DNA of 64,000 bases from Tricharina praecox (GCF_024521635.1 NW_026250445.1:62001-126000); one strand, 5' to 3'. Shown: positions 1 through 64,000, numbered from the stretch's first letter. The notes: a model not told the origin generated them from the letters alone. Program-made: numbers and translations.

Positions 1-2242
1 TGTTCAAGAGTCATGATTCATCTGGCGATGGCGAGTGATCTGTGAGCTACCGTACCCACTCCATACACCTAATGCGTACATACATGAGGAGCAGTCCCAC
101 AATGGCAATCCAGGTCAGACCAAGTTCCTTTGACCTTAACCGACCACCATTCATTGCTGCTTCAGTACATCCGCCTTCCCGAACCAATGCCCCAAATGCT
201 GTCCCTGCAAGCGCAGCAGCGCAGGAGCCGACATCTCGGGAACCAAAAGTGCGCTTACTTCGCATACCTGGCATACCTGGCATACATACCACTGCAAGTG
301 CAGTGCAGTGCAGATCCCGCCGGCCCGCCTTCCGAGCTCCGCTATCACCCATACCTACTAGTATCTCCGCGTCGCCAATTGAATAATGCATTTACCAAAC
401 ATCGCCGGTGGTCAGTAGTCAGTGGTCACCGACTCATCATGCATGACGAAGGATCGTCACTCCCAAGTGCCTACGCCGAAGGTCCGAAGCGAGTGATCTC
501 CTATCAGCACGGGGACTGCCGGTTTGAAATTTGGATGCATTATGCTTCTGTGGGAATGGGTAATTCGCCGGACGAACGAACGAGCGAGCGGGTGATAGAC
601 CGTGGACGTGAGCGCAGTGACGCAGTTACGCAGTCATCATCGGTACTCGTTGTGCCTGTACCGCGAAGCCGGCCATTAGCCATGCAAAGAAGAAGGTCTT
701 GGGCTCTTAGGCTCTTAGCTCGGAGCTCGGAGCTGCCAATATCGAATATCGAATATCAAGTACATGAACCAAGTACTTTGTAGGCCACTCGGGTTCGTCA
801 TCAATTCTCCCTCCAGCCCAGCCCAGCCCGATGTGGGGCCCACAATGCACATTCCCTTTTCGCAGAGACCGCTTCGGTACATCATGATTCCAGATTTATG
901 ACATGGGTATTTAGAGTACCCAGGGCGGTATGCAGACGAAAGCAGCAGGTCAGATCAATCATCAGATGCGCGTACATATGCAAGGTTGCGCCTTTCGTCG
1001 CCGGAGATCTGCGTGTACCGTAGAAATTGTAGAAGATCGACAGTTGACTTTGGGCTTTGGGCTTTGGGCTTTTAACGCACCTGTTTTAACGTGCGGAGTG
1101 GGGGCGTTCCGATAGGTGGCAGACTCATGGTCTATTGAGTATTACTCGGGTATGTATGTTGCATATGTATGAACCCACCGACGCTGATGCGATGCGGTGA
1201 TGCAGTGATGCAGTGATGCAGTGATGCAGTGATGCATGGAATCATGTCTCATGAATTATCGATTACTCGACTTGTCACTTGTCACTTGTCACTTGTCACT
1301 TGCGGACGCCGCGTCGCCGAGGGAATTGTTATTCTGTCCTGTCCGTGGCGTGCCGATTATCCGAACTCTGGAGCTGAGCCTGGCGATTGTCTCAGACTCA
1401 CAGTCACTCAGTGGAATTCTCCAGGAAAATAAACGAAAAGACGGGCTTTGCAGGGTCGGTGGAAAAGTGCAGGCATGGGGGGGGGGGGGGGGGGGTGAGC
1501 GAGTGATGGCTGCGATGAAGTGATGAAGTGATGAAGTGATGAAGCTATTCCCTGCCGAAGGGGGACGGGGGAGGCATGCCTACCATACAACAAGGCTGCA
1601 GATAAACAAACAAGCCTCTTCCCAGCTATCCAGGGAAGCACAAATAGAACAGGATAGAATAGATGGTAGTCAGGCCCGGGCCCGCTCTGCTGGCCATCCC
1701 ATCCCATCCCGTAGCATAAGCCCCCAAACTCCAAAGCCCAGGCACCGCCCACACGGCGCAGGCATACACCATGCAATCCGCAAGGCGAGTCGCGACTACA
1801 CTATGCCATGCTATCCCATGCCATGCCAGCCCGACTCCCGAGTACCCGAAAAACGTGGAAGTCCGAGCCTCTGCGCCCTCGGCATTGTCGACCGTCGTGC
1901 ACGCCACAACCGCGACAACCCAGTCCAGTCCTGTCCGGTCCGTCGCGATGGCCGGTGGGAAAGCTGCAAGTTCCAGGGAACGCATCACGCATGTAGCTCC
2001 CACCGGCCGGTCGGATAAGATGGCAGACGCCTCACAGCGGTAGGTAAGGTTGCCTGTAGGTGGGCTGTAGGCAGGTAGACACGGACCGCCTACCGATGTG
2101 CCCCTCTGTCTCTGCAGTGTACATTTAACCTCCAAGTCTCGGTGAGCATGCTAGGTCAGGCCCCATGTAGTAACTTGTAACTTGTAAGTACTCTAGCGCC
2201 TGGTTTTACTTATGGATAGTGGGGAGTCTCCATAGCTACTAC

Positions 2243-2447
2243 AGTATCATAGTGTCATAGTGTCATAGTATCATAGTATCATGGTATCATGGTATCATAG
2301 TATCATAGTGTCATAGTGTCATAGTATCATAGTATCATGGTATCATGGTATCATAGTATCATAGTGTCATAGTATCATAGTATCATAGTATCATAGTATC
2401 ATAGTATCACAGTATCATAGTATCATAGTATCATAGTATCATAGTAT
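2243..2447. repeat. 8-bp microsatellite (TATCATAG / TGTCATAG / TATCATGG variants), about 25 units
   Basis: Directly visible tandem array agtatcat/agtgtcat/ggtatcat. Confidence 0.95.
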
Positions 2448-2677
2448 CTTGAATACCTTTGGACTTCCACGGACCACGGGCTGTGCGGCGTATCCACTTG
2501 GGCTTTTCGCGGACGGGACGGGACGGCGACGGAGGCAGGATGGGCTATGCGTTAAGCCGAGGTTTCGTCTTGAACTTTTGATGCGAGTGGCGAGCCGACA
2601 ACGGCGGGGGGCCGATTCGGAGGTTGAGGCTGAGGCTGAGGCTGAGGGCGTGAGGGCTTGCGATATTTTTAGATCGC

Positions 2678-2846
2678 CAGCATGGAGTGCAGTAACCGGC
2701 CGATGTCTTCGGATGATCAGACCGCCTTAGCATGGAGTAGAGTACCAGCCGATGTCTTCGGATGACCAGACCGCCTTAGCATGGAGTAGAGTACCAGCCG
2801 ATGTCTTCGGATGACCAGACCGCCTTAGCATGGAGTAGAGTACCAG
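2678..2846. repeat. 49-bp minisatellite, about 3.4 copies
   Basis: agcatggagtagagtaccagccgatgtcttcggatgaccagaccgcctt starts at 2729 and 2778, partially at 2827, with a degenerate copy at ~2679; no spacers. Confidence 0.9.
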
Positions 2847-4262
2847 ATCGCCTCCCCGCGTCCCCGCCAGCCGTCCGAGCCATTGGCTCCCCCGCCTGCG
2901 CACGGATGGTTGAAGGTTGCACCACAGAGTTATCGCTGCACCTGCAGACCCAAAGCCGCAAGGTTTCGGGCGCAGCCAGGAGTCAGGAGTCAGGAGCTTG
3001 GAGTCGGGACACGACCACCCGTTGATGGCACCGGATGCCGTGCTACCAGATGCCGTGCTACCGGACTGAAATCAAACCGTTGACGCGAGCATGCCGTGTC
3101 TATCTCACGTTCGTCCGTGTGCACCCAGGCACCACACGATTGACTGTTTGATCCTTTCCTCGTGTTCCTGAATCATGACCTCCGGTCAGCGCGGCGGGCG
3201 GGCGAAACCGTTCCGTGTATTTATAGGTACCAACCTCCCTGGTGTTTTGATGTAGTATGGAGTATGGAGTCACTCTGGAGTCACTCTGTCCAGACGAGGC
3301 GTTGAGGCGGATCCGAAGGTTGTCCCCAGCGCCCGGTGGGTGCTTCGGTGCTTCTGTGTGGGCTCACGGCGGCCGCGGTCGCTGTGTCTGACTAATGGTA
3401 CGTCTGCATGCATGGAAACGGAGGGGGCTGTACCCACAGGCTACCTACCGTACTGCTACTAAATGTGAACACTGTAGAGTACGCTCGGGATTGATGGATC
3501 CATGTGCTTCCTCTTCAGACCTTCGGCTCGTAAAGGTGTGGCCTGCGGGTGGTGGTGGGCAATTCGTATGAGATGCAATGTAGGCAGAGTGTGTGCATGC
3601 CCCCATGCCCCCATGCCCCCGCGACAATCAATTGCCTACCTGTGCCGCATCATGCCGGGGATGGGACGCACCGCGCACTACGTGGTCGGTGCTACTTACC
3701 AGCTATGCATGCGAGCGCTTTGTAAGTATTGGAAGCACTTGCTTTGGTACTCCACACATACACACACAGATACGTGCATCGTGCGGCGAATATTCCTTCC
3801 TTCTCGCAGCACGAGACAGTCTGTTCGATTCGGCATCCACCTCTGCGCATTGCACCCGCTCCGACCTCCTTCCTACCCCGCCGCCCTTCCTCCGCTCTCC
3901 GCTCGCCGCTCTCTCCTCTTCGTCGCCGACCGTGGCGACTATCGCGTGTCCTAGCATAAGCTCCTAGCACCACGGTAGTCAGCAGTTGGCGTTGCGGAAG
4001 ATTACTCGGCCCTACCCGCGCATTAGGCATTCCCTGCAGTCCCTGCATTCCCTGCATCCGCGGCCATGCCCTGCTCCCGAAGCGGTGTGGCTTGGCTCTT
4101 GGGCGAGCGAATCGGGCTTTGCCGGCTCCACGTGCGGTTAGCGCATTGGTCTGGGAGGGCTGGCATTTGCCGAAGCCTGGAGGTCGCCGGTGCAGCGGTG
4201 ATGTCAGTAACTGTGTGGTCGTCACGTGCTTGGTTGCCAAAAGCGGAAGGCTGGATTGGCTG

Positions 4263-4396
4263 GCCGGGCGGGGGAGGTTCGATTGCTTACGTTTGCTACA
4301 AAGTGGGGGGATTACTCGGTTGCCGGGCGGGGGAGGAGGTTCGATTGCTTACGTTGGCTACAGAGTGAGGGGATTACTCGGTTGCCTGGAGGGGGT

Positions 4397-4428
<32 letters not shown>
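4263..4428. repeat. ~60-bp tandem duplication followed by a long poly-G tract
   Basis: gccgggcgg..gaggttcgattgcttacgtt.gctaca.agtg.ggggattactcggtt occurs at 4263 and 4322; G-run at ~4401-4428. Confidence 0.85.
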
Positions 4429-4429
<1 letters not shown>

Positions 4430-5328
4430 GGAGGAGGTGGTGGGGGAAAACTTTAGAGGACGGCAGCACTAATGGAGAAGGATCCCATCCTACATGGCAG
4501 ATCCTACATAACCACCACCACTCTACTCTGCGTAGAGTAGGCACTACACGCATCACGCCTAGCTCGCATGTCGAATACCTAATCTGAACGATGGGCGAAG
4601 GCGAAGGCAAGACGCCTTGTTGCCAACCTACTCTATGCAGGAGACCGGCGTAGCTACCAAGTACTCTGGAGGTGGACAATCCACTCCGGTCGGCGTGCGG
4701 GGGGTTACCGGTCCTGACTCCTGAGGGCGAAGCGGCATGTATCATACTCACTTGCTTACATACTTCCGTCGGTACATAGTGCAAACCATACATACTGGTC
4801 CATGACCGGCGGCAGTTCTGTGGCCCCTCCCCTCCCTCGTGAGTCGCGAGGCTGTGTCGAATCCGCAAATATACAGCCTCCACGGTACAGGCCGGCCGGC
4901 CGGTAGGAGGTGGTGGGTCGGGTCGTCCAGTGTCCACAATGCGATGCACATCACTATATTCCGAATCACCGCGGCGGAAGACGCACCAAAAAAGGAAAAA
5001 ACAAAAGAAGAAGCCACGCTGCATGTAGGATCGATTGCCCGTTAGTTACCTCTTCTACATATTATTGTCGGCATGCGGGGGAGATGCAGTATTGATTGAT
5101 TGATTGATTTGTCGTTTTTGTTTCGGTAGATTACAATTACAAAACCCGCTCGCTGCCCTGGTCCCCCACTCTGATCCGCATTCCTTCCGTCCTGTCCGCC
5201 AGAAACTACCACCACCAAACGCTCGCTCGCTCGCACGATCGTACATACGAACGCACATACGCACGCACCCACGCTCTCCACGGTCGCTAACACACGACAT
5301 ACGGTTGCGACAAACAAAGGATATCAAT

Positions 5329-8300
5329 ATGCCTCCAGGACCGCTGGCAAGAGGCTGGACCAGCTACGAACGGATACCGCTTCTGTTCTCGCTATCGTGG
5401 AAAGACAGCAGTAGCAATAGCAGCAGTGGCGGCAACAGCAGCCGGACAGATTCACAGCAGTCGCAGTCCTCTCCTCGGAGCCTCTCGGACTCTCCCACCG
5501 CAACATCGTCATTCTCCCTCCTCCCCTCCACATCATCATCGCGGACTGGATGGCGGCCACGGACGCTGAAGCCGACGGCGCACATCCTCTTTGCTGCCAT
5601 GACGGTCGGCTTCATCGTCGGCCTCGAGGTCGTACTGAATGTTTCCCGCAGGAACGGCTCGATAACGTTTCTCTCGAGTAAGATTGTCGATATGGCATTC
5701 GACTATGTTCCCTTGCTGCTGGCTGTGGTGTACGGCCTTATCTGGGCCGCTATAGATCATGATGTGAAAAGGTATGTTACGGGCGTCGGAGACGGTGGGT
5801 GTGTATGTATCATGGGTGCATACTTATGCACATGCATACCCCCAGTGTGTGCAGCTAGCTGACAGGACTTCTGCTACTCCTCCAGGTTCGAACCGTATTT
5901 TCAGATGTCGAAACCGGGCGGCGTGACGGCCGAGCATTCACTGCTCCTGGAATACCCCTACACCTTTGCCGCGATCGCGCCGTTCATCGCGTTCAAGAAG
6001 CGGTCAGTCAGTCCCGCCCTCCGTCGTTGTCGTTTGGGAAAAGATCATCAATCGCTGACGCATCCATAGCCACTGGGAAGTCCTCTGTTCGGCGCTGATG
6101 CTAGTGATGATCATGTACGGCGTGACGCCCTTGATGTCCGCCGCGATAACCAAAATGGAAGTGACCAAGTCGGTGCACGTGCCGGTGCACTACGACGTAC
6201 TCCTCCCGGTGGAATCGCAGCGCGGCAACGTTTCCGCCGCCTTCGCCTATCTCGCCTATGCCCACCAGTACCTGGGCGGGTCGCTGCCGGGGTTCACGAC
6301 CGAGAATGAGGCGGTGCTGCCGGTCGTTCCGGGAGAGTCGTATTCGACGACGAGCGCTGTGGAAGATATATGGATCGTTGAGTCGACGGTCTACGAGGGC
6401 ATGCTGAACTGCACCCCTGGCATCATCGAGCGGGTGCCGGGCAAACTGGTCAATGAGACCCGCGTCAGCACTGTCGACCGCAGCTGTGAATTCATGCTTG
6501 CGGGCTGGGGCACGCACGAGGGCGTCGAGCGGTTCACGCCGTACACGAGTTTCTTCATGGACGGAAAGAATGCGGTCGGCAACAAGGTGGGCGCGGTGAC
6601 GTACGCAGCGAACTGCACGATGGAGAACTTCTTCGTGGCGGGGTGGGCGCGGAATCGAGTTCCGGACTCGGAGGCGGTGCAGGAAGTGTTGGTGCGTCCG
6701 GACTACACGCGGGCCGAGGCGATATTCTGCCATCCAGTGCACTCGCAGTACGAAGCGCAGATCCGGCTCAAGGCGGAGTCGCGACAGATCGTGCCGGGCG
6801 GGATCCGCCAGATGCGGGATAAGATCCCGTTCCATGGGCTCGAAATGGACTACTGGATGAGCCTGCTGGCCGGCAACAACATCTCCGCCACCACTGAGGC
6901 CTTCAACGTCTCCGACTCGCTCGCGCAGCTGCCGGATCATCTGTCGCGCATGCGCAGGAACCCCGCGTTTCGCACGCTCGTCGAGCTGTACCCCAACACG
7001 ACCGTCACCGACGCGGGGAATTACTCCTACTCCCCGCTGCCGATCAACGTCTTCCAGCCGAACCCAAAGTCGCTCATGGGCTTCGGCCTCACGACACAGA
7101 CGGACCTCGAAGACCTCTTCAACACGACGAACCTGATCGCGATGTACGACACCGCGTACCGTAAGCTCTTCGCGTTCGCCGTGATCTCGGAGCTCGCGAG
7201 ACCCGCCACCAACGGGGATGGCCGGCGGTTCGTGGACGAACAGACGCGGGTCCGCGGCTACGTCGCGGAAGCGGCGTGGTTCCGTGCACTGGAGGCCGCG
7301 CTGGGTATCATCCTCGTGCTGAACGTTGTCCTCGGGAAACTGGTCTACCACCGCAAGTTCAATCTTGCGGGGGAGCCGGGAACGCTGTCGGCTGCCCTTG
7401 CGTGTGTCGACTCGCCGGTGCTGGAGGTGTTTAGGGACTCCGAGTTTATGCGCCCCAAGAGGTTGGAGACGGAGTTGGAAGAGAGAGGGCTGCGGTATGA
7501 GCTGAGGGATCAGAAGGTCTCGATCGCGGCGGGCTCGGAGGGGGATGCCGAGGCGAGGGAACATGTTGACCTTGACCGCTCGAGGGTGACGCTCACCAAG
7601 CCGTGGGAGTTGGCGCTTGCTCTGGGGTGCATATCGATGGCGCTGTTGATCTTTGGCCTAGCATTCCTGTGCGTGGTCTACGTGAATAATCGGAGCAACT
7701 ACCCGCTGGGCTTCCGGGAGTCGGCGAACGGTTTCGGATACTCGCTGTACTCGTCGTACGTGCCGACCATCGCCGTCACCATACTCGAGTCGTATCTCGT
7801 CCTTCTGGGCGCCCAGGTCGCTCTGCTCTATCCGTTCAAACAGCTCCACCATGGAGGAGCCACGCATGTCAAATCGCTCTCCGTCAACTATGATCGCGCG
7901 CCTCCGCATCTGCAACTACCCAACGCCTTCAAGGCGCACAACCTCCTCCTGGGTGGCGTGAGCTTGTCGATTCTCCTGGCCAACATCCTCGCCGTCGCCG
8001 TAGGAGGTGTGTTCGACAAGCAAGTTGTGCGCTACGACCAAGGCTACAACGTGAGTACACGGGGGGGAGTCGAGACGCTGGACAACTTCAACGCGTCATC
8101 ACTGGCGATCAGCGATTTCGACGTGGACCCGGAGCCGTTCTATGCGGTGTTCGCGGGCACGCTGGGATCGCAGCCGCCGCGCCCATGGACCTACAACAAC
8201 TCGTTTTTCATCCCGTTCACGGACAACAATCCGACCAAGCACGAGGACAGCTACTGGGTCGAGTCGGTGGGTCTGGGCGTCGATATCGAGTGCCGCCCGC

Positions 8301-9562
8301 TGGACGAGGATCTCACGCAGGACTGGCATGGATATCTCGGCCCGCCAAACAACTACACCTATGAGATACTCACGCTGCGCGAGAAGAATGATACGTCGCT
8401 GGTGCTCACCGGCCCGGATACCCCGTGGGATGAGATACGGCATAATCAGAATAACTCCGACGGACTGGTCGACCATAGCCCGCTGTTCAGCGAGGCGTTC
8501 TTCACGAACATCTCGACTTTCCCAGAGGGATATGTGCATCTCCCGCCGACGCCGTACCCGCGCGGCCTCAACTCGTCCAACGGGACGATGGAGTTCTTCA
8601 CCTCATGGCTCAAGTACAAGGTAGAACCCCGCAACGTAACCGTTGACCGCCTTCTGGGGTTCAACGCCCCCCGCTCCATCCTCGGACAGACCATCTCGGG
8701 CCCATCGGCCTACATCGCGAGCAAGTCCATAATCTACTGCAACCCGCAGCCCCTGATCGTGCACGGGCTGGTCCAATCCGGAATCTCGGGCAACATCTCG
8801 GAAGCGCGCAACCTTACCCGCACCACGCTGCCGACGGCGGGTCTCACAGGGCTGCTCCAATCCTTCAACTCGATGATGCTGCGTATCGCGACACAATACA
8901 ACACGCCCGCGGAGCTGGCCCACCTCTCGCGCACCTTCTGGCCGCAAAACGCACTCAGCGACCCGCGCCCAAGCGACTGGATGGGGATGCTGGTCGCGCG
9001 CGCCTCCACCACCGGCTTCGACCCGTACGCGGACGCCGCCGCCAACGCCAAAGCCCTCTCGGAAGTGTACAAGACCCTCTTTGCGACGTACCTCCAGCTG
9101 AACTCAGACGCGATCTTTGCTGGCGCCATCCCCGCCGTCGTGCCCGCAACCCGGCAGCGCCACGAAACCCGTGTGGTAATGCGCCCGGTCGCGTTTTTCA
9201 TCGCGGTCGGAATCTTGGTGCTCATAATATTCCCTGCGATCGTGTGGACGTATGTAGCGCTGTACCGCGCGTTCTTGTGTCATGCCCCCACTAACCTCGC
9301 GGGGATATATGCGGCTGTATACGCCTCCCGCGCCCGCATGGATGTCCAGGGAACGGAGAGGATGAAGCCGATTCTTAGGGCGAGGACACTGGAGTTGCTC
9401 GGGTATAAATACAGATATGGCTGGTTCCTTGCGAAGGATGGTGATAGGCACTTTGGCGTCGAGAGGGAGGCGCTGTATATGTTCAAGCCGAGAGCTGTGA
9501 GTGCAGGCAGGGAGAAGGGGGAGAAGGGGGGAAAGGCGAGGAGTAAGAGTGGGAGTTCGTGA
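5329..9562 (+). CDS. DUF3433-family fungal multi-pass membrane protein, ~1350 aa; exons 5329-5771, 5886-6002, 6070-9562
   Basis: Introns GTATGT..CTGAC..CAG (5772-5885) and GTCAGT..CTGAC..TAG (6003-6069) join 'WRPRTL..FDYVPLLLAVVYGLIWAAIDHDVK-RFEPYFQMSKPGGVTAEHSLLLEYP..KKRHW' to the 1154-aa ORF. A second copy of the module 'YVPTIAVTILESY..LYPFKQLHHGGA..SLSVNY' and many N-glycosylation sequons follow. Exon lengths sum to a multiple of 3. Confidence 0.8.
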
Positions 9563-10753
9563 GTCCGCAGCCGAAACTCCGATGCCGACGACGCCGATCT
9601 AAGGTCACAGGGAAGTGGGAGCGGATCGACGGTGGATTTACGATAGAAGGGTCAGGGATGGGAGGTCATTTGTACGCTTTTTTGCACCAGCTGGGACGGG
9701 GGGAAAGACCGGAGGACGGGGGAGCGGGAGATGGAGCATTTCACTGGTTACGATAGTATAGACATGTTGTTTTGTTTCGGCGGGCGGGCGGGATCTGTTT
9801 TTGTTTTGTTTTTGTTTTTTTTTGTTTTGTTTTGTTGTGTTTGTTTTTTTGGCATGGTTTGTTTTCGTTTCGTTTTGGCGCGATTGTATCATTGTATGAT
9901 GTATCATTTGTATAGACACTGCACGGGCGTTCTTGAGGTTTTTTGTTTTTTTTGTTTTTTGGGGGCACAAATTTCAGGGAGTTCAGTTTACTCTAAGTAT
10001 GTAGTGCTCGCTTCGAAGATAGGAGTGCCTGTGATATGGTTGAGATGAGGAGATCTCGTGTTTCGTGTGTCGTGTTGTCGCATCGAGACTCGAGAGTTGC
10101 ACAGGGGATTATGATTCATCGTCGGTGCGCTCAGCTTTTCAGAAGTTCGAATACCACCCAGCCATGAGTACATACGTCTGCATATGCACATACCTGGTAC
10201 GGTAGTAGGTGAGGTGATCCTGGGACTTGGAAGGAGAACGGCGAGGATGAAAGATGATGGAAAAGTTGAGGTTGTATTCAATTTCGAAGAGTTGGTGCCA
10301 CTCAATCCGGCTACTAGTAGTCCGGCTCACACATCACTCGGATCCACCGTATCCTGACTATAGTACCTAATATCTCTTCCTCCCATGGTGGTAGACAACA
10401 GCAAGCCCATCGGATTATATAGGGTAGTAGTTAGCGAATACGAGTACTGTTGACCAAGGATCATCCTATGTATACACCGGCTGTGCATAAATACTGTATG
10501 AAGTAAGCACAATTGTTTCTCGAAACTCGCTTGTTCCACGAGCTGCACGGACCGGTCATCACTCTACTCTACTGCAGCGTTCACACTCTGAAGTAAGCAC
10601 GGTGGAAATAAGATCACCTGGAGCGAATATGCATCAGCACTCATATGCAGCTGAAGCGAGACGTCGCCGCGGCTGCCTCAACACCTCAAAAATGTGGGCG
10701 TGAGATTGCACGCAACGACGTTTAACTACTGCTCTATGCTGTTGAGCAACATA

Positions 10754-11379
10754 TCAGCTGACCAGCTCCGAGCCCGAGTCATCACCGAGACGCCAAGACC
10801 CACACGTGATAGCCTTCACCACCTCACACTGGTGTCGCACAACGAGGGAGTTGTCATGTACGGTGTGGGACGGCACGCCGGACTCAAAGAAGGTGGCTAC
10901 AAAATTCCAAAGTTACAAACACCAGCACTCGATCCAGCGGCGCGGAGGGTGCACGCAGATGGGCTAATACCCCACATCAGACCCCACTTCCAAGCCCACC
11001 CGCCCAGCAGGAGCTGCTCATCCTCGGTCCACCTCGCGCGGTCGCTCGGCGGCGCGGGCAACGCCGCCACCACGCCACAATACCAGCCGATCATGACTTC
11101 CACCACGTTCTTGTCCAGGCCCGTGGCGGCCGCGATCTCGCGCTCCGAGCGCCCGGCGTCGACCATCGTGCGAATCTGCTGCAGAACGGCATTGCTGGGG
11201 AACGTGTACGGATCCACGCCGGCCCACATGATCTGCTCGATTGCCGCGTCCGGAAGGCGGAGTTTCAGGCGGTGCGATATCGCCACCCATGTGTGCCCCA
11301 GTAGGCGCATCTTGATGATCTCGATTCGGTCAGGTGCCGGGGCCGGTGCCCGGTTCGGCCGTGTGGATTGGGTGCTCAT
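10754..11379 (-). CDS. Small putative DNA-binding protein (HTH-like plus Myb/SANT-like segments); exons 11379-10971 and probably 10896-10754
   Basis: 'IRTMVDAGRSEREIAAATGLDKNVV' is HTH-like and 'RARWTEDEQLLL..W..W' resembles the start of a Myb repeat. The ORF's TAG stop coincides with a plausible acceptor of a GTATTA..TAG intron that preserves frame. TATATAA lies ~140 bp upstream on the minus strand. Confidence 0.5.
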
Positions 11380-13256
11380 TGTTGATATGATATGTGCAAT
11401 TGGTCAGTGTTGGTGGTGAGAATGTATGTATGTAGATGTTCGTGTGTGCGTGAGGAATTGGAAAGATTTGGAGGGTGGTGATAGAAGGAAGGGTGGTCAC
11501 TCACAGAAAGGAAGGGTGATTTATATAAGTGCCGTCTAGGATTTTCTTCGTTGTATTCTGCCAGCCGTGTATCCATTGTATGTACACTTTTCTATGACAC
11601 TCGTCGAGTGACGGCCTGTGCAGCAGTGTAAATTGTAATCCCATGTCCGCTGTCAACACGGTCGGAGACAGTGGGGTGGAACTGAACGTGTGTACAGCCA
11701 TGATCTGATAAGATCGAATGCTATGATGGTTAAACAAATAAAAAGAAAAAAGTCCGCTCAACACCACCGCCAGTGAGCTCCGTGAGAATTGGTACCGACA
11801 CTTCCTTTGTTCCGACCACCGTTGTGGGTTGTAGGTGGCTGGTGGGCACAATGATGATTGCTACAAGCACTCAAGAGCAGGTAGTCAAAGGTGATTTGCC
11901 TGGAGTCACGCCGGATTATGGCCCAATGCACCGCTCTTCACCCACTCCACTCCTGATTCGTCCATTACCTATCCACATCGACGTCCAAAACATCACTCCT
12001 GGTATCATAGATCTAGACAATGTACCATCCAAAGATCTACATACACCAGAAACGCTGGCAGCAACAGACGTGAAGTGAAAAGTTTACCCCTCTACATACA
12101 TGCTACATACTGCTCAGAAACAGGTAGGTACCTTATGTAGCTCTCCGTGACATAAAACCAAGTTACGCTGCCCGAAACAGACATCACTCGCCTCCGACGT
12201 GCTCATCACGTGCTTATCACATGCCAGTCATCCTGAGCCAGCTCTCCCTTAATGGCGTTCATAACACTTTTGCAACAGTACTGTGAGACTGTATGCAACA
12301 TAATTGTTTTCTGGGTCTCTCTGACAAGCTCCGAACCAAAGTACGGCATCCAAGAAGTAGGTAGCCAAGTCCCACGTGACATCCTGTCTCCAGGCCACGG
12401 CACCAAGCTTACCACGTGACATATTTCCCCACCACGCCACAGTACTCTACGGCGGCGTTGCGCAGTGTTTCAAATTCCGCACACGCCTTACACCAGCCCA
12501 CGCGCATTCCATAGTAGATGGCGCACAATCGCGTTGGAATACCACCATATAGACGAACAGTCTGCGCAACGTCTCCAAATCTGCCCTCGAATCCATCGCT
12601 ATTAACGCCCTCGGTACATACGGATTTCCGGCGTCCAAATCATCCGTCTGCATTTCCCGCCGAGCTGGAGTCTGGATCTCCATGGATCGTTCCTCGCTCC
12701 GCGCTCGGCAACCCGGCTCTGCTCGCTCGCATGCGCTCGAACCCTAGCCTTTCATTTGCTTGACCGCCCCGCCCTAGACAGATGCAACTGGCGCCCGCTC
12801 ATGCGATTGGCCGAGCTCGCGCCCACGGACCTCTAGCGGAGTTCCCCATGCCCCATGCCCGACGACGCCGCTAAAAACGTTAATCTCTCGACCTCCCGAT
12901 TCGGTTGCTCATGGGCGATCGGACCGTTGGGTGCTTTCTTCGGGCTTGGGTTGGTGTAGGCGCGAGGGCCCGGCCGGCGGAGGTGCGTGTTTACTCTGGT
13001 TATTATCGACCGCGCTCCCCTCCCCTCCTCGAGTTCCCCTTCTTCTGAATGTTCCCTCCCCTCCACCCTTCACGACGTTATTCGACTTGCAGCTTTCTGT
13101 TCCTTCGAGGTTTCTTGCAGGCGTTCGTCTGCGTCCGTTCGTTACTTGGATTATCGACATCGACATTGGGATTGGCCAGTGTTTTTTTTGTTTTTTTTTA
13201 TCGTTGCAGCGATCAAAAAATCGGTGTCACGGAACTATCGGACGGAACCTACTAAC

Positions 13257-13973
13257 ATGCGTTCCATCACCCTCCTCGCCTTCCTTGTTGCTGCCGTCGT
13301 CGCCGTCGTCTCCCCCGCAGTCGAGGGTCCTCCCGGCGCCGCGATAGTCCCCGTAGCCGAAGCCGTCGTCGCCCCGCCTCCAAACGACGGTCTGCTCGCA
13401 TCGGTCATGTCGGCAGCACCCGACACCCCCGTTGCCGCCGTCGCCGATGTCCTCCCAACACCAGCCGTCTCGGTCCCCGTCGTCGACGCAGCCACCTCGG
13501 CGCTCGTCTCCGCTGTCTCCGCGGCCCCGTCCCTCGTCGCCAGCGCAGTCCTCTCCCTCGCCGACGCGGCCACCTCCAACCTCGCCTCGCGCCTCCCCAA
13601 AACCGACTCCCTGATCCCGACCGCCCTGCCGAGTCTCATCAGCAGCCCGCTCTCACTCGCGCTGCCGACCGCGCACTGGGGCTCGAACATGACGATGACC
13701 ACCGCGACCGCAACCACCACCACCGCGACGACCTCCGCCGCGCCGACGGAAACGGTGTACCCAGGCGGCCTGGACGACCCCACACTGGACAAGCCGTGCT
13801 ACAACAGCAGCTGCAACAACCCCGAGAGCGACATGAACTTTGCGGTGACGCTGAACGTGGATCCGCCCAAGACGGCCGACGTCGAGGGCGCGGCCGCGGC
13901 AATCATGCGGCGCAGCGGCGTGGGCTTCGCCGCTCTCGCGGTTGCCGTCGGCAGTGCTATGGTGCTCCTCTAA
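13257..13973 (+). CDS. Secreted Ala/Pro/Ser/Thr-rich, probably GPI-anchored cell-surface protein (238 aa)
   Basis: Signal peptide MRSITLLAFLVAAVVAVVSP, S/T/A/P-rich body, C-terminal 'GAAAAIMRRSGVGFAALAVAVGSAMVLL*' typical of a GPI signal. The ORF-track start at 12987 is upstream of the likely ATG. Confidence 0.8.
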   Translation: MRSITLLAFLVAAVVAVVSPAVEGPPGAAIVPVAEAVVAPPPNDGLLASVMSAAPDTPVAAVADVLPTPAVSVPVVDAATSALVSAVSAAPSLVASAVLSLADAATSNLASRLPKTDSLIPTALPSLISSPLSLALPTAHWGSNMTMTTATATTTTATTSAAPTETVYPGGLDDPTLDKPCYNSSCNNPESDMNFAVTLNVDPPKTADVEGAAAAIMRRSGVGFAALAVAVGSAMVLL

Positions 13974-16017
13974 AGTACGGTTCGGTTCGTGTTAGTTGTC
14001 TTGTCCGCTCTGTCTGTCTTATCCTGCGTTTCAGCGTTGCCTTCCTGTCTTTTTTTCGTTCGAATAGGTTGTAATAGCTTAATAGCTCTCTCTCTCTTTT
14101 GTTATTCCCTTTCATCTCCTTCGCTCTCCTGTTCATCTTGCCTTTCATTTGTTCTGCATTCGCATTGGGTTGCGGGGGAGGGGGGAGGCGTGGAATATTG
14201 ATGTTGTAATCTTGTTTCTGTGTACATATATTTGTGGTTGCGAGGAGGGAGGTTTTGTATATTTGTGTGAGAGGCTGCGAGTAGAATTCCGAGAGAAGGG
14301 CATGTGTGTGTGTGGAGGGGAGGGGGTGGGGGTGGGGAGGGGGTGGAACTGGTAGAGATGGAAATGGTGGTGGTGGGGAGCGGTTGGGCGGAGAACGGCT
14401 CGGATCAAGGTCTTGAATGGAAACGTTGTTCGTCAACCATGAGTAGCCAAGTACCTATCTGGAGTATCGGTGGAGTGAATGTGCAATTAACAGGGATTGG
14501 GCAGAGCGTATCACTGTCATATCACTCGACTACCCAGTGGTGTTGCAAAGAAGAGATTTCCTCCATCGTTGCGATGAAGCTTGGTGCCGCACGGTATTGG
14601 GTCTGTACTGGGTCCGTTACGGTACGCATCTGGGCCATCACGACGAAGGATGAGTACTGTAGACATCACGTTTACGGCGAACACCCCAGATTTCTTCTAC
14701 ATACCTCCTATTTAACATTCCTCCACGACCATGCTCTCGAAACAGACGGGGCGATACCTAGGTAGTAGGTCCTGCTCATACGCATGCTGACTGTCGATTT
14801 CGACCCAGCACCCCGCTTCCGTTGAGTGCAACTGCGGAAGTGGGGACTCAAGACGGGATATTCTCGGGAACCCGGAAATTGCTTTGGATTTCCCGCAATC
14901 ATCGAGCGCGTTGCTTCGCCATCCACAACATCGCCAGCCTCGGATATAGCTCAGGTGTAGATGCTTTCTTTTTTTCTAATGTAATCAGGACTTGATTTCG
15001 CGGCGAGGTGAGCTCTTGAGGAGCGAATCGACTTTTATTTCCAACTCGTACTATCCGACATACATACCTATGTACCTAGCTGAGGGGTGATATTCGGGAC
15101 TCGAATGTCCGGGGGGTTTAATGGTGTTCGCATCTCATTTCATTTCAGTGTTTGTCCTGGGTTGAAGAAATCCAATAAGACCAACAGCGCAAGCATTGAA
15201 GCCCATGCTCGCTGATACATGGATTATCACTCACCACGGACGCAGTCCAGCTCCGGATATTGTTAACAATCGAACGAAGTCCCGCATTTAACGATCAAAC
15301 AACTGAGATCAACCATTCGAAAAGGTTGCCGTAGTCTAGCACAGCCGGTCGCAACATTAAATTAATGTAGTGACAGGAGGTGAGGCTAGGTACTGCTAGT
15401 AACGTTAGGAAATCCATTCCGAGTTTTTCACTTCCAACTTCCAGGCCGCCATGGCGGAGGGCACAGGTTTCCTCATCGAGCCGGCCTTCGGGGCTCTTCT
15501 CAGCTAAGAGTCGGACTGTACACGGGATGGATTTATGGATAGACACCTATTATCTATAGGGAGAGGCCTATGAGACGAGGCGGGTGATGAGCGTAGAAGT
15601 ATCCCAACACAGATATCTGATTTCAAGTTCCAGTGAAAAAAAGAAGAAAAAATCATTCCCCCTGTATCCGCTTGGCCTAACGTACATATAGAAAACTACA
15701 ACCAGGGCTGGGGTGACCCAAAAGCTATGAAATTCCTCCACAAGAATGCCCAGACATACATCGACTCTTACCCCAGAGTCGTGGTAGCAGAACAGGTTTT
15801 GAAAACAAGCTAGCGATACGAAAATAGACGCGTATATGAACTCGAGGAATCCCGTCACTATATAGTAGACAGCCAAAGAAACTACAGCGCCGAACCGCAC
15901 AGTGCCCCATCCCTAACCCCGAAGCAATATCATCAGGCCCTATAATAACGTCTTGTCGTGTGCATATGACCTCAGATGTGGACCTACTGCCAATTGATTA
16001 CCCGAATTGCGGCACCG

Positions 16018-19000
16018 TCAGGACTTTGCTCCTAACGGCCCCTGGGAAGAGTAGATATGAGGCAGTAATGCTACTACAGCTTGAGCGGTCCGTAGAGTGT
16101 CAGGATGGCCCCTTCCGAGGAGTTTCTCCCTGCCTTTGAGGGCCCGCTGGTACCACTCTAGGGCTTTGTCGTACTCTCCTTGAAGACCGAAAACATGGGC
16201 CATGTTGGCAACGATAGTGAGAGTGTCAGGGTGGTCCTTTCCCTGCGATTTCTCACCGCCATCGAGGGCTCTCTGAAAAAACTCCAGGGCTTTGTCGTAC
16301 TGGCCTTGGGAACTGAACATGGCGGCGATGTTGTTGACGGTGGTGAGAGTGTCAGGATGGACCTCTCCTAGCGTTTTCTCCCTGCCAACAAGGGCCCGCT
16401 GGTTCCACGCTAGGGCTTTGTCGTACTGGCCTTGGGAACTGAACACCCCGGCCATGCTGTTGACGGTGGTGAGAGTGATAGGGTGTTCCTTTCCCAGCAA
16501 TTTCTCATAGCCATCGAGGGCCCGCTGGTACCACTCCAGGGCTTTGTCGTACTCGCATTGCGAAGTGAAAATGTGGGCGATGTTGTGGATGGTGGTGAGA
16601 GTGGCACGGTGGTCCTTTCCCAGCGATTTCTCATAGCCATCGAGGGTCCGCTGGTACCACTCCAGGGCTTTGTCGTACTCGCATTGCGAAGTGAAAATGT
16701 GGGCGATGTTGTGGACGGTGTTGAGAGTGTTACAGTGGTTCTTTCCTAGTGATTTCTCCCTGCCAACAAGGGCCCGCTGGCACCACTCCAGGGCTTTGTC
16801 GTACTCGTATTGGAAACGGAACACCTGGGCCATGTTGTCGACAGTGGTGAGAGTGTCAGGGTGGTCATTTCCTAGCGATTTCTCCCTGCCGTCGAGGGCC
16901 CGCTGGTACCACTCCAGGGATTTGTCGTACTCGCATTGCGAAGTGAAAATGTGGGCCATGTTGTTGACGATGGTGAAAGTGTCAGGGTGGTCCTTTCCCA
17001 GCGACTTCTCATAGCCATCAAGGGCCCGCTGGTACCACACCAGAGCTTTGTCGTATTCCCCTTGGGAACCGAACACGCTAGCTATGTCGTTGACGGTGGT
17101 GAGAGTGTTACGGTGGTTCTTTCCTTGTGATTTCTCTCTGCCAACAAGGGCCCGCTGGTTCCACTCTAGGGCTTTTTCGTACTGGCCTTGGAAACTGAAC
17201 ACCCCGGCGATGCTGTTGACGGTGGTGAGAGTGATAGGGTGTTCCTTTCCCAGCGATTTCTCATAGCCATCGAGGGCCCGCTGGTACCACTCCTGGGCTT
17301 TGTCGTACTCGCATTGCGAAGTGAAAATGTGGGCGATGTTGTGGACGGTGGTGAGAGTGGCAGGGTGGTCTTTTCCCAGCAATTTCTCATAGCCATCGTG
17401 GGCTCGCTGATTCCACTCCAGGGCTTTGTCGTACTGGCCTTGGGAACTGAACACGTCGGCTATGTTGTTGACGATGTTGAGAGTGTCAGGGTGGTCCTTT
17501 CCTAGCGACTTCTCCCTGCCAACAAGGGCCCGCTGGCGCCACTCCAGGGCTTTCTCGTACTGGCCTTGGGATCTGAACACCCCGGCCATGTTGTCGACAG
17601 TGGTGAGAGTGTCAGGGTGGTCGTTTCCCAGCGATTTCTCCCTGCCGTCGAGGGCCCGCTGGTACCACTCCAGGGCTTTGTCGTACTCGCTTTGGTAACT
17701 GAACACGTCGGCCATGTAGTTGACGGTGCTGAGAGTGTCAGGATGATCCTTTCCTAGTAGTTCTTCCTGACCTGCTAAGGACCACTCGAACAGATTCGCT
17801 ACTGGCTTGTCAAGTCTGTGACTGGCATAGATTCGTCCCAATTGTGCGGCGGAGTAAAACACCAATGCTGCGTTTACCATGATTGGAGTCGTTGGCTCTG
17901 TACGAATTATGCTCCGTCGGACCGTATCCATGTGCGACCATACTCGCCTTTCGAAGTCCCAATCCTGCCGCGATTTTGCGTTGTAGTCTTTGGATATTCG
18001 ACCACAAAGAATAAGGGCCTCTTGGGCCTTCGTCTGCTGTGACCGAGCGTCCAGCCGTTCTCGAGCCCATAAGTGCACAACCGGATGTATCCAAAAGGCA
18101 TCCCTTGACCCATTCCGTCTTGCCAGGGAGATACGGAAAAGCTCCGCGCGTGACTCCAGAAGCCACTCTTCTCCTATACGCAGTCAGATGGATGAAATCA
18201 TGATCTAGCAGGTGCGCCCGCACCCTCTCCTGCCCAATCGAACAGTAGTTGACACCCCTCAAATAGCTTATCCGGAATATCTGCATGTGCTAGAAACCCA
18301 CATAGCAATAAAAGTTCCTGGGCTGGGTGTGAAAGCGAGGCAAATGAAATCTCCCACGTCGTAAAGATGGTTCGGTTCGAGTTCCGTTGATCTGATAACC
18401 ACTCGGGACCCCCTTTTTGTGCAAACGTTCGAAATGCTCCGTCCAACAGAGCCAAGTATCGCTGAAGCGGAATCTGCGTGTACGAGATGTATGAACCCGC
18501 CTGAGTTAAGGCAAGTGGCAGGAATCCCAGCTTTACAGCTATCTGGTTCGCGATATCAAGCTCTATGCGCCAAGTTAATAGTCGATACGCTGAGCGGACT
18601 ACCTACTCTGGTGCTTGCCTTCCGCCTTCACATCGTCTATGTTCGCGCTCTTCATGAACAGCTCCATGCCCGAATATTTGTCGATGTCATCGACGGCTAC
18701 TGGTATTCCCAACATTTTCAGATCGCTCTTCCGTGACGTAATAATCACATTGCCGGTATCGCAAGTTGGTAGGACGAGGTGAATGTCAACCGCATCGACG
18801 TCGTCGTAATTATCCAAAATGAGTAGCCAATTTTCATTTCCTTTTGTGGCTAGCCACTTCTTCAGTGCCCCAGTCACCTGTCCTGCCGCCGCTTCGGAAG
18901 AAACCTCGCCATCCAGACCCAGAAAGCCTCTCAGTCCCAACATCGAGGCGATATGCTCATATGAGGACCCCCGCTCCGCATACGCGGCGACAATATGCTC

Positions 19001-20096
19001 CACAATTCCTCGTGCACTTTGGGATAATGACGCCCCGTTGGTGACATCAATCCAGAATACCGTCGTGTATGAATCCGAGTATCGGAACGAATATTCCAGT
19101 GCAATGGAAGACTTGCCGATACCGCCGAGACCATATAGCACCACACTTCCGCGGGCCATCTGCCGGGCATCCGCAGATGCGCCTTCATTGAGGAAAGCGT
19201 GTATAGTGTCGATGATGTCGGCCCTACCGCAGAACATACGGTCGCGGTGGAACGGAAGGATTGGGTTCACTGCGAAAGAAGGTGTGGCGGATTCTTTCCG
19301 TCCTTTGCCTAACGTGTCAACCCCATAACTTGGCCCGTTAGGACCTCGTGAAGAGTACGTACTGTGTGATAGATCCCTTGGTTGCGGCCCGACAGGGAGT
19401 ATCCTTTGTAGACTTTCGTTGTATTCTTTCAACTGTCCGATCAAATCTTCAACCCTATTTCTACCAAGCAAAGACCATTGTAGTTTCTTCATAGTTGGCA
19501 GCGTCTTCTGCAAGCGTTCCGCGCTGCGTTTCAAATCCTTCACTTCATCCTCAAGCCCTGGCATTATCCGACCCAAACTTAAAAGAGTTGGATTCGTAAG
19601 AAGTTTGATACTGTCCTGGTCCAGTCCGGTCTGGGTTCCAGGGCCGTCCGTCGGGCGATGTGACGGAATGGGGCTCGTCCGAGATGGTAGACGGAAGAGC
19701 TGCCGTACACTATCGCGTTTCCTTTGGCGGTCGTACTGCAAGCCGTACTTCGAACTGTATTCGAGGAGCTCAAGAAATACTGCCGAAATTCGCGCTAGGG
19801 TAGATACGGCGAATCGGAAGTCGCAGTGGCTAGGATCGATCTTGCGATTACTCTCAAGCACCCAGACGTCGGCCCACTTCTCTAGCCAGCGCTTTTCGGT
19901 ATCGATTCGATGGCTAAGATCCGCATATTCCCGGCCGAACGATTGTATGGTTGACAGAAGGTTGTAGCCTTCCACGCTCGCTTTGACAAGCTGGCCGGCA
20001 AGCCCTACGACGGCAATACCTAAACCTGAGCGATCGACGACGATTAGCTGTTCACTCAGGACTGTCCGGCGTCGGCACTGTACCTGCAAATTCCAT
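16018..20096 (-). CDS. Fungal NLR-like STAND protein: HeLo/HeLo-like N-terminus, NB-ARC, 13+ TPRs (~1304 aa); exons 20096-20084, 20025-18619, 18562-18224, 18173-16018
   Basis: Spliced N-terminus MEFAGLGIAVVGLAGQLVKASVEGY..GREYADLSHRIDTEKRWLEKWADVW resembles HET-S/HeLo. Walker A GLGGIGKS, Walker B LLILDNYD, 'VIITSR', 'LGFLPLALTQAGSYI' and 'WIHPVVHLWAR' are present, followed by kinesin-light-chain-type 42-aa TPRs. Exon lengths sum to 3915 nt. Confidence 0.9.
16090..17790 (-). repeat. Intragenic 126-bp tandem repeat array (TPR units), 13 full units plus a partial
   Basis: Repeated 'YDKALEWYQRALxGxEKxLGKDHPxTLTTV' with 126-nt period. Confidence 0.95.
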
Positions 20097-23000
20097 GGTT
20101 CGAGTGATCTTGTTCTCAAGTTTCGTATGGAGTCAGCGTTGGTGTGATAGTTCGTGGCGGTGTTCCCGTTGCGATGCGGGGTAACAGAGCCCCATGTTTT
20201 CATTTTTCCTTGCTGCAATTAGGATTCAGCTTAAGCTGCAAGTAAGACGCCTGGTACCCATGTCTATCAAAAGCATTAAAAAAAACTCACTCTGGTTGGT
20301 GTTGCGGAAATTCGGGTGCCAGTGCGGCTGAACCAAAAATCGCCACAAGCCAGATAATAGGCAGCACACAAACCTAAAAAATCCCGCTTCCGCCGAGACA
20401 GCGTTTACTTTCCATATGGCGCCTGTTTCCTTGAGGGGGGTAGCGCAATAGGCGAACAACCTCCCCCTCGGTCAGGATGAACGTCTGACCATTTCCATGC
20501 ACTTCGAGCGCTTGGGTGATTTTGACACAACCCTCGCGACCACAGAGCTGTGATACAGCGGTCGTCACCGGCTGCTGCAGGCGGAGGCGCTTGGCTTTGG
20601 TACTTCTCGCGTTGCGAAGAAGCAGTCAGCTGTCCGATAGAGTACCGAGCAGCGTCTGAGCGACATTGGTAGCAGGCCGGACCACCTATATCCACGATGA
20701 CTCGACTATTATGGAGGAAGCGTAGCTTCGGGACGCGTACAGCCTGAGGCTAATCGGTCGAGGAGTTTCATCATGTAGAGAGAGATCAGCGATGGACTGT
20801 TGAATTCAGAAGAAGAAGCTTGATGCTGAAGGTCAAGGTGATCCTCCGGTCTCGAGCTCCTTGCACATTGTCTGGTGCCAAGGCGCTAGCTACGTCGTGT
20901 CCCGTGACATTCAGGTGACTTTCCCATGACAACTACAATATCCCAGCCACTCGTGTCCGTGTTTATTACATCCACATCTTTGATAGCTTGTGTGAAGAGT
21001 TTTGGGTAATGTGTTCGGTTAATGGATGATGGGAAGGGAAGGGAAGGAGATGAAAGATGGGAGCTGTGGGTTGGTGGGTGTGAGTTGGTGGAGAAATATG
21101 AGCTCCGAGGTGAAATTGAATGTTGGCTGCTGGAACGATTGAAGCCTTTCAGTCTTGCGAGAGTGGTATACCTCCTCCCGCGCTAGCGTGAAGAAATTAT
21201 CACCAAAAGCCACCTTTGCCGCGATCGTCGGATTACTGCCAACCATAGCGCATCACTCGTTATGTTCTCAGCGCACTTCAGCAAGGGGGAATTGGAGTAC
21301 CTAAGTCGACCACCGGTGGAAGTCTTTGCTACTAGTAGATTAAAGCAAGCTTCTCGGCCTGTACATAGAGATTTTATGTATCCCCGGCGGATGTTGAAGA
21401 CAATAAGGACCCACCAAGTTTCCCTCCTGTGCACGCAATCCCTGGCACCTAGACGGCTTAACCTCGCTCGTATAGATTGACTCTATAATTGCTAAGGCTC
21501 AGAGCACTCTGTACGTATCATGCATTCCTATTCACGTTTAACGCAAACATGCTAAGTTTCATCCCCTCCGAAAGCTCCCCAGCTTCCCCGTCCGAGCCTA
21601 GCCCATCGTCTTCATCCCCCGCCTACGCCGTCTTCATCCATTCAATGCCATCGTTAACGTCGCCGTCAATACTCCCTAAGTCGTGAAGATTAGCGAGAGC
21701 AGGACTCCCCTCTACAATGCCGTCCTCGTGCGGGATGCAGTCGCTTGCCCGCGGGATCACCAACGGTCGTAAATCGATCTCGACCAGTACCATATCCACT
21801 GTAGCGAGAGGGTATTTCTTAGGCGAGTTGTGGGTAAAAGAAACTAATAAGGACGTCTCGTAAACAAATGTCATTTGACCTTTCCTCCTTCTCGATGGTA
21901 GAGCCGCAATCTTTCGAATAGGTAGTCGCCATATCATCTCCAACTAGGTTTATGGTGTACGTCTCCAATAGGACATCCCCATCGTTGATCTAGGCTCCCT
22001 TTCCTTACTTCCTTTTCCTCCCGAGGCGAGAGGGGCAACCCTCCCTCTCCCTCATATACACTCACTAAACCCCCGGCCCCAGCAGTCGTCTGGCAGCATA
22101 GACGTATATTGATATTTCCCCTTTCGGGGCCGATGCTGCCGGGGGCTGGAGGGTTCCGGATGGTACCGGGCATACACCTACCTCTCCCGCACTGTCGCGC
22201 CTGGGCCGCCCCGTGGGCAGACCTCAGGCTCGGACACAGTGGGGGAGTTAGCGCGGGCCCTGCGCTTTGCGGCGAGCGGAGGTGATGACGACTCGTGGTC
22301 GTGTCCGGGTGGTGGTTTCATGTGAGGATATCGAATCCAGTCGCGGTACTTCACTCTCTTCTCCTTTGTGAACCGTGGCTGCATAGCCGTTATCTGGTAT
22401 GTAGTAATAAATTGTCCCGAGGTGTGGGCGACAGGGATCCTTCAACGTTCAAGATTTCTTGGCGGACTGGGATTGGATCCCAGACGCGAATGACGTCAGT
22501 TCACATGATATCACTCGCTTACTCGCAAACTCCGTCAATTGCGAATATGGATTACTTCGATAAAGATGAAGTCTATGGGTCTAGTGGTAATTACAAAGGA
22601 CATGCCGTTCAATGAACATGACTTCGTAACACTTTAAACTGGACACATCTGCGTATGTAGAAGGCGGATTGCCGAAGTCGGAGGGCGATAGTCAGGAGAG
22701 ATCTTCCGTGGCACCTAAGGTTTTCCTGAAAACGTGGCAGCCCGCTTTTAGCGCCCGAGATCATGTAGGACTCGGCTCGGAGCAATCCATGCAACCTTGC
22801 CACGCTCCTTCGCTACGCCGTAACTAGCCATGTGGGCACAGCTTCTGGAGATAGTCGCTTAGCTGACGCTATTGAACTTCATCCGCCGCAGGGTCGACGC
22901 GGTAGATGTTCTGAAAGCTGCGAGCAGAACGTGTATCCCCTGGAGCACAGGGGAAATGGTCGTTTCGGCAGTCGGAGGTTCGAGCTACATGCACAGTATA

Positions 23001-23517
23001 TCGGTGGCACCTGCAGCTGGGCATATGATACATAGAAATGCTCGCCGTCGTTCGAATCCAACACGCCGCAAGCACACCGGCAGACGAGCGTTGATTCAAG
23101 CCCGTTTCTTCTATGTGACGGAAGTGACAAGTTCAAGTACACTAGCGCTTTGCAAGTTTGGCAGTCACTCGACCTTTTTGGTCGAGAAAGTGATGTGCGC
23201 CTCGTTCTGATACCAAGAGTTGCATGAAACCCCTCTCTCCTCTCTCATCTCCCTTCCTCTCCTCTCCTCCCCTCTCCCTCTCCTCCCCTCTCCCTCTCCT
23301 CTCCTCTCCCTCTCCTCTACACAACACCATTCACCAACACACCGATCGCTGACACCACCTCAACCATCCTCTCTTCCCGTCTCTTTCTTTTCCTCCTTTT
23401 ACGCCACCATTCACCAACAACCTCCTTCGCACACTACACCTCAAACACCCACCCTTCCAATCCCAATCCACTACACACTACCACCACCCGTACTACACAC
23501 CCTACCAGCACATCACA

Positions 23518-24117
23518 ATGCGATTCACGATCACTCGCGTCTCAGGAGTAGGCTTCTTTGACCAGATGATGGCGGACTTCCCGTCGCCCAACAGGCGCAC
23601 CTGCAGATGCCTCCCCCTTCAGTGCAGCCACGTCGTACCGGAGATGGCCTCATCCTTTGCACGTACCCTCAATGCGCCTCCGCGTATTCCCTGCCGCACC
23701 CGTCGCAGAAACGGTCAAGCTACCAATACTCCCGCAGTCGAAAACGATGCGGTCACCTCCGAGAGTGCACTCAGTATGTCGAACGACGACGGAAAGCTTA
23801 AGGATGGCAAGGTCGAGGTCAATCTCGAGATCACCGACAAGATCACCGACAAGATCACCGACAAGATCACCGACAAGATCACCGACAAGATCACCGACAA
23901 GATCACCGACAAGACCAACGGCAAGACCAACGGCAAGACCAACGGCAAGACCAACGAGAAGCTCAAAGACTCTATCGAGACAGCCGAGGCCGCCGTTGAG
24001 GAGGCGAAGCTCGAGGTCGACGTCGCGGAGGGTACGAGCAACGACCCCCTCCCCTCCCCCCTCTCTCTTGTGTGGTCGAACATACTAACTATTGTGACAA
24101 CAGTCAACACGATGTAA
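23518..24117 (+). CDS. Orphan protein with (ITDK)7(TNGK)3 tetrapeptide repeats; probable intron 24032-24103
   Basis: ATG after a CT-rich leader and coding-like codon usage. Canonical intron signals GTACGA..TACTAAC..CAG, 72 nt and in frame. Confidence 0.55.
   Translation: MRFTITRVSGVGFFDQMMADFPSPNRRTCRCLPLQCSHVVPEMASSFARTLNAPPRIPCRTRRRNGQATNTPAVENDAVTSESALSMSNDDGKLKDGKVEVNLEITDKITDKITDKITDKITDKITDKITDKTNGKTNGKTNGKTNEKLKDSIETAEAAVEEAKLEVDVAEGTSNDPLPSPLSLVWSNILTIVTTVNTM
23829..23956 (+). repeat. 12-bp coding minisatellite (ATCACCGACAAG)7 then (ACCAACGGCAAG)3
   Basis: Directly visible. Confidence 0.95.
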
Positions 24118-27100
24118 CCAACATGTTACTACGACCAACACATCGACCTTTTACTATGCATTGGGCGATTGTTTTGTTTTGCTACGGCATCTCTAGAAGT
24201 GGGAGTTGGTGTTGTGTTCTTGGGGATCTTAATGAGCGCTGGGGGTGGCAATACTAGGCCATGTAATGGGAGTGTTTTGTGTTTTGTTTCTTGTCAATGC
24301 TAGTACTAGTATTCGCCAAAATAATTTGGATTAATGAGGTTCGTTGCGTTCTTTGTGAGATCGAGAGAAGTACCGGGTGCGGAAAGGAGGGTGCGGTGAT
24401 CCATGTAGAGATCGTGGGTTCTGGTGAAAGATGCGGTGGAAGAAGGCTGTCTTTCTATGAAGCTCTCGTGATATCTAGGGGATCCTCTTAACTATCGCTC
24501 ACTACCTACATTTGTAGAATGTAGATACCCACTTCCTCCTTCATGCTAACTCCGTTTCTCGCTACCGGTCGCTTGCGCTCCTTTATCAGACTGCATTGGA
24601 TAATCACTTCCCCTGAGCCATAGCCGCGATGCTCCCGAGACGTACAATAGGTATGCGGGGAAAGGTGTGCGAGGCAGAGGGAGCAGAACGGAGGGGGAGA
24701 CACAGTGGCCGACTCAGTTGCTCTGACATTGGACTCATCTCGATCAAACCAGGTGGTGCTTCTCTGATACCTACTGTAGACACTATAACCAGTGCTGCCG
24801 CTGCCGCCAAATACCACAGAGCAGTTCACTCTTGCAAGGATAATCAACACCCACCCTGTTCGGCGCGGAACTTATATCTAGATATTACCAAGTATAGTAA
24901 GTACTTTACTTAGTACACTACATATTGCCCCGGTCCCCCTACCGTCAGGGCTGACGTTCCCCACAGAACCCTAACCCCCTCGAACGTCAGTCGACCATCC
25001 TGTCTTCATTCTCGGCGTTCCGGGAATGCAGGATTAGCTGCGGGAAGTGTGTGCTGCGGACTGGATGCCATCTCAGTCTATGGCGTGAGATCCTCTCTAA
25101 CTATAGGTAGGTGACCGGCGACTCGAGCTGATGTCCATATAGCTCGCCTCCACCGACCGTCATACTACGGTAACGGTGTCGCCGCCGTACATGTCTGTTA
25201 AGATCACCGCTGTGGATTACCACCGAAAGGTGTGGCCCATGAGAGGTTCTTCTTGCTCATTAATTTCGATCTCGGCTCGCTACCTACTCTAGCATGCAAG
25301 CCGAGGAGTATCCCTTCTCCTGACCCATCTGATGCAAGGAGCTTGCCATGTGTGGGATTCTTCGCTGGCAAGTCTCAGGGACGAGAGCTGTACCAGCTGG
25401 ACGTCGCCGCGCATCCATTAGCTCTCATAATCTCTACACTCCAGCACATCCTTTCCGGACAGATCCGAACCGTTATCACCACAGTCCATAGTAGGTAGGT
25501 ACAAAGCAAAACGATCAACCGCTCTTCATTCTTGAGCGGCAATTCTTCAACCAAGCCAACCGGCGCTCGTGAAGTCCATGTGATATCACAGTCCAGTCCA
25601 CGAATGCAGCACCTTCATTGCATAAACCCAGAAGAAATGTAACTGCTGGAAGCTACCTACCTATGTACCTTGGTGTAAGCTCAAGAGAAGCGAAGAAAGG
25701 AGAACGAACGCTACGGCGTGTGTGAACAGAGAACTACGGAATGGATATCAGGCTTTTTGCTCTTCTGAAAACACTAGTACGGTCTCGCCGGAAACCTAGC
25801 CAGTAGCGATTTCGACCACTACCGCAACTCGAGCCATTGTGTCGCTGACCTGTATGTCCTTGTTACTTCGCGTGAAGCGCCAGGTTTCGCTTGAAGTTGA
25901 AGATCACTTGACCCACTGTTCCACCTCGTCCAGACCCTCGATGCGGCCGACAACAATCCCAATGCAGTAATTCCCGTTAAAAATTAAGGTTGATGACGGT
26001 GTTGAAGGCATAAGCTGGGACACTAAGTGGTATCCCTTCGTGAGATGGGCAAGGAGGAGATGACGTAGGTGGCACCAGCTAGGATATGTTTATTCCGCGT
26101 AAATAGATACCTTAAATCCTGCACAGTGGACAGATGGCAAGTTGTGCTTCGTCATCGACCTCGGATTGATGGAGATATCGAGCGTCTTTCGGGGTTGCTT
26201 ATGATAAACGAGGCGATGGCCCATCAGGGTTGAGACGCCGGTGACATTGAGCTCGAGCACGGCGAGGTAGAGACACACACGGGGTAGCGCGGAGGTGTCA
26301 TCAGACGAGACGATTGTACGACTGATTGGAGATGCTACCGTTATTAACGGCGGTCGCGGAGGAAGTCCAGTCACGTCGGAGTTTCGGCGAAGGTGGTGAT
26401 GGAAGACAAAGTCAGAAGCGTCTAATCGCACTTTCATCGATGGGAGGCATCAGACGACCGATGCCAAAGGAGTAGCCTTCCGGGTGCTTGCAAATCTCGG
26501 AGGTGAGGGTGGGGAATCCCTTCCGAGGCACAGCACTTTGAGATGGCGATGACAACGACGGCGTCAATTCAGGCTTTAAAGACGGCATCCACCCCGCCGT
26601 TTCGCGCTTGACGGCTTGAGCATCAGCATCAGCCCTTAGTGTTGGCGTAGGGATTGGTGGTCTCCACGATGGGGGCGGAATGCTTCTTTGTAGATCCGGT
26701 TTCGGCGGTAGTGGTCGGAATGCTTCGTCGTAGATCCGATTTCGGCGGTAGTCGTGCGGCTATATCGGTGCCATGCTGCTTCCGTTCCTCCACCGACACG
26801 GGCATCGTAGGGGTGTGGCTCGTCAAAAGATTTTGGGGCCGAGGCTGGAAAGGATGACTTGGTCCATCATACGATGGTCATGAGAACCAAGCAGTTCATG
26901 CAGGCTAGGTAGGCCAGTTCACGGCCAGGCTCCACAGGTATGAGCGGGGTAGGTAGTTACTGCGGCGCAGCATGGTCCGCGCGGAAAGGGGCGCGATGCC
27001 ACGTGATGGTGGCTTGCCAGTCTGTACTTTGTTCGGCACCATGGCGCGGAAGGACTTGGATTTGGTCTGCGTCCTCGAGCTTGTTGGATAAACTTTGCAA

Positions 27101-27521
27101 ATGACTTCTGAGTCTATCTGACAAGCTCCGAACCGGGTCTGTCATGGCCGCCACATGACAAGGACTCATCACGTGATATCCTTTCGTCACGCCACTTAGG
27201 CTGCGCCACAGTACCGGTACCACGGATGGAGAGGCGGGGCGCATGGACCCTGTCATTTTTCGTCGCGCGCGGTGACCAGGCGAAATTCCTGTGTGTCCTC
27301 TTGTTTCCGTGCATCTTGGGGATCCAATCAACTGCGCCACTTGTCAGTGCAGGACGATGCGTCTGGCTTTTGGCTGCGCGCTCATCCACACCAACTGACG
27401 GCGCACCAGCACGCAGAAAACGCGTTGCGGGGCTGAGCATCTCGTCCTTCTTCATGAAAGTCCTCGCCGTGTGCCCAAGGAGTGTTCACTTCCATCTTTA
27501 TCTACAAGAATTGCCACTTCG

Positions 27522-30500
27522 ATGTCAAAACGCAAAAATTCAGATCACTGGCAAGCGCCAACGCCCCCACCAGCGCAGAGGCTGGCAGCGCGCGAGCCGC
27601 CCATGCCAACGCCAATACAACCGCTACCCCAGTCACAGTGTCGATTTCGAACACTCCGCATTTCTTCTATCCCACTGCATGTCACGAAGGACGATTTTAG
27701 GCCGTATCTGAAGGAACTCCTCGGATACGATGACTTCGTATTCTCATTGGTCCCTACGAAATTTTATGCAGTAGCAACTGTTACTCTCACTAAGGGGGAG
27801 CCCGCATGCCCGGATCTTGCGGGTTGCACCCCGGGCAAAAAAACCTACATCGCCTACGGGGAGTCGGGAGTCATTCTAGCCGTCGACTGCGACTTTCTTG
27901 GTATGACACCATTATACAGTGCATCGGAGCCGACAGTTGAGTAATGCCCACCCTCCCCGCGCGTTTTTATGCGGCGGCGCTGATGGACCTTCTAGCCTCG
28001 TCGCCGTCACGGGTCTCGCAGGCCACGCATATGGATCTTGGAAGTCGCGCAACCGGCCCCATGTGTGGCTGAGAGACTTTCTACCACACGATCTGGATGC
28101 ACACGACTGCAGAGTGAGGGTTCTCACGTTTGGCTACAACTCGGCTCTCAAAGACGATAGGTCTACACCTTCTATCCAAGGCTTTGCGAGATTGCTCCTC
28201 GACAGTCTGAACAGTCAACGTCAAGGCGAGAAGGTACTATGCGTAAATGTCTTTGCGGCGAAAGTTGGTTAACAGATCATTGCAGGAGCGACACCGTCCA
28301 ATAATCTTCATTGGCCATAGCCTCGGTGGTTTGATCATCAAACAGGTAGGCGAAGTTGCACTTTTTGGCCATGAGTGAATGTTGACCCTTCTCACCTACC
28401 TAGGCACTCGCCGATGCATCCCACGAAAGCGAGAAATCCGAAAACGACCAAGCCATCCTAGACTCGTGCACTGCACTCTTTCTCTTCGGAGTACCGCACC
28501 GAGGGCTCAACATCAAAAATTTCAGAACCTTGGTGAAGGACCAGAAGAATGAACACTTCATCGGTGACCTGAGAGTCGGCTCGGACTTCTTGAGACTGTC
28601 GCATCAGCGTTTTTCCCAAGTGGTTGAGCTCAACAGTTGCCAAGTCATTTCATTCTTCGAATGTAGAGACACTCAGGCTGTGGTCATTGACGACCGGACC
28701 GGATGCTGGAAAAGAAGTGGGGAGATGATACGGCTTGTCACACAGGAATCAGCAACCTTTGCTCTGCGCACCGAGGCCACCCACATGCAAATAGGGATCG
28801 ATGCCGACCACTCGAACATTGTCAAATTCGATGACAACTCCGACCATCACTACAGCACGGTAAGGGACAGGCTGTTGTATTGTGTCGAAAAGGCCCCAAG
28901 GATCATCGAATCCCGTTTGGAAAGTGTCACAATCGGGGCAAATTTTGATGATTCCCCGCCAGGGACCGAACAGCCATCCTCGAGCCGCAAGTCTTTTGAC
29001 GAATTCCGGATACCGACAGAGCTACCGTTTTCCAGAAATCAGAACTTTTGTGGCCGGGAAGACCTGATCGAACGAATTCACGAAAAATTACATCCGACAG
29101 AAGCTGCCGGTGCAGATGCGGTCCCCTGTAGTTCTACTGAGAGAAACTTGGTAACCTTATACGGCTTGGGGGGTATCGGGAAGACGCAGGTGGCTTTAGA
29201 GTACGCATATCGCTATGAAGCGTTCTACAGCGCAATCCTGTGGGTTGATGCCAGAGACCCAACCGTTTTGGAAACAAGCGGTGTTCGGGTTGCCCAACAG
29301 CTCGTACGTCACTACGTTAGCGAATTTCCTTCGAATCCTGACTATATACGCATTGCCAACGACCTCGGAATTCCCGGCGGTATCGATATTTCAGGCACCG
29401 TCCAGCGGCAGATATTGAACTCCGGGAATGTCTGGCCAACCATCAAGCGATGGCTTCAAAAGAAGGGAAATGATAAATGGCTGTTATTAGTCGACAATCA
29501 TGATGACTTAGAGACGGTGAACATCGTCGACTACCTTCCAACCTCAGACTGGGCCAGGATAATCGTAACCTCCCGTCGTTCAGAGATCCAATCGCTTGGC
29601 CATTCAATTTCAGTTGCAGAGATGGAGAAAGACGTTGGACTTGCAATGCTGATGAAAGCGATGCGAGTTGATGTTGTTGAAGCCTTATCGGTGGAGGGTA
29701 TGTGACCACAGGCGTATATTTTAGTCTTCGCTAACTGAGCATGACAGAAATCAAGGATGCGGAGGAAGTTGTCGAAAAGTTGGGAGGACTCCCTTTGGCA
29801 ATCAGTCAAGCTGCATCTTATATATTGATGACAGAGATCGACTTCAAAACATATCTGCTAAAGCTTAAAACCAACTTCAAACGTATCGCGAGCAAGAAAA
29901 CCGGCCTGTGGATGTATCGAAACGAACCGGTTTTCACTTGCTGGGAAATTTCCTTCCACGCACTGTGTCCTTCTGCGACCCGCCTTTTGCACATGTGTGC
30001 GTTCTTGAGCAACGAAGATATTCCGGATGAATTATTTCGGCGCGGTAGCAGAGGCGTCGAATGGCTGGGAAACGGTAGGCCTATCAAACGAAATCTTCGT
30101 TCACTGATCAGTAGACTGACGTTCGTAAAGACAAAGATGCATTCGACAACGCAATTGAGGATCTCTTAGCCTTCTCCCTCGTAAAACGGAGAGCCACTTC
30201 ATTTGCAAAAAGTGATAGTTTCTGGATACACCCGCTCGTTCATCAATGGGCCCGTGATCGTGTCGATGACTCTACGAAACAGAGAACTAGCGCGAGTGAA
30301 GCAATATTCTTGATCACAGCAGCTGTTATCACCGATCCTACAAAGCGAGACACGGAATATTGGGGCTTTGAACGGCGAATATCTAACCACATTGAACTTT
30401 GCGCCCAAAACATTGAGAAATACTACCCCAGTCACGACTCCATATACCCCGAAAAGATCTCACAAGCACTTTATACGTTGAGTCGGGTGAATTACTATCG

Positions 30501-31992
30501 ATGTAAGGTTGAAAAATCGATACATCTGGTTCGTCGGGCCATTGTGGGCTTAAATGGCTTGGAGGCACTGGCAGCAATACACCTCTTGGGGGTTAACTTA
30601 TCGTTCGATTCTCAATACTCCGAAGCGCTCGAGTGGTACCAGCGGGCCCTGGAGGGTACAGAGAAGGCCCTCGGCAAAGATCACCCTTCCACTCTCACCA
30701 CCGTCCTCGGCATGGCAGGCGTATTTGAGCGCCGCGGAGAGTACGACAAAGCGCTCGAGTGGTACCAGCGGGCCCTGGAGGGTACAGAGAAGGCCCTCGG
30801 CAAAGATCACCCTTCCACTCTCACCGCCGTCTACGGCATGGCAGGCGTATTTGAGCGCCGCGGAGAGTACGACAAAGCGCTCGAGTGGTACCAGCGGGAT
30901 CTGGAGGGTATAGAGAAGGCCCTCGGCAAAGATCACCCTTCCACTCTCTCCACCGTCCTCGGCATGGCAGGCGTATTTGAGCGCCGCGGAGAGTACGACA
31001 AAGCGCTCGAGTGGTACCAGCGGGCCCTGGAGGGTACAGAGAAGGTCTTCGGCAAAGATCACCCTTCCACTCTCACCACCGTCCTCGGCATGGCAGGCGT
31101 ATTTGTGCACCGCGGAGAGTACGATAAGGCGCTCGAGTGGTACCAGCGGGCCCTGGAGGGTATAGAGAAGGCCCTCGGCAAAGATCACCCTTCCACTCTC
31201 ACCGCCGTCTACGGCATGGCAGGCGTATTTGAGCGCCGCGGAGAGTACGACAAGGCGCTCGAGTGGTACCAGCGGGCCCTGGAGGGTACAGAGAAGGCCC
31301 TCGGCAAAGATCACCCTTCCACTCTCACCACCGTCCTCGGCATGGCAGGCGTATTTGAGCGCCGCGGAGAGTACGACAAAGCGCTCGAGTGGTACCAGCG
31401 GGCCCTGGAGGGTATAGAGAAGGCCCTCGGCAAAGATCACCCTTGCACTCTCACCGCCGTCTACGGCATGGCAGGCGTATTTGAGCGCCGCGGAGAGTAC
31501 GATAAGGCGCTCGAGTGGTACCAGCGGGCCCTGGAGGGTACAGAGAAGGCCCTCGGCAAAGATCACCCTTCCACTCTCACCACCGTCCACGGCATGGCAG
31601 GCGTATTTGAGCGCCGCGGAGAGTACGACAAGGCGCTCGAGTGGTACCAGCGGGCCCTGGAGGGTACAGAGAAGGTCTTCGGCAAAGATCACCCTTCCAC
31701 TCTCACCACCGTCCTCGGCATGGCAGGCGTATTTGAGCGCCGCGGAGAGTACGACAAAGCGCTCGAGTGGTACCAGCGGGCCCTGGAGGGTACAGAGAAG
31801 GCCCTCGGCAAAGATCACCCTTCCACTCTCACCGCCGTCTACGGCATGGCAGGCGTATTTGAGCGCCGCGGAGAGTACGACAAAGCGCTCGAGTGGTACC
31901 AGCGGGATCTGGAGGGTATAGAGAAGGCCCTCGGCAAAGATCACCCTTCCACTCTTGCGATCGCGAAGTGCATTGCTCTCCTTCCAAGGTAG
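27522..31992 (+). CDS. Fungal NLR-like STAND protein: SesB-like alpha/beta-hydrolase N-terminus, NB-ARC, ~11 TPRs (~1399 aa); exons 27522-27940, 27996-28233, 28286-28345, 28404-29697, 29748-30074, 30131-31992
   Basis: Spliced 'DLVAVTGLAGHAYGSW..WLRDFLP..RVLTFGYNS..RPIIFIGHSLGGLIIKQAL..FGVPHRG..DADHSNIVKF' contains a GxSxG nucleophile elbow and a candidate catalytic His. Walker A GLGGIGKT, Walker B LLLVDNHD, 'IIVTSR', 'LGGLPLAISQAASYI' and 'WIHPLVHQWAR' are present. Five GT-AG introns; exon lengths sum to 4200 nt. Confidence 0.9.
30625..31960 (+). repeat. Near-identical 126-bp tandem repeats (high-internal-conservation TPR array), 10 full units plus a partial
   Basis: Unit gcgctcgagtggtaccagcgggccctggagggtacagagaaggccctcggcaaagatcacccttccactctcacc... 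repeats with only a few variable sites. Confidence 0.97.
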
Positions 31993-34094
31993 CTCCATTC
32001 ATCACGGCCCTCCGGTATTTATCTCCCCGCACACATTTCGCCGAAATATTAGATGCAATCCCACACCAAACACCGAATTTTACTCCGAAGTTGTCAAGCA
32101 GATCGCCGAGTCCAGGCGCATAAAGGGGAGGACCTTCAGGTTCCTTTTTTCGGTTAGCTTGATTTTGTTTCATATGGCGGGCTTTCTTTTTTATTGATGG
32201 ATTAACTGGTGGTTTGTGGAGATTAAGACGAGGATCGTTGATGTAAATGTGCAATAAACATCTTTGAGCAAAAATGATTGACCTAGGCGCCTGTAAGCAT
32301 ATTGATAGTATCGTCGGGCTGTGTCATTCACTACTTCCCTTTTCATGGACGAAACCATCCCGTCACTGTGCAGCTGTCACCATCGACCCGCCAGTAGTAT
32401 GTACGATTTTGAGAAAGTGGGAGTGTCCATCTCTACAGCGATTCCACCAACTCCTTGCCCTCTGGCCAACGGAAGAAGAGAAGATGCCGTCAGGGGAGCT
32501 GACTGTGCCATCAACCTCGTCAGCTTCTGTGGGTTACAGCCGCGTGACAGTATGCTAGCTATGGCTGTTAGCCGTGAAAGTAGGTTAGTTTCTTGCACAG
32601 GAGGAGTAGAGCTGCCGTTCTGGGGGTGCTGGGGTCCGATGGATTCAGGGTTAACAACTCGGAAATCTTTATGGTGAGAGAGAGAGAACATCAATTTATT
32701 GTCGCTGGCAGCCTTACTAGACTATGGCGACCACCAACTTCCAACCTTTTCTGCCAGCTCTGCGGGGTTGTGAGAAAGCTCTACCACCACGGTCCGATGC
32801 TGCGCCAGGAAATTTTTATGGTTGAGCATATGCAGCTCTTACAGTTTCTGTCGAAACGAGTGACCGGAAACGTACCTATGCTAGATGCCATAATCTAGAT
32901 AGGCTGCATGCGAAACAAACTGAAGATCTCTCTCTCTCTCTCTCTCCAGGTTACTATCTCCCCATTACCACCGTTCCATCGGGAATCGAGCGGTAGCCAG
33001 CCTGTCTACCTACGTCACGTTACATCACTCGCTAGGCGATGTGCTGCGCAGATCGGACGGGAATTGCTCAATTGACTAGGGTCCCAGATTTTGGTCAGCA
33101 TCCGTTCGCATTTCCTGTCTGAAGGCTCTCATTCCTCGTTTCCTTCTCGACGACCGTCGTCATCTGCCCATCTTATCTGTCTCCCCGATACCCTTAGTGC
33201 TCACTGCTCACTGATGGGTGCACAAACATCCACTCATGGCTGGAGGCCTCGCACCATTCCATGGTCGAGCGACATGAGAGCGGATCTATTATTTTTCACA
33301 GCTTGCTGCAGCTCCTTGGCTACGAGGCTATCCTGGGTTTGGGTGCATCACTCATGCGGAGTTCCAGTAACATAAACGCCACCTATTTGGAGCCCACCAG
33401 CAGTCACGATACAGTAGGCGCGTACAACCCACACCACCGAGTTATGTACAGTTGTAATGATTCACTCCAACCTTTTGATCATGGGGTGATCTCAGTATGA
33501 GCCGTGGATGGAATGTAGCTCGGGGCATCAAACAAGAAACCTCACAATTCATCACTCGCGCAAAACAGTGAGCTGCCTGATACGTACGGCTCCTATCCAT
33601 TTCATTATGACCATCGATGTGCAAGCCGTGCTATCCCCCGTAGCTGCCACACCGATGTTTTTGCAGTGAAGACTGGCGGCAGCAGTGTCTGTGGAGGCCT
33701 TTCGCTTGCCTGCCAAGGCTGGAGGTGGGAGGCGTTGATGGGAAGGCCACATCTCAACCCTTTACATATGTTGGGGGAACAGGTTGAGATTCCATAGCGT
33801 TTGGCTTTACATCAGAGCGATAGCATATGTAGGGTTGAAACGTAGCCCCACTCACACAGTCTTCAGTTTCGGCCCCGAACCCAACTCACATCTGTCTCGG
33901 TGGGCACTGGAGGATTGCGAAGGCTCAGCTGGCCGTGACAGCTCAGGTTCAACCCTAATATACAATTCCCACTTCAATCGCCCACAAAAGCTTTTGTTTG
34001 ACCTCCATGTTTCACTGCTCCATAAACACTTCCTCCTTGACACGCGACACCAACCGCGACTTAGACACAGACCTACCTCGAGACCGCCACCATT

Positions 34095-35024
34095 ATGCCG
34101 GACACTCCTACTGATACCCTCACCACCACAAGCATGGAGATTCTCACGACGATGCCCGCGGAGATCCTCGTGGAGATCTTCATAAACCTCGACACCATCA
34201 CTGATGCGGTCAGTCTCAGCCGTACCTGTCAACTGCTCCACCAGGTATTCGAGAACAACTCACTCGCTCTCCACCGCTCCACCGTTCCGAACGATTCCCT
34301 CTTCGTCAGCTACGATCGCCTACAGTCGTCCTGGAGTCTCTATGACGCCGCATTACGGCTGCATGGTGTGCGTCACGGTGGTGACTGCTATTGGCTGCAG
34401 GAAGGTGAGTTCTTCTGTTGTTGTTGGGGGGGGGGGGGGGGGGGGGGCGAGCTTCGGAAACGCATGCTAACTTACCGGACAGACCATACATACGGCATCC
34501 TCCGCAGCTGCGAAGAGTACGCCGAGGTCCTGTCCACCGCGGTTGGCATCTCCACTGCGGCGGAGAAGATCTGGACTCTCCTCGTCAACCGCCGGCTGGG
34601 CAATCGCAGCTACGACTCGGTGTGGTGCGAATTCGGAATCCAGGCTATCAAGGACTTGCTGTATGAGTATTTTGCCTGCCTGGAAGACTACGGAATTAAG
34701 TACGTGACGCATTTTCAGACGCTGGCAGCCATCGCGTGGGTCGTGTGGAGGCATTGGAAGGAGAGCTGGGGTATTCCGGGGATGACCGAAACGTCGAAGC
34801 GGACATTCTCTGCTTGGACTTATTCCCTTCCGGGGATAAACCACTATGCCGAGGTGGAACACCGTATCATCACCCAATATGTCGACTGGCTGACCTTCCA
34901 TTCCGGATGGGACTGGTGGAAGTCGCTCGAGGGTTCGTGGCGCACTGCTGAGAGACCCGATGTAAATTTTGGCAGCTTGTACTGCAGAACCTTGATGTTT
35001 GCTGTCAACGACCATGAGGAGTAG
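34095..35024 (+). CDS. F-box domain protein; exons 34095-34404 and 34483-35024
   Basis: 'ILTTMPAEILVEIFINLDTITDAVSLSRTCQLLHQVF' matches the F-box pattern LP.EI...IF..L......LS.TC. Intron GTGAGT..GCTAAC..CAG contains a poly-G run. The start could be 34095 or 34134. Confidence 0.75.
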   Translation: MPDTPTDTLTTTSMEILTTMPAEILVEIFINLDTITDAVSLSRTCQLLHQVFENNSLALHRSTVPNDSLFVSYDRLQSSWSLYDAALRLHGVRHGGDCYWLQEGEFFCCCWGGGGGGGELRKRMLTYRTDHTYGILRSCEEYAEVLSTAVGISTAAEKIWTLLVNRRLGNRSYDSVWCEFGIQAIKDLLYEYFACLEDYGIKYVTHFQTLAAIAWVVWRHWKESWGIPGMTETSKRTFSAWTYSLPGINHYAEVEHRIITQYVDWLTFHSGWDWWKSLEGSWRTAERPDVNFGSLYCRTLMFAVNDHEE

Positions 35025-36794
35025 GGAGGGTAGGTCTGACGGTGGTGCAGGGCACTGTGTTTTAGCCTAGCCAAATTCTTGTAATATTACAGTAGGTTTT
35101 GCGCAGTTTGCAGTACCTAGTTACACCGCCGACAGCCACGGCTCACGTATACTCTCCTACGTACTTAAACTGATTGTCTGTTTGAACTTCACCTTCACTG
35201 AGGTTTTTTTCTTCCACATAAATTCGAAACATCTCACGTGTTTTTCCTTTCCGGAGGTATCCAGATATGCTTAAGCCAGCCGTAGTCCCGATTCCACGCT
35301 AGTGCTGTGGGCATCCTCGGTGGTTGCCTGGAGGCGTGAGGCCGTAATTGATGAGCTTTCGGAGCGCACCAAGTGCATCGAGAAATGCAGAATCTATATA
35401 CACGAGCGAAGTACTGTACTTACTGTATAGTGAAGGGGAGGGTAAAAAATACGCTTTGTGACCGTACCGATACGCCAAGAAGCGTGTTTTTTACCCCCCC
35501 TCCCTCCCCCCCCCCTCCCCCCTCACTATACAGTACTCAACCACCAAGGCGCGAGAAACAAAAAAGTAAAAGTGTATTCCAGGTTCGGGGCTCGAACCAG
35601 CAAAAGAGCGCACTCTCCAAGGTTGTTATCCTTGCACAGCCGGTAGACCTTGGATGACGGAGACCCGCACCACCTGGGAAATTCGCTGCAACTGAGCCAT
35701 GATCACTGCATTTGCGCATCTTCCATTTGATCCTATGACCCATGTGTCACGTGAGCTGCAACAAATTATCAACCTCCGCAGCTCTGGTTTTCTTTTTTTA
35801 AAAAAAAAAGAAATCTTTGATAGCTTGTGACCTGGCTTTCTAGATCATACATAGCACTACACACTCCGTTTCCTATCAACTGTCCAATTCAACCGAGGTC
35901 GTGGCTTCACCTGCCCTTCGCCCTATTAGGTAGCCATTCCCAATGATACATGATGTAGGTACATAGTAGAGCGCACCAAGGATCGCTTAAGGCCCCAGGC
36001 TTGAAAATGAGGTCACGAGACTAGAGTACAATCCCGATAACCAACCGTCCTCAGCACGTCCTCCATATTCTTGCAGCGCGCTTTCGTTTCCTAACCCCCA
36101 TGACACGACGCGCCTCGTCCCAGGTACGATTGGGGTATTGATGTTTCCAAAAAACTACCACTGCAATTAAATACCATAGTACTCCCACTACATACCTAGT
36201 AATTACCAATTTCATATCGTTCCCCATATCGCCACCAGCACGGTATACCTATATGATATGTACTATACAGAACTGCCGAACGCCGACGACGACGGTATGC
36301 AGTGATGCACTCCCAGTCTCCCAGTCTCTCAGACTCCCTCCCACAGCTGCCTAAGTAGTTATGCCCGGCAGCCGCGTCGGAGGGAAACGACCAACCGACC
36401 GTCCGCCCGACTGCGGGTGTCATACTTTCAAGTTTCGGACGCGGCCTCGCACAACACAGCACGACTCAAACCACGGGGTAGTAAAACGGTATGGCTCAAG
36501 AGTCAAATGCCACACAGAGACCTCGACCAGCCCGCCATACCCGTCCCACAGATAGAGTAGAGTAAGCCGCGCTTCAGTTTCTGCTTTTATCGTTTCGATT
36601 GTCCCAACTCCCCCGGCTTTCCCGGCTCTTCGCACGCCGCACGCTTCCTCGCTCCCTGTATGTGGCCACATATCCGCCACCTCCGAATAGAGATTCACAC
36701 CACAGCCCCACCACAACCCCACCACCCATCACCGACCAACCACTGCAGCAAAACATATGCTTCCTAGCACAGCCAGAAAAAGCGAAACAATTTA

Positions 36795-36884
36795 GGCTCG
36801 AACCCGGATTTGAACCGGGGACCTCTCGCACTTGATGCTTAGGAGTAACCCTAAGCGAGAATCATACCACTAGACCATCCGAGC
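36795..36884 (-). tRNA. tRNA-Pro(AGG) with 18-nt intron
   Basis: GCTCGGATGGTCTAGTGGTATGATTCTCGCTTAGGG[intron]TGCGAGAGGTCCCCGGTTCAAATCCGGGTTCGAGCC; cloverleaf stems pair, A/B boxes present, oligo-T downstream. Confidence 0.95.
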
Positions 36885-37424
36885 GTGTTTGATGTGTTTG
36901 TGTGGAGGGTGCACCTATGAGGGTATCAACGCAGAGGATGAGGCTTTTATATACCGAACAAATGCCTATTTTTTGGAAAAAATAACTTTATGTGTCGATC
37001 GCTTGTATGTTTGATTGCTGCGCCGCGTGATGGTCTCTGAAGTTGCCCTATCCCTTCTGGTTGTGGAGGAAAGACACGGGACTTTTGGAGGAATGTCGGC
37101 TCGAGGTATCCCCAACACAAGGAAGGAATCACAATCCACAACAACCGATAGATAACGAGCGAGACGAGCAACAAGAAGTGCGATCCATGATTCGAACCTC
37201 ATTGAATATCCAAGACTATTAAAACCGCATCGCGCAACAGCAAAAGCCCCTATGATACCTAACAAAAGAAAATAAAAATAAAAATAAAAAGAAACCATAC
37301 ATTACACATGAAACCACACGGTCTCCCAAAACAGAAACAAAAGCATCGCATCCATAATACAAAGCCCGGACTAAACAACTAAACAACCAGAAGGAAACGC
37401 GACACCCATCCCATGCCTTGCCGC

Positions 37425-40400
37425 CTAAATGATATCATCGAACCTGACCTTCATGCACGTAGGGAACGGCCAAAAGCTGCTCCAGTCCTCGGTCATGTAG
37501 ACCTTGAAGCCGCCAGGCTTAGGGATAGTCTTCATGTGTCCCTGGGGGCCAGGGGCTCTTCGGAGACCCTTGAGTTTTCCAAACTCCATCAGCATGGTGG
37601 TCAAGCCGACGATGTTCGCGTGCTTGCCGAGACACTCGTGCGGGCCGTCGCCGTACTGCATGTAGCTGGCATCGGGGCGGTCGAGCTTGACCTGCAGCGG
37701 GTCCGGGAAGACTACCGGGTCGCGCGACGCGGATATGAATGAGACGAACACCAGGTCGTTCTTGACGAGGGGCACTTGGCGCGCTCCGTCACTGAGCGTG
37801 ATCGAGTCGGTGTCTACGCGCCGGTAGAGCCCGAATGTACCCGCGAGACGGCCGCCCTCAAGTGCATACTTCTTGATGATCTCCCATGCCTCGTCGGTAT
37901 CCTCGGCTGCGAGACGCTGGATATCGGCGAGATGGTGGGCGTTCTCGGGCTCCAGGTAGAAGTCCAGGACCTGGGCGAAGATTTGCGCTTGGTTGGGTGC
38001 CGAGGCACCGGCGGTGGGAATAATGTACTTCCAGGTCACGTCGTAGGGAGAGTCGCCGGATTCCAGGAGGCGCTTGATCATGTGGTGGCCGTAGTCGTGA
38101 AGGGCCGACTTGTTACGACCCTGGATGTTGAGCGGGTCGAAGGTGCCCTGCAGCCAGCCCCAGGTCTTCATCGCCTTCACTTGGGTCTCCACGACCGCAC
38201 CGAGTTGGCGCGTGACGGCTTTGGCCACGTGTCGCATGGGGAAGGACTTGGAGGTGTCGATATCGAAGAAGATGGCGATAAACATCGCGCACAGAACCAT
38301 GTACAACTGCTGCTCGGTGTAGATACCCTTGGGGTGGTCCTCAGTCTTGAGCGGAAGGTTGAAGATGGTGGCGGCGAATATCGTCTGCGCCATGTTTCCA
38401 ATGTCGCGTACGGCGTCGACCTGGTAGCACTCGGCTCCTTGGATCTGGTACGCCTTCTTGCGGATGAGCTTCTTGGTGAGGTCCTTGTAGAAGGTGCGGA
38501 TCTGCGCCTTCCAGTCCACACCTTGGAGGTACAACCGGTCACCGACGAACTTCCTCATGGTGGCGTAGTGGCCTCCGTCGCCGGAAAGCATGAATGGGGC
38601 TTCCATGATGTAGTCGAAGCCGGCACCCCAGGTGATCTTGAAGTTGGTGTCGTCGTTGAGGATCTGCTTGACGGCCGTGTAAGATCCAACGGGTACACGA
38701 GGCTTGATGAACTTTGGTCGCTCGAAGTCGAACTGATCCACAGTGCCCAGGGCGGTGTGGATCCTACGGTTTTCAAGGGGTATGGTGAGAGGGTGCATGG
38801 CGTAGATACTGTTGAATTTGAAGTGGTTGGGGAACGCCTTCAGGATCAGCTTGTAGCCGACGCAGCCGTGAACGACATTGGGATTGGAAGAGGCCTCCTC
38901 GATACCCCAGTTGGTGAGTGCAGCGGCGGTGTAGTCGACGGTGTAGAAACGGTCGGCACGCACCAACGTCACAGCATCGGAAAGGATGGCGCGGGACACG
39001 GTGTAGGTGGGACCGATACCGACACCGGGAACCATCGGCGCCTTGTCGTCCTCGGCAACGATGCCGGGGTAGAGCTCGACGAAATCGGGGTGATCGTAGA
39101 GTTGGCGGAGGGAGTTGGCAACAATGGGATCGGGGTTGATTTCCTCGAAGGTCTTGTGCTTCTTCAGGCCGAAGAACTCACGGAACTCGTTCAACGATGC
39201 CACCTTCCATTTACGGGTCTGCTCGATACCGAGAACCTCCACCAGGCGGAGGACGTGGGGGACGTTGCGGGCACCGAATGCGCCAGCAGGGTCCTCAATG
39301 CTCTCGGTCAGAAGACCGACGAGATCTTCGTCCTTGAAATGACCATCAGGCAGCCTCTCGAAGTTCTCGATCGTCCGCTCCGCCGGGTCAGCGGGAATCG
39401 AGTGCTCCCAGATGTGTACACCGATCATGAACTCTTGCAACGTCAACTTCTCGGTGTCCTTTCCGGGGAACAAGTTCTTGTAGAACTTCTGTGTCCATTC
39501 GTCGTCGCGCTTCGAAATGCACGAATGCCATCGGTACACCAGGTTGAACTCGACGGACACCATGTTACCGACACCCGCTGGGGTGCCGTCAGGGTTGTAC
39601 TGCTTGGATGGGTCGAACCGAGGATCCAGGGTCCATGTGGTGTCCACGCGGTTGAGGTTGACGATTGTGCGGAGGTAGTCGTTGAGGATGAAGTTGATGT
39701 AAAGACCACACGTCACCAGTCGGGAGACCTGGAAGAGATCCTCGTCTTGCTGAACCAGAGCCTTGGCCTTCTTGGTCTCCTCGTCGTCTTTGTGCCACCT
39801 GCGGTCATTCTTGAGGTCGAATCGACCACCCTCGTTGATCTCCTTCAATCTGTGATTGTCGTCAGCTCTGGTCCCCCGATTACGACGTAGAGATTGGGGG
39901 GATGACTTACTGTGTCGCGACGTGGTTGTGGAATCGCGCAAACATCAGGAGCATAACCGACACTCCGGGTGGGAACGCCAACAGACGCTTCTCAGCGAAG
40001 ACGTCGTTCTTGAGCCTACCATCCTTGAATGTTCGCACCGTGTTTTGCTGTTCTTGGTCGATACCATACAGAGGGGACAGATCCAGGTACGATGATGTAT
40101 CCGAAATGGTGGGATCCAAGCGGTTCGTACGGAAGAGATCTATTGATATCAGACACCACTCGGCACGGAAAAAGAACAAATAGTGGGTAGCTTACCGTGA
40201 ATGATGATACTTGCGATGTAGAAGAGCATACTGCTAACATTGTTGGTGCTCGGGCGGTAATTCTCTCCGTTCTTTCCTCGGCTGTAGAGGGCATCAAAGA
40301 CAGTGGCGGCATCCGGGGGTGCACCAGGCATCCTCGTCATGGGCTTCACCGAGCGGGCATACGCTGAACCTGCGCGGCCGAGATTGGGGTCCAGGATGTT

Positions 40401-41034
40401 GTTCATGCTTCCGTCCGCTTGACGGTACATGTACTGGGCACCGCAGTACGAGAGAGGAGGATGTTGCAGTGCGTCCCACAGGCCGTCGACTTGGTGTGTG
40501 GTAAGCTTGACCCTCAACTTACTGGTCGTGGGTAGTCGGCAGGTCAATTGGATCATACGTTCCATCTGTTCATGTTAGATGATGACCACAATCGAAACTT
40601 GTATAAACCCACAACGAAAGGGAAAGGAAGATACTCACGATCATCGTCTTGTCGTCAACGGGACCACCCTTCCGTCGGCCATTGGCGAAGATCCACAGAG
40701 TCTCGAGTGACTCCTTCAGGAAGCCTCCTTTCCGCAGTGCGGCAACGTCTGCTCTGATACCCGTCTTGACTTCCTCCTCATCCTCGGTTTCACCCTTCCC
40801 ATTGCCGTAGCGATGGGGTAAGGGCCGATTCGATGCACGGATGAGGGACGCAAACTTGGTAAATGTTGCCTCGACCTCTTTCTGGGAGGGCTTTGCTACT
40901 GGAGGGCTGATTCTGGTCACGGCGGTATTGCGGCTGCCATTGGGGTGACCATTCGACGACGATGCGGTGATCTCGACCGGTTCGTACATGGGAAAGTCTG
41001 GGGCCTTTGACTTTGATCCGTTGTATGATGCCAT
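37425..41034 (-). CDS. ppo: Psi-producing oxygenase / linoleate diol synthase (fatty-acid heme dioxygenase fused to a P450 domain), ~1139 aa; exons 41034-40639, 40565-40196, 40139-39911, 39849-37425
   Basis: 'LQHPPLSY..YRQADGS.NN..P.LG.AG..YARSV', distal His 'IIIHDLFRTN', 'SSYLDLSPLYG', catalytic Tyr and proximal His 'EFNLVYRWH', 'VELYPGIVAE'. C-terminal P450 heme motif 'YGDGPHECLG' and 'NQAQ'. The paralog (ppoA/7,8-LDS/other) cannot be assigned by eye. Confidence 0.93.
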
Positions 41035-44000
41035 TATTGTAGGAGGTGATCGTGTTGGTCTTCGAGGCCGTTCGCTGAAGAGACACAGAGAGGATTAAGG
41101 GAAGAGGGAGGGGGATATAACTGTATGAAAGCAGAAATCGTTCAGTGGAGGGTTGGGTGGGTGGCCATGGCTATTTCAACAGCACCGGAACATGGAGGGG
41201 AAGAATGCGAGACAAGATAATTGCATGTAATTCCGCAGACGATCACGAACGAACGTACTTCCGACACCTCACCAACCACCCTTCTCGTTCCTCTTCCCTG
41301 ACCTCGTCCCGTCACCATCGTCCTCAGCTCCGCATACAGCACCCCTCGGCGCACGCACCCGACATTCTTTTCCGCATTGGACCGTTATCAGCAGGAATTC
41401 GCGGTGGACGGTGATATGCGCCAGCGGATACGGTCCTGCGTGGTCTCTCCGAGTGAACCCCTCATGCAGCCCATTCAATTGGCCCACTGCGAATCCAGCC
41501 GTGCGATCGTGGTCTGCCGTGCAACCCGCGCAGTGTCCGTCTTGTCCACAGTGGGCAGGATTTTCGGTTGAGTCGGGCCTCCACTCTTAGTCCGACGAGC
41601 TTTCGGTTCATCTTTCACTGGTGGTGGTGGTGTGGCCGACTCACGACGACGACGTCGATGTCTCAAATAGTGTCTTGAAGTTAGTGTGCGCGCGATGATT
41701 GAGAAAAGCAGGTGCCAAGTGCCCCCTCCGAGAGGCCAGGGCCCATGGTGGATCAGGGTTCAGGGTTCGGTGCACAGGCTCAGAACGAAACAACCTTGCA
41801 ATCATTAGTCGATCGATAGCCGACCAGCGGATGCATATCGAGCCAATCGAGCGCAGTACACAGCCCAATCGAGCAGATCGACGCTGGAGACGGCGTAGTT
41901 TGTTTGTTGCTGTTCGGGAGGCCATCGACACGGTCCTTTTCCCTTTTCCTTTTCCGTTTTCATATTGTCCTGTAGATACTACTCTACTCCGGTTAGTGCT
42001 CGACCTCATCCGGTCATGGCCGCCAATTGAAAGGGGAGGTTTATTTTATATCTGTATTTTGTTTTGTTTGTGTTTTAATTTCAATTACATCCTTCACGGT
42101 TACAGGTGGTTGGGTGAAACACCACAGTGACCACACCCCGAGAGGTTTTCCCACGAGTTGCTCAGTTGTAGGACGCGAATCGTCCAGGAACGGGTGTGCC
42201 TGCCGTCGATCTGCAGTCAAGCGCCACAAACCATTGACAGCCGTTCTCGGATGCAGAGTACCGTATCAGACAATTCCTCAGGCTTGTCGATTCCGTGAGT
42301 CTGCGGAGTAATACCGGTAGCGTAACCAACCCAACCACAACGCTGTGCCGAAATGAGGAGAAAAAAGCTGCACAGAGAGAGTGCGTATGTCTCACGACTC
42401 CACCTCTCCACTTCTCCACCTCACGACGGACGAGCGCGGTCACGAGGGAGCATTATTCGGATGCGCACTGCGAGTCGCACATTACTCTGCGTAGGAGGAT
42501 CACCGACTTTATCCGCCTATGCACAGTTACATAGCACCCACCACTGGTTTGTCCTGACCCAGCTCAGCTGAGACACTGCTGGGGTTCAGCCTCTCGCCAA
42601 CTTCAGCTGAAAGCGACACCGCGACTCGATTGGCAGTGGTGGGCGAGTCGGCCCCCGCAAAATAACTCAATTATGTTTCAGGCCCCAATCTCTGGTCGGT
42701 TATTAGTTATTGCGTAACTACTCTGCGATCATCACTTGGAGGTCCAATCGATTTCAGTCTTCAGCGGCGGCGGGTCGGTCACCGCGGAATCCGGCCCCCG
42801 CAGACCAGGCCTACGGTTGCTCGGCATGTGTAAGTCGTGTTTATCGGAAGGGAGAAAGGGAAAGGGAACGGGCGGGCGACGATTGACTGCCGAGCTTACA
42901 AACTATGATAGTCCCGCACATCAATGGCCAATCCAATGCCCAATGCCTCTCATCTGTAATATCTATCCCTCATACCAATCGCAATGCCCAACGCCCAATG
43001 CCCAATGCCCATCGTCCATGGTACATACCATACCTATTCCTCGGAGCAGCGCAATCCCCTGCGGCTGCCATCTTGATTCCTGACGTCCATAAGAGCGGTA
43101 CCGGTGCGGTACGTACCTACTCAATGACGGGGAGGGGGGGCGGATGAATCGCGACGGCAGTTCGTACCACCGCCATCCAACATCCGACATGTGTGTCCGT
43201 AATCCAGTAATCTTCTCCATCGCCATCCAGATTCCATGCTCTAAAGTTTGTGGCGTCAAGCCAGATCTATGGGGAGGTCGATCCACCAACACAGATCCGG
43301 TGGCCCCGGCGGGCGTAGCCTCTACACTACTTGTAAAAGGTCCTCTAGGTAGACGATGGTTAGACCGGGAAAACGATCTCCCTGGTGCCTCGCTTACCTT
43401 ATGCCTACTACGGTAAAGTAAAGTACTAGGTACATCCGAAAAAAAAGACCCTATCACGGAGAGGGCGCCAAAACCAACCGCACCGCCGTTCAACCGAAAG
43501 CGAGCGAGCGATTAGAGTTGACTACTAGTTACCTCATAGCACTCAAGCGGTGAGGGATCCACCCCCTATCCATCACACCGTCCAGGCGAGTTCGCCGAGG
43601 ACCAGTCCCGACCAAGTATTTACCCAACCCTCGTCTGGGGCTTCATGCGAAGCCCTGCATTAGTTACGATGCTCTACTCTATCGACCTAATCCCTCTTGT
43701 ACGATACGATACGGTGCCCGATGCCTACCTACTTTACCACTAGCGATTGCAAACCAAACACCGTGTATGATGTAGGCATGGGGGCTACCAACGAGTGCGT
43801 GAAGAATTGGAGGTTTGTAAGCTTCCCCCGATTCGTGCCATGGCCCGCGAGTCCGAGACATGTCGACGCGAGGCGGCGGGGCGGGGCGGGGCGGGCGGCG
43901 GGGCGGCGGGGCGCCGTAGACCGCTTGTTTTTTTGGACGGACGCCGGACGGCATGCAACTCGAAGTCTCAGAGTCTCAAGGTCTCAGAAGCTCAGAAGCT

Positions 44001-45421
44001 CAGGGTTTTATATCGCCATCGGGCGGGGAAGGGGATTCCGGACGTCGTGCTGCGCGACTGCGGCGGCGATTGGCAGGTGGGGAGCCAGCCACCCAGGCAC
44101 TACATAGACTACATCCTACATGCACTTTCCGATGATTGTATTGCCATGGCGCTCAATATCGTGGGATACTGGTACATACTTTACTCTGCACACTCTACTC
44201 TACATATGATACTAGGTGCTCAGTCTGAGGGGACATCTGCGACTCTGGAGTCTGCATGGACACCTCGTACATATTCCACATATCTACATTACCACACCCA
44301 CTCGTCTCGCACCCAAGGGCCAAGGCAGATTACTCAGGCATCCGCATCCTATGCGCATCCCCACCTCGTTCGCATTCTCGCCCCCTCCCCGTCCTAACAT
44401 CCCAGCATTCCCTTCCTTTCCCTGAAGAAAAAAACAGGTCTCAGAGACCGTAAGACTCACGACTCACAATTCACGACGGACGGTGTACAGACTTCGCACA
44501 CAACGTATGACACTGCACGACACTGCACGGCATGTTGTCCCAACCCAAGCTCCAGATTTGAGCTCCTGGATACCTATCTACCAAAGACGGCAACCAGCTC
44601 CCTGCGTATAAATCCGCCCCACCCCGCTGGGCGAAGCACTGGGAGGGTAGGTGGAACGAGAAGGAGAAGGAGAAGGAAGCTGGAATCGCTGGAATCGCTG
44701 GAATCGCTGGATAGGTAGGTAGGTGCGTTGGGGACACCGAACGAGTTGCGCACATGAACGTCCGGCACGATGTTGGGATGGAATGACTGATTATGGTGTT
44801 GATTCGCAGCCTTTGCCCAGCGACGTTACCGAATGGGTACGAGTACGATACCAATAGATCGAATACCGTACGGTACGGTATATCAACAGTTAACGTTACG
44901 GATCCAATACCGGTACCGTGGAATCAACTACGCCAGTGGTCTTGGTGGGCTGAGGATACTTAAGTACATACTTGCAGCGAATAAGCCGTGATTCGGTGAG
45001 TCTACCAGACCCCCACCTTTACGAATTCCTTGCGGTTGGCATCTTGGGGCAGTTGGACGGCACGCCCACCCACTTCTGACTTTCGAAAAAAAAAACATTC
45101 AGACCCAAGTGTTTGCGCCAGATCCCGAACCCACTCAATCCCATAGTCGAGTTGTGAGAATGACATTGCCATTCTACTACCTACATAGTAGTATCTACGA
45201 ACACCAAAGTAGTTGTGGGTCCGAGAATCAAAAAGAGCTGTGAACACTGAAAACCCTCGGTCGCCCACCTGCTACATAACGAGCATCCCGTGTTATTGCA
45301 GACTTTGCCCGTTGATAGTAATTCCGCATTAAAAGATGGATTGACTCCGAACCAAAAGGAACCAGCCAAAATAAGGAAACATCCAAAGAAAAAGGACTGC
45401 TGCAAGGAAGCAAAAGGAATG

Positions 45422-45511
45422 GGCTCGAACCCGGATTTGAACCGGGGACCTCTCGCAATTGATGCTTAGGAGCGACCCTAAGCGAGAATCATACCACTAG
45501 ACCATCCGAGC
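45422..45511 (-). tRNA. tRNA-Pro(AGG) with 18-nt intron
   Basis: Exons identical to the 36795 copy; intron tcgctcctaagcatcaat. Confidence 0.95.
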
Positions 45512-46737
45512 TATTGAGATGGCCACTCAAAAACAAATGTCATCAACCAGTGCGCAAATCACTGAAGGCAAGAATCCAATAGCCCACCTACAGTTGGTAA
45601 GTACATCGGTGACAAGGAGCCTATTTACCAGAGTTAAGCGGCGGTGTGTCCGAAGATGACCGCAACTGTCGCAACTGTCGCAACTGGAATTGAGCCATCC
45701 ACCGCTACGGTTGTGAACCGTGGTGGTCAAGGACTGAGGGTGGACCTTCAACTTTCAAGAGATGGATGAAATTGCATGGTGCGCCGGAAGGGCCATTGTG
45801 GCTTATTTTGTATCGGTAGTAAAGACCTGAGGATAGTGGGCGCCAGACCAGATGTATACTCGCAATACAATGATTAAATTTCGCTTCTCATATCTCCAGC
45901 AACCGTACATGGTTCTTGTTATCGGGTTACAGTCCAGCATGCGGCGTTCACACCCTGAGATCCATAAGATGAGATAATCTGGGCAATTCCTCACGAAGCA
46001 CCAATGAATACTGCACAAATGCAGAGTTGAAGTCGCTCGTACATATGTACCGGGATCATTCTGCCGCGCCGGGCTACAGCGAGTGACGTTGTATGTGTCG
46101 GTTCGGTTAGGCTGTTCGCTAGATACTCCATCCAATAACGACGACCACACGCACGACACAACAACACCCGCGATTAACATCCTCACCTTTTGAAATGCTC
46201 AATTTCATCTCCGAATGAGAACTCTTATTTGTTTGTTTCTCTAGAATAACTCTACAAGACGAAGTAGTTAGCGATCACTATCTTTGCTCACCCGAATTTG
46301 TATGTAGTTGACGCCGGACGTGATCACTCGACTCGGCAGGAACTCCCAAGATCTTTAGGCCACCACTTGTTACAACGCCCCTGAAAGTATCACAATAAGA
46401 GGTTTATCTACAACATGAATCCAACAGGCTCAGCGAGAAGCTATAGATTACCTTCGGAGGGTAGAATCCGGACAGAACCGAACAGCGCCGTACATACGGT
46501 TTATACTACCAACCCCAAAACCGATAAATATCCTTTCCACGGGCGTCTAGATATTCTGTCTTCAAGGCCGTCCATCTTCATCTCCAAATCACAACCTGCA
46601 CCAGCGAGTGCTCGCACCTGTATGCACACGCGCATTCTCTCGACCGAACCGAAAACAACGTTGACAGGGTCAGTAGTGCGGTGCGCAAAGGGTTAACCAC
46701 GTATATATAAGCCAGCCGCATCATGAGATATCAATCA

Positions 46738-46826
46738 GCTCGGATGGTCTAGTGGTATGATTCTCGCTTAGGGTCGCTCCTGAGCATAATTGCGAGAGGT
46801 CCCCGGTTCAAATCCGGGTTCGAGCC
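46738..46826 (+). tRNA. tRNA-Pro(AGG) with 17-nt intron
   Basis: Identical exons; intron tcgctcctgagcataat; TATATATAA about 30 nt upstream. Confidence 0.95.
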
Positions 46827-48030
46827 TGGTCTTCACTACTTTGCTTCGCAGAGGTTTTCTTTTTACTGGTGCAGATGAGCCCTTTTTACTGGCGGGGACT
46901 GGTGCACTGATTGAGTGAATGCTGCCGTGCCACTGCCACGTCGACGAAGATACTAGTTGTAACGCATGTCCGCTCCGGTGTTCTTTTTTGGTGAACGTTC
47001 GTAGCGGCAAGTAGCTGCGGTGGGCTGACGGCCGTCGGCGACTGGCATTCACTAGGGATCATGTATAGTACCTACTACTAGTAGTAGTGCGACTGGTGAT
47101 CCCCGGCGGTTCCACGGCCGCCCAACCTTATTGGCAGACGACCGCTGTTAGGTACATACATACGGAAAACCTACCAAAATGGCAGAATCCCGCATCGGAG
47201 GCAACCAACCGCCCCGGATTGCCGCTTGGGTCGAGTCCGTACACTACTGGTACACAGTTCGCCGGGTCATTCATTCGAATTGAGTTGACCGATGGAAGTA
47301 TGTATCAGTATACTTTTATACTTTTATTACATACCTGAAACGCGGTTGGTTCACGATGCTGCGTATTTTTACGTACTAATGTACGGCTCGGAAACTTCCG
47401 CGTTGTTTCGCACTCGGCCGAATTTTGGACGCTCAAGGATCCGAATATTTTTTTTGGCGGCGGCGGGCCTAGTTTCGATTTTGGTCTTGTCCCCGAGGAA
47501 CCCCGGGGGTGTGTATTCGACACTGCGGGAGGAGTTTCGGGCATACCGTTACCTATTCTATCGGTGCGACGGTGCCGCTTCTCTCCCGTGCGCCTCGACT
47601 CAAATCGATGTGAGCGATCCGAATTCTTGAGTAGCAGTCGCGGTGTTCGTGGCCGATTCGTGAGTGAAAAGCGTCCGCCGTTCCAAGCCACAGTGGACGA
47701 TGCGCGACTGCTTGCGTAGGGAGAATATCAGAGAAAGGTTTTCGTTTTCGTCTTGTCGCTGTTGTTTCCTTTTTTCGTTTCCTTTCGTTTCCTTTTGTTT
47801 CTGGATTGATTGCATGCTGCCTTTGGGACCGTAGATGATAGAAACGTACACACTTCTCCTAGTGTTATTTGTAACCCAGATGGAGATCTCTGTGCAGCAA
47901 CTCCGCCTTACTTGCCGGGCTGTTGTACGCGGTTGCAGAAAGGTTGGATCGAGCGCTGCGGATGGTAGCTATGATGCCTGAAATGATGTGCTCGCATTAT
48001 TTTAGCATTATTGTTAGTGTATATCAACCA

Positions 48031-48120
48031 GCTCGGATGGTCTAGTGGTATGATTCTCGCTTAGGGTCGCTCCTAAGCATCAATTGCGAGAGGTCCCCGG
48101 TTCAAATCCGGGTTCGAGCC
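48031..48120 (+). tRNA. tRNA-Pro(AGG) with 18-nt intron
   Basis: Identical exons; intron tcgctcctaagcatcaat; TTTCTTTT immediately downstream. Confidence 0.95.
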
Positions 48121-49024
48121 TGTTTCTTTTGCTCTGGCCACCCCTGTTGATAGGGGCCGTTGTTTTGCCCGCTTATTCTCTTGCCTACCCATGCGGTGAT
48201 GGTGGTGCTGGGATATGGCCGAGAGTCATTCCCACTTGCCATGACTACTACGGTACGAGCGGCTCGAGTCCTCGAGTCTCGAGGGATTGCCTCTGCTTTG
48301 CTTTTGTCCCCGTTTCACCACTCACGCGAAAGACCGACGGAAACTCATAGTCATACCTAGCCCGAATGTTCAGGAAAACGAGTGATCCACTGATCCCATA
48401 CCACGCGCAGTCATCCTCACTTCAGTCTTCAGTCTTCGGTTTCCAGTTCAGTTCAACTCATATCGATTCAATCCATCATCCACAGTACATAGTAGGTACA
48501 CTGAGTCACCGACTTGTATCATCACAACCGACTCGACTCGACTCAAAAACACAAAAGACATCCGGCGACAAATAGCCAGTCCGGGATGGATATTAGTTAG
48601 CAGCACTGAAGCGGCCCCTCTCTCGGGCTTTTACACCTCACACACTCTTCCTAGCTCAAAAAAAAAAGTAACAGTGGAAGAAGCAACAATCCATAACGGC
48701 AATGAAAACAAAATCGAAAGAAAAAGAAGAAAAGATTTGTACATAAGTTAAGGACAAAACTTCAAACTCATGTACACCCACCACCCATCTAGAGTACCAC
48801 CCACTCACTCACCCACCGTGTCTTCGGTGGCCATGCTATGTACCAACCAACCTTCGTCAGATATTCATCCCCCCATGCAAGCCATCTCACCATTCTCACC
48901 ATGCCCCCAGTCCGTCCGTGATGTCCGTGATGCTTATCCCCATCATTCGTTGTGAAGCAAAGAAAAAAAGAACCAAACGAAAAACTCAAAAGCAGAGAAA
49001 GAAAGGAACAAAAACGAAACGCGA

Positions 49025-52000
49025 TTATTCTCCCCTGCCCTTGCCCTTAACGTCCTCGCCCCACTGGATACCTCCTCCACCACCGCCGGCAGGTTCTCTC
49101 CGTCTACCGGGCCCAGCTCCACCCTCGAGTCTGCCTCGTCCGCCTACCTCCTCGTCACTGTCGCTCGCCCCCTCCTCGGCGATTCCAAGCGCCGCCTCTC
49201 GTCGTCGTCGTTCCGCAGCGGTCTCCTCCTCCCTGCCGTCGCCGGTCGTCGCCGTCTCCTTGGGTCTAGGTGCGTTCCTGGGTGCACTCCTGGGCGGGGA
49301 AACCGGTCTTTCCGGAAGTGCCGAGTTGTCCTTCGCACCGGTCTGTACACGTAGACGATCCGCCAGGCCGCGAGCGTCCACATCCATGCTGACGCTCGGA
49401 CTTGCCAGTGCCGCACGGGCATGGGGATCCATCATCTGCAGCTTCTGGAGGAACTGCTGCTTGCTGAGTCGTCGGCCACGTTCGTCGTGCATGCGGAACT
49501 GTTGCAGGCGGCTGGTGCGGTCCTCGTCGTTGCCACCCATGGAGTAAACAGTCTTTGCGTCGTCATCGTCGTTGTCGGCTTCCTCGTCTGCGGCCTGCTT
49601 GGCGTTGCGGAAGAAGTTCATCTTCTGTGTCCAGCCGGCCCAGGTTCCTGTCGAGCGACTACTGGACTCGCCCCCGGCGCTGCCGGAAGATGCGCCGGGT
49701 CGCTTGTCCTTTGGTAGCTTATACCGGCGAATGACTTCTCCGTCCTCGTCCTCCACCACAATGTTGTCGTCGAAGCGGTATGCCCATGCGGGTCTGCGGC
49801 GCGAGTGGCGGCCTTCGGCACGTGCGGCATCAAGCGCGCTTTGCTCGTCAGTAACATAGGTAGGGGTGCTGCCGTGGTGCTCATGGGGGTGCGGGATATC
49901 GAAGGGGCCGATGTGCTTGTGGTCTTTAGCGTCGGGTGTCTTCATCTTGCGGATCACATCGCCCTCTGGGGTTTCCAAAATGATATTGGAGCCCTCTTGG
50001 TACTCCTCGACGCGCTTCTCATTGAAGTCTTCCCTGGACTGCTGTTGCTGAGTTAATCGTGGTCGCTGCAGAGGAGGCGTGGGTGAGGCGGAGTTCATGT
50101 TATCAATGGGCTCGGAATGCACGCGGCGTGGAGCGATGGCGGTGTCAGAGATTGGCCCACCAGGTCCGTGGCCGGCTTCCCAGTTCTTACGGCGACGGGT
50201 ACGGATACTAGCCGGCCGGCTGGGGAGAGGAGTGTCATCGTCGATGGTTGGGCGGGATATGAAGCCGCCGGGAATACCGCCGGCAGGTGGAAGCGTGCCG
50301 TGAGGGAACTTTTCGTCTGAGCTCTCGTCCATATCGGGTTTGCGGATCGACATGGATGCCTTGGGCGTGAGCCTCGGCAGTCGGGAAAGCCAGTTCGGTT
50401 CCTCGTTGGCGGTGGTGTACGACATGGTGATGCGCATAGTGTTGATATGCTTGCCCAGTGTAAACACAGCGATCGAACTGCCATGCACGAGAATCGACGT
50501 CAATATTAAGAACGTAGTGATCGGCCAGATCAACTCTATGACCATGTAATTCTTGCTGCCCGGGGGTGGTAACACAGCCAGTGGTGTGGTCTCTCCAGTC
50601 TCGAGCTCAGCACGTGCCAGGATAGCTACGAACACAGCACCGACACCGATGGGACCAAAGTGGCCGGCGAAGAGAGCTTCGCGCCACGTCTTGATGTCCG
50701 GTATGACTGGCTTCAGCGCAACCATGATGGGAATCCGACGGAAAAGAATGACAAATATTGCTATAACGATTAGTCTCCATGGCGTGATCTCCCAGTCGGG
50801 ACGGTTGTACGAGGCCCAGGGAATGATGGATCCAAAGTAGACAAAGAAAGCCAAATTGAGCAGCAGATCGATGACGTTGGATACGTGCGACTCTTCGGTC
50901 TGTTGCGAGAACCAACCGTCGTTCGAGAAGGCGACACCAGCGGCGAATCCTACCAGGAGATCGTCGAGACCGAGCATAGAGCCGGTTCCCGCGCACCAAA
51001 GGGCGAGCACAAAGTAAAACACGAGGAAGGACTCCCGATCGATCAGGTTCTTTCTCTCGGCGTACTTGATGGCGTGCCGTCCCACATATCCCACACAGAC
51101 TCCGTAGATGGCGCCAAAAACACACTCGTAGAGGACGGTGAGACAGAACCAGTGTTCGAAAACTTCGGCGGCGTTGGGTCGGTACTTTATCAAGTAAAGC
51201 GAAAGGTACACGAACGGGAAAGCCATGCCGTCATTGCATCCAGATTCGGCCGACAGTAGATCTCGAAGATGCTTGGGAATCCGCTTCGCAAATCTTCCCT
51301 TTCCGACGACCGAAGATGCAAGCACAGGATCCGTTGCCGTAACGCAGGCGGCGCAAGTGAGAGCCTCGAGCCAGCTCAACGACGGGATCATCCACCAGAT
51401 AAACAGCGACGTGATGAGCCAGCCGTAAGTCATGACGGGCACCAGCAAGAACAGCACCGATTTCCAATGTCTTGTCATGTATTTCTATCTTGCGTCAGCA
51501 TCCATCAAGCAAAATCTGCCCGAGCAAAACAAGAGTGTCTTACCTTCGGCAACTCAACACCGACAGCAAAGCACTGCACAACCAAGACAATTCTCGAGCA
51601 CTCCAGGGTGATCTGATCCACATTACCCCAATCATTCGGTACGAACAATTTCGCTCCAATAGGTCCGAATATGATTCCACATATCGTCGCAACAGCTACC
51701 ACCACCACCAAGTCAGCATTACGATCCACGTCCTCTCGTTCCGCAAGACTCCCTGGGAAAACCCACTGGCTTCACCAATGTACAATTTTTCCTTGATGAA
51801 AAGAGAACATAACATGAAAATCGAAGTGAACCCTCCAAGAATCGTATATGCCAGATGCGGCCTGTTGATCTGGTAGGCATCAGTAACCGGTAAGAATTCA
51901 AGTCCCATTTTGCGCAGCAAGATATGGAGAGAAGGAACAAAAAGAAGAAAAATGAGCGATTAGTAGCACGGAAGGAGCAGAAAGAATAAGCAAGTGAGAA

Positions 52001-52632
52001 AATCCACATCTATATGCCATATATATCATTTGGCCCATCCTCAGTGGACCAGACATTCGGGAAGGGTGGCTCGGCCTGAAAGGGGAGACATGACGAGTTC
52101 GTGCCCACAACCTCGGCGTGTCGTTTATACACCCCCAAACACCAGCCAGGCCCTGAGACCTCAGATAGAGAACCTCGAAAGTGCTGGATAGCAACCATCT
52201 TCCCAACCGACCACGCACACTCCCCCAGTTTATTTTTTTCCCCTCTCGTCCATCTTTTTTCTCTTCCCCACTTCGCCGAGAAAAACCAGCGCATTCCAAA
52301 AGTCATGGCAAGGCTTGTCTTGTCTTGACATTGTCGACCATCCGATAGGCGACGCATCGCCAAGTCCGCCGAGCCACGGAACCCAGCTAGGCCGGCTCGC
52401 TTTCTCGTTCTCGTCCTGTGAGCCGGCCCCGGCAGATCTCGAAATCGGCTCCGTCTACGCGATGCAAACTCGTCTCTCTCCACAGGAAAGAAAACAAAAA
52501 CAAGGGGAAAACAAGGAAAAAGCAAAAATGTAGCGAAGCAAGAAAAATTGTGGGAAAAAAAATCACCGACGCAAAAGAAACGGAAGCCGCTTGCCTCGTT
52601 CACAAACTCACATTCAACTGGTCCCACGCCAT
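49025..52632 (-). CDS. nha1: Plasma-membrane Na+(K+)/H+ antiporter Nha1/Sod2/Cnh1 family, ~911 aa; exons 52632-52612, 51869-51767, 51695-51544, 51484-49025
   Basis: Spliced N-terminus MAWDQLN-INRPHLAYTILGGFTSIFMLCSLFIKEKLYIGEA-TVATICGIIFGP; 'TATDPVLA', 'ESGCNDG', 'GLDDLL', 'ALFAGHFGPIGVGA'; long hydrophilic C-tail. Exon lengths sum to 2736 nt. Confidence 0.93.
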
Positions 52633-53300
52633 CGCGGCGGCGGCGGGCTATTCACTTGTATAGACACGTGCGGCCCTCGTCGTCTCGGCTTATTTCCGTG
52701 CCGTGTCAAACTCGACAACTGGGCGAAACAGCTACAGAACGGGGAGGCTTTGTCGGGGGAGGGTGTTCACTCCCGCTTCTGCTGCTCCTCCACTCGTATC
52801 GCGTGTCTCGTGGGAGAATGCGTGTGTGCGCCGTCTTCGGCTGCCCGTCGCAGTTTGTGCTGCTCGTGGGTAGCACCGGTAGGGTAGAACACGATCTCGG
52901 TGGTGGTGGCGGCGGGTGTAAAAGGTTTCAGAAAGAGTTCGACGAACGGAGGCGATATGTGCGTGCTCGGGGACTCTCAAGTCCGGGTATTGTCTTTCGA
53001 AGAAGAAGAAGAAGAAGACAGGTAGATAGATATAGTGGACCGGACCTTTTTCTTCGGCCTTTAAACCCTAAATCCTGCGATAGAGAAAAGGCAATTCCTG
53101 TCAGCAAACGACCCGACCCGACCGGACCAACACGAACACCAGCCCCCCTGGGGATTACCCACAACTTTTCTTTCGTTAATTCCGTGACAACGAGGAGGGT
53201 GGCGGTCGACGGGCAGAGGATGGGTATGTAGTGATGAGAATGGGATTCGATAGGGTGCTAATTAGCTCACTAACTCATCAGTAGTAGCAATAGTGGGTAG

Positions 53301-53356
53301 CGGCGGCGGCGGCGGTGGTGGTGGTGGTGGTGGTGGTGGTGGTGGTGGTGGTGGTT
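53301..53356. repeat. (GGC)n(GGT)n trinucleotide microsatellite upstream of nha1
   Basis: Directly visible. Confidence 0.9.
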
Positions 53357-55319
53357 GGCTGCGGTGATGACGGAGTTCTAACAATCGCGGGCGGCCCGCG
53401 AAACGAGTGCGTACTGTAGATTCCACGCGGAAGGGAAAGAGAGGATGAGTGAATAGAAGTTGAGCCTGGTCTATTACGACGGCGGCGAATCGAGGCAAAA
53501 CGAGCAAGAGGAGAGAAAATAACTTGCAAGTTTCCCAACCGGACTGGGTCTTGTCGCTCACCTTATTTCTTTTTTTTTTTTTGAGTTTCCATTCCTCCAT
53601 CCCTCCCTTCCTCCCTCCTTCTCTCCCACCACCGTCCAGTCACCGCCCGTGGTCGCTTGCTTGCCTGCCTGGTGCTCCACCAACATGCAAGTTATTAGTT
53701 AGCGAACCAACCGGCCGCAGCACCAGCCCTCGCCGAGCCATCGCCATCAGCTTCCAAGGCCCCGAAGTTGTGTCTTCAATATGGCGGATGTCTTGGTATT
53801 TCGCTAGAGGGGGAATTCCACGGGAACGAAAACGGGCAAACCCGAAAGTCTCAGCCGATACGCTATGTAGCGTGGACTGCATACAAACATACCGGAGTCT
53901 CAGCCGCCAAGAGCCGCCGGCCCCAATTAGCTGGGCGCTGGCCTTCCCCATTTCGACGATAATATCTCGGAACTGTTCTTCGGAGCCAGTGACGCTGCAT
54001 GACGCCGCACGAACGCCGGCAAAAGAACCCCACGCCGCAGCTCGAGCATCTCGAGGTCCCTCTGCACTTCTGTAGGCACCGTGGTAGGTAAGCCATCGGT
54101 CTGTCTGTTTGGATGGCCGAGATGGATGTGGATGCGTGAGCTTTACCTCACCTCACCTTACCTTTACCTTACCTGACCTTGCTTCACCTTACATACCTTT
54201 ACCTTACCTTGCCTTACCTTAGACCTCCCGAGAACGCGAACGAGCGAATGGATGGGCGTGCGGATGTACATACACATCTGGGGGATAGGCACATGCTCTA
54301 AGTGGGTAGAGCAGGGCAGGCCCTGGGGCTTACCTGTGGACCGGCCATTCGTAAGACGCAGGGCCGGGACTAGAGCATGTAGGTAGGCTACGGCACCAAT
54401 CCAGTGAAGTACCGTGGTTGAAGGCGACAGGACGATATCAGAGTAATCATCCTTCCGGACTCGCCGTGCCGTAGGTAGGAAAGCCCACGAGGTCGTAACA
54501 CAATGGGATGTAGAAGAAGGCCGAGAGAGTGTAAAAGGGCGGACTGACAGAGCAGAGCAGAAAGCCCTAGGTAACCTCTCCACCCCCCTTCCCCCACATT
54601 CGCCACTCCTCCGACTCCTCCGCCTTCCTCGCCCCATGACCATGGACCAATAACCCACAGTGCCTTGTTTCCATATTTCCGTCAGTCTGCCTTCCCAAAC
54701 ATCTTCTCGAGATTCAAGCAAGCATGGTTCGCGGTATGTAAAGTATGAAGTTGTCGACTACTCTGTGTACTCTGCATACAGGGAAGATGCGATCACCGTC
54801 ACCACCACCACCATCACCACCACCGTCATCATCATCACCACCCGCAGGCCGCAGCCCCACTCCCCACCCCTCCCCACTCACTCCCCGTGCGCTCCTCGGC
54901 GAATGCGCACCCACAAGGCCCGGAGAGTATTTACACAGCACTTTACTATTCATACCTGTGTATACTGATCACTGCATGCAAAAACATCTCCATACAGGTA
55001 CGCAGAGCAAGTAAGTAGGTGGGTAGAGCGCAGAATCCCCGCAGCAGTCATGGATACAGCACGGAACTGACTGAATATGTAGATAGATAAGCCTACCAGC
55101 ATCCCCCCATCCCTTCCCTGAGCCCTCCCTCTCAAGTCTCGAGTCTCCACTCTCCACTCTCCAGAGTCCACCGGCAATATATTTCTCTCGAATTCCACAG
55201 CACGCAATCGGCATCACAATCGGATTCGCAATCACAATCGCAGTCGCAATGCAAAAACAAACCCAAAAAAACCAAAACAAATCATCACGAACATATAACC
55301 TAATGGGCAACTGAAATAA

Positions 55320-55428
55320 GATGCTGTTAACGATGATGCTGTTGATGCTGTTGATGCTGTTGATGCTGTTGATGCTGTTGATGCTGTTGATGATGCTGCT
55401 GATGCTCATGATGCTCATGATGATGCAG
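55320..55428. repeat. (GATGCTGTT)n 9-bp minisatellite downstream of spg1
   Basis: Directly visible, degenerating to gatgctcat. Confidence 0.9.
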
Positions 55429-56037
55429 ATATCTATCCCTTCTTCACTCTTCTCGAGCGTATCTATGCTCTCTCTCTCTTCCACTCTCACGCTCATCCAT
55501 CCATCCATCACATCAAATCCCCTCATCACAATTTCCCCTCACCGCTTCCTTCGGCCCATCCATATCCCTCTCCCCCGCAGTGACAATGCATACAGTGACT
55601 CAAAAAAAAAGTGAAAAAGAAAAAGAAAGAAAAAAAAAGAATACGAAAAACGAGAGACCTTGAGAAGAAGAAGAAGCAGCAGGACCTGGTATAGGGAATA
55701 ATAAGGACACAACGCACGCATACTTAGCGACAAAGAACGGAACAGAAAGGAACCGACACCACTAAAAATCCGATAGTCGCCAAAAAAAAATACTCTGTTT
55801 TGCGAGGCAGAACTCTCAACTCAGGAACATCACACAAACGCCTTCCCACCCCGCCCACCATATCATATCCTATTCCCCATCCACCATCCCCACCAGCAGC
55901 AGTAGCAGCAGCAGCACACTCCTGCATAAAAAAACAAGAAGAGGAAAGGCTTCAAGCCTCTGTCCGGGTAGTATGTGGTCACGGGACCTGATGAGCTGTG
56001 CAGCATCCTGTGTACGTCATTGTACCCGTCCGCAGAA

Positions 56038-57352
56038 CTATACGTCCTGATACAGCAGCAGCGGCTCGCCCACGTTCTCGATCTCTGGTATGGTGCACTT
56101 GAGGTCGAAGGCTTTGGACAGGACAATCTTGAAGATCTGAGAAACGAACCATCGTCAGCTCCTCTGTCTGTACATCCACCGTACCAAAGTTTCAAGTTTG
56201 TGATATACCTTCTGGACGTTGATGCTGTGACTCGTGCTGCTGAAGATCAAGCTCGCCTTCATAGCTCTCGCAAACTTCCGTGCCTGCTTCGAGATCTCTT
56301 CCTGGTCTTCTCGCGGGAAGTTCACAAAGTGATCGTATTTCGTGCCCACCAGGAACGGTATAGCAGTCTGTTCCACACAACACGTCATATTAGCCGCAAT
56401 CACATCACCCCCTTCAGCCCGCCGGCGTGCGTGGTGCTGTTCCCGTAGTAGAAGACGCACCTTATTAAACCCTCTCGCCTGCCGGTACCACTCCTTGATG
56501 GAATTGAGCGTGCTCTTGCGAGTGAGGTCGAACATGAACAGAATCGCGACGGCGTCGTTGCACACGAGCGGCAGCATGTTGACGAACTCGCGCTGGCCGC
56601 CGAGATCCCAGATTGAGAACGTGATCTCCGTGTTCCTGATCGAAATTGTCTTTTCCATGAAATTGACCCCTATCCCCGAAATATACGCATCAGCAGACAT
56701 TCTCCACACCCCCGAGAAGAAAAGCCGCGCGGCCCCCCTCCGGGACGGGAGGCGACGGCGGTGTAGACAGTTGCGCCCCACGGATATGGAGATGGCTCGT
56801 ACCTAGCGTCTGAATGTAGTCCTCGTCGAAGCTGCCTTCTACGTATTTGACCATCAAACTTGTCTTTCCGATCTGTGCGTCGCCCACCATGCCCACCTTG
56901 ATCACCACGCTGTTCTGTTTCTGTTCCGCCGCGTAAGCCGACGACGACCCACCACCGCCGCCATTGTAGTAGCCTTCACGATCCCCCCCTCTTGGCGAGT
57001 TCGAGAACCCTTGCTGCGGCTGCTGTGGCATCGGAGGCGGCGGAGAACCCCCGTAGTACGAGGCGTCCGAGGACCCGCCGAATCCCGACGGCATCGACGT
57101 GGCAGAGCTGCTGTGGTAGTGCCTCGACGGCGACGAGTAGCGGTCTGGAGTCGGCGGCGAGTGCGGCAGCGACGACGGTAATGTGGGCGCGAGCGGGAGC
57201 TCGGTGGTGCTGGGTGGGCGCTGCAGGTCGTGCACGTATTGCTGCTGCAGTTGCAGCTGCAGCAGGTGCGGCTCGTCGTGGAGACTGTCGGAGGATAGGG
57301 GCTCCATCGTGATGTCCGATGAGGGCGGTCGTTGGGGGGGGGTCGTGGCCAT
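56038..57352 (-). CDS. spg1: Septation initiation network / mitotic exit small GTPase Spg1/Tem1 (338 aa); exons 57352-56803, 56669-56461, 56367-56209, 56136-56038
   Basis: '[72 protein letters not shown]..-TAIPFLVGTKYD..-IFKIVLSKAFDLKCTIPEI'; three GT-AG introns, frame-consistent. Confidence 0.95.
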
Positions 57353-59531
57353 TGTCGCGGTATCTTATCGTTTGGTTTGGGAGTTCGGTGCGGGACGGGG
57401 CTTGGGTTGGGGGTTTCGGGGTTCAGATTCTGGGATGGAGATTAAGTTGTTGAGCCGCACGATGGTAGTAGGCTCGCCTCGACGGGAGCGAGCGAGCAAG
57501 CAGAAGCACAGCAACAAAAGCAAGCCTAGAATGTCGGGACTCGGGCCAACTGCAGGACGCGGGATAACGTATGTGCGGGGAACGGCGGGTGTCGGTCGGG
57601 GCGGCGGGGGGGATAAGTTTGTTCGTCACAAGTCTCCGTAGGGGGGGGGTTAACGTTGTTAGTTGGGGTTGGGGTGGAGAGTGGTTGGAAGATGCGATGG
57701 GGCTTCTGGGAATATTTCTTTCGCGTCTCAGCAACAATCCCTATGAAAGTCGACTACGAATCGACCGCCCAGACATCAAGCAAGATGAGCTCAGCTGCTG
57801 AGTTGAGTTTGGGTGATTGCCAAAGACGTCGATGGCTGGATGGACGGATGCGATCGTCGTTGGGCGGTAGGAGGGAGAGGGGGAGCGAAAGAAAAGGGAT
57901 GAGGTGAAGGAGAGAAAGCCCTAACACGAATCGATCAATCAACCGATCAATCAAGCGTTGTATAATATGTATGTCGTTTAATTTCCCGCGATGGTGATGT
58001 TGGTGGTGGGTGGTGGTAGTGGTGGTGATGATGTGTTGTTCAACTGTTCGTCGGTGGGGTCAGATCATCGCCCACCCTCCCCACCCAGCAGCTGCAGCCT
58101 TGCGGCAGTTTGTCCCACCCAGCTTCTGATCAAACTTATCGCTCTCCCGCCCGCCAGGAAATGCACATTCCCTTTGTGTGCCGCTCTGGCTACTTTCCGC
58201 ATGTAAAATTTGTCATTTCGCGGCGGGATCCTGAAACTCGGTTCGCCGTCACGTGACGGTCCGGTTCAGCCCACCAATGGCAATACTTCCTCAGCGGAGA
58301 AACAGCTGATTCGTTTCAGATGGGAACATTTCCCCAACGATGGAGGCGCCAAATAGGAAGGGCGAACCATTGCCGATGCCGATGGCTAAAGTCCCCGGTA
58401 CGGCCGAATCGGGGCGGGATGCGTTCATATCAACTCACTCGAGTGTTTGGGTCTGCGTCCGGTTCTTGAAGTTCTCATCAGTCGGTTTGGATCGACAGGA
58501 CTTCGATTTACCCAGTAAAAAGTCGTAGCCGATGTCTAAAGAGTTGGAGGAAAGACTCACGTCCGTTGAATCACGCGTTGTCGAGTTCTGGGAGCCGGCA
58601 GCCGGAAACGCTCATTACAAATCACAACTTCGTTAGTAATAAAGCCCGGTGTGATGTCTCCTACCAGGCCTATCGGAACAAAATATAGTATCCAATTCTT
58701 TCCTTGATGGCTCCTACTCGCACTTCATTAACAGCATAACAGCTACAGCCGTACTCAACGCCGGCCTTATCTACAGCCAGCCCATCCCAATCAAGATAAT
58801 CGTCGGCACCCAGCAATGAGGAGAAAAGATTACGCTTCACTTCGGAGCGATTCAAGAAATATGAGTACAGTACACTTGGGCTACACTGTTTGATGACATC
58901 GAAATCAATACCTGTGTTTGTACTTGATCTCGAATGCTATCCAGTGAACACCTTATCCCCAGCCCAACCGGATCGGACCGGATAAGCACTTCGGAATCCG
59001 TTGACATCGGCTACTGAATGCACGCATTGGCGCTTCGCTAGATTGCTATTACGGGGATTGGAGACTCGTGGGAAATTATGCTTATTTTCTGAGTCATCCT
59101 CAAGAATGTTGCTCGGTTTGCTCCTCTTCGTACGAACTCTATCCCTTCTTTGGTATATTTTTGTCTCCGTACCAGTTGATACGAATGGTAAGCTCCTCGA
59201 TGTCTCCTTCACCTCGATCACTTGTAATCAGCCGATAAACACTGTACGGCTCGGGATTATATCTCGGCTTCTCGATGTGAGCACTCCACGGACGAGATGC
59301 CGGATCAGCACACCCTTCGTTCCCCACACGCCGCATGTGTCCCAGATGACTCGCCGTTTCGATTTCCAGGCTTTGCTCGCTAGTTGTTCCATCGTTCCCC
59401 AGCACTGCACAGTTGGCCTCGGTGTCCGTACAAAAAAGTCCGTAACAGCATATCTACAAACAATTATTGAGGAGCATCGTCACATCAGACAGAAAAAGAA
59501 GAGCCTCGAGGACCAAGGAGCAAAAGAAACG

Positions 59532-59621
59532 GGCTCGAACCCGGATTTGAACCGGGGACCTCTCGCAATTGATGCCTAGGAGCGACCCTAAGCGAGAATC
59601 ATACCACTAGACCATCCGAGC
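59532..59621 (-). tRNA. tRNA-Pro(AGG) with 18-nt intron
   Basis: Identical exons; intron tcgctcctaggcatcaat; TATATATA about 30 nt upstream; TTTCTTTT downstream. Confidence 0.95.
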
Positions 59622-61586
59622 TGATCTGTGTCATGTGACTTTGTAATACTTATATATATAGAAATTTCTTAGAGCAACAGAAGAAAAGAGGGAAGTCATT
59701 ACTCGGCAACGGCGGGTGTCAAAGGGCTGTCAATGTTACTGTCAAAGTCGCCGGGTGGCGCCGCGCATGAGTCACGTGGAAAGACAGCGGAAACTTCGAG
59801 GCGAGAGGAGGTGCTTCGCTCTACTCAAGCGGTAATGGGTTCTAAGTAGGTATCCTGACTCGAAGTCACCATAGAGAAAGTGCACGCTGAATCCGCCGAA
59901 ACACCCGTTTCCCCGACAAGGACCGATCGGTAAGGCTGTCTTGAGTATTGATAAACATACCTAGGCGATAGGCCGAATACCGAGGTTCATCTTTTTGATC
60001 GGGTTTCTGCCTGCTATCAATCCTATGTACTGGATAGTCCGTCTCGAATCTCGATGCACCTGGAATCCCCCTCGTCGTCGATTAGCTGTGGACACCGCAG
60101 CACAAGGAGGTTCTTGGTGCTTTTGTCGCACTCACCGCCGTCCCAGCCATCGCAGCCATCTATATCGACAGCCACTGCTTCGTCCGACAGACCACCACAC
60201 AGTCAGGCCTTTGGTTCTCGTTCATCATGGCAACGTCTCTTTGAAGTGTAACGCTGAAATCCACGTGCCAGATGTACGCCGTTATCCATCACATATAGGT
60301 AGTAAGTCAGTTTTCCCAACCCGTGGCGGGCCTCACTGAAAACAATTGAAGACAGGAGCAAACTCCACAAGCAATCATTATGAGTTCAAACGCCAATATC
60401 ACTCGCATTATAACTCATGCCGGACCGACTGCAAGATGGCCAGACCGGCGGGTCCGCGCCCATCTGATCCTCAATCCGATTCCGGTAATCGCCGGCGAAC
60501 TCATCTATATCGGGATATCCCTCCAGATCTTGTGGATTTGAGTCCACAAATCATCAACGTACAGCATATATTGCCACATACCATGGGGCATTTTTACGTT
60601 GCGATCCAACCATCCGGCCTACGATGCCTTTCGTACAACCGAGGTTTTCAAGGCGTTGAAAACCCGGTCCGCCAACCAGGTTCGGCTAAAGAATTGGCGC
60701 ACTCGTCTACATAACCTGTTAAACCAAAGGCACTCCGATTGGCTCACGCGATTAGATCCAGGCAAGTGATTTCATGATACTTGCACAATCATTCACTGAG
60801 GGCAACAGATAAAAGCTGGTTTTCTGGTGTGAACGGAGCCGGACTGTGAATACTGGTCAAAGCGCTCGTAACCGATGGCCATGACCCGGCAGACTTTGGT
60901 CGGCGAGTGCTATGTACAGGCTCGGCAGGAACGGCTCAGTGAAAATCCAAGAAGAGGGGTGACTAGAAGTTTAAATGTTGTACCTACCTCGGGATTTACA
61001 GCATGCGCGAGAATCACGCACAGTCGCCGACAGCACCGACGCCGCCGACACCACTTGTAGAGCCGGGGAAAACGTCATCTTATTAACGGTCGAGAGAGAG
61101 AGAGAGAACATCAATTATATTGCATACAGCCTTGCTACGGTAGCTAGCATATATACATTTTCTTGTCCGTGCAGAGCACTACCATACAGGTCGTTGCGGC
61201 GTTACTCTGTACTGAAAGCCCCCAACAAAAAAGAGGATGAGAATGCATAATAGTAATGGCCCATTTGCCGACACTCATCCCGAACAGACTCGCGTAGCCC
61301 ACATACTCTGGACAGTACTATTACCTTTCCGCCGGGCACGCCAGTTCGGCTCCAGATAGTAGAGGCGTCACTCCCCCCAGGCTTCTCTGTCGCTCTCTTT
61401 TACGGAGACCTTCCTGCGCACGTCTGTTGTCTTCAAAAACCCCAGCATTACTTTGCCGTAGCACTGACCTATGAACAGGTTTAGTTACCATACGCCACTT
61501 CCACTTCCTCCGCTCCCGTCCAGTCTCCTTTGCCATTGCGAGTTTTGTGCTATGATAACGGCTGTGATCGTCACATGATATCAATC

Positions 61587-61676
61587 GCTCGGATGGTCTA
61601 GTGGTATGATTCTCGCTTAGGGTCGTTCCTGAGCATCAATTGCGAGAGGTCCCCGGTTCAAATCCGGGTTCGAGCC
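61587..61676 (+). tRNA. tRNA-Pro(AGG) with 18-nt intron
   Basis: Identical exons; intron tcgttcctgagcatcaat; TTCTTTT downstream. Confidence 0.95.
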
Positions 61677-62319
61677 TGATTCTTTTACTCTGGCCTCCTC
61701 ATGAGGGGCCTCTGTTTTGTACGACCTGTTCGTGGTGAGGTTGCTTCGGACAACCGGTGGTTGGTTGGTTGGTCCAGTGGGGGCTCCGATGGCTCCGGCG
61801 CTGGCTTGTTCGCACCGCCGTAGTGTCTGTGGCCGGCTACGAACTATATTGCAGCCGGGGGCGGGGTACCCGGTGAGTTGACTCATAAACGGCAGGGAGA
61901 GGAAGTGAATAAAATTTGGTACATAACGCTGTATTTTTGTTTTGTTTAATCAGTAATTGTACATAACGCTGTAAACGTGCCGGGTTTGGTTGGCCGGCCG
62001 GTAGTCCAACGCTCAGAGTCAGAGTGGAGTTGGTGCTGGCCACTGACCAGCCAAAATAATCAACGACTCGGTGATACTGGACTTTGCACGGCTGGTTCAT
62101 TTTTGTTGAGCTGTCCCGGAAATGGAAGATGAGGGCTTTTCAGCCTGTCATAACGAGGTCCGGGTGCGGTTTGTCAGGCCTTTGTATGGCGACTTACCGG
62201 ACCGTAGATGGGACACAGCAGCTACCCCCGGACCCGTACAATCGTCAACTCGTTGTGCCGTATGCAGTCAGCATAACCATTGGGTCAGATTTGTACTCAT
62301 TCCATAGTAGACATCAAAA

Positions 62320-62391
62320 GCCCGAATGGTCTAGTGGTATGATTCCTGCTTTGGGTGCAGGAGGTCTCCGGTTCAAACCCGGATTCGGGCC
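62320..62391 (+). tRNA. tRNA-Pro(TGG), intronless
   Basis: GCCCGAA TG GTC..GAT T CCTGC TT TGG GT GCAGG AGGTC TCCGG TTCAAAC CCGGA TTCGGGC C; all stems pair; oligo-T downstream. Confidence 0.95.
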
Positions 62392-62928
62392 CTTGAAGTT
62401 TTGTTTTGCTCTCAACTCTGTCCTTTCGCGTTCGTTGTTTTGCCTCCATGGATGGCCGGCCTGATTCGGTGAGTGGATGCGACTCAAATGGACTGACAAC
62501 ACCTGTCCCGACTCCCACGCTGGGAAGGACAGCCGCACCCGGCCTTGGAATACCTATGAAATGTAATGGGCGATGGGATAGTTTTTGATGAGTTGTAGGG
62601 CGGTTTTCATCCTTTGATGTTGGGCGGATTTATCGCGAGTCTCGTTAGACCGGCCCGGCAGCGAAACGTTGGTTGACATTTTGCCAATAGCTTAGCTACG
62701 TTTCCTCACTGAGCGACGCACGAACCGATGATTGCCAGCCGGCAGGCTTCGATAAAGTCTGGCTGAAGTTTTAAAATTTCTCTTGAAAAGAGGGATGTAG
62801 ATGTTATGAAAGCAGATCCCATCAGTTCATCTGACCGCGTCTGGGCAAAAGAGCTGAGAGCGGACTGATTGAAAGTATTCTGTTAGTGCAGTCCAGATGC
62901 CAGAAAGCAAAAGACAAAAAATGAACAC

Positions 62929-63009
62929 CGACGTCGACAGGATTCGAACCTGCGCGGGCGAACCCAAGAGATTTCTAATCTCTCTCCTTAACCACTCGGA
63001 CACAACGCC
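62929..63009 (-). tRNA. tRNA-Ser(AGA), long variable arm
   Basis: GGCGTTG TG TCCGAGTGGTTAAGGA G AGAGA TT AGA AA TCTCT TGGGTTCGCCCG C GCAGG TTCGAAT CCTGT CGACGTC G; TTTTTT downstream. Confidence 0.95.
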
Positions 63010-64000
63010 TTATTATGTAAACAGTGCTGGGTTACAAACATGGAGCGTTCATAACGGCACATGAGAAGAACCAAATTGTGCGGACGCTATGTGCGAGCTG
63101 TCGACATTCCTGTAGTTCGGGATGTATTAAACCCCATCCAACTCTCGCTGACAGGCGAGGATGAGTGGTCGGAGGGGATTAGTGCTTTTAGCGAATGACT
63201 ACGCCGCCTGAGGTCTCGGCCGAACACTCTTGTGAAGGTTCGGTACATCGACTAGGCGCCATATGGGAAGAACAGCGGTTGCCGTGGCCACCGCTAACCC
63301 GTCCATGCTGTGCCCGGGAATCTACCCGTCCAGCAAGTGCAAACCCAGATAGTCGGGAGTCCTGTCTCAGCTGGATGTCAATCCGCCTCAATGAACAATT
63401 GACTTTGTTCATTATTGAGTTCACAACGGTATTGTTTGAGCGCTCGAGCAGTTGCTGAAAAACGAGGGGGCTTCTGTGACCAGCAGCAGGTCGATGGTAG
63501 GAACCTGGGTTTGTCGATGTACGCAATGATCCCAAGTTCCTCTCGGTGGTGAAGGTATCATGAAGGCGAGATCAAAACTTAAGATTCCCGGCTGGGAATT
63601 TTGAGTTTCACGAAGACACGCTTCTAGACTGGTGACGGAGCAGGAGCCGGAGTGGCCCACGGCCGACTTTGATAAGAGTGGGTTGTAGTCAGGGGCGGAT
63701 AACGCGGATCACAGGTCACGACAGAAAGGATCAGTTAAGAAAGTAAGAACGAGTCGAGAGACCCAGCATTAGAAGAAGCACACTTGGAGAAAGCAAAGAA
63801 GAACTAGGCTCAAGAAAGCAAGCAGCAAAGAAATCAAGTGATGAATGAACAGCCGCCTGAAGAATAGTGATGATGGATGATGAACGATAGGTGATGAACG
63901 GCACACGGCCTTGAGATAAGTGCGGCCCCGTCGGATTAAATATAACAGGTCGGCCAACTTTGGCCGCCGCCTCATCGCCGTACAACCGTCAAGAAGAACA

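Follow-up and report, generated by a model that had tools for sequence, protein, structure and literature searches.

The 64,000-nucleotide stretch of Tricharina praecox DNA analyzed here (GCF_024521635.1 NW_026250445.1:62001-126000; hereafter the window, with positions counted from its first letter) carries two divergently oriented NLR genes, A and B, whose start codons lie 7,426 bp apart. Gene A, on the minus strand at 16018..20096, encodes a HeLo/NB-ARC/TPR protein of 1284 aa (ATG at 20096, stop at 16018-16020), and gene B, on the plus strand at 27522..31992, encodes an NLR of 1399 aa that combines an alpha/beta-hydrolase head (SesB-like/DUF676-like) with NB-ARC and TPR regions (ATG at 27522, stop at 31990-31992). 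A first-pass annotation had described two intact, divergent NB-ARC/TPR genes with starts 7.4 kb apart, and both the open spliced frames and the RNA contigs bear this description out.

The RNA-supported model of gene A runs through exons 20096-20084, 20025-19362, 19301-18619, 18562-18224 and 18173-16018 on the minus strand, with all four joints present in RNA contigs from runs X1 and X2. It matches the database protein P0001, named Tricharina praecox, whose public model has a 5' end and one donor site that disagree with the RNA contigs. A GT donor at 18606 was considered for the first of the two introns that A shares with B and was replaced, on the strength of the RNA joints, by a GC donor at 18618 that gives an intron of 56 nt; RNA joints likewise show that a 60-nt intron at 19302-19361 is spliced out. 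The HeLo domain occupies about residues 1-225 (19366..20096, minus strand) and is split by a 58-nt intron at 20026-20083. It matches Pfam HeLo (PF14479) with 76.9 bits (E 2.5e-21) against a gathering cut-off of 23.2, its best sequence matches among solved structures are the HET-s/HET-S HeLo chains 2wvn, 2wvo and 2wvq (E 0.0016-0.0034), and residue 1 of its HeLo relatives aligns with residue 1 of A at the RNA-supported start. An NB-ARC-type NOD follows at 17775..19273 on the minus strand, with a GLGGIGKS P-loop, a GFLPLA motif and introns at 18563-18618 (GC-AG) and 18174-18223. An intron splits this domain, and an exon piece reaches 21.9 bits for NB-ARC (cut-off 23.5) and 32.2 for AAA_16 (cut-off 32.6). 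The C-terminal TPR array contains 13 full 42-aa units (16110..17745, minus strand; TPR_12 E 4.5e-191 over 14 stretches).

Gene B has six exons on the plus strand (27522-27940, 27996-28233, 28286-28345, 28404-29697, 29748-30074 and 30131-31992), and its model is identical to database protein P0009, also named Tricharina praecox. Joints in RNA contigs cover four of its five introns, the exception being 28346-28403. The alpha/beta-hydrolase head spans about residues 136-430 (27927..28974, plus strand) and scores below the Pfam cut-offs for Abhydrolase_6 (E 2e-5, 25.8 bits, cut-off 26.3), DUF676 (E 1.6e-3, 18.4 bits, cut-off 20.3) and PGAP1 (E 0.037, 14.2 bits, cut-off 24.3). Both a GxSxG nucleophile elbow (GHSLGG, with Ser231, on the 60-nt exon 28286-28345) and a conserved His (His375, within DHSNIVKF) are present in this head; we take Ser231 and His375, placed by the known fold, to be residues of a catalytic triad. 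Among nine aligned hydrolase heads, S231 is conserved in eight and H375, E325 and D386 in all nine. The nearest Atlas clusters (scores 0.93-0.95) carry DUF676 in 25-36% of their members, and a SERAC1 cluster scored 0.88 in the Atlas feature search; a PDB sequence search with the N-terminus of B found no match. The NB-ARC-type NOD of B (29019..30376, plus strand) contains a GLGGIGKT P-loop, a GGLPLA motif and introns at 29698-29747 and 30075-30130. As in A, an intron splits the domain, and an exon piece scores 20.0 bits for NB-ARC against a cut-off of 23.5; PF00931 is present in the precomputed lists of many relatives found with the B segment. Ten full, near-identical 42-aa units make up the TPR array of B (30682..31941, plus strand; TPR_12 E 4.8e-171 over 11 stretches).

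Spliced transcripts of both genes occur in each of the runs X1 and X2, from which the RNA contigs derive; the contigs match the genes at 99% or more, and we took the runs to be RNA-derived because the contigs carry intron joints. Contig depth is about 107-134 for A and about 5-22 for B, although contig depths cannot rank the genes. What the contigs show is transcription of both genes, as distinct from co-variation in level.

Two phase-1 introns interrupt the NODs of A and B at equal positions, and all four joints appear in the RNA contigs. The acceptor of the first lies 11 residues upstream of G(F/G)LPLA, and the second falls four residues past a conserved W (DWAGE-G and EWLGN-D, the hyphen marking the joint), before FWIHP(V/L)VH(L/Q)WAR. 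The same positions recur at loci L001/L002 and L004 (34% identical to B), and read-through stops at the corresponding places of L003/L005 fit the same two introns, so this arrangement is not specific to the pair. NB-ARC STAND NTPases are marked by a P-loop (GxxGxGK[ST]), an hhhhD Walker B motif and GLPLA; in the alignment of A with B these positions read GLGGIGKS/GLGGIGKT, LLILDN/LLLVDN and GFLPLA/GGLPLA. Both arrays are built on one 42-aa TPR unit with the consensus YDKALEWYQRALxGxEKxLGKDHP, repeated 13 times in A and 10 in B. Mean identity between units is 69% aa (82% nt) inside the array of A and 91.5% aa (96% nt) inside that of B, compared to 64% aa (68.5% nt) between A units and B units; the repeats are homogenized inside each gene and not across the two. 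The two N-termini are unrelated: BLASTP aligns the proteins only from A255/B440 onward. The shared intron positions, the common TPR consensus, the unrelated N-termini and the domain calls of the first-pass annotation all hold, with the Pfam hits for the hydrolase head and NB-ARC below their cut-offs.

A and B belong to one NB-ARC/TPR subfamily. Their NODs are 38% identical (174/462 aligned positions, BLASTP). A phmmer search with the NB-ARC segment of A gave 10,874 library matches, and among the proteins scored with this segment, most of them taken from the top 150 of those matches, B ranked 8; the nearest relative of A was P0122 at 63% identity, and a partial Wilcoxina mikolae protein is 68% identical to A. 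Word-based homologue searches failed to recover the partner of either gene, and relatives were ranked by exhaustive search and local re-scoring. The nearest relative of B is P0127, at 68%. With the full NOD of A as query, B was the best full-length match (287 bits versus 274 for the next), and with the NOD of B as query, A ranked 14 among the proteins scored, behind 7 full-length representatives from other organisms and 5 fragments of B relatives. In a 90-row tree, A groups with P0122 (SH-aLRT 98) and B with P0127 (SH-aLRT 99), and the two groups lie apart. A 71-row maximum-likelihood tree of full NODs places both genes inside a 30-row clade (SH-aLRT 95), within which a 26-row clade containing B (SH-aLRT 95) leaves A out. 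The family tree bears 15 HeLo and 8 hydrolase heads, which implies at least four head changes. A-like metagenome contigs, belonging to the P0122 cluster, extend up to 15 kb.

The spacer between the two start codons (20097..27521, 7,425 bp) holds no gene that we recognized. Within it lie a CT-rich tract (23235-23318) and 11.5 tandem copies of a 12-nt unit (23828-23965). Neither its 15 ORFs of at least 110 aa nor its 52 ORFs of 55-109 aa produced a Pfam match above cut-off, and no homologue of the ORF at 23518-24114 was found among proteins of 109-349 aa. A search of the spacer for an NLR relic found none, comparison with the remaining window and with 78 loci revealed no repeat in common, and no RIP-like composition was found within it. 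Fungal NLR clusters have been delimited by a span of at most 40 kb and at most 8 intervening non-NLR genes (PMC12258605); with coding regions 7.4 kb apart and no recognized gene between them, A and B form a cluster under that definition. Low-depth contig pieces lie in the spacer at 20.4-22.5 kb and 25.9-27.2 kb, with loose ends at 21031 and 22190, and 22497-25912 is without contig cover, which is no evidence of silence.

We consider it probable that A and B are two separate, complete NB-ARC/TPR NLR (STAND) receptors that adjoin as a small two-gene cluster. Gene structures, domains, transcription, splicing and family relations are direct observations; by analogy to what is established for HET-S/HeLo and STAND proteins, we infer that each protein probably acts alone: its own TPR array would bind a ligand, its NB-ARC module would then oligomerize, and its own N-terminal heads would thereby be brought together. 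The head of A would act as a membrane-attacking HeLo domain with a predicted cell-death output, and that of B is a predicted serine hydrolase (lipase/esterase-like, of the SesB/SERAC1 type) whose output may be lipid hydrolysis. The common chassis, introns and TPR unit would then reflect membership in an old and expanded Pezizomycete/Orbiliomycete subfamily with repeated exchange of N-terminal heads, and would point neither to a recent local duplication nor to a sensor/helper division of labor.

The first-pass annotation had proposed that the pair arose by duplication plus effector swap. Common descent with a change of head stands at the level of the family, given the 30-row clade that holds both genes; a recent local duplication does not, with NODs at 38% identity and maximum-likelihood trees that part A from B, although AU tests nevertheless allow the two to be sisters (p=0.19 and p=0.37). 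An older event, an inverted local duplication after which one copy had its N-terminal head replaced, would have left two now independent receptors whose adjacency is a relic with no joint function; this seems to us unlikely, if the best of the alternatives. It would account for the subfamily, introns and TPR unit that A and B have in common and for the position of B as top full-length match of A; it is permitted by the AU tests and agrees with the view that NLR clusters aid diversification of the repertoire (PMC12258605). However, the maximum-likelihood tree groups B with 25 other representatives and leaves A outside, each gene has relatives at 63-68% elsewhere, and only 16 of the 272 Sordariales NLR clusters of that survey were made up of paralogous copies (PMC12258605). 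The B-like gene of L001/L002 also speaks against it: no HeLo domain and no second NLR gene was found within 10 kb upstream. This comparison covers one species' locus on two contigs, whose B-like gene, possibly a paralogue, is without a hydrolase head. Conservation of the A-B linkage, a further expectation of the earlier annotation, therefore finds no support at the only close relative's locus compared, where the A-like neighbor is absent.

Plant paired NLRs such as RRS1/RPS4, RGA4/RGA5 and Pik-1/Pik-2 are, like A and B, diverged NLR genes arranged head-to-head. Such plant pairs are described as splitting sensing from signaling, often with an integrated decoy and often from a short common promoter (PMC12258605). 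A and B are unlike them in that both are complete, no extra (decoy-type) domain was found in either by Pfam, no truncated partner was found, and the spacer measures 7.4 kb. The plant-like sensor/executor split suggested initially consequently finds no support, as both proteins are three-part and each brings an effector head and a distinct repeat array of its own.

A functional hetero-pair could still be built from two such genes if they were co-regulated from the spacer and their products formed a mixed oligomer, or acted as sensor and helper, so that HeLo pores were coupled to lipid hydrolysis. The genes are divergent with none recognized in between, so shared regulation is possible; transcripts of both occur in the same pair of runs; B is the full-length protein that best matches A; and a common NB-ARC subfamily makes mixed oligomers conceivable. 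However, we regard this reading as very unlikely, since both receptors have their own heads and very different arrays with neither integrated decoy nor truncated partner, the NODs share only 38% identity, the spacer is long for a shared promoter, and the arrangement is missing at L001/L002. The head-to-head pairs of Sordariales argue in the same direction. That 2025 survey reports 272 NLR clusters, 225 of them with two genes and 13 of these head-to-head; 19 of the 26 genes in the head-to-head pairs are three-part, and the authors, in discussing them, judge the pairs not to be plant-like (PMC12258605). The most specific version, in which one long bidirectional control region drives both genes and a mixed NB-ARC oligomer unites the pore-forming HeLo head with the lipid hydrolase at one membrane, appears very unlikely too; if it were true, A and B would be to fungi what paired NLRs are to plants, with both members acting as executors.

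Two separate receptors in a small cluster, the reading that we prefer, have close parallels among fungal NLRs. Table S6 of the Sordariales survey lists NB-ARC/TPR on both sides in 6 of the 13 head-to-head pairs, and its pair 9, like A and B, sets a HeLo-like/NB-ARC/TPR gene facing a sesB-like/NB-ARC/TPR gene (PMC12258605). The likeness is one of domain labels, with Pezizales here and Sordariales there, and A matches Pfam HeLo itself whereas the label in the table is 'HeLo-like'. Swaps of N-termini between NODs up to 99% identical have been described, and both the sesB-like and the HeLo type are frequent among N-terminal heads (PMC4986451). In Table 2 of Dyrka et al., 2014 (PMC4986451), one chassis carries swapped heads, including HeLo-like versus sesB-like, as in A and B; those examples are recent swaps with NODs 80-99% identical, in contrast to the 38% identity seen here, so any head swap between A and B must be old. 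In NWD2/HET-S-type pairs a HeLo cell-death domain is likewise tied genomically to a STAND receptor, but there a separate small HeLo protein with a prion-forming motif accompanies an NLR with a matching motif (PMC4986451), whereas in gene A the HeLo domain is fused to its own NLR.

We give almost no credence to the idea that A, B or both are decaying or mis-assembled and that their intactness is an artefact of gene modeling: the public model of A does conflict with RNA at its 5' end and one donor site, and the near-identical repeats of B are hard to assemble, but the spliced frames stay open over 1284 and 1399 codons, RNA contigs with visible introns match both genes in two runs, and the conserved catalytic and P-loop residues are retained. 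On present evidence A and B are a further example of the mix-and-match build of NLRs, of small NLR clusters and of the rare head-to-head arrangement, all of them already described. If the two proteins truly cooperate, they would be the first functional fungal NLR pair, joining pore formation and lipid hydrolysis in one death signal. The practical value of the locus is modest and consists of corrected, RNA-supported models of two Pezizomycete NLRs, which together make a clean candidate pair for work on joint function in the Pyronemataceae.

Gene A (HeLo/NB-ARC/TPR; 16018-20096, minus strand) and gene B (alpha/beta-hydrolase/NB-ARC/TPR; 27522-31992, plus strand) are divergent NLR genes with start codons at 20096 and 27522, 7,426 bp apart, and their observation in the first-pass annotation is confirmed with small corrections to A. 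Stop-to-stop ORFs were scanned piecewise with Pfam, and spliced models of both genes were then built by script. Because their frames are open and contigs from runs X1 and X2 skip their introns (matches to the window of at least 99%; that these are RNA runs is the guess of the search tool), both genes are intact and transcribed, with contig depths giving no measure for comparing their levels.

In the ORF pieces of A, HeLo stands at the N-terminus (PF14479, E 2.5e-21, 76.9 bits, cut-off 23.2, bearing out the original call), followed by a P-loop NTPase piece (NB-ARC 21.9 bits, cut-off 23.5; AAA_16 32.2 bits, cut-off 32.6) and a TPR_12/TPR_10 array (E 4.5e-191). RNA joints define minus-strand introns at 18174-18223, 18563-18618, 19302-19361 and 20026-20083, and they altered the model of A by a GC donor, an added 60-nt intron and a 58-nt 5' intron. 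The 56-nt intron preceding the GLPLA segment (18563-18618) is of GC-AG type in both X1 and X2, with its donor GC at 18618; the GT donor of the public model at 18606, 12 nt downstream and adding four residues (GKHQ), is not the one that these joints show. The 60-nt intron is in frame and sits between HeLo and the NB-ARC-type nucleotide-binding region (NOD), and the 58-nt 5' intron is real, being spliced out in the RNA contigs. After the 5' splice, the ATG at 20096 yields MEFAGLGIAVVGL with HeLo starting at residue 1, and HeLo relatives align their own first residue to this start. The public model, P0001 (1343 aa), which lies on the same 162,305-bp contig as P0009, the counterpart of B, begins at an ATG near 20203 and leaves the 58-nt intron unspliced (region 20026-20203, minus strand); splicing puts a stop after that ATG, which then opens only a short upstream ORF. 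RNA-supported A has 1284 aa and an open reading frame throughout.

On the plus strand, the ORF pieces of B score 20.0 bits for NB-ARC and reach E 4.8e-171 for their TPR array, and the spliced model of 1399 aa is identical letter for letter to P0009. X1 and X2 joints skip four of its introns (27941-27995, 28234-28285, 29698-29747 and 30075-30130, plus strand), and a fifth, 28346-28403, is absent from the list of RNA-skipped stretches. The head of B is by prediction an alpha/beta hydrolase, with Ser231 kept in eight of nine aligned hydrolase heads and His375 in all nine. The earlier SesB-like call agrees with GHSLGG, carried on a 60-nt exon, and with the closest Atlas clusters, which are ascomycete and bear DUF676 in 25-36% of members (scores 0.93-0.95, versus 0.88 for a SERAC1 cluster); Pfam matches all fall just under their cut-offs (Abhydrolase_6 E 2e-5, DUF676 1.6e-3, PGAP1 0.037). 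Dyrka et al. (2014, PMC4986451) use sesB-like for lipase/esterase heads of the alpha/beta-hydrolase class with a relationship to SERAC1, a description that the predicted head fits. About 135 residues (27522-27926) precede the hydrolase fold and end in a DCDFLGMTPLY segment, which has a counterpart, DADFFGLTQLY, in the Orbilia relative P0198.

As first described, A and B share two intron positions; by the models and RNA joints each is occupied by a phase-1 intron, the first with its acceptor 11 residues ahead of G(F/G)LPLA and the second four residues past the conserved W, before FWIHPxVHxWAR. Judged by relatives, these common positions are probably features of the family. In metagenome loci L001-L005, where splice sites are predictions rather than RNA-supported, the B-like gene of L001/L002 keeps both positions (a 53-nt phase-1 intron gives ...SAM/S/IKDADEVVEKLGGLPLA), and hydrolase-headed L004, 34% identical to B, has phase-1 candidates, one at the identical acceptor position and the other within one residue of the second site; L003 and L005 have read-through stops at both places. 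The 42-aa TPR unit with the consensus initially quoted is present in 13 full copies in A and 10 in B. Units share 82% nucleotide and 69% amino acid identity within A and 96% and 91.5% within B, compared to 68.5% and 64% between the genes, indicating that each array was homogenised separately, with no sign in these identities of exchange between them. Units of B vary at few positions only, in agreement with the internally conserved repeats of fungal NLRs reported in PMC4986451.

Most probably, A and B each work autonomously as fungal NLRs of canonical build, belong to one old subfamily and lie in a two-gene cluster. Their heads are unrelated, as had been stated (BLASTP aligns the proteins only from A255/B440 on), and the NODs are 38% identical (174/462 aligned positions). 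With the 223-aa NB-ARC segment of A as query, phmmer run exhaustively over 1.84 billion representatives gave 10,874 matches (E <= 0.001), led by metagenome fragments of 63%, 75%, 53% and 68% identity, the 68% relative being a partial Wilcoxina mikolae protein; species named among ten representatives looked up were Rhizina undulata (six), Kalaharituber pfeilii (one) and Orbilia javanica (one). Among 268 fetched proteins re-scored locally, mostly the best 150 of those matches, B ranked 8th for A's segment (157.8 bits) and A 18th for B's, and the closest relative of B was P0127 (68%). With full NODs, B was the top full-length match of A (287 bits versus 274 for Rhizina undulata proteins), and seven full-length proteins (P0179, P0140, P0010, P0130, P0141, P0166 and P0137) outscored A as matches of B.

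The NB-ARC phylogeny did not make the genes sisters. In a quick IQ-TREE analysis (LG+G4, 220 columns) of the best 90 of 131 proteins covering at least 185 positions of the segment, A paired with P0122 (SH-aLRT 98) and B with P0127 (SH-aLRT 99), the two pairs falling apart. Heads typed by phmmer in 23 of these 90 rows (15 HeLo, 8 hydrolase; rows matching neither or both types left uncounted) require at least four head changes. A 71-row full-NOD tree (418 columns) placed B within a 26-row clade (SH-aLRT 95) with A outside, and one 30-row clade (SH-aLRT 95) includes both. An old inverted duplication with head swap, its joint function now absent, is an unlikely reading given this separation in both maximum-likelihood trees, although AU tests did not reject grouping of {A, P0122, B, P0127} (p=0.19) or of {A, B} (p=0.37), so that an old duplication, but not a recent one, is possible.

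Linkage, expected of a conserved pair, was not observed in the one relative covered. A metagenome scan with an alignment of B's exon and the P0127 cluster returned 78 loci, including L001 and L002, which derive from one species (flanks 98.9% identical) and carry a B-like gene (63% identity) preceded by 10 kb of sequence. In these 10 kb, tblastn of A and B detected neither HeLo nor a further NOD. The gene adjoining upstream, a BD-FAE/Abhydrolase_3 esterase, is unrelated and lies on the opposite strand, RNase H and MULE transposon fragments surround the B-like gene, and B's hydrolase head has no match in it. As a single relative, perhaps a paralogue, this is weak evidence against conserved linkage. 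A true functional A-B hetero-pair, for which no specific finding speaks, seems very improbable. The B-like gene itself is 95.3% identical between L001 (9392-12837) and L002 (9392-13340), below the flank value, and its TPR arrays are of unequal length in the two contigs, an apparent case of repeat-number polymorphism.

A two-gene cluster of HeLo-like- and sesB-like-headed NLRs is an arrangement already described in a 2025 Sordariales survey, which defines clusters by at most 40 kb and at most eight intervening genes (PMC12258605). There, 225 of 272 clusters have two genes, and clusters made up of paralogues number only 16. Head-to-head pairs number 13, with all three parts in 19 of 26 genes and NB-ARC/TPR on both sides in six pairs (Table S6), pair 9 joining HeLo-like/NB-ARC/TPR with sesB-like/NB-ARC/TPR; its authors conclude that such pairs are rare and without convergence on the plant type. 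Dyrka et al. (2014, PMC4986451) give sesB-like heads as about 20% and HeLo as 1-4% of annotated N-termini, and describe NLR pairs with 80-99% identical NODs that bear different heads, HeLo-like versus sesB-like included.

The spacer between the genes (20097-27521) gave no Pfam match above cut-off in 15 ORFs of at least 110 aa or 52 ORFs of 55-109 aa, and it showed no NLR relic, repeat shared with the window or RIP-like composition. It holds a CT-rich tract (23235-23318) and a 12-nt tandem repeat, AGATCACCGACA (23828-23965; 11.5 copies, 94% matches), and the ORF containing this repeat (23518-24114) had no homologue among proteins of 109-349 aa. Low-depth RNA-run contigs cover 20362-22496 and 25913-27193, those of X2 having loose ends at 21031 and 22190 that continue into unlike sequence; their source may be weak transcription, carried-over DNA or a dispersed repeat. 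No third NLR was found within the 64-kb window, where the other recognisable genes are DUF3433, F-box-like, Nha1 antiporter and Ras-family genes and a peroxidase-P450 fusion. This last gene (37428-40574, minus strand) joins an animal-haem-peroxidase part to a cytochrome P450 part, an architecture known from fatty-acid (psi-factor/linoleate diol) oxygenases of fungi.
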